Source of the DNA: Opitutia bacterium | Lineage (GTDB): Bacteria; Verrucomicrobiota; Verrucomicrobiia; Opitutales; T3Sed10-336 | Assembly (NCBI GenBank): GCA_050506795.1 | Contig: JBJHCF010000048.1 | Span: 1-36,088 of the forward strand | Reading direction: 5' to 3' | DNA length: 36,088 nucleotides | Shown here: piece after piece, positions 1-36,088 of the stretch | How the letters are laid out: each line of letters opens with the position of its first letter | Position numbering within the stretch: the stretch's first letter is position 1 | Position numbers and translations under genes: made by a program | The notes under the pieces: generated by a model | Told to the model about the DNA's origin: nothing | What the model saw: the letters and a program-made list of their open reading frames with translations, nothing else | Database searches by the model: none

Positions 1-60
1 CAGCGGGAGCATGGCCCTCCAGAGGAACAGCCGATGCGATTCGGTTGATTCGCCCGCGCC

Positions 61-1140
61 TTACCTGGCGACCGTTGCGGTCGTGGTCGGCTCCGCGACG
101 GCCGGGCCTTCGCAGTTTGGCCGGGCGATGACGCCGGGATGGGGTTCGTCGGCGAAGGGCGCGTTCGGTGCTTTCAGGAGATGCCGGTCGCAAACGGCAA
201 AAAGTTCGCTTTCGGTTTGTGTGCGCCGCATGTCGTGCAGGAAAGCCCCTTCCGGGTCGACACTTTGGCCGATAAAGTTGAGGTACTTTTTCATCTTGCT
301 CACGTGCGCCCGCTCGGGGCACTCGCCGGTGCGGGTGGCGCGGTATAGCCGGTCGATGTATTCGCGCGCGTCGGCCAATGTTGGGCGGAATACGGGCCGA
401 TGAGCGTAGGCTTCGCGGATCTGGCGAAAGATCCACGGATTGCGGATGGCGTGGCGCCCGACCATTAATCCTCGGCATCCGGTGGCGGCGGTGACGGCAA
501 CGGCGCGTTCGGATGAGATGATGTTGCCGTTGGCCAGAACCGGACAGGAGAGATCCCGGACCGCCTGGGTGACGAATTCGTAATGCGCTTCGCCCCGGTA
601 GCCCTGTTTTACCGTTCGCGCGTGCAAACTGAGCAGATCCACGCTGTGGCGATCGATCTGCTCGAGGATGGCGGCGAAGTTATCGGTAGTTTCAAATCCG
701 ATACGCATCTTGACGGTGAACCGTCCGGAAATCACCTCGCGCAGGGCGCCCAGCACCTGGTCAATCCTGGTCACGTCGCGCAAAAGGCCGCCACCGCAAT
801 TCTTCTTGTAGATCTTGGGTGCGGGGCAACCCATGTTCAGGTCGATGCCCGCCACCGGGTACTCCGCCAGAAGTTTGGCCGTTCGCACCAGGTCCGGAAC
901 GGACTCGCCGATCATTTGCGCGAAGACCGGCCGGCCGGTGTCGTTTTCAACTATGGAGCGGAGTATGTGGCGTTCCAGTCGCGAATGCGCGTGGACCCGA
1001 AAATACTCGGTGAAATAATAGTCGGGATCGCCGTAGTGATGGATCACCCGCATGAAGGGGAGATCCGTCACATCCTGCATCGGGGCCAACGCGGTCAGCG
1101 GTTGGTCCGATGTAATTGTCGACGGTAGCGGGCGTCTCAA
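61..1140 (-). CDS. tRNA-dihydrouridine synthase (Dus family)
   Basis: LAPM N-terminal motif, IDLNMGCP catalytic Cys motif, TVKMRIG, LHART, ANGNI, MVGR..IRNPWIF; start overlaps the DUF151 stop. Confidence 0.93.
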   Translation of the reverse strand: MRRPLPSTITSDQPLTALAPMQDVTDLPFMRVIHHYGDPDYYFTEYFRVHAHSRLERHILRSIVENDTGRPVFAQMIGESVPDLVRTAKLLAEYPVAGIDLNMGCPAPKIYKKNCGGGLLRDVTRIDQVLGALREVISGRFTVKMRIGFETTDNFAAILEQIDRHSVDLLSLHARTVKQGYRGEAHYEFVTQAVRDLSCPVLANGNIISSERAVAVTAATGCRGLMVGRHAIRNPWIFRQIREAYAHRPVFRPTLADAREYIDRLYRATRTGECPERAHVSKMKKYLNFIGQSVDPEGAFLHDMRRTQTESELFAVCDRHLLKAPNAPFADEPHPGVIARPNCEGPAVAEPTTTATVAR

Positions 1141-1595
1141 TCGTCCTGATCCTCGTTTTGCTGATTGAGAATGCGCTCCAGGATTTCCGTCATATCGTCC
1201 ATATTGTCGAATACGGAGTGGGCGACATGGATCGGCTTTTTTTGCTGAAGCGCCAGCACGATCGAATCGCTGGGACGGGCGTCGAGCTCGACGATCTTCG
1301 ATTCGATTTCGTTTTTCATTTCCAGAATGATCCGGGCATAAAAAGTGCCTTCGCTCACATCGTTGATGACCACCCGCTTCAGGTCCACACCCAGGCCGAG
1401 GAACATGCTGCCGATCAGATCGTGGGTCAGGGGGCGGTCTTTTTTGACCCCGTTGATGGTCATGGAGATCGCCGTGCCGATACCGGGATCAACGTAGATG
1501 ACAAAAGTCTTCTCATCGTTGCCCAGAAAGATGGCGCACCCGTTGGAAGTCGGCATGACTCCCTTGATGGTGACCTCGGTGACGTCGTTCTGCAT
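1137..1595 (-). CDS. Bifunctional nuclease family protein (DUF151)
   Basis: RPLTHDL, GTFYARI and DARPSDSIVLAL motifs. Confidence 0.92.
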   Translation of the reverse strand: MQNDVTEVTIKGVMPTSNGCAIFLGNDEKTFVIYVDPGIGTAISMTINGVKKDRPLTHDLIGSMFLGLGVDLKRVVINDVSEGTFYARIILEMKNEIESKIVELDARPSDSIVLALQQKKPIHVAHSVFDNMDDMTEILERILNQQNEDQDD

Positions 1596-1690
1596 ATGGG
1601 TAATTTATGGTTGGGTACCGCGGTTGCGCAAGCGTGATCGGTGATCGGATAAACCCTTGTCTATTTGTCTCGGGTGTAAAATCTGGAGGT

Positions 1691-3874
1691 ATGGAAGCGA
1701 TCTGTGGCATTTGGGTTTCGCCGGAGGGAAAGGTCTGGCTCGCGTCCCGTTCTCCGGAAGGGGAACGTACGGAGGGTTCGGTTCCCTTTGTCCCGTTTCT
1801 CTGGTGCCGCGAGAAACCGGTCCTGGCGGAGCAGGGCGGTGTCGAGGTGAAAACGCTTTCCGGACCGGGGCGGTTTCGTCATTTACTGACCTTCAGCGAT
1901 CCGGCGCTTTGGCGGGAAAACCAGGCCGCGTTGCTCCGGGACAAATCGGTCGATACCCTCCGGTCGGCCGAAAGCCAGCACCTGCTGCGTCAGCGTCAGC
2001 GTTTGTTCGAAGGCATGAGTTTTCCGGATCTCCGGCGTTGCCAGGTGGATATCGAAACCGGTTGCTCGGTGAAAAACGGGTTCAGCGATGCCCGCCGGGC
2101 CGGGGACCGGGTGCTGGCCATCGGATTGCGCCTGGATGACCAAACCCGGTTCCTGGAACTCGAAAGCGATAGTGACGAAGCGGAAAAGAAGTTGCTTGCG
2201 GCCTTTGCCGATTTTCTCCGGGAGGCCGATCCGGATACCCTGGAGGGGCACAACCTTTTTAAGTTCGATCTGGATTACCTGCGTTTGCGATGCAAGCGTC
2301 ACAAACTTCCCTGCGCCTGGGGGCGTTTCGGACAGGAGGCGGTTTTCCGGGCCAGCCGGTTGAAGGCCGCCGAGCGTTGGATCGATTTTCCACGCTGCGA
2401 TATCCCCGGTCGTACCGTAATCGATACCTACCTCATGGTCCTGCTCTACGACGTCACCACCCGCGACTTGCCGGGTTACGGGTTGAAGGATGTGGCGGTG
2501 CATCTGGGAATCACGTCCGAAGGGGGCGCCGAGCGCACCTACATCGAAGGAAGTCAGATCGCCCGGATGTTTATCGAGGACCGGGAAAGGTTTCGGCGGT
2601 ACCTGAAGGACGACTTGCGGGAAACCGCGGGCATTGCCGATCTGCTGCTGCCCACCTATTTCGCGCAGGCGGGCAATTTCCCCATGACCCTGCAGGAGAT
2701 TGTGCTGCGCGGGTCCAGCTGGAAGATTGATTTGCTGTTGATGGAGGAATACTTCCATGCCGGGGAGGCTTTGCCGGAAGGCGCGGAGGTCCAAAGTTAC
2801 GAAGGAGGATTTACCCGCAGTTTTGAGTCGGGGGTCTTCCGGCAGGTGTTGCATTTCGATGTGGCCTCGCTGTATCCCAGCCTGCTTCTTGCCATGGACC
2901 GGAATCCCGCGGCCGATTCTTTGGGGGTGTTTATTCCCTTGTTGCGGCAGTTGAAGGAGTACCGGTTGAAATACAAGACTCTCGCCCGCGAGGAGCCCTC
3001 GGAGGAGCGCCGGCGCGAGTACTCCGCGCGGCAGGCGGCCTACAAGATCATTATCAACTCATTCTATGGCTACCTCGGATTCGGCAACGCGCGCTTTGCC
3101 GATGGCGACCTCGCGGCGGAGGTCACCGCGCGCGGGCGGGAACTCCTGCAGCGTTTGATTGAACGGTTTCAGGAACTCGGATGCACCGTGCTGGAGGCGG
3201 ACACGGATGGCATTTACCTGGCGTCGCCGGAACACTTCGACCACCCCGATACTCTGTTGGAGGCCGTCCAACCGGTGCTGCCGGAGGGAATCGACCTGGA
3301 ATTCGACGGCGCTTTCGAGTCCATGTTGTGCTACAAGTCCAAGAACTACGCGCTTTACGATGGGAGCAAAATCACCATTCGCGGGTCGGCTCTCCGGTCG
3401 CGGGGGATCGAACCTTACCTCAAGGACCTCACCGACACCTTGATCCGTTATCTGCTTGGAGTTGAGGCCGAGTCGCCCACAACCAAAGCGGAGTCCTACC
3501 GTCAACGTATCCAGGCCGGAGAAGCCGCCATTGAGGAAATCTCCCGCTCGGAAGTTCTCAGTCAGAATCCCGAAACCTATCAGAAGGCGCTGGAAGGCGC
3601 CAAACGCAAGCCCCGGCGCGCTTCGATGGAGGCGGCGTTGCGGATGGAAAAGGTACCGCGTTCCGGTGACCGGGTGACCTATTACATCGTCCCGGGAGAA
3701 AAGAAACGACAACCCGATTGGCAACGCGCCCGTCCGGTCGAATCCTATGACCCGAAAACAGCCCCCTACGACCCGGAATACTACACCCGAAAAATCGACG
3801 AATGGCTGAAACGCTACGCCGAGTTCCTGGAGAACGATCAGAGTGGTACACCCCGGCAGGAAGAGCTCTGGTGA
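1691..3874 (+). CDS. Family B DNA polymerase with 3'-5' exonuclease domain
   Basis: ExoI DIET, ExoII HNLFKFDLDYL, ExoIII YLKDD; polymerase motifs DVASLYPS, KIIINSFYG, ADTDG. Start placed at ATG 1691 (ORF open from 1607). Confidence 0.9.
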   Translation: MEAICGIWVSPEGKVWLASRSPEGERTEGSVPFVPFLWCREKPVLAEQGGVEVKTLSGPGRFRHLLTFSDPALWRENQAALLRDKSVDTLRSAESQHLLRQRQRLFEGMSFPDLRRCQVDIETGCSVKNGFSDARRAGDRVLAIGLRLDDQTRFLELESDSDEAEKKLLAAFADFLREADPDTLEGHNLFKFDLDYLRLRCKRHKLPCAWGRFGQEAVFRASRLKAAERWIDFPRCDIPGRTVIDTYLMVLLYDVTTRDLPGYGLKDVAVHLGITSEGGAERTYIEGSQIARMFIEDRERFRRYLKDDLRETAGIADLLLPTYFAQAGNFPMTLQEIVLRGSSWKIDLLLMEEYFHAGEALPEGAEVQSYEGGFTRSFESGVFRQVLHFDVASLYPSLLLAMDRNPAADSLGVFIPLLRQLKEYRLKYKTLAREEPSEERRREYSARQAAYKIIINSFYGYLGFGNARFADGDLAAEVTARGRELLQRLIERFQELGCTVLEADTDGIYLASPEHFDHPDTLLEAVQPVLPEGIDLEFDGAFESMLCYKSKNYALYDGSKITIRGSALRSRGIEPYLKDLTDTLIRYLLGVEAESPTTKAESYRQRIQAGEAAIEEISRSEVLSQNPETYQKALEGAKRKPRRASMEAALRMEKVPRSGDRVTYYIVPGEKKRQPDWQRARPVESYDPKTAPYDPEYYTRKIDEWLKRYAEFLENDQSGTPRQEELW

Positions 3875-3939
3875 GAGCGAACCTGTAGGATCGGAAACCG
3901 GATTGCAGGCGGCTTCAGTACCCGCCGGAAAAATCGGGA

Positions 3940-4575
3940 TTACCCGCCTTCGGTCATCGCCTCGGCGATGGCCCGGGAGAAGGGCGCGAGGTCTTCGGGC
4001 AGGCGTGAGGTGATCAGATTGCCGTCACGGACCAAAGGCTGGTCGATGTAACGGGCGCCGGCCTCTTCCAACTCGCGGCTCATTCCGCTGAAGCAGGTGG
4101 CTTCCAGCCCCTCCATAACCCCGGCGGTCACCAGGAGCTGCGGGCCGTGGCAGATTGCGGCCACCGGCCGGCCGGTTTTAAAGAAGGCCGCTGTAAAGCG
4201 GACCAGATCCTCGTCCTGACGCAGGTTTCCGGGGGAGCCGCCGCCAGGAATGACCAAGGCATCGAAGGAGTCGATCTGCAACTCGGCAACCGTCGTTTCC
4301 ACCTCGATGGTGGCGTCGCTGTTGTAGGCCCCCACCGTTCCCGGAGCGAGCCCGGCGACCGTGATCGAAGCGCCTTGCGCGGCCAGGTAGCCCATGGGGA
4401 AAAACGTCTCTGCATCCTGGAAACGGTCGGCCACAAGAAACAGGACATGTTTGCCGGCGAGAGGTTTGTGGGAGCTTTCGGCACCGAAGGCGGTGGCGCC
4501 GCCGATCATCAGAACCAGAACCGTCGGCAGGATCAGAAGGGTGCGAATGGGCGAAAGGAGGGATGGTGCTTTCAT
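3940..4575 (-). CDS. DJ-1/PfpI family (type 1 glutamine amidotransferase-like) protein with signal-peptide-like N-terminus
   Basis: DALVIPGG, AAICHGP nucleophile elbow, DGNLITSR.PEDL; start placed at ATG 4575 (MKAPSLL...hydrophobic...AFGA). Confidence 0.88.
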   Translation of the reverse strand: MKAPSLLSPIRTLLILPTVLVLMIGGATAFGAESSHKPLAGKHVLFLVADRFQDAETFFPMGYLAAQGASITVAGLAPGTVGAYNSDATIEVETTVAELQIDSFDALVIPGGGSPGNLRQDEDLVRFTAAFFKTGRPVAAICHGPQLLVTAGVMEGLEATCFSGMSRELEEAGARYIDQPLVRDGNLITSRLPEDLAPFSRAIAEAMTEGG

Positions 4576-4765
4576 GGCTGATTTTACGGTGGAATTTATA
4601 ATAGAAGTGTGGGGAATTGTATCCGCAATTCCCGGTCCTGCCAGTCCCGAAGGTCGAATAAAAACTTCATGAATGGCGGAGATAAGCGGGACTTTTGTTG
4701 TCCCGGGGGTCACGTCCCGCGAGGCAGGCACACCGGTACGTTCGTGCGGTGAATCCTTGCGCGGA

Positions 4766-4800
4766 CAAAAAAGCCCTCCGAATCGCTTCGGAGGGCTTTG
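4766..4800 (-). terminator. Rho-independent terminator after the lipoprotein gene
   Basis: 13-bp stem AAAGCCCTCCGAA/TTCGGAGGGCTTT with 4-nt loop, followed by a T run on the minus strand, about 20 bp after the stop at 4822. Confidence 0.8.
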
Positions 4801-4821
4801 CAAAAGGCGGATTAATTCGGC

Positions 4822-5727
4822 TTAGCGGCCGGTGACGGTCACCGGAATGCGAACTTCGTCGTAGCCGGGTTTCTGAATGAAGAGGGAACCACGTCCGGGC
4901 CGGCTGGCTTCCACGGAAACATTCACCGAGCGGGACCCGCCCGGGATGATGACCTCCGGCATAACGATGCTTTCGGGGATGTCCGTGAGCACGTCGATGT
5001 AGAGGCCGCCCGGAGGCGCTTCGGTTGGAATGGTGAACACCAAGGTGGTACGGTCGCCGGTGGTGAAGGAAACCTGGTCCGGCGAAACCCGAATGGTGCC
5101 GGCGTCGATTCGCAGCGACCCAACGTTCATGGTGCCCTCGGCATCGACCAGCTGGACGTTGTAATTCCGGCTGTGGGGCAGGGAGGGAACGAAGAATTCG
5201 AGAGAATTGGAGGAGTGGAATATGGTTTCCGCTTCCTCACCACCGACAATGACGCGGTCGTTGCGGCTGAATCCGCGGCCGACCAACCCGACCCGGCTTC
5301 CCGCCGGAGCGCGCTCGACGTCGAGCGAAAGCGCGTAGCGATCGGTCAATCGCATGTGTTGAACATCGGTGATTTCCTGGCGTTCGGTGGTCACTTGGTT
5401 CTTCTCCAATTGATAATCCACCTGGAAATAATATCTGGCTTCGCGGCGGTTGGCCGGAAGACGATACTCGTATTCAAAGACGTTTGGAGTGGTGGCGCTG
5501 GGGGACATGGGGAAGATTTGTCCGTCGATGACGATGTAGGCGCGGATGCTGCCCTCGACCACCCTGCTGCCGGTCGGCTCGATCAAAACCGAAATGTCGT
5601 AATGGCCGGAAGGGTTTTCGTTTACCGTTTCCGGAGTCAGGTTGGTGATGCGCAGGTCGCAACCGGCAAGGAGTAGGCTGGCGAACAATGCGGAGAGGCC
5701 GAGTTTCAATTTGGTAGCATTCATCAT
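4822..5727 (-). CDS. Cell-surface lipoprotein with IPT/TIG-like beta domains
   Basis: Lipobox LLLAGC; beta-rich body with G.RV.LVGRGF..NDRVIVGG..SSNSLEFFVP IPT/TIG-like segment. Confidence 0.7.
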   Translation of the reverse strand: MMNATKLKLGLSALFASLLLAGCDLRITNLTPETVNENPSGHYDISVLIEPTGSRVVEGSIRAYIVIDGQIFPMSPSATTPNVFEYEYRLPANRREARYYFQVDYQLEKNQVTTERQEITDVQHMRLTDRYALSLDVERAPAGSRVGLVGRGFSRNDRVIVGGEEAETIFHSSNSLEFFVPSLPHSRNYNVQLVDAEGTMNVGSLRIDAGTIRVSPDQVSFTTGDRTTLVFTIPTEAPPGGLYIDVLTDIPESIVMPEVIIPGGSRSVNVSVEASRPGRGSLFIQKPGYDEVRIPVTVTGR

Positions 5728-5865
5728 GATAAAGGGAAAAAGTATTGTTAAAAACTGGTTCTATAGCGCCGTCGGGCGATTCGTCACAACGAAAATAAGC
5801 TCAATCACGGGTGAGTTGACGTATTTACGAAACCTTTAACGTTTTGCCCCAGCGGGTAAAGAAAA

Positions 5866-7059
5866 TTAATACCGCGGCATTGTCGGATCACATTTGCGAG
5901 CCCAGGCATCGATGCCGCCCTGCAGGTTGCAGGCATGGGGGAACCCGCGGTCCCGCAGGAATTTGACAACGTGCAGACTCCGCATGCCGTGATGGCAGTA
6001 AACCAGGATCGGTTTGTCTCCGGGGAGCGCGGTGGTCCGGGCGGAAATTTGTCCCATCGGGATAGGAATAGCGCCCGGAAGGCGACAGATGTCGGTTTCG
6101 TAGGGTTCGCGCACGTCCAAAACAAAGAGGTTTTCGGGCGCCTGCCGCAGACGTTCCCGTGCTTCCTCCACCGAGAGTTCCAGGGGAACGGCTGACGCGT
6201 CGGACGGTGTTTGCCCGGCTGCCTCTTCAGCGGAACAGGTGAAATTATAGCGCTCCGCTCGAATATCGGTGATGCGGGGATCGTCGCCGCAGAGCGGGCA
6301 GGAGGGGTCTTTTTTCAGATTGATGACCCTGCTGTTCATCCCCAGTGCCTCAAAGACGAAAAGACGTCCGAGCAGGGGGTTGCCGATTCCCAGCAGAAAC
6401 TTGATGGCTTCCATCGCCTGCATGCTGCCAATCACTCCCGGCAGTGCCCCGAAAACCCCGGCTTCGGCGCAGTTGGGAATCCTGCCTGGTTCCGGGGGGT
6501 TGGGAAACAGGCAGCGGTAGCAGGGGGAGCCGTGAGCAGAATGAAAGACCGAGACCTGGCCCTCAAAGCGAAAGATGCTGCCGTATACCAGGGGTTTCGC
6601 GGCGAAAAAGGCGCTGTCGTTGTTGAGGTAGCGGGTGGGGAAGTTGTCGGAACCGTCGACGATCAAATCGTATTGGGAAAAGAGGTTGGCGCTGTTTTCC
6701 GCGGAAACGCCCTCACCGTGTGACCGCACGTGAACGTGCGGGTTGAGGTCGGAAAGGCGGCGGCGGGCCGACTCCACCTTGGGCGTGCCGATTTCGGCGG
6801 TGCCATGCAGGATCTGGCGTTGCAGGTTATGTTCCTCCACCCGATCGAAATCGACCAGTCCGAGCTCGCCCACACCGGCCGCCGTCAGGTAGAGAGCGGC
6901 CGGACTGCCGAGCCCTCCGGCGCCGACGATCAGGACTTTCGACCCCCTCAGCCGCTCCTGGCCTTCCCGGCCGACTTCGGGCAGGACGATATGCCGGCTG
7001 TAGCGGGCTAGCTCTCCGGCTTTGAGGGAGGATTGGACGGTTGTGGCGGTGGTGGACAT
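5866..7059 (-). CDS. moeB: MoeB/ThiF adenylyltransferase fused to C-terminal rhodanese (MoeZ/MoeBR type)
   Basis: RYSRHI, GAGGLG, NLQRQ, DGSDNFPTRY, CYRC and CPLC Zn motifs, rhodanese YCHHGMRS and GGIDAW; start placed at ATG 7059. Confidence 0.92.
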   Translation of the reverse strand: MSTTATTVQSSLKAGELARYSRHIVLPEVGREGQERLRGSKVLIVGAGGLGSPAALYLTAAGVGELGLVDFDRVEEHNLQRQILHGTAEIGTPKVESARRRLSDLNPHVHVRSHGEGVSAENSANLFSQYDLIVDGSDNFPTRYLNNDSAFFAAKPLVYGSIFRFEGQVSVFHSAHGSPCYRCLFPNPPEPGRIPNCAEAGVFGALPGVIGSMQAMEAIKFLLGIGNPLLGRLFVFEALGMNSRVINLKKDPSCPLCGDDPRITDIRAERYNFTCSAEEAAGQTPSDASAVPLELSVEEARERLRQAPENLFVLDVREPYETDICRLPGAIPIPMGQISARTTALPGDKPILVYCHHGMRSLHVVKFLRDRGFPHACNLQGGIDAWARKCDPTMPRY

Positions 7060-7182
7060 GACGAGTACTTCGTCAATGAAGTCATGCGGTGGCGATCTGT
7101 CAAAGTTTGGCTGCGGCGGCCGTTCGGTCCAGTCGCCGCTTGACCTCTCCGGACGTCGGGGAAGAATCGGGGTCTTTTTTAC

Positions 7183-7941
7183 ATGGACGACATGGCATTG
7201 TGGCAGTGGGGCGCACTGGTTTTTGGAGCCGGGCTTATCGGTTTGTCCAAGACGGGCATCGCCGGAGTGAGCATCCTTTTTGTCGCCCTGTTCGCCCTGG
7301 TTCTGCCGGCCAAACAATCGGTCGGGGTGGTGTTGCCCCTGTTGATCTGCGGCGATGTCGTCGCCTTGCTGCTCTACCGGAGGCACGCCCGCTGGGTGCA
7401 TTTGTTCCGGCTGTTTCCCCTCGCGGCCGTCGGGGTGGTGGCGGGTTACCTGACGATGGAGCAGGCCGGAGATGTGACGATTGCCCGAATTATCGGGGTG
7501 ATCCTGCTGGGGCTTTGCTCCTATCAGCTGTGGCGCCGTTACCGCGCGTCAAGCGGGGTCGAACCGGAACCGGACCCCCGCCGGCTACCGGCCTGGTATC
7601 CCGGATTCATGGGCGCGTTGGCCGGCTTCACCACCATGGTCTCCAATGCGGCCGGCCCCATCATGATTCTTTACCTCTTGTCTATGAAACTGCCGAAAAA
7701 GGAGTTTCTGGGAACCGGCGCGGTGTTTTTCCTCTGCTTGAACCTGTTCAAGGTTCCATTCGGGGTAAATCTGGGAATCATCAATTTCGATTCCTTGGAA
7801 CTGAACCTGTATCTCCTGCCCGCCGTGCTGGCCGGTGCGGCCCTGGGCCGGATAATAATCGGGCGGATTTCGCAGTCGGCTTTTGAAAACCTCGCCCTGT
7901 TTTTTACCGCCGCCGGGGCGCTTCGTTTGTTACTCTCCTGA
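7183..7941 (+). CDS. Sulfite exporter TauE/SafE family membrane protein
   Basis: About 8 hydrophobic segments; GLSKTG and GFTTMVSNAAGP motifs. Confidence 0.85.
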   Translation: MDDMALWQWGALVFGAGLIGLSKTGIAGVSILFVALFALVLPAKQSVGVVLPLLICGDVVALLLYRRHARWVHLFRLFPLAAVGVVAGYLTMEQAGDVTIARIIGVILLGLCSYQLWRRYRASSGVEPEPDPRRLPAWYPGFMGALAGFTTMVSNAAGPIMILYLLSMKLPKKEFLGTGAVFFLCLNLFKVPFGVNLGIINFDSLELNLYLLPAVLAGAALGRIIIGRISQSAFENLALFFTAAGALRLLLS

Positions 7942-8009
7942 TCGCATGCGGGATGAGCCGGGCCGGCGCCGCCGCTGTCCCGGCCCGGAGTCGGGTATCG
8001 GGATAGCTT

Positions 8010-9464
8010 CTAGAAGCGGCGGCGGAGTTTGGCGGGAAGGATGCCGACGCTTTCACGGTATTTGGCGACGGTTCGGCGGGCGACGTTGATATTGCGCTCT
8101 TTCAAGATGTTGGAGATTTCCTGATCGCTGAGCGGTTTGCGCGGGGATTCCTCTTCAATGAGGTGTGCGATGATTTCCTTGATGCTTTTGTTGGAAACCT
8201 CGCTGCCGTCGTCCGACTTGTAGCCGGGGGTAAAGAAGTACTTGAATTCGAACGTGCCGTGCGGAGTTTTGACGTACTTGTTGGCGATGGCCCGGCTGAC
8301 GGTGGTTTCGTGCACGCCGACCGCTTTGGCGATCTCGGTCATGGTGAGGGGTTTCAATCGGGAGACGCCCTCGCGGAAAAAGTCCTTTTGCACCGTCACG
8401 ATCTCCCGCGCGATTCGTTCGATGGTTTGCTGGCGTTGTTCGATGGAACTGATCAGAAATTTTCCGTTACGCAGCTTTTCCCGGATGTATTCCTTTTCCT
8501 GGCGAGTCAGATTGCCGCTGGCGATCAGGTTCTTGTAGGTGTTGGAGATGCGTACCTGCGGGATATAGTCGTTGTTCATTTCCACCACGAAGTCGTCGCC
8601 ATCCGGATGGACGATCACATCCGGCGCCACGGTCCGGTTGGTGTCTTCGCTGAAACGCCGGGCGGGGGCGGGGTCGAGTGTCGCGATTACCTGAATGGCG
8701 TCCTGCACGGTCTCCACTCCGGCGGAAACCTTGCGGGAGATCTCGGGGATCCGGCGGCGCATCAGGAGGTCGAAGTGATCGCGGATGATGGTGGCGGCCA
8801 GGGAATGTTCCTCACCCCGCAGCTTCAATTGATGGAGCAGACACTCCTGCAGGTTTTGGCAACCGATGCCGGGTGGATCGAAGGTTTTCAGAAGTTCCGC
8901 GGCCCGTTGCAGCCGGTCCAGCGGAATATTGGAAAAGGCCGCCAGGTCCTGGAGCGATGAATTCAGAAAGCCCCGGTCGTCCAGGCTGCCGATCAGGTAG
9001 CGCATGGCTTCCAGATCGTCCTCCGTGCAGTCGGCCAGTACGGCCTGCTCCATGAGGTGTTCCTGCAGGGAGGTTTCGCTGACCAGAGAATCGAACAGGT
9101 GTTGCCTCCTTTCGGCATCTTCAGCGGTGTGAGGCCCGCGGGCCAACCGGTTGTAATAGGGATCGCGAGCATCCTCGGCGAGTTCATGCAAGAGCGCGAA
9201 ATCGGAGTCGAATTCGCCGTTGTCCCCCAGGTCTTCGCCGGTGCCGTCTCCCGCTTCAACCGGCGCCACGCTCTCCTCGAGGTTTTCGGAGACCATCGGC
9301 AGTTCCTCCAGCAGGGGATTGTTTTGAATCTCCTCCCGAATGGTGGTTTGGAGGTCCAGCGCCGGGACTTGCAGAATTTTCAAGGACTGGCGGAGTTGAG
9401 GGGCCAGAATCTGCTGCTGCGACTGTTTTTGTACCTGCTGTAAGCCTTGCCACGCCTGGGCCAT
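8010..9464 (-). CDS. rpoN: RNA polymerase sigma-54 factor
   Basis: Gln-rich region I, HETTVSRA HTH, RpoN box ARRTVAKYRE. Confidence 0.97.
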   Translation of the reverse strand: MAQAWQGLQQVQKQSQQQILAPQLRQSLKILQVPALDLQTTIREEIQNNPLLEELPMVSENLEESVAPVEAGDGTGEDLGDNGEFDSDFALLHELAEDARDPYYNRLARGPHTAEDAERRQHLFDSLVSETSLQEHLMEQAVLADCTEDDLEAMRYLIGSLDDRGFLNSSLQDLAAFSNIPLDRLQRAAELLKTFDPPGIGCQNLQECLLHQLKLRGEEHSLAATIIRDHFDLLMRRRIPEISRKVSAGVETVQDAIQVIATLDPAPARRFSEDTNRTVAPDVIVHPDGDDFVVEMNNDYIPQVRISNTYKNLIASGNLTRQEKEYIREKLRNGKFLISSIEQRQQTIERIAREIVTVQKDFFREGVSRLKPLTMTEIAKAVGVHETTVSRAIANKYVKTPHGTFEFKYFFTPGYKSDDGSEVSNKSIKEIIAHLIEEESPRKPLSDQEISNILKERNINVARRTVAKYRESVGILPAKLRRRF

Positions 9465-9512
9465 AAAAGTGCCGTTATTTTCGAAAAAGTGAAAAAGTCT
9501 CGATCTTCCGGA

Positions 9513-10481
9513 TCAAATCAGCCGGTGGGCCGCCTGAGATTTGATCAGGTTCGGTTCCAGAAAGGAATTCAGGTAACCGGCAACCTTTTCGCTGCTCGTC
9601 CCGAAACCCTCGTTGTAGAGAAAACGCTCCATGTCGTACAGCATTTCCAGTGCCGATGTGTAACGATTGTCACGTTTTTTTTCCAGAGCTTTGGTCAGGA
9701 TGGAATTGAGGTGGCCGTTGATGTCGGAACGGAGGGATGGGAAATGGGGTGTGGGCATGTGGCGGACGTTGTTCCAGGTGGCCTGGTGGTCGTCGGCGAG
9801 AAAGATGTTGTGCCCCAGGAGGACCTCGCTGAGCACCGCGCCGAGGGAAAACAGGTCCGCCCGGGCGTCGGTGCATTCGTAGTTGGCCTGCTCCGGGGAG
9901 GTGTATTCGGGTTTGCCGGGAATGATCTGGCCTTCCCCATCGTGCATGAGGTCCAACGCCTTTGCGATGCCGAAATCGGTCAGTTTCACCTCGCCGTTGG
10001 GAGAAACGATGACGTTCTTCGGATTGACGTCGCGGTGAACGATGTTGAGCGGACGGTGATCTTTGCGCCGCTTGCGGTGGGCATAGGCCAGGCCGCGGCA
10101 GACACGGACCGCAATGAACACCGCGATGTCCACGGGAATGGACATCTGGAGTTCCACATGCTTGCGAACGAGTTCGTCCACCGTAAGCCCGTCCACGAAC
10201 TCCATCACCATGAAGTATTGTCCCGAGATTTCACCCAGATGATAAATCTGGACGATATTGGCGTGAATCAAATCCGCCGCCAGAAGGGCTTCGCCAATGA
10301 AATTCTCGCGAAACTCCTCGATCTCCGAGTATTCCTCCCGGATCAGCTTCACGGCGACCCGTTTCTCGAAGCGGTTGGCGCCCCGTTGGCGCGCTTCATA
10401 GACGATTCCCATCCCGCCTTCGGCAATACGCCGGACGAGTTCGAAATGTACTTCGTTGAAGATATGTCGGATCTCAGCCAT
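9513..10481 (-). CDS. Hanks-type Ser/Thr protein kinase, soluble catalytic domain only
   Basis: IAEGGMGIVY, VAVK, HRDVNPKN, TDFG, GKPEYTSPEQ, ADLFSLG; start placed at ATG 10481 because the longer ORF overlaps the IscA gene. Confidence 0.92.
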   Translation of the reverse strand: MAEIRHIFNEVHFELVRRIAEGGMGIVYEARQRGANRFEKRVAVKLIREEYSEIEEFRENFIGEALLAADLIHANIVQIYHLGEISGQYFMVMEFVDGLTVDELVRKHVELQMSIPVDIAVFIAVRVCRGLAYAHRKRRKDHRPLNIVHRDVNPKNVIVSPNGEVKLTDFGIAKALDLMHDGEGQIIPGKPEYTSPEQANYECTDARADLFSLGAVLSEVLLGHNIFLADDHQATWNNVRHMPTPHFPSLRSDINGHLNSILTKALEKKRDNRYTSALEMLYDMERFLYNEGFGTSSEKVAGYLNSFLEPNLIKSQAAHRLI

Positions 10482-10617
10482 TCCGGGAACGCCCGTCAAA
10501 CAGGGTGTAGCATGATTAATGCCGTCAATCCACCTAAAAGTGAAATTTCCAGGTGGATTGGGGATTCGTCGGGGTCGACGGTTGACAGAATCGGTGGGTC
10601 GGCGGTAGGTTTTAGCG

Positions 10618-10935
10618 ATGATTCGACTTTCCGAAGAGGCGGCCGCCAAACTCAAGGCGATGAAAGGGGAACTCGGCGACGAATCCAAGTTCGTCCGGCT
10701 GTTTGTTGAGTCGGGCGGCTGTTCCGGATCCAAGTACGGCATGTCTTTCGATGCTCCGCGGGATAACGATGTGCGGGTGGAGGATGCCGGAGTCGGCATC
10801 GTTCTGGATCCCGAGAGTTACGAGCGCTTGAAGGATGTGCGGATCCATTTCGACGACGGTCTGCACGGCAAGGGATTCGAGATCATAAACCCGCAGGCCA
10901 GCAGCACTTGCGGTTGCGGGAAATCGTTTAATTGA
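10618..10935 (+). CDS. A-type Fe-S carrier (HesB/IscA/ErpA family)
   Basis: GGCSG and C-terminal TCGCGKSF. Confidence 0.95.
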   Translation: MIRLSEEAAAKLKAMKGELGDESKFVRLFVESGGCSGSKYGMSFDAPRDNDVRVEDAGVGIVLDPESYERLKDVRIHFDDGLHGKGFEIINPQASSTCGCGKSFN

Positions 10936-11179
10936 CGGTTCTCGCCGTTGCTGGGAATTCGGTCGTTCGGATGGCGCCGAATTGAGACTCCGTCGTGCGG
11001 ATCTGCTTCGAAGTCATAGTGGCGTTTGACCCCGGCAAAGCCGCGCGATATAGACGGAACTAAGCGATTACCGGCATCTGCCGCCTGCTTTATGCGCCCG
11101 AATTCGGGCGGAGTTTCACCGTTGTGAAAGCCGGAGCCTTTGGGGGCGGCGGGCCTTTATATCCGCGGGAGATGCTGTC

Positions 11180-11208
11180 TTGACACCTTTTTGCGCCACC
11201 TCTAACTT
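11180..11208 (+). promoter_or_regulatory. Putative sigma70 promoter of the nusA-infB operon
   Basis: TTGACA (11180-11185), 17-bp spacer, TAACTT (11203-11208), about 65 bp upstream of the nusA ATG. Confidence 0.65.
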
Positions 11209-11272
11209 CGACCGTTTAACACTGCTGTCCGGGGAGGTATTCCCGGCGGCTACGCTATTTTACAACTTACTA

Positions 11273-12532
11273 ATGAGCAGCGAAATACTTTCAGTACTGG
11301 AACACATGGAGAAGGAGAAGGGGATCCGTCGTGACGACATGATCTCAGCGATCGCCAGTGCCATAAAGAATGCGGCTCAGAAAGGGGTTAACGCCGGACA
11401 GGAACTTCGTGTGGAGATCAATCCCCGGAACGGAGCGCTGAAAGCTTTCGCCCAGTATCAGGTGGTTGACTCCGTGAGCGATCCGAAACGGGAAATTCAC
11501 ATCGAAAAGGCGCGGGCGCTTCAGTCCGACGTCGCCCTGGGAGATGTCCTGGAAAAGGAAGTCGATCCGTCCCACCTCGGAAGAATTGCCGCTCAATCCG
11601 CCCGCCAGGCGATCATGCAGCGACTGAGGCAGTTCGAAAAGGACCGCATCTACGACGACTACAAGGACAGTGTGGGGAACATTGTATCAGGGGTTGTGCG
11701 GCGGCGGGAGCGCGGCGATCTGATTGTCGACCTCGGCCGCGCCGAAGCCATTTTGCCGCCCAAAGAAAGAGTTCCTGGAGAGGATTACTCCCCGGGTGAA
11801 AGGATTCGTTGCCTCCTGCTCAAGATCGAATCGAGCAACCGCGGCCCGGAGTTGATTCTGTCGCGGGCCAATCCCAATTTCATCCGCCGGCTCTTCGCAC
11901 TGGAAGTCACCGAAATCGCGGACAACACGGTCAAGATCGAAGCGATGGCTCGCGAGCCCGGCTACCGCACGAAGATCGCGGTTTCCAGTTCCGATCCCAA
12001 AGTCGATCCGGTCGGCGCCTGCGTGGGTGCCCGCGGCGCTCGCGTGAAGAGTATTGTGCGGGAGTTGGCCGGTGAGAAGATCGATATCGTCCGGTACCAC
12101 AAGGATCCCACCGAGATGTTGATGGAAACCCTGAAACCGGCGGTCCCCAAGAATATATCGATCGACGAAAAGGGTCGTAAGATCTACTTCGAGGTGTCCG
12201 AGGATGACCTCGCGGTCGCCATCGGCCGTCGCGGCCAGAACGCGCGTCTCACTTCCCGCCTCATGGGTTGGAAGCTCGACGTGGCCAAGGAGAAATCACA
12301 AAAACTTGATTTCGAGGACAAGAAACGGTTGGCCGCCGAGGGACTCAATCAGATCCAGGGGATTGAGCCGGAAATGGCCGAACGCCTGGTGGCCCGGGGC
12401 TTTGTCAGTCCCGAAGCGTTTGTCGGTGTGGAGAAGGAAGATCTGGTCGATGCCGGTTTTGAGCCCGGTGAAGCGGAGGATATTCTCCAGAAAGTCTCCG
12501 CTTACTTCAACCCTGAGAATGCGGCCAACTAG
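11273..12532 (+). CDS. nusA: Transcription termination/antitermination factor NusA
   Basis: [11 protein letters not shown]1 domain, KH motifs [31 protein letters not shown]; start at ATG 11273. Confidence 0.97.
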
Positions 12533-12609
12533 GAACTACCGTTCCTCGTGGTCCCCACGGGTGATTGTCTCCGTGAACTCCGCAAAGAGCAAAGATTGCA
12601 TTGTTACTG

Positions 12610-15072
12610 ATGAGCGTACGAATACATCAAATTTCCAAACAGACCGGCGTAGCGAATAAAGAATTGATTGCTCTCTTGACCGAGCGGGGCTTCAACGTCA
12701 CCAGCCCATCCAGTTCCATTGACAACATATCCGCCGAATCCTTAATCGAGGAGCTCCAGACCGGCTCCGCCGAGCAGACGGAGGAAAAGAGCGATACTCC
12801 CGAGCCGGCATCTCCGGAAAAGACTCCGGAAGCCCGGAGGTCCCCGGAGACCATGGCGACACCGGAAACGAGTGCGGTGTCCGAGGAGCAGGCGGAGAAT
12901 ACCGAAAGTGCGCCGCCGCCGAGTTCTCCCCGGCCGGGCGGTTTGCCGCCCGGGGTGTTTGTCAAATCGGCCGAAGATATCCGTCGCGAGCGTCAGGAAA
13001 AAGAGGAGAGTAAGCAGAAGGTGCAGCGTCCGGCTCCCACGCCGGTCACGCCGCCCGCCGCTCCCGCGCGTCCGCCCGCGCCGCCGACTCCTCCCGCCGT
13101 CGCGAAACCACCGCCGCCCGCACCGCGTCCACCGGCCGGACCAAAGCCGCTTGCCGCTCCGTCCGTGCCGCCCGGGTTCCCCGGAGTCCGGCCCCCGGCA
13201 CCACCTTCCGCCGGCACACCGGCCTCGGAGGACAAAACAGGAGAGCAATCCGCCGAAACCGCCCCGGCCGGGGAGGATTCAGTTGAGGACGAGCTTCAAA
13301 TCATTCACGTCAAGCCGCCGATCGTGGTGCGTGACTTCGCCGAACAGTTGGGAATCAAGCCTTTCCGCCTGATTTCCGAGCTCATGGAGATGAATATTTT
13401 CGCCTCCATGAATCAGGTGATCGACGAAAACGTCGCTCAGGACGTGGCCGGCAAACATGGATTCCTCCTCGACGTCAAACACCGCAAGGCGGCGACCGCT
13501 CCGGCTGGAAAACACAAAGAGGTCGACGTCGAGGACGTCGACGACAGCAAATTCATGGAGCCGCGTCCTCCGGTGGTCTGTATCCTCGGTCACGTGGATC
13601 ACGGCAAAACCACCCTGCTGGATTATATCCGCAAAAAGAATGTGGCCGGCGGCGAAGAGGGAGGCATTACGCAGCATATCGGAGCCTATCAGATCGAGAC
13701 TTCGGGGCAACAGATCACCTTTTTGGATACGCCGGGACACGCGGCATTCAACAAGATGCGCGAGCGGGGCGCCGGTGTGACGGATGTCGCCGTGCTGGTT
13801 GTGGCGGCGGACGATGGTTTCAAGCCGCAAACCGACGAAGCTTTAAAGCACGCGCAGGCCTCCGCGGTGCCGATCGTTGTGGCGGTGAACAAGATGGACA
13901 CCAAGGGCGCCGATCTCGACCGGGTCAAACGTCAGATGCAGGAAAGGGGCATCCCGCCGGAAGACCTGGGCGGCGAAACCATCGTGGCGCCGATTTCTGC
14001 GATCAAAGGCGAAGGGATCGATTATCTACTGGAGATGATTCTGCTTCAGGCCGAGATTCTTGAGCTCAAGGCGAATCCCAAACGTAAGGCGGAAGGTATC
14101 ATCATAGAATCCGAAATTGAAGTCGGACGGGGGCCGTCGGCCACTGTGATCGTGCGTCATGGGATTCTCAAGACCGGTGATGTTGTTGTGTGCGGTCCCG
14201 TCTATGCCAAGGTTCGCGCCATGTTCAATGACGAAGGCAAACCGGTGAAAGCGGCTCCGCCGTCAACTCCCGTGCGTGTCATCGGTTGGACCGAAGCGCC
14301 CGGTGTGGGTTCGATCTTCAAGGAGGTCAAAAACGAACGCGAGGCGCGCCGCCAGGTCGAGGAGACCCAGGTGGAAGCGCGTCGCCCGGTCGAACCGGAA
14401 GCCGGGACCGCACAACCGCAGACCTTGGAGAACCTGTTCGACGCCATTGAAAGCGCCCGGAAAAAGACGTTTCGTGTCGTGGTGCGGTGCGACGTGCAGG
14501 GGTCTTTGGAGGCGGTTACGGGGCTGTTGCTGGGCATCGAGAGCGATAAAGTGGATTTGGAGATTCTTCAGGCCGGAGTGGGGCCGATCAGCAGGAAGGA
14601 CGTTCTCATGGCGGGCACCGCCGAAGCCGCGATCATCGGGTTTAATGTGAAGATGGAACCGGGAGTGGACAAGGCGGCGAAACACGCCGGGGTGCCAATT
14701 TATCAGTTCAGCATCATCTACCAGTTGGTCGATCAAGTGAAGGAGATCATGGCGACCATGCTCGATCCGGAATTGATCGAAAGCAAGCTGGGCGCCGCCG
14801 AGGTACGCCAGGTGTTCCCGGTGGCCAAGAGCTTTATCGCCGGATGTCTTATCACCGAGGGCAAGGTGGCCCGCAATGCCCGTGCCCGGGTTACCCGGGG
14901 AGGGGAGGTCGTGGCCGAAACACGTATCGCTACTCTCAAGCGCTTCAAAGACGATGTCACCGATGTCCGCGCCGGTATGGAGTGCGGTATTGGTCTCGAA
15001 AAATGGAGTCGATTTGAAGAAGGCGATGTCATCGAGTGCTTCGAGGTTACGGAAAAACGTCCGACTCTTTAA
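12610..15072 (+). CDS. infB: Translation initiation factor IF-2
   Basis: GHVDHGKTT, GGITQHIGA, DTPGH, NKMD, LKRFKDDV; Pro/Ala-rich N-terminal linker. Confidence 0.98.
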   Translation: MSVRIHQISKQTGVANKELIALLTERGFNVTSPSSSIDNISAESLIEELQTGSAEQTEEKSDTPEPASPEKTPEARRSPETMATPETSAVSEEQAENTESAPPPSSPRPGGLPPGVFVKSAEDIRRERQEKEESKQKVQRPAPTPVTPPAAPARPPAPPTPPAVAKPPPPAPRPPAGPKPLAAPSVPPGFPGVRPPAPPSAGTPASEDKTGEQSAETAPAGEDSVEDELQIIHVKPPIVVRDFAEQLGIKPFRLISELMEMNIFASMNQVIDENVAQDVAGKHGFLLDVKHRKAATAPAGKHKEVDVEDVDDSKFMEPRPPVVCILGHVDHGKTTLLDYIRKKNVAGGEEGGITQHIGAYQIETSGQQITFLDTPGHAAFNKMRERGAGVTDVAVLVVAADDGFKPQTDEALKHAQASAVPIVVAVNKMDTKGADLDRVKRQMQERGIPPEDLGGETIVAPISAIKGEGIDYLLEMILLQAEILELKANPKRKAEGIIIESEIEVGRGPSATVIVRHGILKTGDVVVCGPVYAKVRAMFNDEGKPVKAAPPSTPVRVIGWTEAPGVGSIFKEVKNEREARRQVEETQVEARRPVEPEAGTAQPQTLENLFDAIESARKKTFRVVVRCDVQGSLEAVTGLLLGIESDKVDLEILQAGVGPISRKDVLMAGTAEAAIIGFNVKMEPGVDKAAKHAGVPIYQFSIIYQLVDQVKEIMATMLDPELIESKLGAAEVRQVFPVAKSFIAGCLITEGKVARNARARVTRGGEVVAETRIATLKRFKDDVTDVRAGMECGIGLEKWSRFEEGDVIECFEVTEKRPTL

Positions 15073-15093
15073 ACGGTAGAATTCCAGGGCGAC

Positions 15094-15441
15094 ATGAGCC
15101 AGCGAGGCGTCAGAGTCAACGAACTGATCAAGCGCGAGATCAGCGACATCCTTCACACCCGTTTTAGGGGCGAGGCGGTCTATATTACGATCTTCGACGT
15201 GGAGGTGGCGCCCAACCTGCGACATGCCCGCGTGTTCTTTTCCGTATTGGGCGATGAGGCCAGGGTTCGGGAATCGCAGGCCTGGCTTGACCGGAAGCGC
15301 GACGAGATCCGTCATCAGCTGAGTAAACGCGTCGTGTTGAAATACCTGCCTCACCTCGAATTTCTTCACGACACTTCGATCGAGCGGGGAATGGATCTTA
15401 TTGATCTGATGGACCGCGTCGAAGAAGAAGAGGAAAGGTAG
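15094..15441 (+). CDS. rbfA: Ribosome-binding factor A
   Basis: RVNELIKREIS..., LKYLPHLEF.HD.S; located after infB. Confidence 0.95.
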   Translation: MSQRGVRVNELIKREISDILHTRFRGEAVYITIFDVEVAPNLRHARVFFSVLGDEARVRESQAWLDRKRDEIRHQLSKRVVLKYLPHLEFLHDTSIERGMDLIDLMDRVEEEEER

Positions 15442-15447
15442 TCGGGC

Positions 15448-16440
15448 ATGTTTTATCCCCATGCTTCACCCGAATTTGGGAAATGGGTAGAATCCCTGCG
15501 CGGAAAGCGGGTCGCGGTGGTCGGGCATGCCCGGCCGGATGGCGATTGTGTCGGTTCCCAGGTCGCGCTCGCCCGCGTCCTGCGTCAGGTCGGGGTGGAA
15601 GCGCTTTGCGTGAATCAGGATTGCGTGCCCCGCCGCCTGGAATTTGTGACGCGGGAGGAACGCTTTCGGGAGCCGGGTGCCTGGATGAGAGAGGATTGGA
15701 CGGCGGTGTCGGTGGACTGTGCCGATCCCAACCGTCCCGGCGAAACGGTCAGGTCCGCGGTATCCGGATACGAGGCGAATATCGACCACCATATTTCCAA
15801 CACCCGTTTTGCCCGCCAGAATTTTGTCGAAGACAGTTCGGCAGCGACCGCTGAGGTTCTCGGAGGCTTTTTTTTCGACAACCAATACCCTATCGACCCG
15901 GTGACGGCGCAGGCCCTTTATGTGGGGATCGCCACCGACACCGGACAATTCCGGTTTCCGGCCACCTCCCGGCGCGTTTTTCAGATTTGCGGCCGACTGC
16001 TTGAACTGGGCGCCGATCCCGCGCTTGCCAGTACGCATTTGTATGAGCAGGAGTCCATGGGCAAGATGAAGCTGCTGCAGGTTTACCTGGCCAGTCTGCG
16101 CATGGAGTGCGATCACCGGGCGTGTATCGGAGTGTTGCCCCGGGATGCATTCGATTCAACCGGGGCGGGCTTGGAGGATACGGAGGGATTGGTTGATTAC
16201 GCCCGTTCGATTCATGGCGTTGATGTCGGAGCGATTATCGAGGATCGCGGAAACGAGGTGAAAGGCAGTCTTCGGGCCAAGGATGGGCGGTTCCGGGTCA
16301 ATGACCTCGCCGCCCGTTTTGGCGGCGGGGGCCACGTTTGCGCCGCAGGGTTTACCGTGGAAATGACAATGGAAACGTTTTACCCGCGTTTTCTGGAGGA
16401 ACTGCGCGAGCATTTTCGCGCGGTGGAGATGGAGAACTGA
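15448..16440 (+). CDS. DHH/DHHA1 phosphoesterase (NrnA-like)
   Basis: HARPDGD, VDC, NIDHH, GIATDTG, SLR and GGGGH motifs. Confidence 0.92.
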   Translation: MFYPHASPEFGKWVESLRGKRVAVVGHARPDGDCVGSQVALARVLRQVGVEALCVNQDCVPRRLEFVTREERFREPGAWMREDWTAVSVDCADPNRPGETVRSAVSGYEANIDHHISNTRFARQNFVEDSSAATAEVLGGFFFDNQYPIDPVTAQALYVGIATDTGQFRFPATSRRVFQICGRLLELGADPALASTHLYEQESMGKMKLLQVYLASLRMECDHRACIGVLPRDAFDSTGAGLEDTEGLVDYARSIHGVDVGAIIEDRGNEVKGSLRAKDGRFRVNDLAARFGGGGHVCAAGFTVEMTMETFYPRFLEELREHFRAVEMEN

Positions 16441-16443
16441 AAT

Positions 16444-17178
16444 ATGGTGACGGGAAGCTCCGATAATAGAGAGTTGGAGGGCATCCTCCTGATCGATAAA
16501 CCCGCGGGATGCACCTCGCACGACGTCGTCGCGCGTCTTCGCCGCACACTGAAGATCAAGCGTATCGGCCATGCGGGTACATTGGATCCCATGGCCACCG
16601 GGTTGCTGGTGGTGCTGGTGGGCAAGGCGACCAAAGCCTCACAATTCCTGATCAGTGTCGACAAGGAGTATGAAGGCACCATTTTTCTCGGACGCACGAC
16701 CAACACCCAGGACGCGGAAGGTGAAGTGATGGTGGAGACGCCGGTGCCACCCTTGAGCGACGAGGAAATTCAGCAACACATGGCTTCTTTCCTGGGGGAT
16801 CAATATCAGACCCCTCCGATGCATTCCGCGATCAAGATGAAGGGAGTGCCGCTGTATAAGCTCGCGCGCAAGGGGAAGGAGGTGGAGCGGGAACCCCGGT
16901 TTATTCGCGTCTCCCGCCTTGAAGCATTGCGTGTTTGTCTGCCGGAGATCGATTTCCGTGTCGCCGCCTCCAAAGGATTTTATGTGCGGACTTTGGCCCA
17001 CGACTTTGGCGCCCGGATCGGATGCGGGGGACACCTTTCTCGTCTCAGACGAACCCGGGCCGGGGATTTCTCCCTTTCCAACGCCACCCCTTTGGAGGCC
17101 GTCGAGGCCATGAGTTTATCGGAAATCTCTCGAATCCTTCTGCCGGTGCGGCAGGTAATCCCGTCCCAGGCATTGTGA
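16444..17178 (+). CDS. truB: tRNA pseudouridine(55) synthase
   Basis: [30 protein letters not shown]. Confidence 0.96.
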
Positions 17179-18131
17179 ATCGGCAGTCTCCAGTCACTTC
17201 CATGGACGACGTCGATTTGGGCGGCCGGCGTCTCCATTTGGCGATCGGAATGTTTGACGGGGTGCACCTTGGACATCAAAGCGTGATCGAGGCGGCGGTC
17301 CATTCCGCCAAAGCGCGTCGCGCGATGGCCGGGGTTCTTACCTTCTGGCCGCACCCCAGCGCCCTTTTTCGCCCGGAAGATCCGACCCGGCAGATCATGG
17401 ATCCGGTGTCCAAGGCGACGCTTTTTCTTGAGCTCGGGGCTGATCTGGTTATCGAGCAACCCTTCAACCAAAGTTTTGCCGGAGTGACTGCCGAGGCGTT
17501 TCTGCCCTACTTGCGCGAGCGCCTGCCCGGCCTGGATTCAATTTATGTGGGTGAGAACTGGCGGTTCGGCCGCGGCCGGGTCGGTGACGTCTCCCTGCTG
17601 GTCTCTCTGGCGCGCCGGGAGGGGGTCAACGTGGTCAGTATGCCCCGCCTGCAATTCAACGGGGAGGCGATCAGCAGCAGCCGCATCAGAGAGGCCTTGA
17701 CCGAGGGAAGGATCGAGGAGGCAAACAGCCTTCTGGGGCGTTCTTATTTTACCCGAGGGGTTGTAACCGCCGGTCGCGCACTGGGACGCACGATCGGGTT
17801 CCCCACTTTGAACCTACCCTGGAGCGGAGATCTTCGGCCCCGGTACGGGGTCTATGGCGTTCGTTTGCGCGATCCGGAGCAGCCGGGCTCCGAATGGATT
17901 CGCGGGGTGGCCAATTTTGGCGTGAGACCGACGGTGGAAGATTCCGTTGATCGACCGTTGCTGGAGGTACATGTGCTGGAGGAAAGGTGTCCGTTCGATG
18001 TCGGGGCCGGGCTTCAGGTCGAGTGGCATTTTTTTGTTCGCCCTGAGACCCGTTTTTCAGGAGTGGAGGAACTCCGGGCGCAAATCGCGAGGGATTGCGA
18101 CCAGGTGCGGAGCCGCTTTTTCAATTCCTGA
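17175..18131 (+). CDS. ribF: Bifunctional riboflavin kinase/FAD synthetase
   Basis: [39 protein letters not shown] start overlaps the truB stop (GTGA). Confidence 0.95.
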
Positions 18132-18142
18132 AGGAGAAGGCG

Positions 18143-18631
18143 TCAACCCGCGGAGCCGTGATCGGGGTCTCCGGCCGATGATGGATCCGGCGATTCCGGC
18201 TGGCCGTCACGGGACGGCGTGGATAAAGGTTCCAAACCGAGCAGGGTGTGCAGCTTTTCAGCGAACGAAGGGAAGGAGAACGGCTTCATCAGGAAATCCG
18301 AATGTTCGTCCAATTCGTCTTCCACTTTCTTCATGGACGGAGCATAACCGGAGATGTAGAGGATCGGCATCGTGGGAAACTCTTCACGGACCTGTCTTCC
18401 CAGCTCGATCCCGCCCATCACCGGCATTCGGATGTCAGTGACCAGAGCCCGGAATGTTTTTTTTTCGCCTGAATGCAATATCTCCATGGCTTCCTTTCCG
18501 TTTCGGGCGCACTGGAATTCCATGTCCAACTGGGACAAAAGGACGGTCATCAAGCCGCGAAGGGCCGCATCGTCGTCTACTAACAGGATTCGCGGCTTAT
18601 CGGAACAATTCTGCGCTGTACGGTCCGGCAT
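18143..18631 (-). CDS. Single-domain response regulator receiver
   Basis: ILLVDDD, TDIRMP phosphoacceptor, ISGY, LMKPF; no output domain. Confidence 0.88.
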   Translation of the reverse strand: MPDRTAQNCSDKPRILLVDDDAALRGLMTVLLSQLDMEFQCARNGKEAMEILHSGEKKTFRALVTDIRMPVMGGIELGRQVREEFPTMPILYISGYAPSMKKVEDELDEHSDFLMKPFSFPSFAEKLHTLLGLEPLSTPSRDGQPESPDPSSAGDPDHGSAG

Positions 18632-18836
18632 GCTTGAAAGAATCTAGCATAATTCGGTGGGATTGAACAATCGGGGGCGACATTACCGTCTGCTGAGTGA
18701 ATCCATCTTTGGGCCGAGCGAACAAATATTGGTTTCCTTTTGCATCGAATATCCCTCTCGGGTAAGGTAGCCGGCATTTCACGTACGAACCGTCCAAACG
18801 ACGGAAATAGTAATAAAACGCAGGAAGGACAAGATA

Positions 18837-19268
18837 ATGGAATCAGTGAAGGAAGGTGATACGGTCAAGGTTCACTATAAAGGTACCCTCGATGACGGTG
18901 CGGTCTTCGATGAATCGACCGAGCGGGGGCCTTTGGAGTTTACCGTGGGTGAACACAAAGTGATCCCGGGATTCGAGGAAGCGGTGCTCGGGATGAAAGA
19001 GGGTGAAACCAAGGTCGAAACCATTCCCAGCGATCAGGCTTACGGGCCGCGCCGGGACGAGATGCTGCTTAAGGTGTCCCGGTCACAACTTCCCGAGGGA
19101 ATGGAGCCCGAGGTTGGCCAGCCGCTCCAGGTCACGACACAGGAAGGGCAGCCGGTTCCGGTACGAATCGCGGAAATCGACGACGAAAACGTAACCCTGG
19201 ACGCCAACCATCCGCTGGCCGGAAAGGATCTGACTTTTGAGCTGAAGCTGGTTGAGATTTCCTCCTGA
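18837..19268 (+). CDS. FKBP-type peptidyl-prolyl isomerase (SlyD-like, no His-rich tail)
   Basis: VKVHYKGTL.DG.VFD, VIPGFEEA, DANHPLAGKDLTF. Confidence 0.93.
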   Translation: MESVKEGDTVKVHYKGTLDDGAVFDESTERGPLEFTVGEHKVIPGFEEAVLGMKEGETKVETIPSDQAYGPRRDEMLLKVSRSQLPEGMEPEVGQPLQVTTQEGQPVPVRIAEIDDENVTLDANHPLAGKDLTFELKLVEISS

Positions 19269-19289
19269 AGCCTCAGACATTGAAGCCTG

Positions 19290-19326
19290 AAAAGGGCGGC
19301 GCCCAAGCGCCGCCTTTTTTCGTTTT
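19290..19326. terminator. Bidirectional Rho-independent terminator between the convergent FKBP and fabV genes
   Basis: AAAAGGGCGGCGC-ccaa-GCGCCGCCTTTTTT hairpin with A and T tails. Confidence 0.8.
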
Positions 19327-20514
19327 CTAAAGCTTGAGCGGAACCTCCGGGTCGACATCGGCTTCGTAGTCGACTCCCGGCATGGCAAAGCCGAAAAGCC
19401 TGAGGAAATCCTCTTTGTATCCGGCAATGTCGGCCAGCTCGGAAAGGTTTTCGGTCGTCACTTCCGGCCAGCGACGAGCCACCTCCTGCTGGACATCCTC
19501 GCGCATTTCCAGATCGTCGATGCGAACCCGCCCCTCGGGGTCGTAATTCAAGGCGCGTCCGTTGTACATCTGTTCCGCCAGCAGACGATACATTTGTTCG
19601 ATACAGCCTTCGTGCAATCCTTTCGCCTTCATCACCCTGAATAGGATGGAAATATAAAGCGGCACCACCGGGATGGCGGAGCTGGCCTGGGTGACCACCG
19701 CCTTGTTCACCGCCACAAAGGCGCGGCCTCGGTCGACCTTGAGACGGGCATCCAGACGTGCGGCGGTTTTTTCCAGATCCTCCTTGGCCTGACCAATTGT
19801 GCCGTTGCGATAAATCGGCCAGGTGACATCCGGGCCGATGTAGGAGTAGGCGACGGTCGTGGCGCCGGGCGCGAGAACGCCTCCCTCTTCCAGCGCGTCA
19901 ATCCACATCTCCCAGTCCTCTCCGCCCATAACGGTCACGGTATCACGAATTTCCTCGTCGGTGGCCGGAACCATTTCGACTTCCGTCACTTCCTCCTTTT
20001 CCGCATCCACCGATTTGTTGCGGAAGGATTGTCCGATGGGTTTGAGCACGGATCTGAAGGTTTCGCCGGTTTTCGGATGGGTTCTCCGAGGGGAAGCCAG
20101 GCTGTAGACTACCAGATCCACCTTGCCGAGATCCTTTTTGATCCGTTCCACGGCTTGGGTTTTAATTTCGTCTGAAAAAGCGTCGCCGTTGATGCTGGCC
20201 GCATAAAGGCCCTCGGCCCGGGCGGCGTCTTCGAAGGCGGCGGTGTTGTACCAGCCGGCACTGGCCGGGCGGCCGCGTTCCGAGGGGCGCTCGAAGAAAA
20301 CACCCAAGGTTGATGCGCCCGAACCGAATGCCGCCGCAATGCGCGAGGCCAGCCCGTATCCAGTGGATGCTCCGATGACCAAAACCTTTTTCGGGCCTTC
20401 CCCGATCGGGCCCTGTTTTTTCACGTAATCGATCTGTTCGCGCACATGGGCGGCACAACCCTCGGGATGGGCGGTAATGCAGACAAAGCCACGGATTCTG
20501 GGTTTTATGACCAT
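19327..20514 (-). CDS. fabV: Enoyl-ACP/trans-2-enoyl-CoA reductase FabV
   Basis: AHPEGC, GASTGYG, VYSLASP, VMGGEDW, YSYIG...[16 protein letters not shown]. Confidence 0.95.
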
Positions 20515-20649
20515 AGGGGTAATGTGGAAGATCGCGTTCAGAGGTCGAGATAAATTCGTGGTGCTGAGGGCTTGATGAAACTACCTCGCGATCTTTCGGC
20601 CTACAAGCTGCTAAATTCTCAATCAGGGTAAAGTCCTGACGGAAAATAA

Positions 20650-20894
20650 ACTCAAGAAAGAGCTGAACTTTTGAAATACGCGGGCCTGACTCAACGCGAG
20701 GTTGCCGGGTTACTGGGGATGGGGTCCGGTGCGGCGGTGAGCTCTCAGGTCAAGCGCTACGAGGATTGGCTCGCCGAAGATGCCCGGTTGCGTAACATGG
20801 CCGGAAGGACCGAGCGGAATCTGGAGCGAAAACGAAGAGAGAGGCTGCAAGCGACATGAAGGGATCATTAAGTATTATTTTAAGGGCTGACCCC
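20650..20894 (+). pseudogene. Probable C-terminal remnant of a REP-associated tyrosine transposase with DnaA-C-like HTH, followed by a REP-like end motif
   Basis: LLKYAGLTQREVAGLLGMGSGAAVS.QVKR HTH-like segment; in-frame stop at 20647-20649 and no HUH domain; AAGGGCTGACCCC at 20882-20894. Family recognised from memory. Confidence 0.5.
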
Positions 20895-20914
20895 AACGTG
20901 AGCACCCCAAACCT

Positions 20915-23281
20915 TTATTTGCCGGACGGGTTGTCGAGCCAGTCTTCCAGATCGGCGCCGGTGGCGACGAGCGTGGGGCGGGGGAGGTCGGGAGGAAGCA
21001 AATCGAGGTAGGATGGCTCGGCGAAACGCCGGCATTGGAGCAGGATGCGCGCGCGGTGACCCGGCGCCCGCGCCAGTCGGCCGATGGCCTGGTTCACTTT
21101 GCGCATGCCGGGAATCTGATAGACTTCGCGAAAGCGTTGGTCGCGGTGGTCGGCGCCGGCGGCTTCCATGCGGGCGTTTTGCACCGGGTTGACTTCCGGC
21201 AGCGCCGGTCCGGCGATGAGGGCGTACTTCACCCGTCCTCCGAGCAGGTCGATGCTTTCGGTGTAGCTGCTGCCGAGGATGAGAAAGAGGGCGTCGGAGA
21301 GCAGCAATGATTCTTCGATGAACGCGGTCTGTTCCGCCAGGCTTTCCCGGCGCTCCTGCAGTGCCACCCGGATCTCCGGAAACCGGTCTTCCACGGCGTC
21401 CTTCAAATCGCGGGCGTAGCGATAGGAGGGAAAAAAGACGACGACCGGTCCCTGGGCGCGGGCGTGAACGCGAGCGATGGTTTCGGCCATGACCCCGGTC
21501 GACCTTTCACGTTGACGGTACCGGGTGTCCGCACGGAGGTCGATGGCGAGATCGTAGGCGCCCGCCCGCCAGGGAGCCGCGGCGCCGACCAGGCGCGCGC
21601 TTCCCGAATCCGGGTTCACCCCGCACTGGCGCAGAAACAGGTCTTCGGGGCCGAAGGTGGCCGAGGCCAGGGCGACCGTCCTAAACTCCGACAGGGTTTT
21701 TCCCAGCGGTTTGGAGGCGTCCAGACAGGTGGCTTCGATTTGTCCGGGACGCGGTACCCAGAGCAGTTTTTCGATATCCGGATTCTCCATGAAATGTTGC
21801 AGCGCGGCGGCCTCATCAAGGCGCTGTAAGGTTTCCGGACTGAGGGCGGCGTAATCGGGCGGTGTGATCTGAACCTGCTCCGCCAGAGTTCGCACGGCCT
21901 CCGCGAGATGGTCTTCGGTCTCCGGATCGCAACGCTCGCAGGGCCGCAGAGCAGCCATGCGTTCAACGAACCACTCCCAGGCCCGTTTCACCGCTGGCGG
22001 CACCGCTTGAAAGGTGAACTCGGTCAGCACGTCGCGGGCGGCTTCCACTGTGAATCGTGTCGAATAGTTGTCGGCCGCGCGCGAAGGGAGGTTGTGGGCC
22101 TCGTCGACGATGAGGATGGTCTGTGACGGGTCGAAACCGGGACGTTCGTAAAAGAAGGATCGGTTCGACGGCGAAAACACGTAGTTGTAGTCACCGATCC
22201 AGATATCGGCGGCCGGCAGGGTCGCCCGGGTGATTTCGTAGGGACAGATTCCCGCCCGCCGGCCGTCCTCGCGCAGCGTTTCCAGAGCGTAGTCCCGCCT
22301 TTCGGAAAGGGCGCGGGCGCCCAACTCGCTACGACTCCAGCGATTTTCCAGGTCGTCCAGGTAGGCGCAGCTTTCGCGGAAGCAATGGAAAACGTCGTTG
22401 ATGCAATGGTCGCGCTTGTTGCGCACCTGGGCGGCGGAGATCGGGGCGTCTTCGGGGAGCATGGCGCGAAGCTGATGCAGCACCTGCAACTGGCCGGTGG
22501 ATTTTCCGGTCAGGTAGACAATCCGGGTGACCAGACCGGTACGCAGTTGGTTGAGCGCCAACTCCAGGAGGTAACCGGTTTTCCCGAATCCGGTGGGCGC
22601 CTGGAACAGCAGGACGGAGTGCGAAGCAGCCGCTTCGGCCAGATGTTGCGAAATCTCCTCCTGGCCGGGACGGGGTTCGGAGAAAGGGGTCGCCGGGGAA
22701 AGGTGGCGCAGGCGTTGCAAGTGTTGCGAACGCAATTGCAGAAAATCGACCAGGCGTTCGACCTGGGCCTGAAAGGCCGCGTCGTCATTGGCGCCCAATG
22801 GTACCCGTTGGGTCAGCCCGGTTTCGATTTCCAGGAAGAAGAGTTCGGCACCGGGAGGTTTTCCGTCCGCTTCGCGACCGGCCTCGGTGAAGGGAAACAG
22901 AGCGCGGTAGGTCGCGAGTTGCCGGAAATAGGCGGGGTAGAGATGGCGCAGTTCGTCCTCGGAGGCCGGCAGCGAGGTGGAGACCGTTTTGACTTCCCGC
23001 AGCAAAAACCCGTCACCCTCCGGCAACACCTGGTCCGCGCGGCCCTGCAGTTCGACGATCCAGTCCCGGTGCGGCCAACGACCGGCAATCGGCATCTCGA
23101 ACCGCGCTCCGGGTATCGCCTCTTCCGACTGCGCCCGCAGCTGATCGTGCCAGGCGGTGCCCACCCGCGCCCGCCACAGCCCGCCGCCGCGTCCGTCGCC
23201 GCCGGCCTCCGGCGCGGTGGTGAAGCCGGCGAATTCGCCAATCGAAAGCGCAACGGTTTTTCGATCGAAGGAAATTTTCAT
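20915..23281 (-). CDS. DinG/Rad3 (XPD-like) Fe-S helicase with N-terminal PD-(D/E)XK nuclease domain
   Basis: N-terminal G..WH, GRADQV, EVKT, QLATY; RPGQ Q motif, APTGFGKT, four Cys (HCINDVFHCFRESC...CPY), DEAHN, QAIGRLAR. Confidence 0.88.
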   Translation of the reverse strand: MKISFDRKTVALSIGEFAGFTTAPEAGGDGRGGGLWRARVGTAWHDQLRAQSEEAIPGARFEMPIAGRWPHRDWIVELQGRADQVLPEGDGFLLREVKTVSTSLPASEDELRHLYPAYFRQLATYRALFPFTEAGREADGKPPGAELFFLEIETGLTQRVPLGANDDAAFQAQVERLVDFLQLRSQHLQRLRHLSPATPFSEPRPGQEEISQHLAEAAASHSVLLFQAPTGFGKTGYLLELALNQLRTGLVTRIVYLTGKSTGQLQVLHQLRAMLPEDAPISAAQVRNKRDHCINDVFHCFRESCAYLDDLENRWSRSELGARALSERRDYALETLREDGRRAGICPYEITRATLPAADIWIGDYNYVFSPSNRSFFYERPGFDPSQTILIVDEAHNLPSRAADNYSTRFTVEAARDVLTEFTFQAVPPAVKRAWEWFVERMAALRPCERCDPETEDHLAEAVRTLAEQVQITPPDYAALSPETLQRLDEAAALQHFMENPDIEKLLWVPRPGQIEATCLDASKPLGKTLSEFRTVALASATFGPEDLFLRQCGVNPDSGSARLVGAAAPWRAGAYDLAIDLRADTRYRQRERSTGVMAETIARVHARAQGPVVVFFPSYRYARDLKDAVEDRFPEIRVALQERRESLAEQTAFIEESLLLSDALFLILGSSYTESIDLLGGRVKYALIAGPALPEVNPVQNARMEAAGADHRDQRFREVYQIPGMRKVNQAIGRLARAPGHRARILLQCRRFAEPSYLDLLPPDLPRPTLVATGADLEDWLDNPSGK

Positions 23282-23390
23282 GGACGCGGCGGAAATCCTT
23301 TACCTAAGCCGCACCGGGCCTTAGGCACAAGCCTTCCCTTGATCTCGTATCCCGGCTGCTGTACGCCGGTTGGGTCGGCCTGCGGGATCT

Positions 23391-25364
23391 TTACCGGAAG
23401 ATCGAATTGCCGGGATTACTGGCGCGGTTGCGTTCGGTTTCGAGTCCGAGCGCCAGCAGGCGTGCGATGCGATCGGCATCGAATACGCAGCCCGCCCAGG
23501 GGCCGCCGCTGGCGTTTTGCAGGGCGGACCAGAGGCGGGTGTCGACGGGAACCCGGGCGTCGATGGCCAGATCCGGGTGAAGGTCCCGCGCTCCGAATTC
23601 CGCTTCGTCGATCCCCTGCACATCAATGCTTCCTTCGAGTCCGCGGGAGTCGATGCGCACTTGAACGGTGTCGCCGTCGCGGAGCTTCCCGACGGGACCG
23701 CCGGCCCAGGCTTCGGGACTGACATGTCCGACGCAGGCGCCCGTGGATACGCCGGAGAACCGGCCGTCGGTGATCAGGGCGACCCGTTCGCCGCCCTTCA
23801 TGTATTTCAGCGCGGAGGTGATCTGGTAAGTCTCGGGCATGCCGATGGCAGGGCCAATGCCGATCAGCACCACAACGTCGCCCGGTTGCACGGTTCCGTT
23901 TTTGATCGCGCTAATAGCGGCGGCCTCGCGGGTGAATACGCGAGCGGGGCCAACGTGGTGGAAGAGACCGTTTTCGTCGATTACTTCCGGAGCGATGGCC
24001 GTGCTCTTGACCAGCGCCCCTTCCGGCGCGAGGTTGCCGCGCAAAAACGTCACCGTGCTGGTCAGTCCGGCGGCGTGCGCGCGGGGCGGGGAGAGAATGA
24101 CTTCGTCGGCATCGATGCCGTCGAGATCCCGCAGCTTCTTTCGGAGGCGTTGACGCCTTTCGGAACTTTCCCACCACTCCAGGTTTTCGCCGACGGTCTG
24201 CCCGGTGACCGTTTGGGCACCGAGTTTGAGCAAACCGAGTTGACGCAGATGGAGCATCACCTCGGGTACGCCTCCGGCCAGAAAAACCTGAACGGTGGCG
24301 AAGTGGCGGGGGCCGTTGGGAAGCGCGTCCACCAGACGCGGCACCTGCCGGTTGATACGCTCCCAATCGTCGACCGAGGGGCGCGGCAGTCCCGCGGCAT
24401 GGGCGAAGGCGGGCACGTGAAGAACGAGGTTGGTGGAGCCTCCGAAAGCGGCGTGCAGCACCATCGCGTTGTGCAGGGATTCCTCGCTGAGCAATTTGCG
24501 TGTGGTATGCCCGCTTTTTTCCAGGGCCATCAAGGCCAGAGCCGACCGTCGGGCCATATCGCGCCAAATAGGAGCACCCGACGGACTTAGCGCACTGTGG
24601 GGCAGGGCCAGTCCGAGGGCTTCGGCAACGACCTGGCTGCTGGCGGCGGTGCCGAGAAACTGGCAGCCGCCTCCCGGGGATCCGCAAGCGCGGCATCCCA
24701 TGTCGGCGGCGTATTCCAGAGTGATTTCGTCGCGGGCGAAACGGGTGGACAGTGTCTGAACTTTTGCCGTGTCTTCGGCCTCTTCCGCGAGCAGAGTGAC
24801 GCCTCCCGGCGCCAGCACACTGGGGAGGTCCGGTGAACCGGCGAGCGCCATGAGCATGGCCGGCAGGCCCTTGTCGCACGTGGCCACACCCAGCACCCCG
24901 CGCCCTGTGGGTAGTGAGCGTATCAGTCGCCTCAATACGGTAGCGGCGTCGTTGCGGTAGGGCAGGCTGTCGAGCATTCCGGCGGTTCCATTGGTGCGGC
25001 CGTCGCACGGATCGCTGACATACGCGGCGAACGGTAGCCCGCCTTCGTCGCCGATCGTGCGGGCCGCTTCCTCCACCAGCAAATTCACCTCCCAGTGGCC
25101 GGTGTGGAAGCCGAGAGCGACCGGAGTTCCGTCGGGCGCGCGCAATCCGCCGTGGGTGCTGAGAATAAGAAACTGTTTTCCCAGCAGTTTTTTTGGGTCC
25201 CAGCCCATGCCGACGTTCTGGGTCCAGCCGAACAAATCCCCGCTCGACATTTCCCGCAACTCATCCGGTTGCACCGGCAGGCTGCCGGAAGGTCCCGGGG
25301 CGGTGGTGCGGATTTCATAGATGCTCGCGTCGTGGGAATCGAGAATACGGTCGGACTGGGACAT
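23391..25364 (-). CDS. D-xylonate dehydratase, YjhG/YagF type (IlvD/Edd family)
   Basis: [62 protein letters not shown]; start placed at ATG 25364. Confidence 0.92.
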
Positions 25365-25424
25365 GGGTGCTACGGTCAAGAATTACGGCCGGGCGGGTTC
25401 GTCCCGGCCGGTTGGAAGGCGGAG

Positions 25425-26255
25425 TTAGCGGACCCGGTTCACCAACGTTCCGATGGGGTCGATGGTGATGTGGATTTCGTCCCCGGCGCGCAGGGTGAAT
25501 CGGTCGGGCGGAACGATTCCCGTACCCGTCATCAGGTAACACCCGGCCGGAAAACGGTCCTCACGAAACAGCCATTCGGCCAGGGACGGCAGTGAACGTT
25601 TGATCTGGGCGATTTCCGTTTGGCCGTTGAAAACCGTGTCCGCGCCCCGCCGAATCTCGATTTGGATCAGCGTCTCCGGCGGGGGAGGCGGCATCACCGC
25701 CAGACACGGACCGAGGCCGGCGCTACGATCGTAAACCTTGGCTTGCGGGAGGTAGAGCGGATTGGCGCCCTCTATGTCGCGCGAACTCATGTCGTTGCCG
25801 ATCGTGTAGCCGAATATTTTCCCCTGATGATTGATCGCCAGGGTGAGCTCGGGCTCGGGCACGTTCCAATGCGAATCCGCGCGTATGCGTACGTCTTCGC
25901 CCGGACCGGCAACCCGGTGCGGCGAGGCTTTGAAGAACAGTTCCGGGCGGTCGGCGGCGTAGACCTTGTCGTAAAAATCCCCGCCCCCGGCATCTTCCGA
26001 TTCCTCGCGGCGCGCGTCTTTGCTGCGCAGGTAGGTGACGCCCGCCGCCCACACTTCCTGGCTGCCAAGCGGTGCCCGCAAGAGTGAGGCATCGGGAGCG
26101 CCGACCTCGGTAGCCGCGTCGGCGAGGTGTTCGACAAAAGCCGCCGGGTCGTCGGCGCGGAACACGGCGTCGAAATCCACCGGCTCGGCCGGTCGTTGAA
26201 AGCGGCCGTGCCTTTCGATCAGCAGGCCGTTGGGAGTCGCGAATAAACGGATCAT
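25425..26255 (-). CDS. FAH-family protein, probable 2-keto-3-deoxyxylonate dehydratase (XylX/KdxD-like)
   Basis: QEVWAAGVTY, RPELFFK, VPEPE, GNDMSSRDIEG.NPLYLPQAK, MTGTG; upstream of and co-oriented with the xylonate dehydratase. Confidence 0.8.
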   Translation of the reverse strand: MIRLFATPNGLLIERHGRFQRPAEPVDFDAVFRADDPAAFVEHLADAATEVGAPDASLLRAPLGSQEVWAAGVTYLRSKDARREESEDAGGGDFYDKVYAADRPELFFKASPHRVAGPGEDVRIRADSHWNVPEPELTLAINHQGKIFGYTIGNDMSSRDIEGANPLYLPQAKVYDRSAGLGPCLAVMPPPPPETLIQIEIRRGADTVFNGQTEIAQIKRSLPSLAEWLFREDRFPAGCYLMTGTGIVPPDRFTLRAGDEIHITIDPIGTLVNRVR

Positions 26256-26486
26256 TGTTCAGGGATGTTGATCTTGTTTCGCCGCGATGAAGGTAATCGG
26301 TGCGGCTATAGGAATCTGTTTTAAGATTGGCGTGCGGCGGGAATGGATGCAATGCAAAGGTTAGGGACGACGGGTGGTTTTCTCCCATCGAAGAGACGTC
26401 CAGGTATCAATCGGATTCTGGTTCTGGAGGAACGAGTGAAGATAGTCCGGCTTTCAATCGCCGGATTTGCTGAACTGGGCAGATTG

Positions 26487-26581
26487 TCACACGGAGTCAC
26501 GCCCTCGACGGGCTCAGGCCGGTGAGAGCTCACGGAGGTTGGTCCGGCTGATTTCTCCGTGTCTCCGTGCCTCCGTGTGAG
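26487..26581. repeat. Dispersed inverted-repeat element (CACRRAG x3 arms) with a nested 25-bp insert in the left arm
   Basis: tcacacggagtcac[gccctcgacgggctcaggccggtga]gagctcacggag ... ctccgtgtctccgtgcctccgtgtga. Confidence 0.8.
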
Positions 26582-26691
26582 TCCAATCCCGAATGGCAAT
26601 CCATGATCCCAGTGATATCAAATATTCTTGCCGCCGCAGTTCGCCTTGGGGTTCGGTTTTATCGCCGGATGCGGGCGAAGTCGGGGCGAAT

Positions 26692-26732
26692 TTGACCTAA
26701 ATCAATTTGCTTTCGGGTCGGCGGCGTATACT
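26692..26732 (+). promoter_or_regulatory. FNR/DNR (CRP-family) box and -10 element, class II promoter geometry
   Basis: TTGAC-ctaa-ATCAA (26692-26705; 9/10 match to TTGAT-N4-ATCAA) and TATACT at 26727-26732. Confidence 0.7.
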
Positions 26733-26766
26733 CGCCGACCAGATGAAGTTGCTGCGGGCAGAGTTT

Positions 26767-28233
26767 ATGACGGTGGGGGGACCGTCCCGTTTTGGGGCGG
26801 AATTCACGGATGTGCGGGCGAGTCGCGGGCCGGTTGCCGCTGATCGACCGGTATCCGGTTCGCCGGCGGTTTGGCTTTGGCTCGCGGTGGGCAGTCTGCT
26901 GGTGTCGGGCCTTTTTGCGTTGTTGCTGGTAGTGGGGCGCATACCGGTTTTTTCCGGATTCTTTGTGGACCCCGACTTTTTTCGGCGCTGCCTGGCGGTG
27001 CATGTCAACCTGTCCCTGCTCGTTTGGTTCAGTGCCTTTGCCGCAGCCCTGTTTGCCATGCTTCCGGGCGTGAAGCCCGGGTTTCCTCTGGCGGCCTGGG
27101 TGGCGATCGGCGGAGCCGGCGCCATGGCGTTGTCGGCCTTTGTTCCCGGGAGCGCGCCGGTGCTGTCGAACTACATTCCCTTTATAGATCACCCGCTGTT
27201 CATCGGTGGCTTGATCGCTTTTTTTGTCGGGGTCGCCACCCACTACCTAGGGGGGATGATGCGCCGTGCCGTTCCGGACACCGCGGCGGATGAGCGGGCG
27301 CCGCGGGGCGAGGCGGCCTTCCAGTTGCCGTCCGAATGTGTGCCCGGGGTATTGACGGCGGCGGTGTTGTTTTTGGTTGCCCTGACCACCTTTCTGGCCG
27401 CCTGGGCGGCGACGCCTTCGGATTTGAATCCCGCGGTCTACTACGAGTTGGTGGCCTGGGGCGGAGGTCATGTCCTGCAGGTGGCCAATGTGGCCGCCAT
27501 GGTGGCGGTCTGGCTGCTCCTGGGGTCGTCACTGACCGGACGGCGAATGGTATCCCGCCGGGTTGCCGGTGGGTTGTTCGTTTTATTGGCCGCGCCTCAT
27601 TTGGCCGGCCCGCTGCTGACCCTGCAGGGCACGGCGACACCGATCTACAACATCGGGTTCACCCGGTTGATGCAGTTTGGCATCTTCCCGGTGGCGACGG
27701 TTTTTATCGTTATATGCTCGGTCGGACTGTTTCGCGGCTGGCGTCAACGCGCGGGCTCAACCCGCTTCTGGACGGACTTTCGGACCGTGGCTCTCCTGCT
27801 GAGCCTGGTCATGACAGTGACCGGATTCATTCTCGGCGCACTGATCCGAGGGTCCACCACCATGATTCCCGCACACTACCATGCCTCCACTGGGGCGGTG
27901 ACGGTGGCGTTCATGGCCGCCATGTTCCTGGTCGCGGAATGGCGGGCCTCGCCGGCGGGAGCCGCTTTGTTGCGGCGATTCGCGCCCTGGCAACTCCTTC
28001 TCTTTGGAGGCGGGCAACTCCTTTTCGCCCTGGGGTTCGCGGTGGGAGGAGCCCATGGATTGGGGCGTAAGGAGTACGGCGCCGAGCAGCACCTGTATTC
28101 GGCAGGGGAATACGTGGGAGTCGCCATGATGGGACTGGGCGGATTGATCGCCGTCGCGGGCGGCATTCTCTTCTTCATCCTGTTGGGTGCGCTTCCGTTT
28201 GCCGGCCGCCGGCGGAAAGCCGGTAAGGAATGA
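26767..28233 (+). CDS. Degenerate heme-copper oxidase subunit I-like membrane protein
   Basis: About 12 TM segments; His motifs AVHVNL, WGGGHVLQ and PAHYHAS; helix VII HH pair and cross-link Tyr absent. Start uncertain (26743 or 26767). Confidence 0.72.
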   Translation: MTVGGPSRFGAEFTDVRASRGPVAADRPVSGSPAVWLWLAVGSLLVSGLFALLLVVGRIPVFSGFFVDPDFFRRCLAVHVNLSLLVWFSAFAAALFAMLPGVKPGFPLAAWVAIGGAGAMALSAFVPGSAPVLSNYIPFIDHPLFIGGLIAFFVGVATHYLGGMMRRAVPDTAADERAPRGEAAFQLPSECVPGVLTAAVLFLVALTTFLAAWAATPSDLNPAVYYELVAWGGGHVLQVANVAAMVAVWLLLGSSLTGRRMVSRRVAGGLFVLLAAPHLAGPLLTLQGTATPIYNIGFTRLMQFGIFPVATVFIVICSVGLFRGWRQRAGSTRFWTDFRTVALLLSLVMTVTGFILGALIRGSTTMIPAHYHASTGAVTVAFMAAMFLVAEWRASPAGAALLRRFAPWQLLLFGGGQLLFALGFAVGGAHGLGRKEYGAEQHLYSAGEYVGVAMMGLGGLIAVAGGILFFILLGALPFAGRRRKAGKE

Positions 28234-28276
28234 CTCTTTTGATCCCATTGAAAACAAAACATCAAAACATCAGATC

Positions 28277-28420
28277 ATGACGGAAAAGAAACACATCATC
28301 CAGAGATTGATGGATAACCCCTGGGTACTGCTGGTGCTCGGCGTGGTGATTCCGTTGTTGTCCTACACCCTTTGGGGTTGGATCGAACTGTTAATGGTGC
28401 CGCCCGCGCCGCTGCCTTAA
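28277..28420 (+). CDS. Small single-TM protein, probable oxidase small subunit (IIa-like)
   Basis: 47 aa MTEKKHIIQRLMDNPWVLLVLGVVIPLLSYTLWGWIEL..., ends 13 bp before subunit II. Confidence 0.7.
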   Translation: MTEKKHIIQRLMDNPWVLLVLGVVIPLLSYTLWGWIELLMVPPAPLP

Positions 28421-28433
28421 AGGAGGAAATACA

Positions 28434-28958
28434 ATGAGTCTGGAACCGCCGAAAAAGGATTGGTTTGAAGCGCCGAAAGGCGCCGAACGCGTTTGGATCG
28501 GGATCGCGCTGGCCTGGTGCTTCGTGATGTTCCTGATGATGCCGTACTGGCATCTTTTTGGGAAACAGAACAGCACCGGGGAAGCCTACAAGGTGGAGCC
28601 GCGCGCTTTCCAGGAAAGGGTTGAGGCTTTTGTGGAAGCCAACCAGGTGGGCGAACTTGACGGCCAGCCCGTGGTTGAGCCGCCGCCGGGAGGCGAGGCC
28701 TATCTGCTGGCGCGGATGTGGAGCTGGTATCCGGTTCTGAAATTGAGACAAGGAGAGACTTACCGTCTGCACGTTTCCTCGCTCGATTTGCAGCACGGGA
28801 TGTCGTTGCTGCCGATGAATATGAATTTTCAGGTTCTTCCGGGATACGATCACGTTTTGACGATCACCCCGACCTCCACCGGAACCTTCACCATTGTGTG
28901 CAACGAGTTCTGCGGAGTCGGGCATTCCATGATGGTGGGAAAACTGATCGTTGAATGA
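28434..28958 (+). CDS. Heme-copper oxidoreductase subunit II with CuA (B-family-like, single TM)
   Basis: AAGGAGG RBS; DLQHG and CNEFCGVGHSMM CuA motif. Confidence 0.93.
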   Translation: MSLEPPKKDWFEAPKGAERVWIGIALAWCFVMFLMMPYWHLFGKQNSTGEAYKVEPRAFQERVEAFVEANQVGELDGQPVVEPPPGGEAYLLARMWSWYPVLKLRQGETYRLHVSSLDLQHGMSLLPMNMNFQVLPGYDHVLTITPTSTGTFTIVCNEFCGVGHSMMVGKLIVE

Positions 28959-30748
28959 GGGGAATGCGCGATATGAATACGACTGCGGAAATTGATACAA
29001 AAACAATCGAGGGCGCGCCCGGCAAGAGCGATACCCAGGACAAGGGGCGCGGCTGGAATCTGCGCTCTCTGGTCGGTGGCTCGCGAACGTGCGATACGAC
29101 CGGAATGCCGGTCTGCCTCGACGGTCAGTTCTTTATCAGGGTCAACGCCGTGCTGGCGGTGGTGTTCCTTCTGATCGGCGGCGTCGCCGCCGTCCTGCTG
29201 GCGCTGACGCGTTGGGAGGCGGTGCACCTGCTGCCGCGCGAATGGTTTTATCGCATGCTGACCCTGCACGGGCTGAACATGCTGATCTTCTGGATCCTGT
29301 TCTTCGAGATCGCCGTGCTGTACTTCGCTTGTACGACCTTGCTCAATGCGCGATTATACTCGCGCAAAGTGGCATGGGTTTCTCTGGGAATGATGCTTAC
29401 CGGGGCCGTCATGGTGAATACGGTGATCTTCCAGGGGAAGGCGGACGTCCTCTTGACCTCCTACCTGCCCCTGCTGGCTCATCCTGCATTCTACCTGGGA
29501 ATCATCCTGGTCGCGGTGGGCACCCTGGTGGGAGTGTTCAATTTCTTCGCCACCCTGTATATGGCGCGGAAACACAAAACCTATGAAGGCTCGGTGCCGC
29601 TGGTGACCTTCGGGGCGACGGCGGCGGCGATCATCGCGGTGGTGACCCTGCTGCACGGGGCGATCGTCATGATTCCGACATTCCTTTACTCCATGGGCTG
29701 GATCGGTCAACCGGACCCCATGTGGTACCGGATGATCTGGTGGGGACTGGGACACCAATCGCAGCAGGTCAACGTAGCCGCCATGGTGGCGGTCTGGTAC
29801 ATGGTGGCCACCCTGACCACCGGGGCGAAACCGCTCAATGAAACGGTCTGCCGCGGAGCGTTTGTGCTCTATATTCTCTTTATTAATATCGCGTCGGCGC
29901 ACCACCTCCTGGTCGACCCCGGTGTCGGGGCCACCTGGAAGATTTGGAACACCTCCTACGCAATGTACCTGGCCGTCCTGGCCTCGATGATACACGGATT
30001 CACAGTGCCGGCTTCGGTGGAAGTCGCCATGCGCAACAAGGGTCATCGCAAGGGCCTCTTCGGCTGGCTGACCGCCGCGCCCTGGCGCAATCCGGCGTTT
30101 TCCGCGGTGGTGCTTTCGGTAGTGATCTTCGGATTTATCGGAGGCATAACCGGAGTGACGCTCGGTACGCAGCAGATCAACATCATCGCCCATAACACGC
30201 TCCGCATCCCGGGCCACTTCCATGCGACGGTGGTGGGGGGCACGACCCTGGCCTTTATGGGCCTCACCTATTACGTGGTGCCGCTCCTGTTCAGGAAGGA
30301 CTACATCCTCCGATCGGTGGCGCGGGTGCAACCGTGGATCTTCGCGGCCGGCATCACGCTTATGTCGTTCGGCAAGTCCTTTGCCGGATCCATGGGAGTG
30401 GCGCGGCGCACTTCGACCATCGGGCCGGCCGAGGAAGCCTATGGCGCGGCCGTGCACGTCTTCCTGGGAATGCTCGGAATCGGCGGGGTGCTGGCCTTCG
30501 TCGGGTTGATGCTCTTTGTGCTCCTGACCGTGGGAACTCTGCTCTTGGGCAAGTCGAACGTGGGACGCCCGATGGCCTGCTGGGGCAAACCGGTCGACCT
30601 GGAAGGCGCGGATATGCGCTCGCGTCCTGAACACGAAGAACACAAGACGCCGGGCACGGTGATCCTGGTGGGGGTTTTCCTCCTCGCGTTCGCGGTCTAC
30701 TACTTCGCCAACTGGGCCGCCCTGGCCGATGTTTGGCATGTGAGGTAG
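28955..30748 (+). CDS. Heme-copper superfamily subunit I, eNOR-type putative nitric oxide reductase
   Basis: All six His ligands present (TLHG, LGHQSQQ, SAHH, GHFH); H+4 position is Gln instead of Tyr; ATGA overlap with subunit II (alternative start 28973). Confidence 0.82.
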   Translation: MRGMRDMNTTAEIDTKTIEGAPGKSDTQDKGRGWNLRSLVGGSRTCDTTGMPVCLDGQFFIRVNAVLAVVFLLIGGVAAVLLALTRWEAVHLLPREWFYRMLTLHGLNMLIFWILFFEIAVLYFACTTLLNARLYSRKVAWVSLGMMLTGAVMVNTVIFQGKADVLLTSYLPLLAHPAFYLGIILVAVGTLVGVFNFFATLYMARKHKTYEGSVPLVTFGATAAAIIAVVTLLHGAIVMIPTFLYSMGWIGQPDPMWYRMIWWGLGHQSQQVNVAAMVAVWYMVATLTTGAKPLNETVCRGAFVLYILFINIASAHHLLVDPGVGATWKIWNTSYAMYLAVLASMIHGFTVPASVEVAMRNKGHRKGLFGWLTAAPWRNPAFSAVVLSVVIFGFIGGITGVTLGTQQINIIAHNTLRIPGHFHATVVGGTTLAFMGLTYYVVPLLFRKDYILRSVARVQPWIFAAGITLMSFGKSFAGSMGVARRTSTIGPAEEAYGAAVHVFLGMLGIGGVLAFVGLMLFVLLTVGTLLLGKSNVGRPMACWGKPVDLEGADMRSRPEHEEHKTPGTVILVGVFLLAFAVYYFANWAALADVWHVR

Positions 30749-30752
30749 CGAG

Positions 30753-30801
30753 AAAGTTCAAAGTACGAAGTTAAAAGTTAGAGGTTGAAACGTAAAAAGT
30801 G
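30753..30801 (+). repeat. Degenerate 7-bp tandem repeat
   Basis: aaagttc aaagtac gaagtta aaagtta gaggttg aaacgta aaaagtg. Confidence 0.5.
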
Positions 30802-30806
30802 AGGAT

Positions 30807-31802
30807 ATGATGAATGGAACTGAACAGGCCGTAGAGCGAGTGTGCCGATTTTTCGGCGGGGCCGGGTTTCCCGTCTTCCTTATCTCCGCGGCTGGTTTTT
30901 ACCTGGCATTTCTGACGGCGGCCGTCTTTTGGCCGCCGTCGGAGGGGCTGGTGGGAACCTTTGCCACCGATTTTCGTGTCTGGTGTTTTGGATACGAACC
31001 GGGAACCGGCGCCATGCGCTGGAGCTGGGTTTGGATCATGTTGACCCAGCCGTTTATCCTGCTGGGAATCGCTCTCGGGTTCTGGCGGGAACCGATCGCC
31101 GAGCTTTGGCGACACCGCAAGACGGGGTTTCTGGCACCGGCGGTTTCCGGAGTCGTTTCCGCGGTGGCGTTGGGCGGGGGACTGCTGGCGTTGGCGTTCG
31201 AGCCCGGCGACCGGCCGTTGGAGCCCTTTCCCGGTGAGCGGATCCGAACCGCTTTGGCGGCGCCGGAGTTCACGCTGCACAACCAGGACGGTGACGTGGT
31301 TTCACTGTCCGATTACCAGGGAAAGGTGGTTCTGTTGACCGCCATCTACGCGACCTGTCCGACGGCCTGTCCCATGATCGCCCTGCAGGCGAAACGCAGC
31401 ATCGACCGTTTGGATGAGGATCTGCGGGACGAGGTCACCATTCTGGCGGTTTCCCTCGATCCGGAAGGCGATACCATGGAGAAGATGGCGGTGGCGGCAG
31501 AGGCCTATGGGATGAGCGCGCCGCAGTTTCATTTTCTCAATGGTGAGCCCGACGAGGTCAACCGGGTGCTCGATCGGTTGCAGGTGGCGCGAATGGCGAA
31601 TGAAAAAACCGGGGAGATCGACCACGCCAACCTCTTCTTCCTCATCGACCGGGGCGGAACCATCGCCTACCGTTTCAATTTGAGTGAACGCCACGAAGAG
31701 TGGCTGATCGAAGCGTTGCGCAGCCTGGTTGAGGAAGATCCGCCGGGAAGCGCACCCGTCCATGCCATTGATCGGCGGAAGGAGAGTCCGTTTGCGGGTT
31801 GA
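30807..31802 (+). CDS. SCO1/SenC copper chaperone with N-terminal multi-TM domain
   Basis: CPTAC (CxxxC), VSLDPEGD, IDH; three hydrophobic segments before the thioredoxin fold. Confidence 0.9.
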   Translation: MMNGTEQAVERVCRFFGGAGFPVFLISAAGFYLAFLTAAVFWPPSEGLVGTFATDFRVWCFGYEPGTGAMRWSWVWIMLTQPFILLGIALGFWREPIAELWRHRKTGFLAPAVSGVVSAVALGGGLLALAFEPGDRPLEPFPGERIRTALAAPEFTLHNQDGDVVSLSDYQGKVVLLTAIYATCPTACPMIALQAKRSIDRLDEDLRDEVTILAVSLDPEGDTMEKMAVAAEAYGMSAPQFHFLNGEPDEVNRVLDRLQVARMANEKTGEIDHANLFFLIDRGGTIAYRFNLSERHEEWLIEALRSLVEEDPPGSAPVHAIDRRKESPFAG

Positions 31803-31857
31803 GCGAATGGCTCGAACCTCGGGAATCCGATTAGGTGGCTCGTGTGCGCGGTGGAGA

Positions 31858-32025
31858 ATCTCACACGGAGGCACACCTTCGACGAGCTCAGGCCGGGAAG
31901 AGACACGGAGGAAAGGCATGAGGGGACCCGCGGACGAGCGAGGGTACTGGGAGACCTTGTCCACTTCGTCCTTCTCACGCTTTATTTCCGAAAATCTCCG
32001 TGGGCTCCGTGGCTCCGTGTGAGAT
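31858..32025. repeat. Dispersed inverted-repeat element (CACRRAG x3 arms) with a nested 25-bp insert in the left arm
   Basis: atctcacacggaggcac[accttcgacgagctcaggccgggaa]gagacacggag ... ctccgtgggctccgtggctccgtgtgagat. Confidence 0.8.
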
Positions 32026-32108
32026 CCTGCGGCGCTTGGAATCGATTTCTATCGGATATATTCTGGAGTGAGTTTAAGACTGGAGTTGGTTTTGAAGGGA
32101 ATTGAGGA

Positions 32109-34307
32109 ATGAGGCAAAGTGTGAAAAAAGAATCCGGGGCGGATGGCTCCGGCTGGATGGCTTTCGCCTGGGAGGAGAAGGAATTTCCAGGAGCTACGAG
32201 TCATGGTGGACCGGATACAACCGAGGGCGAAGCCGATGTTCCGAAACCGCGCCGGACAACGACCGGTGTTTCTGGCGAGAAAATCCGAGGCGAATCTTTC
32301 CTGCGACGGATTGACGGTTGGTTCGGACGTTTCGACGGGGTTTTGGATCGCTCGATCCCGGAGAGCCTGAATCCGTTGGCGCGTACCGGTGCCATTGCCA
32401 ACACTACTTTTCTGATCGCCGCCTTCACCGGCGTTTTTCTTTTGTTCTGGTATTCGCCCAGTGTGCATTACGCTTACGATTCTCTCGAGGCGCTGCGTAC
32501 GGATTCACCATTGGGACAACTCATGCGTTCGTTGCACCGGTACAGTTCGGACGCCTGTATGCTTTTTGTGGTGCTGCACATCGTGCGGGTGCTGGTGGCC
32601 CGCAAGTTCACCGGGGCGAGATCATTGGCCTGGATCACCGGGGTGTTTATTCTGGGGGTCTTGATGGTGATCGGGTGGAGCGGATACTGGCTGGTGTGGG
32701 ATGAACGGGCGCAACAGGTGGCCCTGGGCGTCGCTAAAATGTTCGACGTGCTGCCGGTCTTTTCCGAACCCCTGACCCGGTCCTTCCTGGTGGCTGAGAA
32801 GGTGCCTTCGCTTTTCTTCTTTCTGGTTTTCTTCGTTCACATGCTGCTGCCGCTGGCGATCGCGGTCATGTTGTGGCTGCACCTGAGCCGGGTCAGTCGT
32901 CCCAAACTCTTCACCAGCCTGCCGCTGACGGCGTGGATCCTGGGCACGTTAGTGGTGCTTTCGCTGGCGCTCCCCGCCGAGAGCGCCGGTCGCGCGGACT
33001 TGTCGGTGCAACCGGAGGGATTTGGCATGGACTGGTGGTACCTCTGGCCGCTGGTGTTGACCGATCGCCTCGGGGGTGGAGCCTTGTGGGGGTTGCTCTT
33101 TGTGGGAACGCTGGCGTTTTGCGCGGTGCCGGCTTTGATGCGAAAGAAGACGACGGCGTTGGCGGCGGCGCGGGTCGACACGAATGCCTGCCAGGGCTGC
33201 ACCCTGTGCTCGAAGGATTGTCCGTTTGACGCCATTCGGATGGTGGCCAGGGACAGGGACGGGAAAGGTCCGAAGTGGCAAGCGCTGGTGGATGCGGACA
33301 AATGTGTTTCCTGTGGGATTTGCACGGGGGCGTGCGATTCGGACGCCATCGCGATGCCGGGATTCGAGGCGCTGACGGAGAAGCAGGCGGTGAGCGAATG
33401 GGTCCGAGCGCGGAAAGAAAAAGGGGAGGAAGCGTTCCTTGCCTATGTTTGCGGCGAGTCGACTGACAACCTGGCCATCAATGGAGTGACGGGGCGGTCA
33501 CCGGCGTTGCCCGGCTACCGTGTGCGTTCCGTGCCTTGTGCCGGTTGGGTGAGCGCTCCGCTGCTCGAGCATGCGTTGCAGGAAGGAGCCTCCGGAGTTC
33601 TGATACTGGGATGCCGTTCGGGCGAGGCGCGTTATCGTGAGGGTGCGGACTGGCTGGAGGCGCGTCTGGACGGCAAACGGAAGCCGATACTGCGTCCCCG
33701 ACTCGCCGAGCGCCAGCGGGTGCGGTTTCTCCGCATGACGCCCGCGTCCAGGGACGAGGTGGCCGCGGCGGCGACCTCGTTTCGCCGGGAACAGTCGCTG
33801 GCGACATCCCCACGCAAAGGCCGTCTGGCGGCGTGGGCGGTGGGAATCTTGCTGGCAGCGGCCTTCGCGCTGGCCACCTGGGCTGGGAGCGAAGCGCCGT
33901 ATGTGGCGCCGGATGGGTCGCCCGAGTTGATCGTCTCGTTTCGTCATTCCGGCGAACTTCTGGAAGAAGAACGTCGGCTCACCGAAGAAGAACTGGAGCG
34001 CCTGCCACCGCACATGCGCACGGAGTTCGTGTCCAGCGGAGAAAGGGTCCCGGTCCGGTTGCGGGTGTATCTGGACGGGGAGCTACTGGTGGAACAGGAG
34101 TACCGTCCTCGCGGCTTGCGTCGCGACGGCCCCAGCACCGCCATGGAGCGCATCGAACTGCCCGAGGGCACCCATACATTGCGGGTGCTTATCAACGACA
34201 CCACCAACCCCGGCGCCTGGCCGCACGAATGGAACGGCGAAGTCGAAGTCGACGCCCGCGATCGCCGCGTCCTGCTCTTCGGAAGCGACGGGTTTGCGTT
34301 GTATTAG
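32109..34307 (+). CDS. Fusion of cytochrome b, 2x[4Fe-4S] ferredoxin, MvhD/FlpD-like domain and a TM-anchored C-terminal domain
   Basis: SLHRY...VLH and FVHM...WLH heme b His pairs, SGYWLVWD, MDWWY (PEWY-like); CQGCTLCSKDCP and CVSCGICTGAC; AYVC, VPCAGWV, LILGCRSGEARY. Confidence 0.85.
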   Translation: MRQSVKKESGADGSGWMAFAWEEKEFPGATSHGGPDTTEGEADVPKPRRTTTGVSGEKIRGESFLRRIDGWFGRFDGVLDRSIPESLNPLARTGAIANTTFLIAAFTGVFLLFWYSPSVHYAYDSLEALRTDSPLGQLMRSLHRYSSDACMLFVVLHIVRVLVARKFTGARSLAWITGVFILGVLMVIGWSGYWLVWDERAQQVALGVAKMFDVLPVFSEPLTRSFLVAEKVPSLFFFLVFFVHMLLPLAIAVMLWLHLSRVSRPKLFTSLPLTAWILGTLVVLSLALPAESAGRADLSVQPEGFGMDWWYLWPLVLTDRLGGGALWGLLFVGTLAFCAVPALMRKKTTALAAARVDTNACQGCTLCSKDCPFDAIRMVARDRDGKGPKWQALVDADKCVSCGICTGACDSDAIAMPGFEALTEKQAVSEWVRARKEKGEEAFLAYVCGESTDNLAINGVTGRSPALPGYRVRSVPCAGWVSAPLLEHALQEGASGVLILGCRSGEARYREGADWLEARLDGKRKPILRPRLAERQRVRFLRMTPASRDEVAAAATSFRREQSLATSPRKGRLAAWAVGILLAAAFALATWAGSEAPYVAPDGSPELIVSFRHSGELLEEERRLTEEELERLPPHMRTEFVSSGERVPVRLRVYLDGELLVEQEYRPRGLRRDGPSTAMERIELPEGTHTLRVLINDTTNPGAWPHEWNGEVEVDARDRRVLLFGSDGFALY

Positions 34308-34410
34308 GCTCTTGTCGTGGGGTACGGTTTGTCGAAAAGGAGGGCAATAACCGCAACTGTAATTCATCTGCGGATCTGGCGAAAATACTAACCGATGTCT
34401 TTGTTGTTCC

Positions 34411-36088
34411 CACACGGAGTCACGGAGACACAAAGGGGTTGAGTGAAAAAAAGTAAAACGGAACGCCTCGTGATACGGCAAGTGTCATTCTATGGTCCAG
34501 CTTTTCAGCAAAGAGCTCCGTTATCCACCTTCACCCGGATCCCACAGTTCTTCCCTTTGTGTCTTTGTGGCTCTGTGTGAGAAAATGATTTGTTTCGAGT
34601 TTTCGTGCGGCATGGGTAGTTTGTTGTGTGGTTCGGGCTGAGAGGTCTGAATAAAAGGCATGGGTCTCACACGGAGCCACAAAGACACAAAGGGGGGCGA
34701 AATGGAATGACTCGTCTTACGGCGATTGATTTTTGAATGCCTCAGCTTTCCGCAAACGCGCCCGTTCATTCGCCTTCATTCTGTACCAAGGTTCTTCCTT
34801 TGTGTCTTCGTGGCTCTGTGTGAGAAAATGATTTGTTTCGAGTTTTCGTGCGGCATGGGTAGTTTGTTGTTGGGTTCGGGCTGAGAGGTCTGAATAAAAG
34901 GCATGGGTCTCACACGGAGCCACAAAGACACGGAGGGGGGGCGAAATGGAATGACTCGTCTTACGGCGATTGATTTTTGAATGCCTCAGCTTTCCGCGAA
35001 CGTTCCCGTTTATTTGCCTTCATTCGGTACCCAAGGTTCTTCCCTTTGTGTCTTCGTGTCTCCGTGTGAGAAAATGAATTGTTTCGAGTTTTCGTGAGGC
35101 ATGGGTAGTTTGTTGTTGGGTTCGGGCTGAGAGGTCTGAATAAAAGGCATGGGTCTCACACGGAGCCACAAAGACACAAAGGGGTTGAGTGGAGAAAGCA
35201 AAATGGAACGACTCGTGAGACGGTAAGTTTTTTATAATCGAATTCGTCCGCAATCACTCCCGGCTCCCAAGGTTCTTCCCTTTGTGGCTTCGTGTCTCCG
35301 TGTGAGAAAATGATTTGTTCTTAAGGCTTCAGACGGAAGCGTTTGAGTGGAAGGCGTGGGCTCCGTGTGAGTTGTTCTGAGTCCTTGTTCATTGGGATTT
35401 TTCGTCTTCCTCGAGCGTACCATCGATTACGCGTCGGATTCCGTCTTTCATCATGGCGGCGCCGAAGTTGAGCAAATACCCGAGTTTCAATCCACGAAGA
35501 CGTAGGTAAGTCAGGAGTTGTTTCTTGTGAACGGGAAGGGTGTTTTCGACCGATTTTAGTTCGAGGATTACTTTATCGGCTAAAATGATATCCGCCCGAA
35601 AGCCCTCATCGAAGTGTATGCCGTCGTATTGGATGGGAACGGGTACCTGGCGGGCGACGGAGAAACCCCGTTTTTCCAGTTCTCGCGCGAGCACAACTTC
35701 GTACACCGTCTCCAGTAGGCCGGGTCCGAGATTTCGATGAATTTGGATGGCCGCGTCGACCACTTGTTTACCGATTTTATTTTCGTGAGGCATGGGTAGT
35801 TTGGTTTGGGTTCAGGATGATGGGTCTGAATCAAAGGCAATGGGTCTCACACGGAGCCACAAAGACACGGAGGGGGGAGTTAATTGGAATGACTCGTCTT
35901 AAGGCGATTGTTTTGCCTGCCCCGTTTTTTTCGCAAGCACTCCCGCTCCTTCGTCTTCACGCGGATCCGACAGTTCTTCCTTTGTGTCTTTGTGGCTCCG
36001 TGTGAGAAAATGATTTGTTTCGAGTTTTCGTGTGGGATGGGTAGTTTGTAGTTGGGTTCGGACTGAGGTCTGAATGGAATGCAATGGG
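34411..36088. repeat. Tandem array (period about 245 bp) of inverted-repeat-bounded units; runs off the window end
   Basis: Arm tctcacacggagccacaaagacac(aa/gg)aggg at about 34411, 34665, 34908, 35154, 35845; reverse-complement arm at about 34553, 34797, 35042, 35278, 35979; conserved ~82-bp linker and variable 94-115-bp spacers. Confidence 0.92.
35389..35793 (-). CDS. GxxExxY protein (PD-(D/E)XK nuclease-like fold)
   Basis: LGPGLLETVYE, FRADII, ILELKSV, QLLTYL, GYLLNFG. Confidence 0.93.
   Translation of the reverse strand: MPHENKIGKQVVDAAIQIHRNLGPGLLETVYEVVLARELEKRGFSVARQVPVPIQYDGIHFDEGFRADIILADKVILELKSVENTLPVHKKQLLTYLRLRGLKLGYLLNFGAAMMKDGIRRVIDGTLEEDEKSQ

What the first reader, a model, noticed from the sequence alone, without database searches (positions are those of the whole stretch)
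32109..34307. Rieske-less cytochrome b fused to ferredoxin and MvhD-like domains: candidate dedicated electron supply module
Seen: four heme b His ligands, a PEWY-like MDWWY, two CxxCxxCxxxC motifs, an MvhD/FlpD-like domain, then a TM helix and a soluble domain containing LPPHM. No Rieske protein or c-type cytochrome gene is adjacent in the window. Known: cytochrome b normally works with a Rieske protein, and MvhD links hydrogenase to heterodisulfide reductase. Inference: an alternative complex linking quinol or cytoplasmic reductant to the CuA NO reductase, or supplying reductant for cofactor maturation.
Basis: partly seen in the sequence, partly recalled or inferred. Interest (0 to 1): 0.72.

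Follow-up and report, generated by a model that had tools for sequence, protein, structure and literature searches.

The report
Cytochrome b/iron-sulfur partner of eNOR
This gene encodes a membrane cytochrome b fused to cytoplasmic iron-sulfur domains and a periplasmic domain; it travels with one clade of eNOR-type nitric oxide reductase and is probably that enzyme's uncharacterised electron-transfer accessory.

Summary
Window 32109-34307 (+) is one intact 732-aa ORF. It holds a bc-type di-haem cytochrome b (six helices, four invariant His), two CxxCxxCxxxC motifs, an MvhD/FlpD-like domain, a seventh TM helix and a periplasmic beta-sandwich of no known family. The genome (97.8% complete) has no bc-type Rieske protein and no other cytochrome b.

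The gene ends a five-gene cassette: HCO-like haem protein, CuA subunit II, eNOR subunit I (Gln signature), a 3-TM Sco paralogue, then this protein. That order recurs in 77-79 of 80 loci from many phyla.

In two genome samples every genome with this eNOR clade had the fusion on the same contig (12 of 12 and 11 of 11). All 9 loci of a second eNOR clade, whose signature-residue numbering matches R. marinus eNOR, lack the fusion, the Sco and the HCO-like gene.

Function is inferred only. I favour a transmembrane electron wire from the cytoplasmic Fe-S arm through two haems to periplasmic copper centres (Sco or CuA). The main rival is a Rieske-less quinol-oxidising module.

Only 3 of 6 MvhD cysteine positions are kept, so a third cluster is unproven.

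A 2026 preprint notes related cytochrome b/[Fe-S] genes in one eNOR operon. This scan had already found the family on eight other genomes. No member has been studied experimentally, as far as my searches show.

The parts
32109..34307 (+). Whole gene: 732-aa fusion of cytochrome b, 2x[4Fe-4S] ferredoxin, MvhD-like domain, TM helix and beta-sandwich
   Evidence: ORF. Pfam domains. 423 full-length-type relatives. AF2 model pLDDT 87.6, pTM 0.86.
32109..32261 (+). N-terminal residues 1-51: variable and predicted disordered, cytoplasmic. The true start codon is uncertain.
   Evidence: pLDDT below 50 for residues 1-51. Unaligned and variable.
32385..33140 (+). Cytochrome b core, helices A-F (residues about 93-344). 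Haem ligands are H143, H157, H244 and H258.
   Evidence: Pfam PF00033. Invariant His. Foldseek matches bc1 cytochrome b over about 300-330 columns, best E 1.2e-8. Helices.
32676..32702 (+). Invariant P-side motif G-W-x-G-Y-W-L-V-W-D (residues 189-198), at the position of the cd-helix region of cytochrome b6
   Evidence: G189, W190, G192, Y193, W194, L195, V196, W197 and D198 are invariant in 59 sequences. Aligned to b6.
33027..33041 (+). MDWWY (residues 307-311) in the periplasmic loop between helices E and F, at the place of PEWY
   Evidence: D308 is invariant; P314 and R320 after it are invariant. Loop position.
33162..33362 (+). Cytoplasmic 2x[4Fe-4S] ferredoxin domain (residues about 352-418)
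   Evidence: Fer4 families. Eight invariant Cys. Matches the HdrA C-terminal ferredoxin domain and FwdF.
33438..33788 (+). MvhD/FlpD-like domain (residues 444-560), cytoplasmic. Keeps C448, C477 and C502 only.
   Evidence: Pfam FlpD. Alignment to 5odc_D: the C13, C42 and C67 equivalents are kept; C12, C16 and C72 are lost.
33822..33890 (+). Seventh transmembrane helix (residues about 572-594)
   Evidence: Hydropathy. Helix 572-594 in the AF2 model. Helix 3-28 of the C-terminal model.
33894..34304 (+). Periplasmic beta-sandwich domain (residues 596-732) of no known family, with conserved H613, H635, M636, D673
   Evidence: AF2 pLDDT 95.4. No Foldseek match at E <= 0.001. Best VIA Z 7.8, generic. 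No Pfam family shared by more than 3 of 62 members. Conservation.
30807..31802 (+). Sco paralogue with three N-terminal TM helices and an invariant periplasmic Cys60. Sits directly upstream in 79 of 80 loci.
   Evidence: Pfam SCO1-SenC. Synteny. Invariant C60, C184, C188 and H273. TM helices. A second Sco lies elsewhere in the genome.
28955..30748 (+). eNOR subunit I (HCO). Signature residues H267, Q271, Y282, H316/H317, S344, H347.
   Evidence: Pfam COX1. Residues read against Dataset S1 of PMC11214002. 71 of 71 loci keep them.
28434..28958 (+). CuA subunit II of eNOR (174 aa)
   Evidence: Pfam COX2 and NCBIfam CoxB/NosZ C-terminal matches. Present in 64 of 80 loci.
26707..28233 (+). 508-aa HCO subunit-I paralogue. 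Keeps the haem ligands but not the full metal site. First gene of the cassette.
   Evidence: Weak COX1 match. H99, H255, H390 and H392 are conserved and H298 is variable in 54 loci.

Best explanation
The protein is a seven-helix membrane redox protein.
- Its core is a bc-type cytochrome b with two haems stacked across the membrane.
- After helix F come a 2x[4Fe-4S] ferredoxin domain and an MvhD-like domain on the cytoplasmic side.
- A seventh helix then carries a beta-sandwich domain back to the periplasm.

It has no Rieske partner. It is the last gene of a five-gene cassette (HCO-like haem protein, CuA subunit II, eNOR subunit I, 3-TM Sco paralogue, this protein) that defines one clade of eNOR nitric oxide reductases.

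My reading: it is a dedicated accessory electron wire of that clade.
- Electrons enter at the cytoplasmic Fe-S arm from an unidentified soluble donor.
- They cross the membrane through haem bH and haem bL.
- They leave at the invariant, Trp/Tyr-rich P-side site and the beta-sandwich domain.
- They reach periplasmic copper centres: the membrane-anchored Sco and/or the CuA site of subunit II.
- There they either reduce and load copper (maturation or repair) or feed NO reduction.

Shown: architecture, cofactor ligands, predicted topology, lack of a Rieske protein, and the synteny and co-occurrence.
Inferred: the direction of electron flow, the partners, and whether the role is catalytic or in assembly.
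For: Architecture and ligands. Topology places the Fe-S domains inside and the beta-sandwich outside. The full-length model is confident: pLDDT 87.6, pTM 0.86.

Linkage to eNOR:
- On 80 loci, Sco is upstream in 79, HCO_I in 77 and CuA_II in 64, always in the same order.
- The Sco stop codon abuts or overlaps the fusion gene in many loci.
- The 12 genomes out of 401 that hold this HCO (E <= 1e-60) are the same 12 that hold the fusion.
- The same holds for 11 of 201 genomes in a second sample.

Package behaviour: 9 of 9 loci of the other eNOR clade have neither the fusion, nor the Sco, nor the HCO-like gene.

The Sco is a specialised second copy, with three TM helices and an invariant periplasmic Cys.

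The periplasmic domain keeps His, His and Met.

No conserved cytochrome c or cupredoxin gene sits in the cassette.

A relative fused to a cytochrome c domain is listed in Table A3 of PMC8756737 (passages).

A preprint reports that related cytochrome b/[Fe-S] proteins of an eNOR operon were found in a proteome under denitrifying conditions (10.64898/2026.01.22.701106, section 6.5.2).

NO context in some loci: NirK-cytochrome c, Rrf2 and Crp/Fnr regulators nearby.
Against: The P-side cd-helix motif and the DWWY loop are invariant. That pattern fits a retained quinol site at least as well as a pure wire.

No cytoplasmic donor gene is conserved in the cassette.

The eNOR clade with R. marinus-type numbering lacks the module. 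According to PMC11214002 the two-subunit R. marinus enzyme is active with artificial donors. So the module is not needed for eNOR catalysis or CuA assembly in general.

The beta-sandwich shows no similarity to any known copper or haem domain.

One locus of 80 (L025) has the gene with no eNOR genes in the 10 kb upstream.

This genome has no clear nitrite reductase: NirS was not found, and a NirK-like match is below cut-off.
Confidence: 0.4

Rival explanations
1. Rieske-less quinol-oxidising module. Quinol is oxidised at the conserved Qo-like P-side pocket. One electron goes to the eNOR CuA site, through the Sco copper head or the beta-sandwich domain standing in for the Rieske protein. The other passes through haems bL and bH to the Fe-S arm and a cytoplasmic acceptor. 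This would be quinone-based bifurcation, with NO reduction driving NAD+ or ferredoxin reduction.
For: The cd-helix motif GWxGYWLVWD and D308 of the DWWY loop are invariant at 40-50% overall identity. The cytochrome b core matches bc1 cytochrome b over about 300 columns. The preprint on Ferrigenium proposes quinol:NAD+ coupling for related eNOR-operon proteins, one of which carries FAD- and NADH-binding domains. The Sco has a membrane anchor plus a periplasmic metal-binding head, as Rieske proteins do. The genome has no other bc-type complex.
Against: No Rieske or other known high-potential acceptor is present. Sco has never been shown to act as a redox carrier (recalled, not tested). The Pro and Glu of PEWY are replaced. 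Ferredoxin-type clusters are usually far more negative than b haems, so the step would be uphill (established knowledge, not measured here). The acceptor is unknown.
Confidence: 0.25
2. Assembly-only factor. The protein is a metalloreductase or thiol reductase that works with the Sco paralogue only during biogenesis of this eNOR clade (copper loading of CuA, or metal or haem insertion involving the HCO-like paralogue), not during turnover.
For: The fusion, Sco and HCO-like gene come and go together. The Sco paralogue is specialised. No PCuAC was found in this genome, or in 4 of 5 other carriers searched. The His/His/Met residues in the periplasmic domain suit Cu(I). As I recall, CcoG is a 2x[4Fe-4S] membrane cupric reductase for cbb3 oxidase assembly; this was not tested here.
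Against: Other CuA enzymes in the same genome, and the second eNOR clade, manage without it. A two-haem, multi-cluster 732-aa protein is elaborate for assembly alone. hhalign against one PCuAC sequence gave probability 0.16%. The related proteins were reported present in a proteome under denitrifying growth.
Confidence: 0.2
3. General respiratory cytochrome b that is only hitch-hiking. It would be a ferredoxin/NAD(P)H:quinone oxidoreductase, or a NarI-like redox loop, serving the quinone pool without a mechanistic link to eNOR.
For: It is the only cytochrome b of the bc type in the genome. No partner gene is proven. One locus (L025) lacks eNOR genes nearby.
Against: Co-occurrence with one eNOR clade was 12 of 12 and 11 of 11 genomes, on the same contigs. 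No strong match appeared in the other 389 and 190 genomes of the two samples. Gene order is fixed across phyla. The genome has an NrfD-type gene beside another oxidase gene, which I read as a possible alternative complex III.
Confidence: 0.07

Closest known systems
Cytochrome b of Rieske/cytochrome b complexes (bc1; b6 plus subunit IV of b6f)
   Same: Fold and helices A-F (Foldseek E 1.2e-8, about 300-330 columns). Pfam PF00033. Four His haem ligands with 13 residues between each pair. A conserved cd-helix region and an acidic-aromatic ef-loop motif.
   Different: No Rieske partner in the genome. DWWY in place of PEWY. No Cys at the position of the b6 Cys that, as I recall, carries haem ci. 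No PF00032 match. Fe-S domains are fused on the N side. An extra helix and a periplasmic domain are present.
Cytochrome b/[Fe-S] genes of the Ferrigenium straubiae eNOR operon (bioRxiv 10.64898/2026.01.22.701106, section 6.5.2, read)
   Same: A cytochrome b with similarity to the bc1 subunit, fused to an [Fe-S] domain and encoded in an eNOR operon together with sco1 and an 'eNOR scaffold' gene.
   Different: That operon has two such genes, one with FAD- and NADH-binding domains. No MvhD-like or C-terminal periplasmic domain is mentioned. The preprint calls the genes 'rather unusual', whereas here the module is the rule for a whole eNOR clade.
C-terminal ferredoxin domain plus MvhD of HdrA2, and MvhD of Mvh-Hdr complexes
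   Same: Residues 352-560 match the HdrA2 C-terminus (E 3.6e-25). The domain also matches solved MvhD chains (E 4e-6) and the HdrA ferredoxin domain.
   Different: Scores are far below the family cut-offs (88 against 1100 bits). Only 3 of 6 MvhD Cys positions are kept. There is no hydrogenase, HdrB/C or flavin domain. The module is tethered to a membrane cytochrome.
Di-haem cytochrome b plus Fe-S redox loops (NarI-NarH, HdrE-HdrD, QmoC); recalled, not tested
   Same: Works like: two haems span the membrane and connect a P-side site with cytoplasmic Fe-S clusters.
   Different: Those cytochromes belong to the NarI fold, not the bc fold. Their partners and substrates are known.
Outward transmembrane reductases (NOX/Fre metalloreductases, cytochrome b561-DOMON proteins, CcoG cupric reductase); recalled, not tested
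   Same: Works like, under my preferred reading: a cytoplasmic donor, two haems or Fe-S clusters, and an extracytoplasmic metal acceptor.
   Different: No homology was shown. The beta-sandwich matched no DOMON, FixG_C or copper domain.

Membership tests
Cytochrome b of bc1/b6f (Rieske/cytochrome b complexes) | Pfam PF00033 above the gathering score, and the bc-type fold | tested here: met
   89.6 bits against a cut-off of 27.2. Foldseek best match is bc1 cytochrome b, E 1.2e-8.
Cytochrome b of bc1/b6f (Rieske/cytochrome b complexes) | Four His haem ligands, two each in helices B and D | tested here: met
   H143, H157, H244 and H258 are invariant in 59 sequences.
Cytochrome b of bc1/b6f (Rieske/cytochrome b complexes) | A Rieske iron-sulfur partner encoded in the genome | tested here: not met
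   The only PF00355 match in the 97.8%-complete genome is inside an 855-aa ORF on contig C74, read as a desaturase-type fusion. There is no Rieske motif in the window.
Cytochrome b of bc1/b6f (Rieske/cytochrome b complexes) | PEWY motif in the ef loop (motif recalled) | tested here: not met
   The sequence is MDWWY. Across relatives the first position is M, I, L or F, and D308 is invariant.
Cytochrome b6 (b6f type) | Cys that binds haem ci (role recalled; position taken from the alignment) | tested here: not met
   The Cys of 'FYCLGG' in 6rqf_I aligns with R91.
MvhD/FlpD (PF02662) | Pfam match above the gathering score | tested here: met
   50.1 bits against 22.3, residues 444-560.
MvhD/FlpD (PF02662) | Cys ligands of the [2Fe-2S] cluster | tested here: inconclusive
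   Of the six Cys in 5odc_D (12, 13, 16, 42, 67, 72), only the equivalents of 13, 42 and 67 are kept. I could not find in the papers read which four ligate the cluster.
2x[4Fe-4S] ferredoxin domain | Two CxxCxxCxxxC motifs | tested here: met
   Eight invariant Cys. Fer4 families match.
NCBIfam cytb_ExtP (NF040969) and HdrA2 (NF040770) | Score above the curated cut-off | tested here: not met
   113 against 290 bits, and 88 against 1100 bits.
eNOR (applied to the neighbouring HCO subunit I) | Gln at the cross-link Tyr position, plus Tyr, Ser and His of the K-channel (Dataset S1 of PMC11214002) | tested here: met
   Q271, Y282, S344 and H347 are offset by a constant 26 from the R. marinus numbering. 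71 of 71 loci keep them.
PCuAC copper chaperone (considered for the periplasmic domain) | Sequence-profile similarity to PF04314 | tested here: inconclusive
   No Pfam match. hhalign against one PCuAC sequence gave probability 0.16%. Only one PCuAC sequence was used.
eNOR-operon cytochrome b/[Fe-S] proteins (Ferrigenium preprint) | Cytochrome b fused to an [Fe-S] domain, encoded in an eNOR operon with sco1 | tested here: met
   Architecture and synteny fit the description read. Direct sequence comparison was not possible.

The most novel reading that the evidence does not exclude
A 'Sco/cytochrome b complex'. The membrane-anchored Sco paralogue, with its copper head, takes the place of the Rieske protein at the invariant Qo-like site. 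Quinol oxidation is then bifurcated. One electron goes via Sco-Cu to CuA and NO. The other goes through haems bL and bH into the Fe-S/MvhD arm, to make low-potential cytoplasmic reductant. Nitric oxide reduction would thus drive reverse electron flow in a Rieske-less bc-type complex.
Probability: 0.07. Interest if true: 0.92.

Novelty: new variant of a known kind. Interest (0 to 1): 0.6.

Why it matters
eNOR is counted among the common nitric oxide reductases in nature (2,709 IMG-metagenome and 547 GTDB hits in Table 1 of PMC11214002). It therefore contributes to N2O formation. Its physiological electron donor is not named in the passages I read.

This work shows three things:
- One large eNOR clade always carries three extra genes.
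- The clade whose residue numbering matches the biochemically studied R. marinus enzyme carries none of them.
- The cytochrome b fusion is a bc-type cytochrome working without a Rieske protein.

If the module feeds or matures eNOR, it sets how much energy these organisms conserve from NO. It would also be needed for any heterologous expression of this clade. If it bifurcates electrons, it would be a new type of quinol-based energy coupling.

A cultured carrier is listed among the loci (L071, titled Fodinibius halophilus strain 2W32), so the question is testable.

Tried and rejected
Complex prediction
- The planned job was the cytochrome b core plus C-terminal module, the Sco paralogue and two haems. 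The queue was full three times, then the tool was declared unavailable. Nothing was folded, so binding is untested.

Fold of the periplasmic domain
- Foldseek against the PDB gave no match at E <= 0.001.
- VIA-align wide gave a best Z of 7.8, only generic Ig/transthyretin-like sandwiches.
- No copper, DOMON or haem domain was listed. This excludes nothing.

Sequence searches on the periplasmic domain
- Pfam on 62 C-terminal domains: no family in more than 3 members.
- hhalign against one PCuAC sequence: probability 0.16%.
- ESM Atlas: only unnamed clusters of 152-167 aa.

Other forms of the protein
- Search for longer fused forms (1282-3660 aa): none at E <= 1e-10. This is weak evidence.
- Search for short stand-alone C-terminal modules: one partial protein.

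Expression
- No RNA holder was listed.

Which Cys of MvhD ligate the [2Fe-2S] cluster
- Not found. The search listing gave nothing useful. The passages of PMC12350162 do not name the ligands.

My ORF clustering of the neighbourhoods
- It merged Sco, HCO_I and the HCO-like gene into one single-linkage cluster.
- It also produced antisense shadow ORFs.
- I therefore used the tblastn counts instead.

Cross-matches in the HCO-like count
- Ten weak 'HCOlike508' hits (E about 1e-6 to 1e-7) lie inside the HCO_I gene and are cross-matches.
- The count of a separate HCO-like gene is 54 of 80 at E <= 1e-15.

Literature not seen
- The SI appendix of PMC11214002 was too large to read, and the bioRxiv supplements are closed. 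Either may show operon maps that bear on priority.

Literature searches
- Searches found, besides Table A3 of PMC8756737, only the Ferrigenium preprint mentioning such a protein.
Full report
OBSERVATION

Window 32109-34307 (+) is a single open frame of 732 codons.

Pfam finds three domains:
- Cytochrome_B at residues 80-260 (E 3e-25).
- 4Fe-4S ferredoxin families at 355-414.
- FlpD/MvhD at 444-560 (E 3.5e-13).

NCBIfam's best matches are the Rieske-less cytochrome ExtP and the C-terminus of HdrA2. Both score far below their cut-offs.

On an alignment of 59 relatives translated from genome loci:
- The four His ligands (H143, H157, H244, H258) and the eight Cys of the two CxxCxxCxxxC motifs are invariant.
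- So is a P-side motif G-W-x-G-Y-W-L-V-W-D (residues 189-198), together with D308 of the 'MDWWY' loop.

Hydropathy and a confident full-length AF2 model (pLDDT 87.6, pTM 0.86; residues 1-51 disordered) give this layout:
- Six helices of the cytochrome b core.
- A cytoplasmic stretch, 345-571, holding the Fe-S domains.
- A seventh helix (about 572-594).
- A periplasmic beta-sandwich.

Foldseek aligns the model to bc1 cytochrome b over about 300-330 columns (best E 1.2e-8).

Its statement about missing partners also holds:
- No CxxCH or Rieske motif occurs in any open frame of 60 aa or more in the window.
- The other large ORFs of the window are housekeeping genes.

THE GENOME

The assembly (4.94 Mb, 97.8% complete) has these matches:
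- One PF00033 match and one PF02662 match, both in this gene.
- One Rieske-domain match, inside an 855-aa ORF on another contig. Its sequence reads as a desaturase-Rieske-reductase fusion, not a bc-type subunit.
- Five COX1-type genes.
- An NrfD-type gene a few kb from one of them, which I read as a possible alternative complex III.
- A second Sco gene.
- No PCuAC and no NirS.
- Only a sub-threshold NirK-like match.

THE CASSETTE

Upstream on the same strand lie four genes:
- A 508-aa HCO subunit-I paralogue.
- A 174-aa CuA subunit II.
- A 597-aa HCO subunit I.
- A 331-aa Sco.

The subunit I carries the eNOR signature listed in Dataset S1 of Murali et al. 2024 (PMC11214002; supplement read):
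- Gln at the cross-link Tyr position (Q271).
- Y282, S344 and H347.
- All are offset by a constant 26 from the R. marinus numbering.

A scan of one genome per species found 342 stretches that matched the search patterns; 317 of them encode a relative of the fusion, and the best 80 were kept. By their record titles they come from Verrucomicrobiota, Myxococcota, Planctomycetota, Rhodothermales, Calditrichota, Gemmatimonadota, Methylomirabilota and others, with one cultured strain (L071).

tblastn of the window's proteins on these 80 loci gave:
- Sco directly upstream in 79 loci.
- eNOR subunit I in 77.
- CuA subunit II in 64.
- A separate HCO-like gene in 54 (ten weaker hits are cross-matches inside subunit I).
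- The order is always the same.

The misses:
- Most lie at contig ends.
- L025 has 10 kb upstream and none of the four genes.
- L047 and L051 end just upstream of Sco.

The Sco stop codon lies within a few tens of bases of the fusion gene, or overlaps it, in many loci. All 71 loci where the region aligns keep the eNOR residues.

CO-OCCURRENCE IN BOTH DIRECTIONS

Sample 1, 401 genomes of the window's phylum:
- 12 genomes have this subunit I at E <= 1e-60.
- The same 12 have a strong fusion match on the same contig.
- A thirteenth fusion hit covers only residues 86-264 and is an ordinary cytochrome b-type match.

Sample 2, 201 genomes of the class holding locus L073:
- 11 genomes have subunit I at 65-69% identity, and all 11 have the fusion beside it.
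- 9 genomes have an eNOR-like subunit I at 41-45% identity, and none has a fusion match at E <= 1e-10.

I fetched all nine of those loci. Each holds only CuA subunit II and subunit I. None has a Sco, a fusion or a separate HCO-like gene within about 8-9 kb on either side (E <= 1e-3).

Their subunit I has Gln at the signature position. In the one I numbered (L085), Q245, Y256, S318 and H321 fall at exactly the residue numbers that Dataset S1 gives for the R. marinus enzyme.

So eNOR has at least two clades:
- A two-gene type, which includes the numbering of the characterised enzyme.
- A five-gene type, to which the window belongs.

The three accessory genes behave as one package.

FAMILY SIZE AND VARIANTS

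- The word-indexed search found 423 clusters. The best 120 are all about 670-776 aa with the same Pfam set.
- The exhaustive profile search found 633 representatives at E <= 1e-30.
- Among the best 150 of those, a minority of about 490-550 aa end near profile position 510, that is, without the seventh helix and beta-sandwich.
- One genome (L087) has the two parts as adjacent ORFs of 578 and 176 aa.
- A 203-aa relative of the C-terminal module stands alone in an unrelated context in L088.
- A divergent 681-aa form (L089) gives no FlpD match.

THE DOMAINS IN DETAIL

(a) Cytochrome b
- The His pairs are 14 residues apart in both helices. The alignment to b6 needs a one-residue gap in helix D.
- The Cys of 'FYCLGG' in b6, which I recall as the haem ci ligand, aligns with R91.
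- Pfam reports no C-terminal cytochrome b domain.

(b) MvhD-like domain
- Aligned to solved MvhD (5odc_D), C448, C477 and C502 match Cys 13, 42 and 67.
- The positions of Cys 12, 16 and 72 hold V, S and A.
- C448 and C477 are invariant, and C502 is kept in at least 90% of sequences.
- Whether a [2Fe-2S] cluster is bound is open. Counting 'three clusters' is premature.

(c) Periplasmic domain
- Folded alone, it has pLDDT 95.4.
- It has no specific structural or sequence relative.
- Its most conserved residues include H613, H635, M636 and D673. That is a ligand set that would suit Cu(I), but this is only a lead.

(d) The Sco
- It has three N-terminal TM helices and an invariant Cys60 in a periplasmic loop.
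- It also has the usual CxxxC and His.

(e) The HCO-like paralogue
- It keeps the His residues at the haem-ligand positions (H99, H390, H392) and one metal-site His (H255).
- It has lost the HH pair.

HOW IT MOST LIKELY WORKS

Shown:
- A two-haem path across the membrane.
- Fe-S clusters on the inside.
- A conserved site and a domain on the outside.
- No Rieske protein.
- A strict tie to one eNOR clade and to a specialised Sco.

From this I infer a dedicated accessory electron-transfer module.

I favour outward transfer (confidence 0.4). A cytoplasmic donor would pass electrons through the Fe-S arm, haem bH and haem bL to periplasmic copper centres (Sco and/or CuA), for copper loading or repair, or for turnover. 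My reasons:
- The cytoplasmic arm has no role in a simple quinol-to-CuA path.
- The cassette has no cytochrome c or cupredoxin gene.
- The module travels with a Sco.
- A relative fused to a cytochrome c domain is on record (Table A3 of PMC8756737).

The main rival (0.25) is quinol oxidation at the invariant Qo-like site, with the low-potential electron sent inward. This is close to what the Ferrigenium preprint speculates. The invariance of the P-side motifs counts for it. The lack of any known high-potential acceptor counts against it.

An assembly-only role (0.2) and a role unrelated to eNOR (0.07) are the remaining readings. None of these could be separated by computation here. The one planned test, complex prediction with Sco, could not be run.

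WHAT IS KNOWN

- Murali et al. 2024 do not mention such a gene in the passages I searched for 'cytochrome b', 'operon', 'Sco' and 'electron donor'. I could not read their SI appendix.
- Schwartz et al. 2022 (PMC8756737) list one protein with cytochrome b6, DMSOR_beta-like and FlpD domains plus a cytochrome c domain, in an appendix table without comment.
- A 2026 preprint on Ferrigenium straubiae (10.64898/2026.01.22.701106, section 6.5.2 read whole) describes two cytochrome b/[Fe-S] genes in that eNOR operon, calls them 'rather unusual', and proposes a quinol:NAD+ supercomplex. It also names sco1 and an 'eNOR scaffold protein' as common operon members.
- Four literature searches found nothing further.
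- This scan's own notes list eight earlier reports of the same family beside eNOR on other genomes, one of them marked 'part of it fell' on a later check. I read these after forming my view and treat them as leads only.

VERDICT

The protein is real, intact and correctly described. It is a member of a large, uncharacterised family that is a Rieske-less, Fe-S-fused variant of bc-type cytochrome b.

- The two-clade split of eNOR, and the package behaviour of the three accessory genes.
- The specialised Sco.
- The anatomy of the periplasmic domain.
- The caveat on the MvhD cluster.

Function remains inferred.

Noticed in passing
window 26707-28233 (+): 508-aa paralogue of HCO subunit I, the first gene of the cassette. 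His residues at the haem-ligand positions (H99, H390, H392) and one metal-site His (H255) are conserved in 51-54 of 54 loci, but the HH pair of helix VII is lost (H298 is variable). It may be the 'eNOR scaffold protein' named in the Ferrigenium preprint. It could bind two haems without a complete active site.
   Followed up: partly
window 30807-31802 (+): The operon's Sco is a second copy in the genome. It has three extra N-terminal TM helices and an invariant Cys60 in a periplasmic loop (consensus FRxWCFGYDP), besides CxxxC and His.
   Followed up: partly
L085, L086, L084, L091-L096 (clade-2 eNOR loci): The second eNOR clade (41-45% identity) has a two-gene core only. One locus (L086) has a ScdA/hemerythrin (iron-centre repair type) gene and a HemN-like radical SAM gene just downstream.
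   Followed up: partly
L087 5864-8111 (-): In one genome the fusion is split into adjacent, slightly overlapping ORFs of 578 aa (cytochrome b, Fe-S, MvhD-like) and 176 aa (TM helix plus beta-sandwich). It is not decided whether this is a true split or a frameshift.
   Followed up: no
L088 5213-5824 (-): A 203-aa stand-alone relative of the C-terminal module (35% identity over residues 539-732). It sits beside an FG-GAP repeat protein and a fatty-acid hydroxylase, with no eNOR genes in the 14 kb held.
   Followed up: no
L025 (whole locus): The only one of 80 loci where the fusion gene has 10 kb of upstream sequence and none of the four eNOR-cassette genes.
   Followed up: no
L001 592-3159 (-) (own genome, contig C74): An 855-aa ORF holds the genome's only Rieske domain. 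By eye it joins a membrane desaturase-like part, a Rieske domain and a ferredoxin-reductase-like part.
   Followed up: no
L026 3208-4737, L035 12084-13712 and others: Some cassette loci are flanked by other genes: NirK fused to a cytochrome c domain (above the NCBIfam cut-off in the two tested), Rrf2-family regulators divergently upstream (ORFs of 138-171 aa in 10 loci; two tested), heme o synthase (14 loci; two tested) and Crp/Fnr regulators (6 loci; one tested).
   Followed up: partly
window 1607-3874 (+): A family B DNA polymerase gene (755 aa) lies among housekeeping genes (NusA, IF-2, TruB, RibF, RpoN) in the rest of the window.
   Followed up: no

Follow-up and report, generated by a model that had tools for sequence, protein, structure and literature searches.

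A GxxExxY gene between inverted repeat arms and a tandem row of its gene-less units: a candidate hairpin cassette in an Opitutia bacterium

The window, by which we mean the whole stretch of 36,088 nt of Opitutia DNA that was analysed, carries near its end a GxxExxY gene between 30-nt inverted arms, set within a ~244-bp tandem array, and the observation from which the present analysis started is thereby confirmed. What kind of structure is this? The reading we favour, held with moderate confidence, is that the locus belongs to a widespread class of selfish, promoterless hairpin cassettes whose nuclease acts on its own arms. A cassette of this class would consist of a ~125-aa GxxExxY gene boxed by two inverted arms of ~27-30 nt, each made of three tandem 8-nt units with the consensus YRC-R-R-AG and a (C)TCAC end.

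The array in the window

The features of the array are collected in Table 1. An earlier note on this DNA had placed arm pairs at these positions, and each of them proved complementary at 25-29 of 30 nucleotides. Arms, 51-nt leader and first codons are all retained in the gene-less units; these measure 141-142 nt against the 597 nt of the full unit, the block 35320-35779 being replaced by TCGAG, so that the claimed difference of one ~460-bp block between full and empty units is borne out. The leader and start, TTTTCGTG(N)GGCATGGGTAG, are repeated at all five places (34600, 34843, 35089, 35780 and 36025), which agrees with the earlier description of a leader and MPHEN start in the short units, mutated to ATC in the last. 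The leader is common to all gene-less units of the array and to the copies on two further contigs of the genome, C25 and C62.

The extent of the array had been judged correctly as regards the units claimed and incorrectly at both ends, since a lone arm at 34407 opens the array, which reaches beyond the window's end onto contig C38. The closing 127 nt of the window contig (C48) are identical to the opening 127 nt of C38, where the array reaches about position 560, and both array flanks are found on one contig in a congener; together these observations indicate about six gene-less units and one full unit. The ~142-bp units described before are real, while the actual period is longer: the ~100-nt inter-unit spacers are repeated as well, at 78-100% likeness, and the true repeat is therefore a tandem unit of 243-246 bp. 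Outside the array, the B spacer was found only at C38:6752 and C62:14292. The array sits between convergent protein genes; a sigma-70 promoter scan of it returned no sites, and terminator-like sites number 4 where 2.7 are expected.

Table 1. Features of the array, in window coordinates unless a contig is named; complementarity of arms is given as matching positions of 30
Feature	Position	Strand	Remarks
Lone R-type arm (TTCCCACACGGAGTCACGGAGACACAAAGGG)	34407..34437	+	Opens the array
Spacer B1	34438..34552	.	B-type segment, R arm to next L arm
Gene-less unit 1	34553..34694	-	L arm 34553-34582, R arm 34665-34694, 29/30; 82-nt A segment: 12 nt of 3' flank, TCGAG, minus-strand first codons and leader, ATG 34613
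Spacer B2	34695..34796	.	
Gene-less unit 2	about 34797..34937	-	Arms 34796-34825/34908-34937, 25/30; ATG at 34856
Spacer B3	34938..35041	.	
Gene-less unit 3	35042..35183	-	Arms 35042-35071/35154-35183, 28/30; ATG at 35102
Spacer B4	35184..35277	.	96% identical to C38:6752-6831
Full unit	35278..35874	-	L arm 35278-35307, gene, leader, R arm 35845-35874; arms 25/30
Degenerate arm-like stretch (GGCGTGGGCTCCGTGTGAG)	35352..35370	+	Directly after the gene's stop codon; read directly
GxxExxY gene	35389..35793	-	134 aa, PD-(D/E)XK fold; ATG at 35793
Leader	35794..35844	-	51 nt, R arm to start codon
Spacer B5	35875..35978	.	81% identical to C62:14292-14393
Gene-less unit 5	35979..36088	-	Cut by contig end, continues on C38; arm 35979-36007 and partner on C38, 28/30; start codon ATC
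Unit 6 and closing L arm	C38		Closing arm C38:527-556

Could the row be an artefact of assembly, in which dispersed repeats were wrongly collapsed or expanded? The contig end falls inside the array, every arm interrupts the unitigs, and in one contig 34583 is linked to 35833. The unitigs derive from a single DNA run, the only run found to contain the stretch (no RNA run did) and probably that of the source sample; the unit order is provisional. Against this, the full unit is unbroken across 660 nt in a single unitig (35194-35853, depth 17 versus 13.7 in the flank), the depth of every variant unit and spacer is about that of a single copy, a congener has the two flanks side by side, and comparable rows occur in unrelated assemblies. 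We give the artefact explanation next to no credence, and the array stands as the genuine structure it had been taken for.

The GxxExxY protein and its arms across genomes

The gene in the 597-bp unit is a GxxExxY gene, as had been proposed: its 134-aa product matches PF13366 (139.8 bits, cut-off 22, E 6.5e-41), the sole Pfam match at E <= 0.001, and TIGR04256 (140.1 bits, cut-off 35, E 3.8e-41). Residues G25, E28, Y31, D68 and K80 are invariant among 66 sequences, and E78 is conserved in at least 90% of them. The predicted structure (pLDDT 92.3) finds its best fold matches in PD-(D/E)XK nucleases (3ijm, Z 8.3; BpuSI, 8.0; Cas4, 7.5), matches that are generic in character, with the best Z at 8.3 and the best Foldseek E at 9.7e-4; a PDB sequence search with the protein gave nothing meaningful (alanine racemase, E 0.25). 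The GxxExxY/PDDEXK_3 family is large, with 595 of 599 candidate stretches confirmed in one scan. Neither a function nor a paper devoted to it was found in the literature searched, in accordance with its earlier description as uncharacterised, and a survey of PD-(D/E)XK proteins gives PF13366 as 'Unknown' (PMC3424549).

The association of this gene with flanking inverted repeats is general. Eighty foreign GxxExxY loci from many phyla, 74 of them testable and six too near a contig end, were scored together with 274 shifted pseudo-genes as a control. Flanking inverted repeats with a score of at least 14 are present at 55/74 loci and at 1/274 controls, those with a score of at least 18 at 40/74 and 0/274; clear arms are absent at 19 of the 74. 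The period of the arm units is 8 in 47 of the 55 loci. The genes most often lie in a hairpin loop (R-gene-L, 44 loci), the window gene belonging to the minority layout L-gene-R (10 loci), between two hairpins. The fit of arms to gene is tight in many of the 44 R-gene-L loci: 20 have an upstream arm whose end falls at -2 to +8 nt relative to the start codon, and 20 have a downstream arm whose beginning falls at -8 to +11 nt relative to the stop. Within the phylum the gene is present in 61 of 121 genomes at 1-12 copies each, and several phyla share GxxExxY proteins at 60-72% identity.

Arms also occur without a gene, both singly and in rows of alternating orientation; gene-less arm pairs are seen at 19 of 79 foreign loci and four or more arms at 17 of 79. 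The predictions made earlier thus fared well on three counts: GxxExxY genes elsewhere do have cognate arms, as do 5 of the 6 paralogs in this genome; gene-less units are present in other genomes; and arms and genes co-vary. The last of these can be seen in a pairwise comparison of 43 loci (903 pairs), where arm identity climbs with protein identity, a rise also expected from plain co-inheritance. In the same set the arms are 0.61-0.73 identical (shuffled arms, 0.29) and four-fold sites 0.28-0.29 identical. The arm sequence is conserved across phyla and under selection, while the synonymous sites of the gene are saturated.

A small nuclease-fold gene that adjoins many copies of a structured repeat invites comparison with type III toxin-antitoxin systems, in which case the array units would be transcribed and processed to small structured RNAs able to bind the GxxExxY nuclease or hold it in check. 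The units can fold as a long hairpin, as folding of the full unit indicates, but most cassettes elsewhere have two arms and no array, and their repeats are inverted on both sides of the gene, with no direct array upstream. Nor is there an Rfam family match: a search of 34200-36088 that admitted E values up to 1 brought up a single plant miRNA model, whose 20.7 bits fall far below its gathering score of 135. We regard this explanation as very unlikely.

Arm repeats and deletion derivatives in the genome

The arms, each of three 8-nt CAC(R)(R)AG units, are not confined to the cassette: they belong as a subfamily to a repeat scattered over the genome at about 78 loci, 51 of which are convergent gene-less pairs. 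The 24-nt arm core occurs at 59 genome sites with up to three mismatches and the reversed pattern at none, which shows that the repeat is not a product of chance. An alignment places the 51 dispersed hairpins inside a larger element with outer inverted repeats. Each arm is non-palindromic by itself, and pairing requires a partner arm. The GxxExxY paralogs, 28-69% identical to one another, have arms of their own that are alike in build and different in sequence, with the exception of a paralog on contig C56 that has no clear arms; only one gene carries the arm type of the window.

The abundance of gene-less arms suggests another possibility, namely that they are an extragenic repeat of REP/BIME type, maintained by the host or moved by a Y1 (RAYT-like) protein, with the gene a passenger and the row a satellite-like duplication. 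That 78 arm loci share a single GxxExxY gene of their type would fit this explanation, as would the position of the array between convergent genes, often the place of REP clusters, and the repetition of the spacers together with the units. The genome moreover has 16 Y1_Tnp matches as well as classical REP-flanked RAYT genes, and one truncated Y1 ORF of 131 aa lies ~160 nt from the arm cluster on C62. However, this ORF excepted, the other 15 Y1 matches coincide with no arm locus, and the arms are not self-palindromic, unlike REPs. The association of gene and arms at 55 of 74 loci of many phyla, with the same 8-nt build, and in five of six paralogs here cannot be explained by a chance passenger. 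The host-repeat explanation is, in our judgement, unlikely.

How did the gene-less units arise? Copies of the window's deleted unit are also found on C25, on C62 and at a second site on C38. In a congener (G001) the orthologue of the cassette on contig C7 lacks 272 nt between an arm unit and CACGAAG inside the gene, so that the full/empty polymorphism foreseen earlier exists as a full and a deleted copy at an orthologous site. Two foreign loci offer parallels to the row itself: at L025 four tandem units retain 10 nt from the start and ~45 nt from the end of the coding sequence, and at L082 five units retain its last 115-140 nt. As judged from their sequences, rows of what appear to be deletion-derived empty units recur independently in these two unrelated genomes. 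We infer that the empty units of the window likewise arose by internal deletion followed by tandem amplification. One cassette would have lost its interior and kept its arms, its 51-nt leader, its first codons and, of the 3' flank, 12 nt. Together with a spacer this remnant would make up the 244-bp unit (arm, A segment, second arm, spacer), multiplied in tandem when the repeated arms recombined unequally or caused replication to slip. Since the spacers are repeated along with the units, the row points to tandem amplification rather than to a series of independent insertions. The proposal of an autonomous/non-autonomous pair is accordingly kept in one part, the MITE-like deletion derivatives, which fit the sequence here and at L025 and L082, and left conjectural in the other, the propagation of the units by the GxxExxY protein.

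The comparison with congeners bears on the age of the cassettes. The C7 locus is kept in G001 and the C10 locus in a second congener, G002, at 77% identity; given this retention at orthologous sites and the low identity among paralogs, there is no sign of recent movement. At the window locus the cassette is not conserved in G001, which has ~1.95 kb of unrelated ORFs there and hence no clean empty site. The C61 locus is syntenic with congeners at one flank only, and no synteny was found for the C12 and C25 loci in G001 (67% complete) or G002 (92% complete).

Known systems and the proposed cassette class

Among described elements, the REP/RAYT system (REPtron) offers an instructive parallel. Its repeat, short and imperfectly palindromic, has the conserved tetranucleotide GTAG as its 5' head. 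Shared with our cassettes are a single gene between inverted copies of a repeat, further copies of which are scattered gene-less as hairpin-forming doublets, repeat clusters of alternating orientation, a repeat type proper to each gene lineage and the extragenic location. In contrast, the cassette gene encodes a ~125-aa protein of PD-(D/E)XK fold and no Y1 HUH transposase, the arm consists of three direct 8-nt units in place of a palindrome with a GTAG head, and several diverged cassettes may share a genome, across many phyla. None of the 16 Y1_Tnp matches of the genome lies on the window contig. As in a MITE and its autonomous parent, the short units keep both ends, lack one internal block and have copies at several loci; unlike MITEs, they are amplified in tandem with a spacer, and the encoded protein is no known transposase. 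Inspection of 48 arm pairs showed no target-site duplications, with the ends of the mobile unit taken provisionally and the window units bordered by repeated spacers. Homing endonuclease genes cycle through invasion, decay and loss. They resemble the cassettes in being small, free-standing and patchily distributed nuclease-fold genes with decayed or deleted copies at orthologous sites, and the same genome offers candidate targets in its gene-less arm pairs; the cassettes differ in the want of an intron or intein context and in flanking homology of only ~30 nt.

Three further candidates were rejected. Integron attC sites have GTTRRRY and RYYYAAC cores; the arms, read directly, have no GTT or AAC cores of the attC form, and of 12 matches to the tyrosine recombinase family PF00589 in the genome none is on C48 or C38. 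A CRISPR array is incompatible with arms of alternating orientation and spacers that are 78-100% alike and not unique. A Y1 transposase as mobiliser of the arms would have a single truncated neighbour, that on C62, the other 15 matches lying off the arm loci.

The intervening sequences (IVS) of 23S rRNA are alike in size and build. The Coxiella IVS is a selfish element of sporadic distribution, horizontally transferred, with 428-444 nt, a 28-bp stem, a ~120-aa S23p ORF and cleavage by RNase III (Warrier et al. 2016, PMC4990558). The general features are common to both kinds of element: ~430-600 nt, terminal inverted repeats, a stem of ~28-30 bp, an ORF of ~120-130 aa in the loop, sporadic distribution and horizontal transfer (PMC4990558). 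Unlike an IVS, the cassette lies between protein genes, with no rRNA match in 34200-36088, and has a nuclease-fold cargo, arms of short tandem units and gene-less rows. A link between the two is provided by genes of PF05635, the four-helix-bundle proteins of 23S rRNA IVS, which are boxed in the same way, with heptamer arms, in 5 of 7 cases in this genome and in 15 of 27 in the phylum (0 of 51 controls). These proteins are not nucleases and yet are boxed, which means that the architecture needs no nuclease and that arms need not be nuclease targets.

A second parallel concerns the arms alone. TAACTGA heptamers are direct repeats upstream of start codons in distant phyla (MacGregor 2015, PMC4679880), in sets of two to six tandem 7-8-nt units that end at or just before the start codon, as do the arms. 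They are tied to no single gene family and lack a complementary downstream arm, which sets them apart from cassette arms.

These parallels suggest that the arms may serve at the level of RNA, in the manner of an IVS: pairing in the transcript as a stem of ~28-30 bp around the ORF, they would be cut by RNase III, the mRNA being released or controlled and the host transcript left undisturbed in structure, with the nuclease as a cargo whose role is unrelated to the arms. The matching size of the Coxiella IVS and the boxing of S23p-family genes outside rRNA, here and in the phylum, argue for this, and the terminal stem of the full unit is present in both the MFE and the centroid fold. The cassettes are also compact and promoterless, the purine-rich arm with its GGAG/AAAG units ends at the start codon, and for other bacteria a role as post-transcriptional signals has been proposed for heptamer repeats that stop 1 nt short of the start codon (PMC4679880). 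On the other hand, mismatches between arms show no strand bias (26 G-U-compatible in the sense and 29 in the antisense orientation, 41 other, among 1354 positions), and arm sequence is conserved beyond pairing, which a pure stem would not need. Arm pairs without a gene are common, as are rows of such pairs, and both gene layouts occur, R-gene-L at 44 loci and L-gene-R at 10. We consider the RNA-level explanation possible, if doubtful.

In the cassette class that we favour, the arms would be cis-acting sites that pair as a hairpin or cruciform. The GxxExxY nuclease would most likely recognise or cut its own arms, or gene-less arm pairs, whereupon repair would copy the cassette in. Spread would then resemble homing or gene conversion, and the gene would later decay while the arms persist. 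More tentatively, the GxxExxY and S23p/PF05635 cassettes, the latter including the classical ORF-bearing 23S rRNA IVS, may represent the two branches of a single superfamily, as yet undescribed, of minimal mobile elements that end in inverted arrays of 7-8-nt repeats. The ~125-aa PD-(D/E)XK protein of the GxxExxY branch might in that event be a new kind of element enzyme, recognising the arms or their hairpin or cruciform and driving copying into gene-less arm pairs, with the gene-less units as its MITE-like dependants. No description of such a gene-plus-arms cassette was found in the literature searched.

The repeat-built arms give the GxxExxY/PDDEXK_3 family its first concrete, testable substrate. 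The cassette also ties this family to two puzzles: how ORF-bearing rRNA intervening sequences move, and how extragenic palindromic repeats originate and are kept up outside the RAYT-bearing Proteobacteria. The window itself presents a clear case of what would be the path of decay, from the full unit through a deletion derivative to a tandem row.

Architecture and support of the array

The earlier note had described a GxxExxY gene in a cassette bounded by inverted repeats, within an array of empty copies of the same cassette, and across 34407-36088 this description is borne out and can be extended: ORF, arms and short units were all found (see the table). The ORF matches both PF13366 (PDDEXK_3; E 6.5e-41) and TIGR04256 (GxxExxY; E 3.8e-41). 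The inverted arms that enclose it are complementary at 25/30 positions, and the same arms bound the short units with 25-29/30. Each short unit, read on the minus strand, retains the 51-nt leader together with the start and first codons (plus-strand reading TTTTCGTG(N)GGCATGGGTAG, five copies at 90-100%; the start codon of the last unit is ATC), as well as the 12 nt adjoining the other arm, and the full form differs from the short one by a single block, replaced in the latter by TCGAG.

The spacers of about 100 nt are also repeated among the units, so the true repeat is a tandem unit of 243-246 bp. With R denoting the TCTCACACGGAG... arm, L its complement, A the segment within a unit and B the spacer, the row can be written R-B-L-A-R-B-L-A etc.; it continues into a second contig, C38, because the first 127 nt of C38 are identical to the last 127 nt of the window's contig, C48; two further short units and a closing arm follow there. 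As assembled, the row has seven R-B-L hairpins, and the gene lies in one of its six A segments. Within the B spacers, a small stem-loop is conserved and precedes a T-run (TCGTCTTACGGCGA TTGATTTTTG); towards the 3' end of the spacer there is a degenerate L-type arm.

The array is flanked by convergent genes, one of which joins a cytochrome b N-terminal domain with 4Fe-4S ferredoxin motifs and an FlpD (methyl-viologen-reducing hydrogenase delta) domain. In the congener genome G001 (flanks 87% identical) a single contig holds both flanking genes, which supports the join of C48 and C38; between them G001 has about 1.95 kb of unrelated ORFs, and the array is absent. In the single run containing the stretch, which is probably the source sample, one unitig piece spans 35194-35853 at a depth of 17 against 13.7 in the flank, and the variant units each have approximately single-copy depth.

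Features of the array and related elements (positions without a contig refer to the window)
Feature	Position	Strand	Remarks
Cytochrome b/ferredoxin/FlpD fusion	32109-34307	plus	732 aa; flanks array
Lone arm	34407-34437		opens array
Short units	34553-34694, 34797-34937, 35042-35183, from 35979 on		141-142 nt
B spacers with stem-loop	34695-34796, 34938-35041, 35875-35978		
Full-unit arms	35278-35307, 35845-35874		30 nt each
Block lacking in short form	35320-35779		
GxxExxY ORF	35389-35793	minus	134 aa
Closing arm	C38:527-556		
Cupredoxin and CtaB-like genes	C38	minus	other flank of array
CACGGAG-type hairpins	26487-26585, 31859-32025		49 further loci in the genome
Y1 transposase-like ORF	C62:14584-14979 (L018:1584-1979)	minus	truncated, 131 aa
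REP/RAYT pair and gene-less REP doublets	C36:49869-50467, C16:12615-12920, C23:24426-24593		includes best Y1_Tnp match
Tandem minimal hairpins, Roseiflexus MAG	L028:2920-3400		six, beside GxxExxY gene
PF05635 genes with arms	C2:156778-157241, C12:78043-78609, C21:17044-17696, C25:56962-57471, C27:20436-20883		boxed examples
ATTTTGG heptamer pairs	C23:66527-66675, C25:48666-48825, C31:29495-29661, C58:8381-8517		gene-less, inverted; 71-109 nt between arms
GATAGRC heptamer array	C1:71916-72209		long, facing one inverted copy; about 190 nt from PF05635 match C1:72395-72709

The arms belong to a family dispersed through the 4.9-Mb genome, where a 24-nt arm core occurs at 59 sites with at most three mismatches, against none for the reversed pattern. 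A profile search gave 147 matches at 78 loci; at 51 of these the arms form convergent R-loop-L pairs, the loop measuring 13-20 or about 53 nt. C25 carries two and a half further L-A-R units, and whole ones also recur on C62 and at 6.7 kb of C38, all with the same 82-nt A segment and a drifted 'coding' remnant. The dispersed convergent CACGGAG-type hairpins, with the same loop lengths, lie within a larger stereotyped element, whose flanks are conserved and which also has outer inverted repeats (...CACTCGGTTAAGGC... / ...GCCTTAACCGAGTG...; 45 copies aligned). Some 160 nt from a window-type arm cluster on C62 there is a Y1 transposase-like ORF with the motif HYHLVLET. Among the 16 Y1_Tnp matches of the genome, the best (E 1.2e-29) forms a classical REP/RAYT pair, flanked by the palindrome GCCCGGCGTTTTAACGCCGGG, which is also present as gene-less doublets.

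Association of gene and arms across phyla

The genome holds only six GxxExxY genes, which are 28-69% identical to the window's gene. Five of the six paralogs have their own inverted arms of about 30 nt, differing in sequence and sharing one build of three tandem 8-10-nt units with CAC...AG; the gene on C61 sits between two complete hairpins, as in the window. The same packaging is found far beyond this genome. A 9-sequence alignment served as query to collect 80 GxxExxY loci from many phyla; six lay too close to a contig end, and in the 74 testable ones we scored the best inverted repeat in the 250 nt to each side of the gene. Scores of at least 14 were reached by 55/74 loci and by 1/274 pseudo-genes displaced by 1000 or 1500 nt within the same loci, and scores of at least 18 by 40/74 and 0/274, respectively. 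The common architecture is (C)TCAC followed by three units, e.g. CGCAAAGG, CACGGAGG or CGCAGAGA, with a unit period of 8 in 47 of the 55 loci, 9 in seven and 10 in one.

In the 54 loci with both arms and ORF bounds (L098, whose bounds are missing, is left out), the purine-rich arm lies upstream in 44 (R-gene-L); the reverse layout, to which the window belongs, accounts for the other ten, the borderline L089 among them. The cassettes are very compact, and many ORF calls extend into an arm: in 20/44 R-gene-L loci the distance from arm end to start codon is -2 to +8 nt, and in 20/44 that from the stop to the onset of the other arm is -8 to +11 nt. Their spread is patchy, with 1-12 GxxExxY copies in 61/121 genomes of the phylum. 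The tandem minimal hairpins of the Roseiflexus MAG have loops of 8 nt and are spaced 12 nt apart.

The arm sequence is under selection: arm identity is 0.61, 0.64, 0.73 and 0.89 across ascending bands of protein identity, against 0.29 for shuffled arms, while four-fold degenerate sites are saturated at 0.28-0.29 (903 pairs, 43 loci).

The gene-less units are deletion derivatives and recur independently. At 17/79 foreign loci at least four arms lie within 1.6 kb, and at 19/79 there is at least one gene-less arm pair. Locus L025, from a Verrucomicrobia MAG, has a full R-gene-L unit with at least four tandem short units before and after it, in which the same arms enclose the first 10 and last ~45 nt of the CDS and which are separated by a 41-nt spacer; in L082 the 3'-terminal 115-140 nt of the CDS recur in five copies with a period of about 234 nt, and L030, L031 and L063 have one CDS-end fragment each. 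The other eight of the 13 loci flagged for such fragments proved to be arm sequence overrun by ORF calls. Within the genus, 272 nt are missing from the G001 ortholog of the C7 cassette, where an arm unit (CACAAAG) now adjoins a CACGAAG within the gene, and the C10 cassette is kept in the second congener, G002, at 77% identity. Deletion and retention across species together indicate that the cassettes are long-lived residents, in which internal deletion decays the gene and the arms persist.

Possible roles: selfish cassette or RNA-level element

What could be the function of such a cassette? Seven residues are invariant in 66 protein sequences (G25, E28, Y31, D68, K80, N109 and F110), and E78, H89 and Q92 are at least 90% conserved. 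The AlphaFold model of the window protein is confident (pLDDT 92.3, pTM 0.86) and has a restriction-endonuclease-like fold. Its best structural matches are generic: by VIA 3ijm (Z 8.3, rmsd 3.3 over 100 residues), BpuSI (Z 8.0), Cas4 SSO0001 (Z 7.5; Foldseek E 9.7e-4) and Hjc resolvases (Z 5.2-5.8). Sequence searches found no solved relative. The function of PF13366 is given as 'Unknown' in the relevant part of PMC3424549, and the portion of PMC8934634 that concerns the GxxExxY domain merely names it beside a reverse transcriptase. A limited literature search (IVS proteins, heptamer/STRR repeats, small dispersed repeats) found no description of the gene-plus-arms packaging.

The main rival to a selfish element is a role at the RNA level, as for rRNA intervening sequences. 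The genome has seven genes of PF05635, the four-helix-bundle 23S rRNA intervening-sequence protein, and five of them are flanked by inverted arrays of highly variable 6-8-nt units (GGAGTCA, ATGGCGG, GGGGCGA, AAGGATG and GTTAAAAG, among others). In other genomes of the phylum (29 loci from L120-L149, the genome's own L131 being omitted, two too near a contig end), 15/27 testable PF05635 loci score at least 14 against 0/51 controls, most arms having a period of 7. Heptamers also build gene-less arm pairs in this genome, such as the ATTTTGG family at four loci, and a GATAGRC array is present. The cassettes have the same dimensions as the Coxiella IVS, described in PMC4990558 as a selfish element of 428-444 nt that is cleaved by RNase III and whose terminal inverted repeats pair into a 28-bp stem around a loop with an S23p ORF. 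Arm mismatches display no strand bias over 1354 positions (G-U-compatible, 26 sense and 29 antisense; 41 other).

Finding such a box also around PF05635, which is not a nuclease family, argues against selfish copying by the GxxExxY protein, as do the stability of the cassettes across species, the low identity of the paralogs and the failure to see any target-site duplications beside 48 arm pairs. We nevertheless consider a selfish cassette with a nuclease acting on the arms most likely. The arms would serve as cis sites, and copying of the cassette would follow from action of the nuclease on these arms or on arm pairs that lack a gene. The window's row probably descends from one deleted unit, which would have undergone tandem amplification between repeated arms and given rise to copies at a few other loci.
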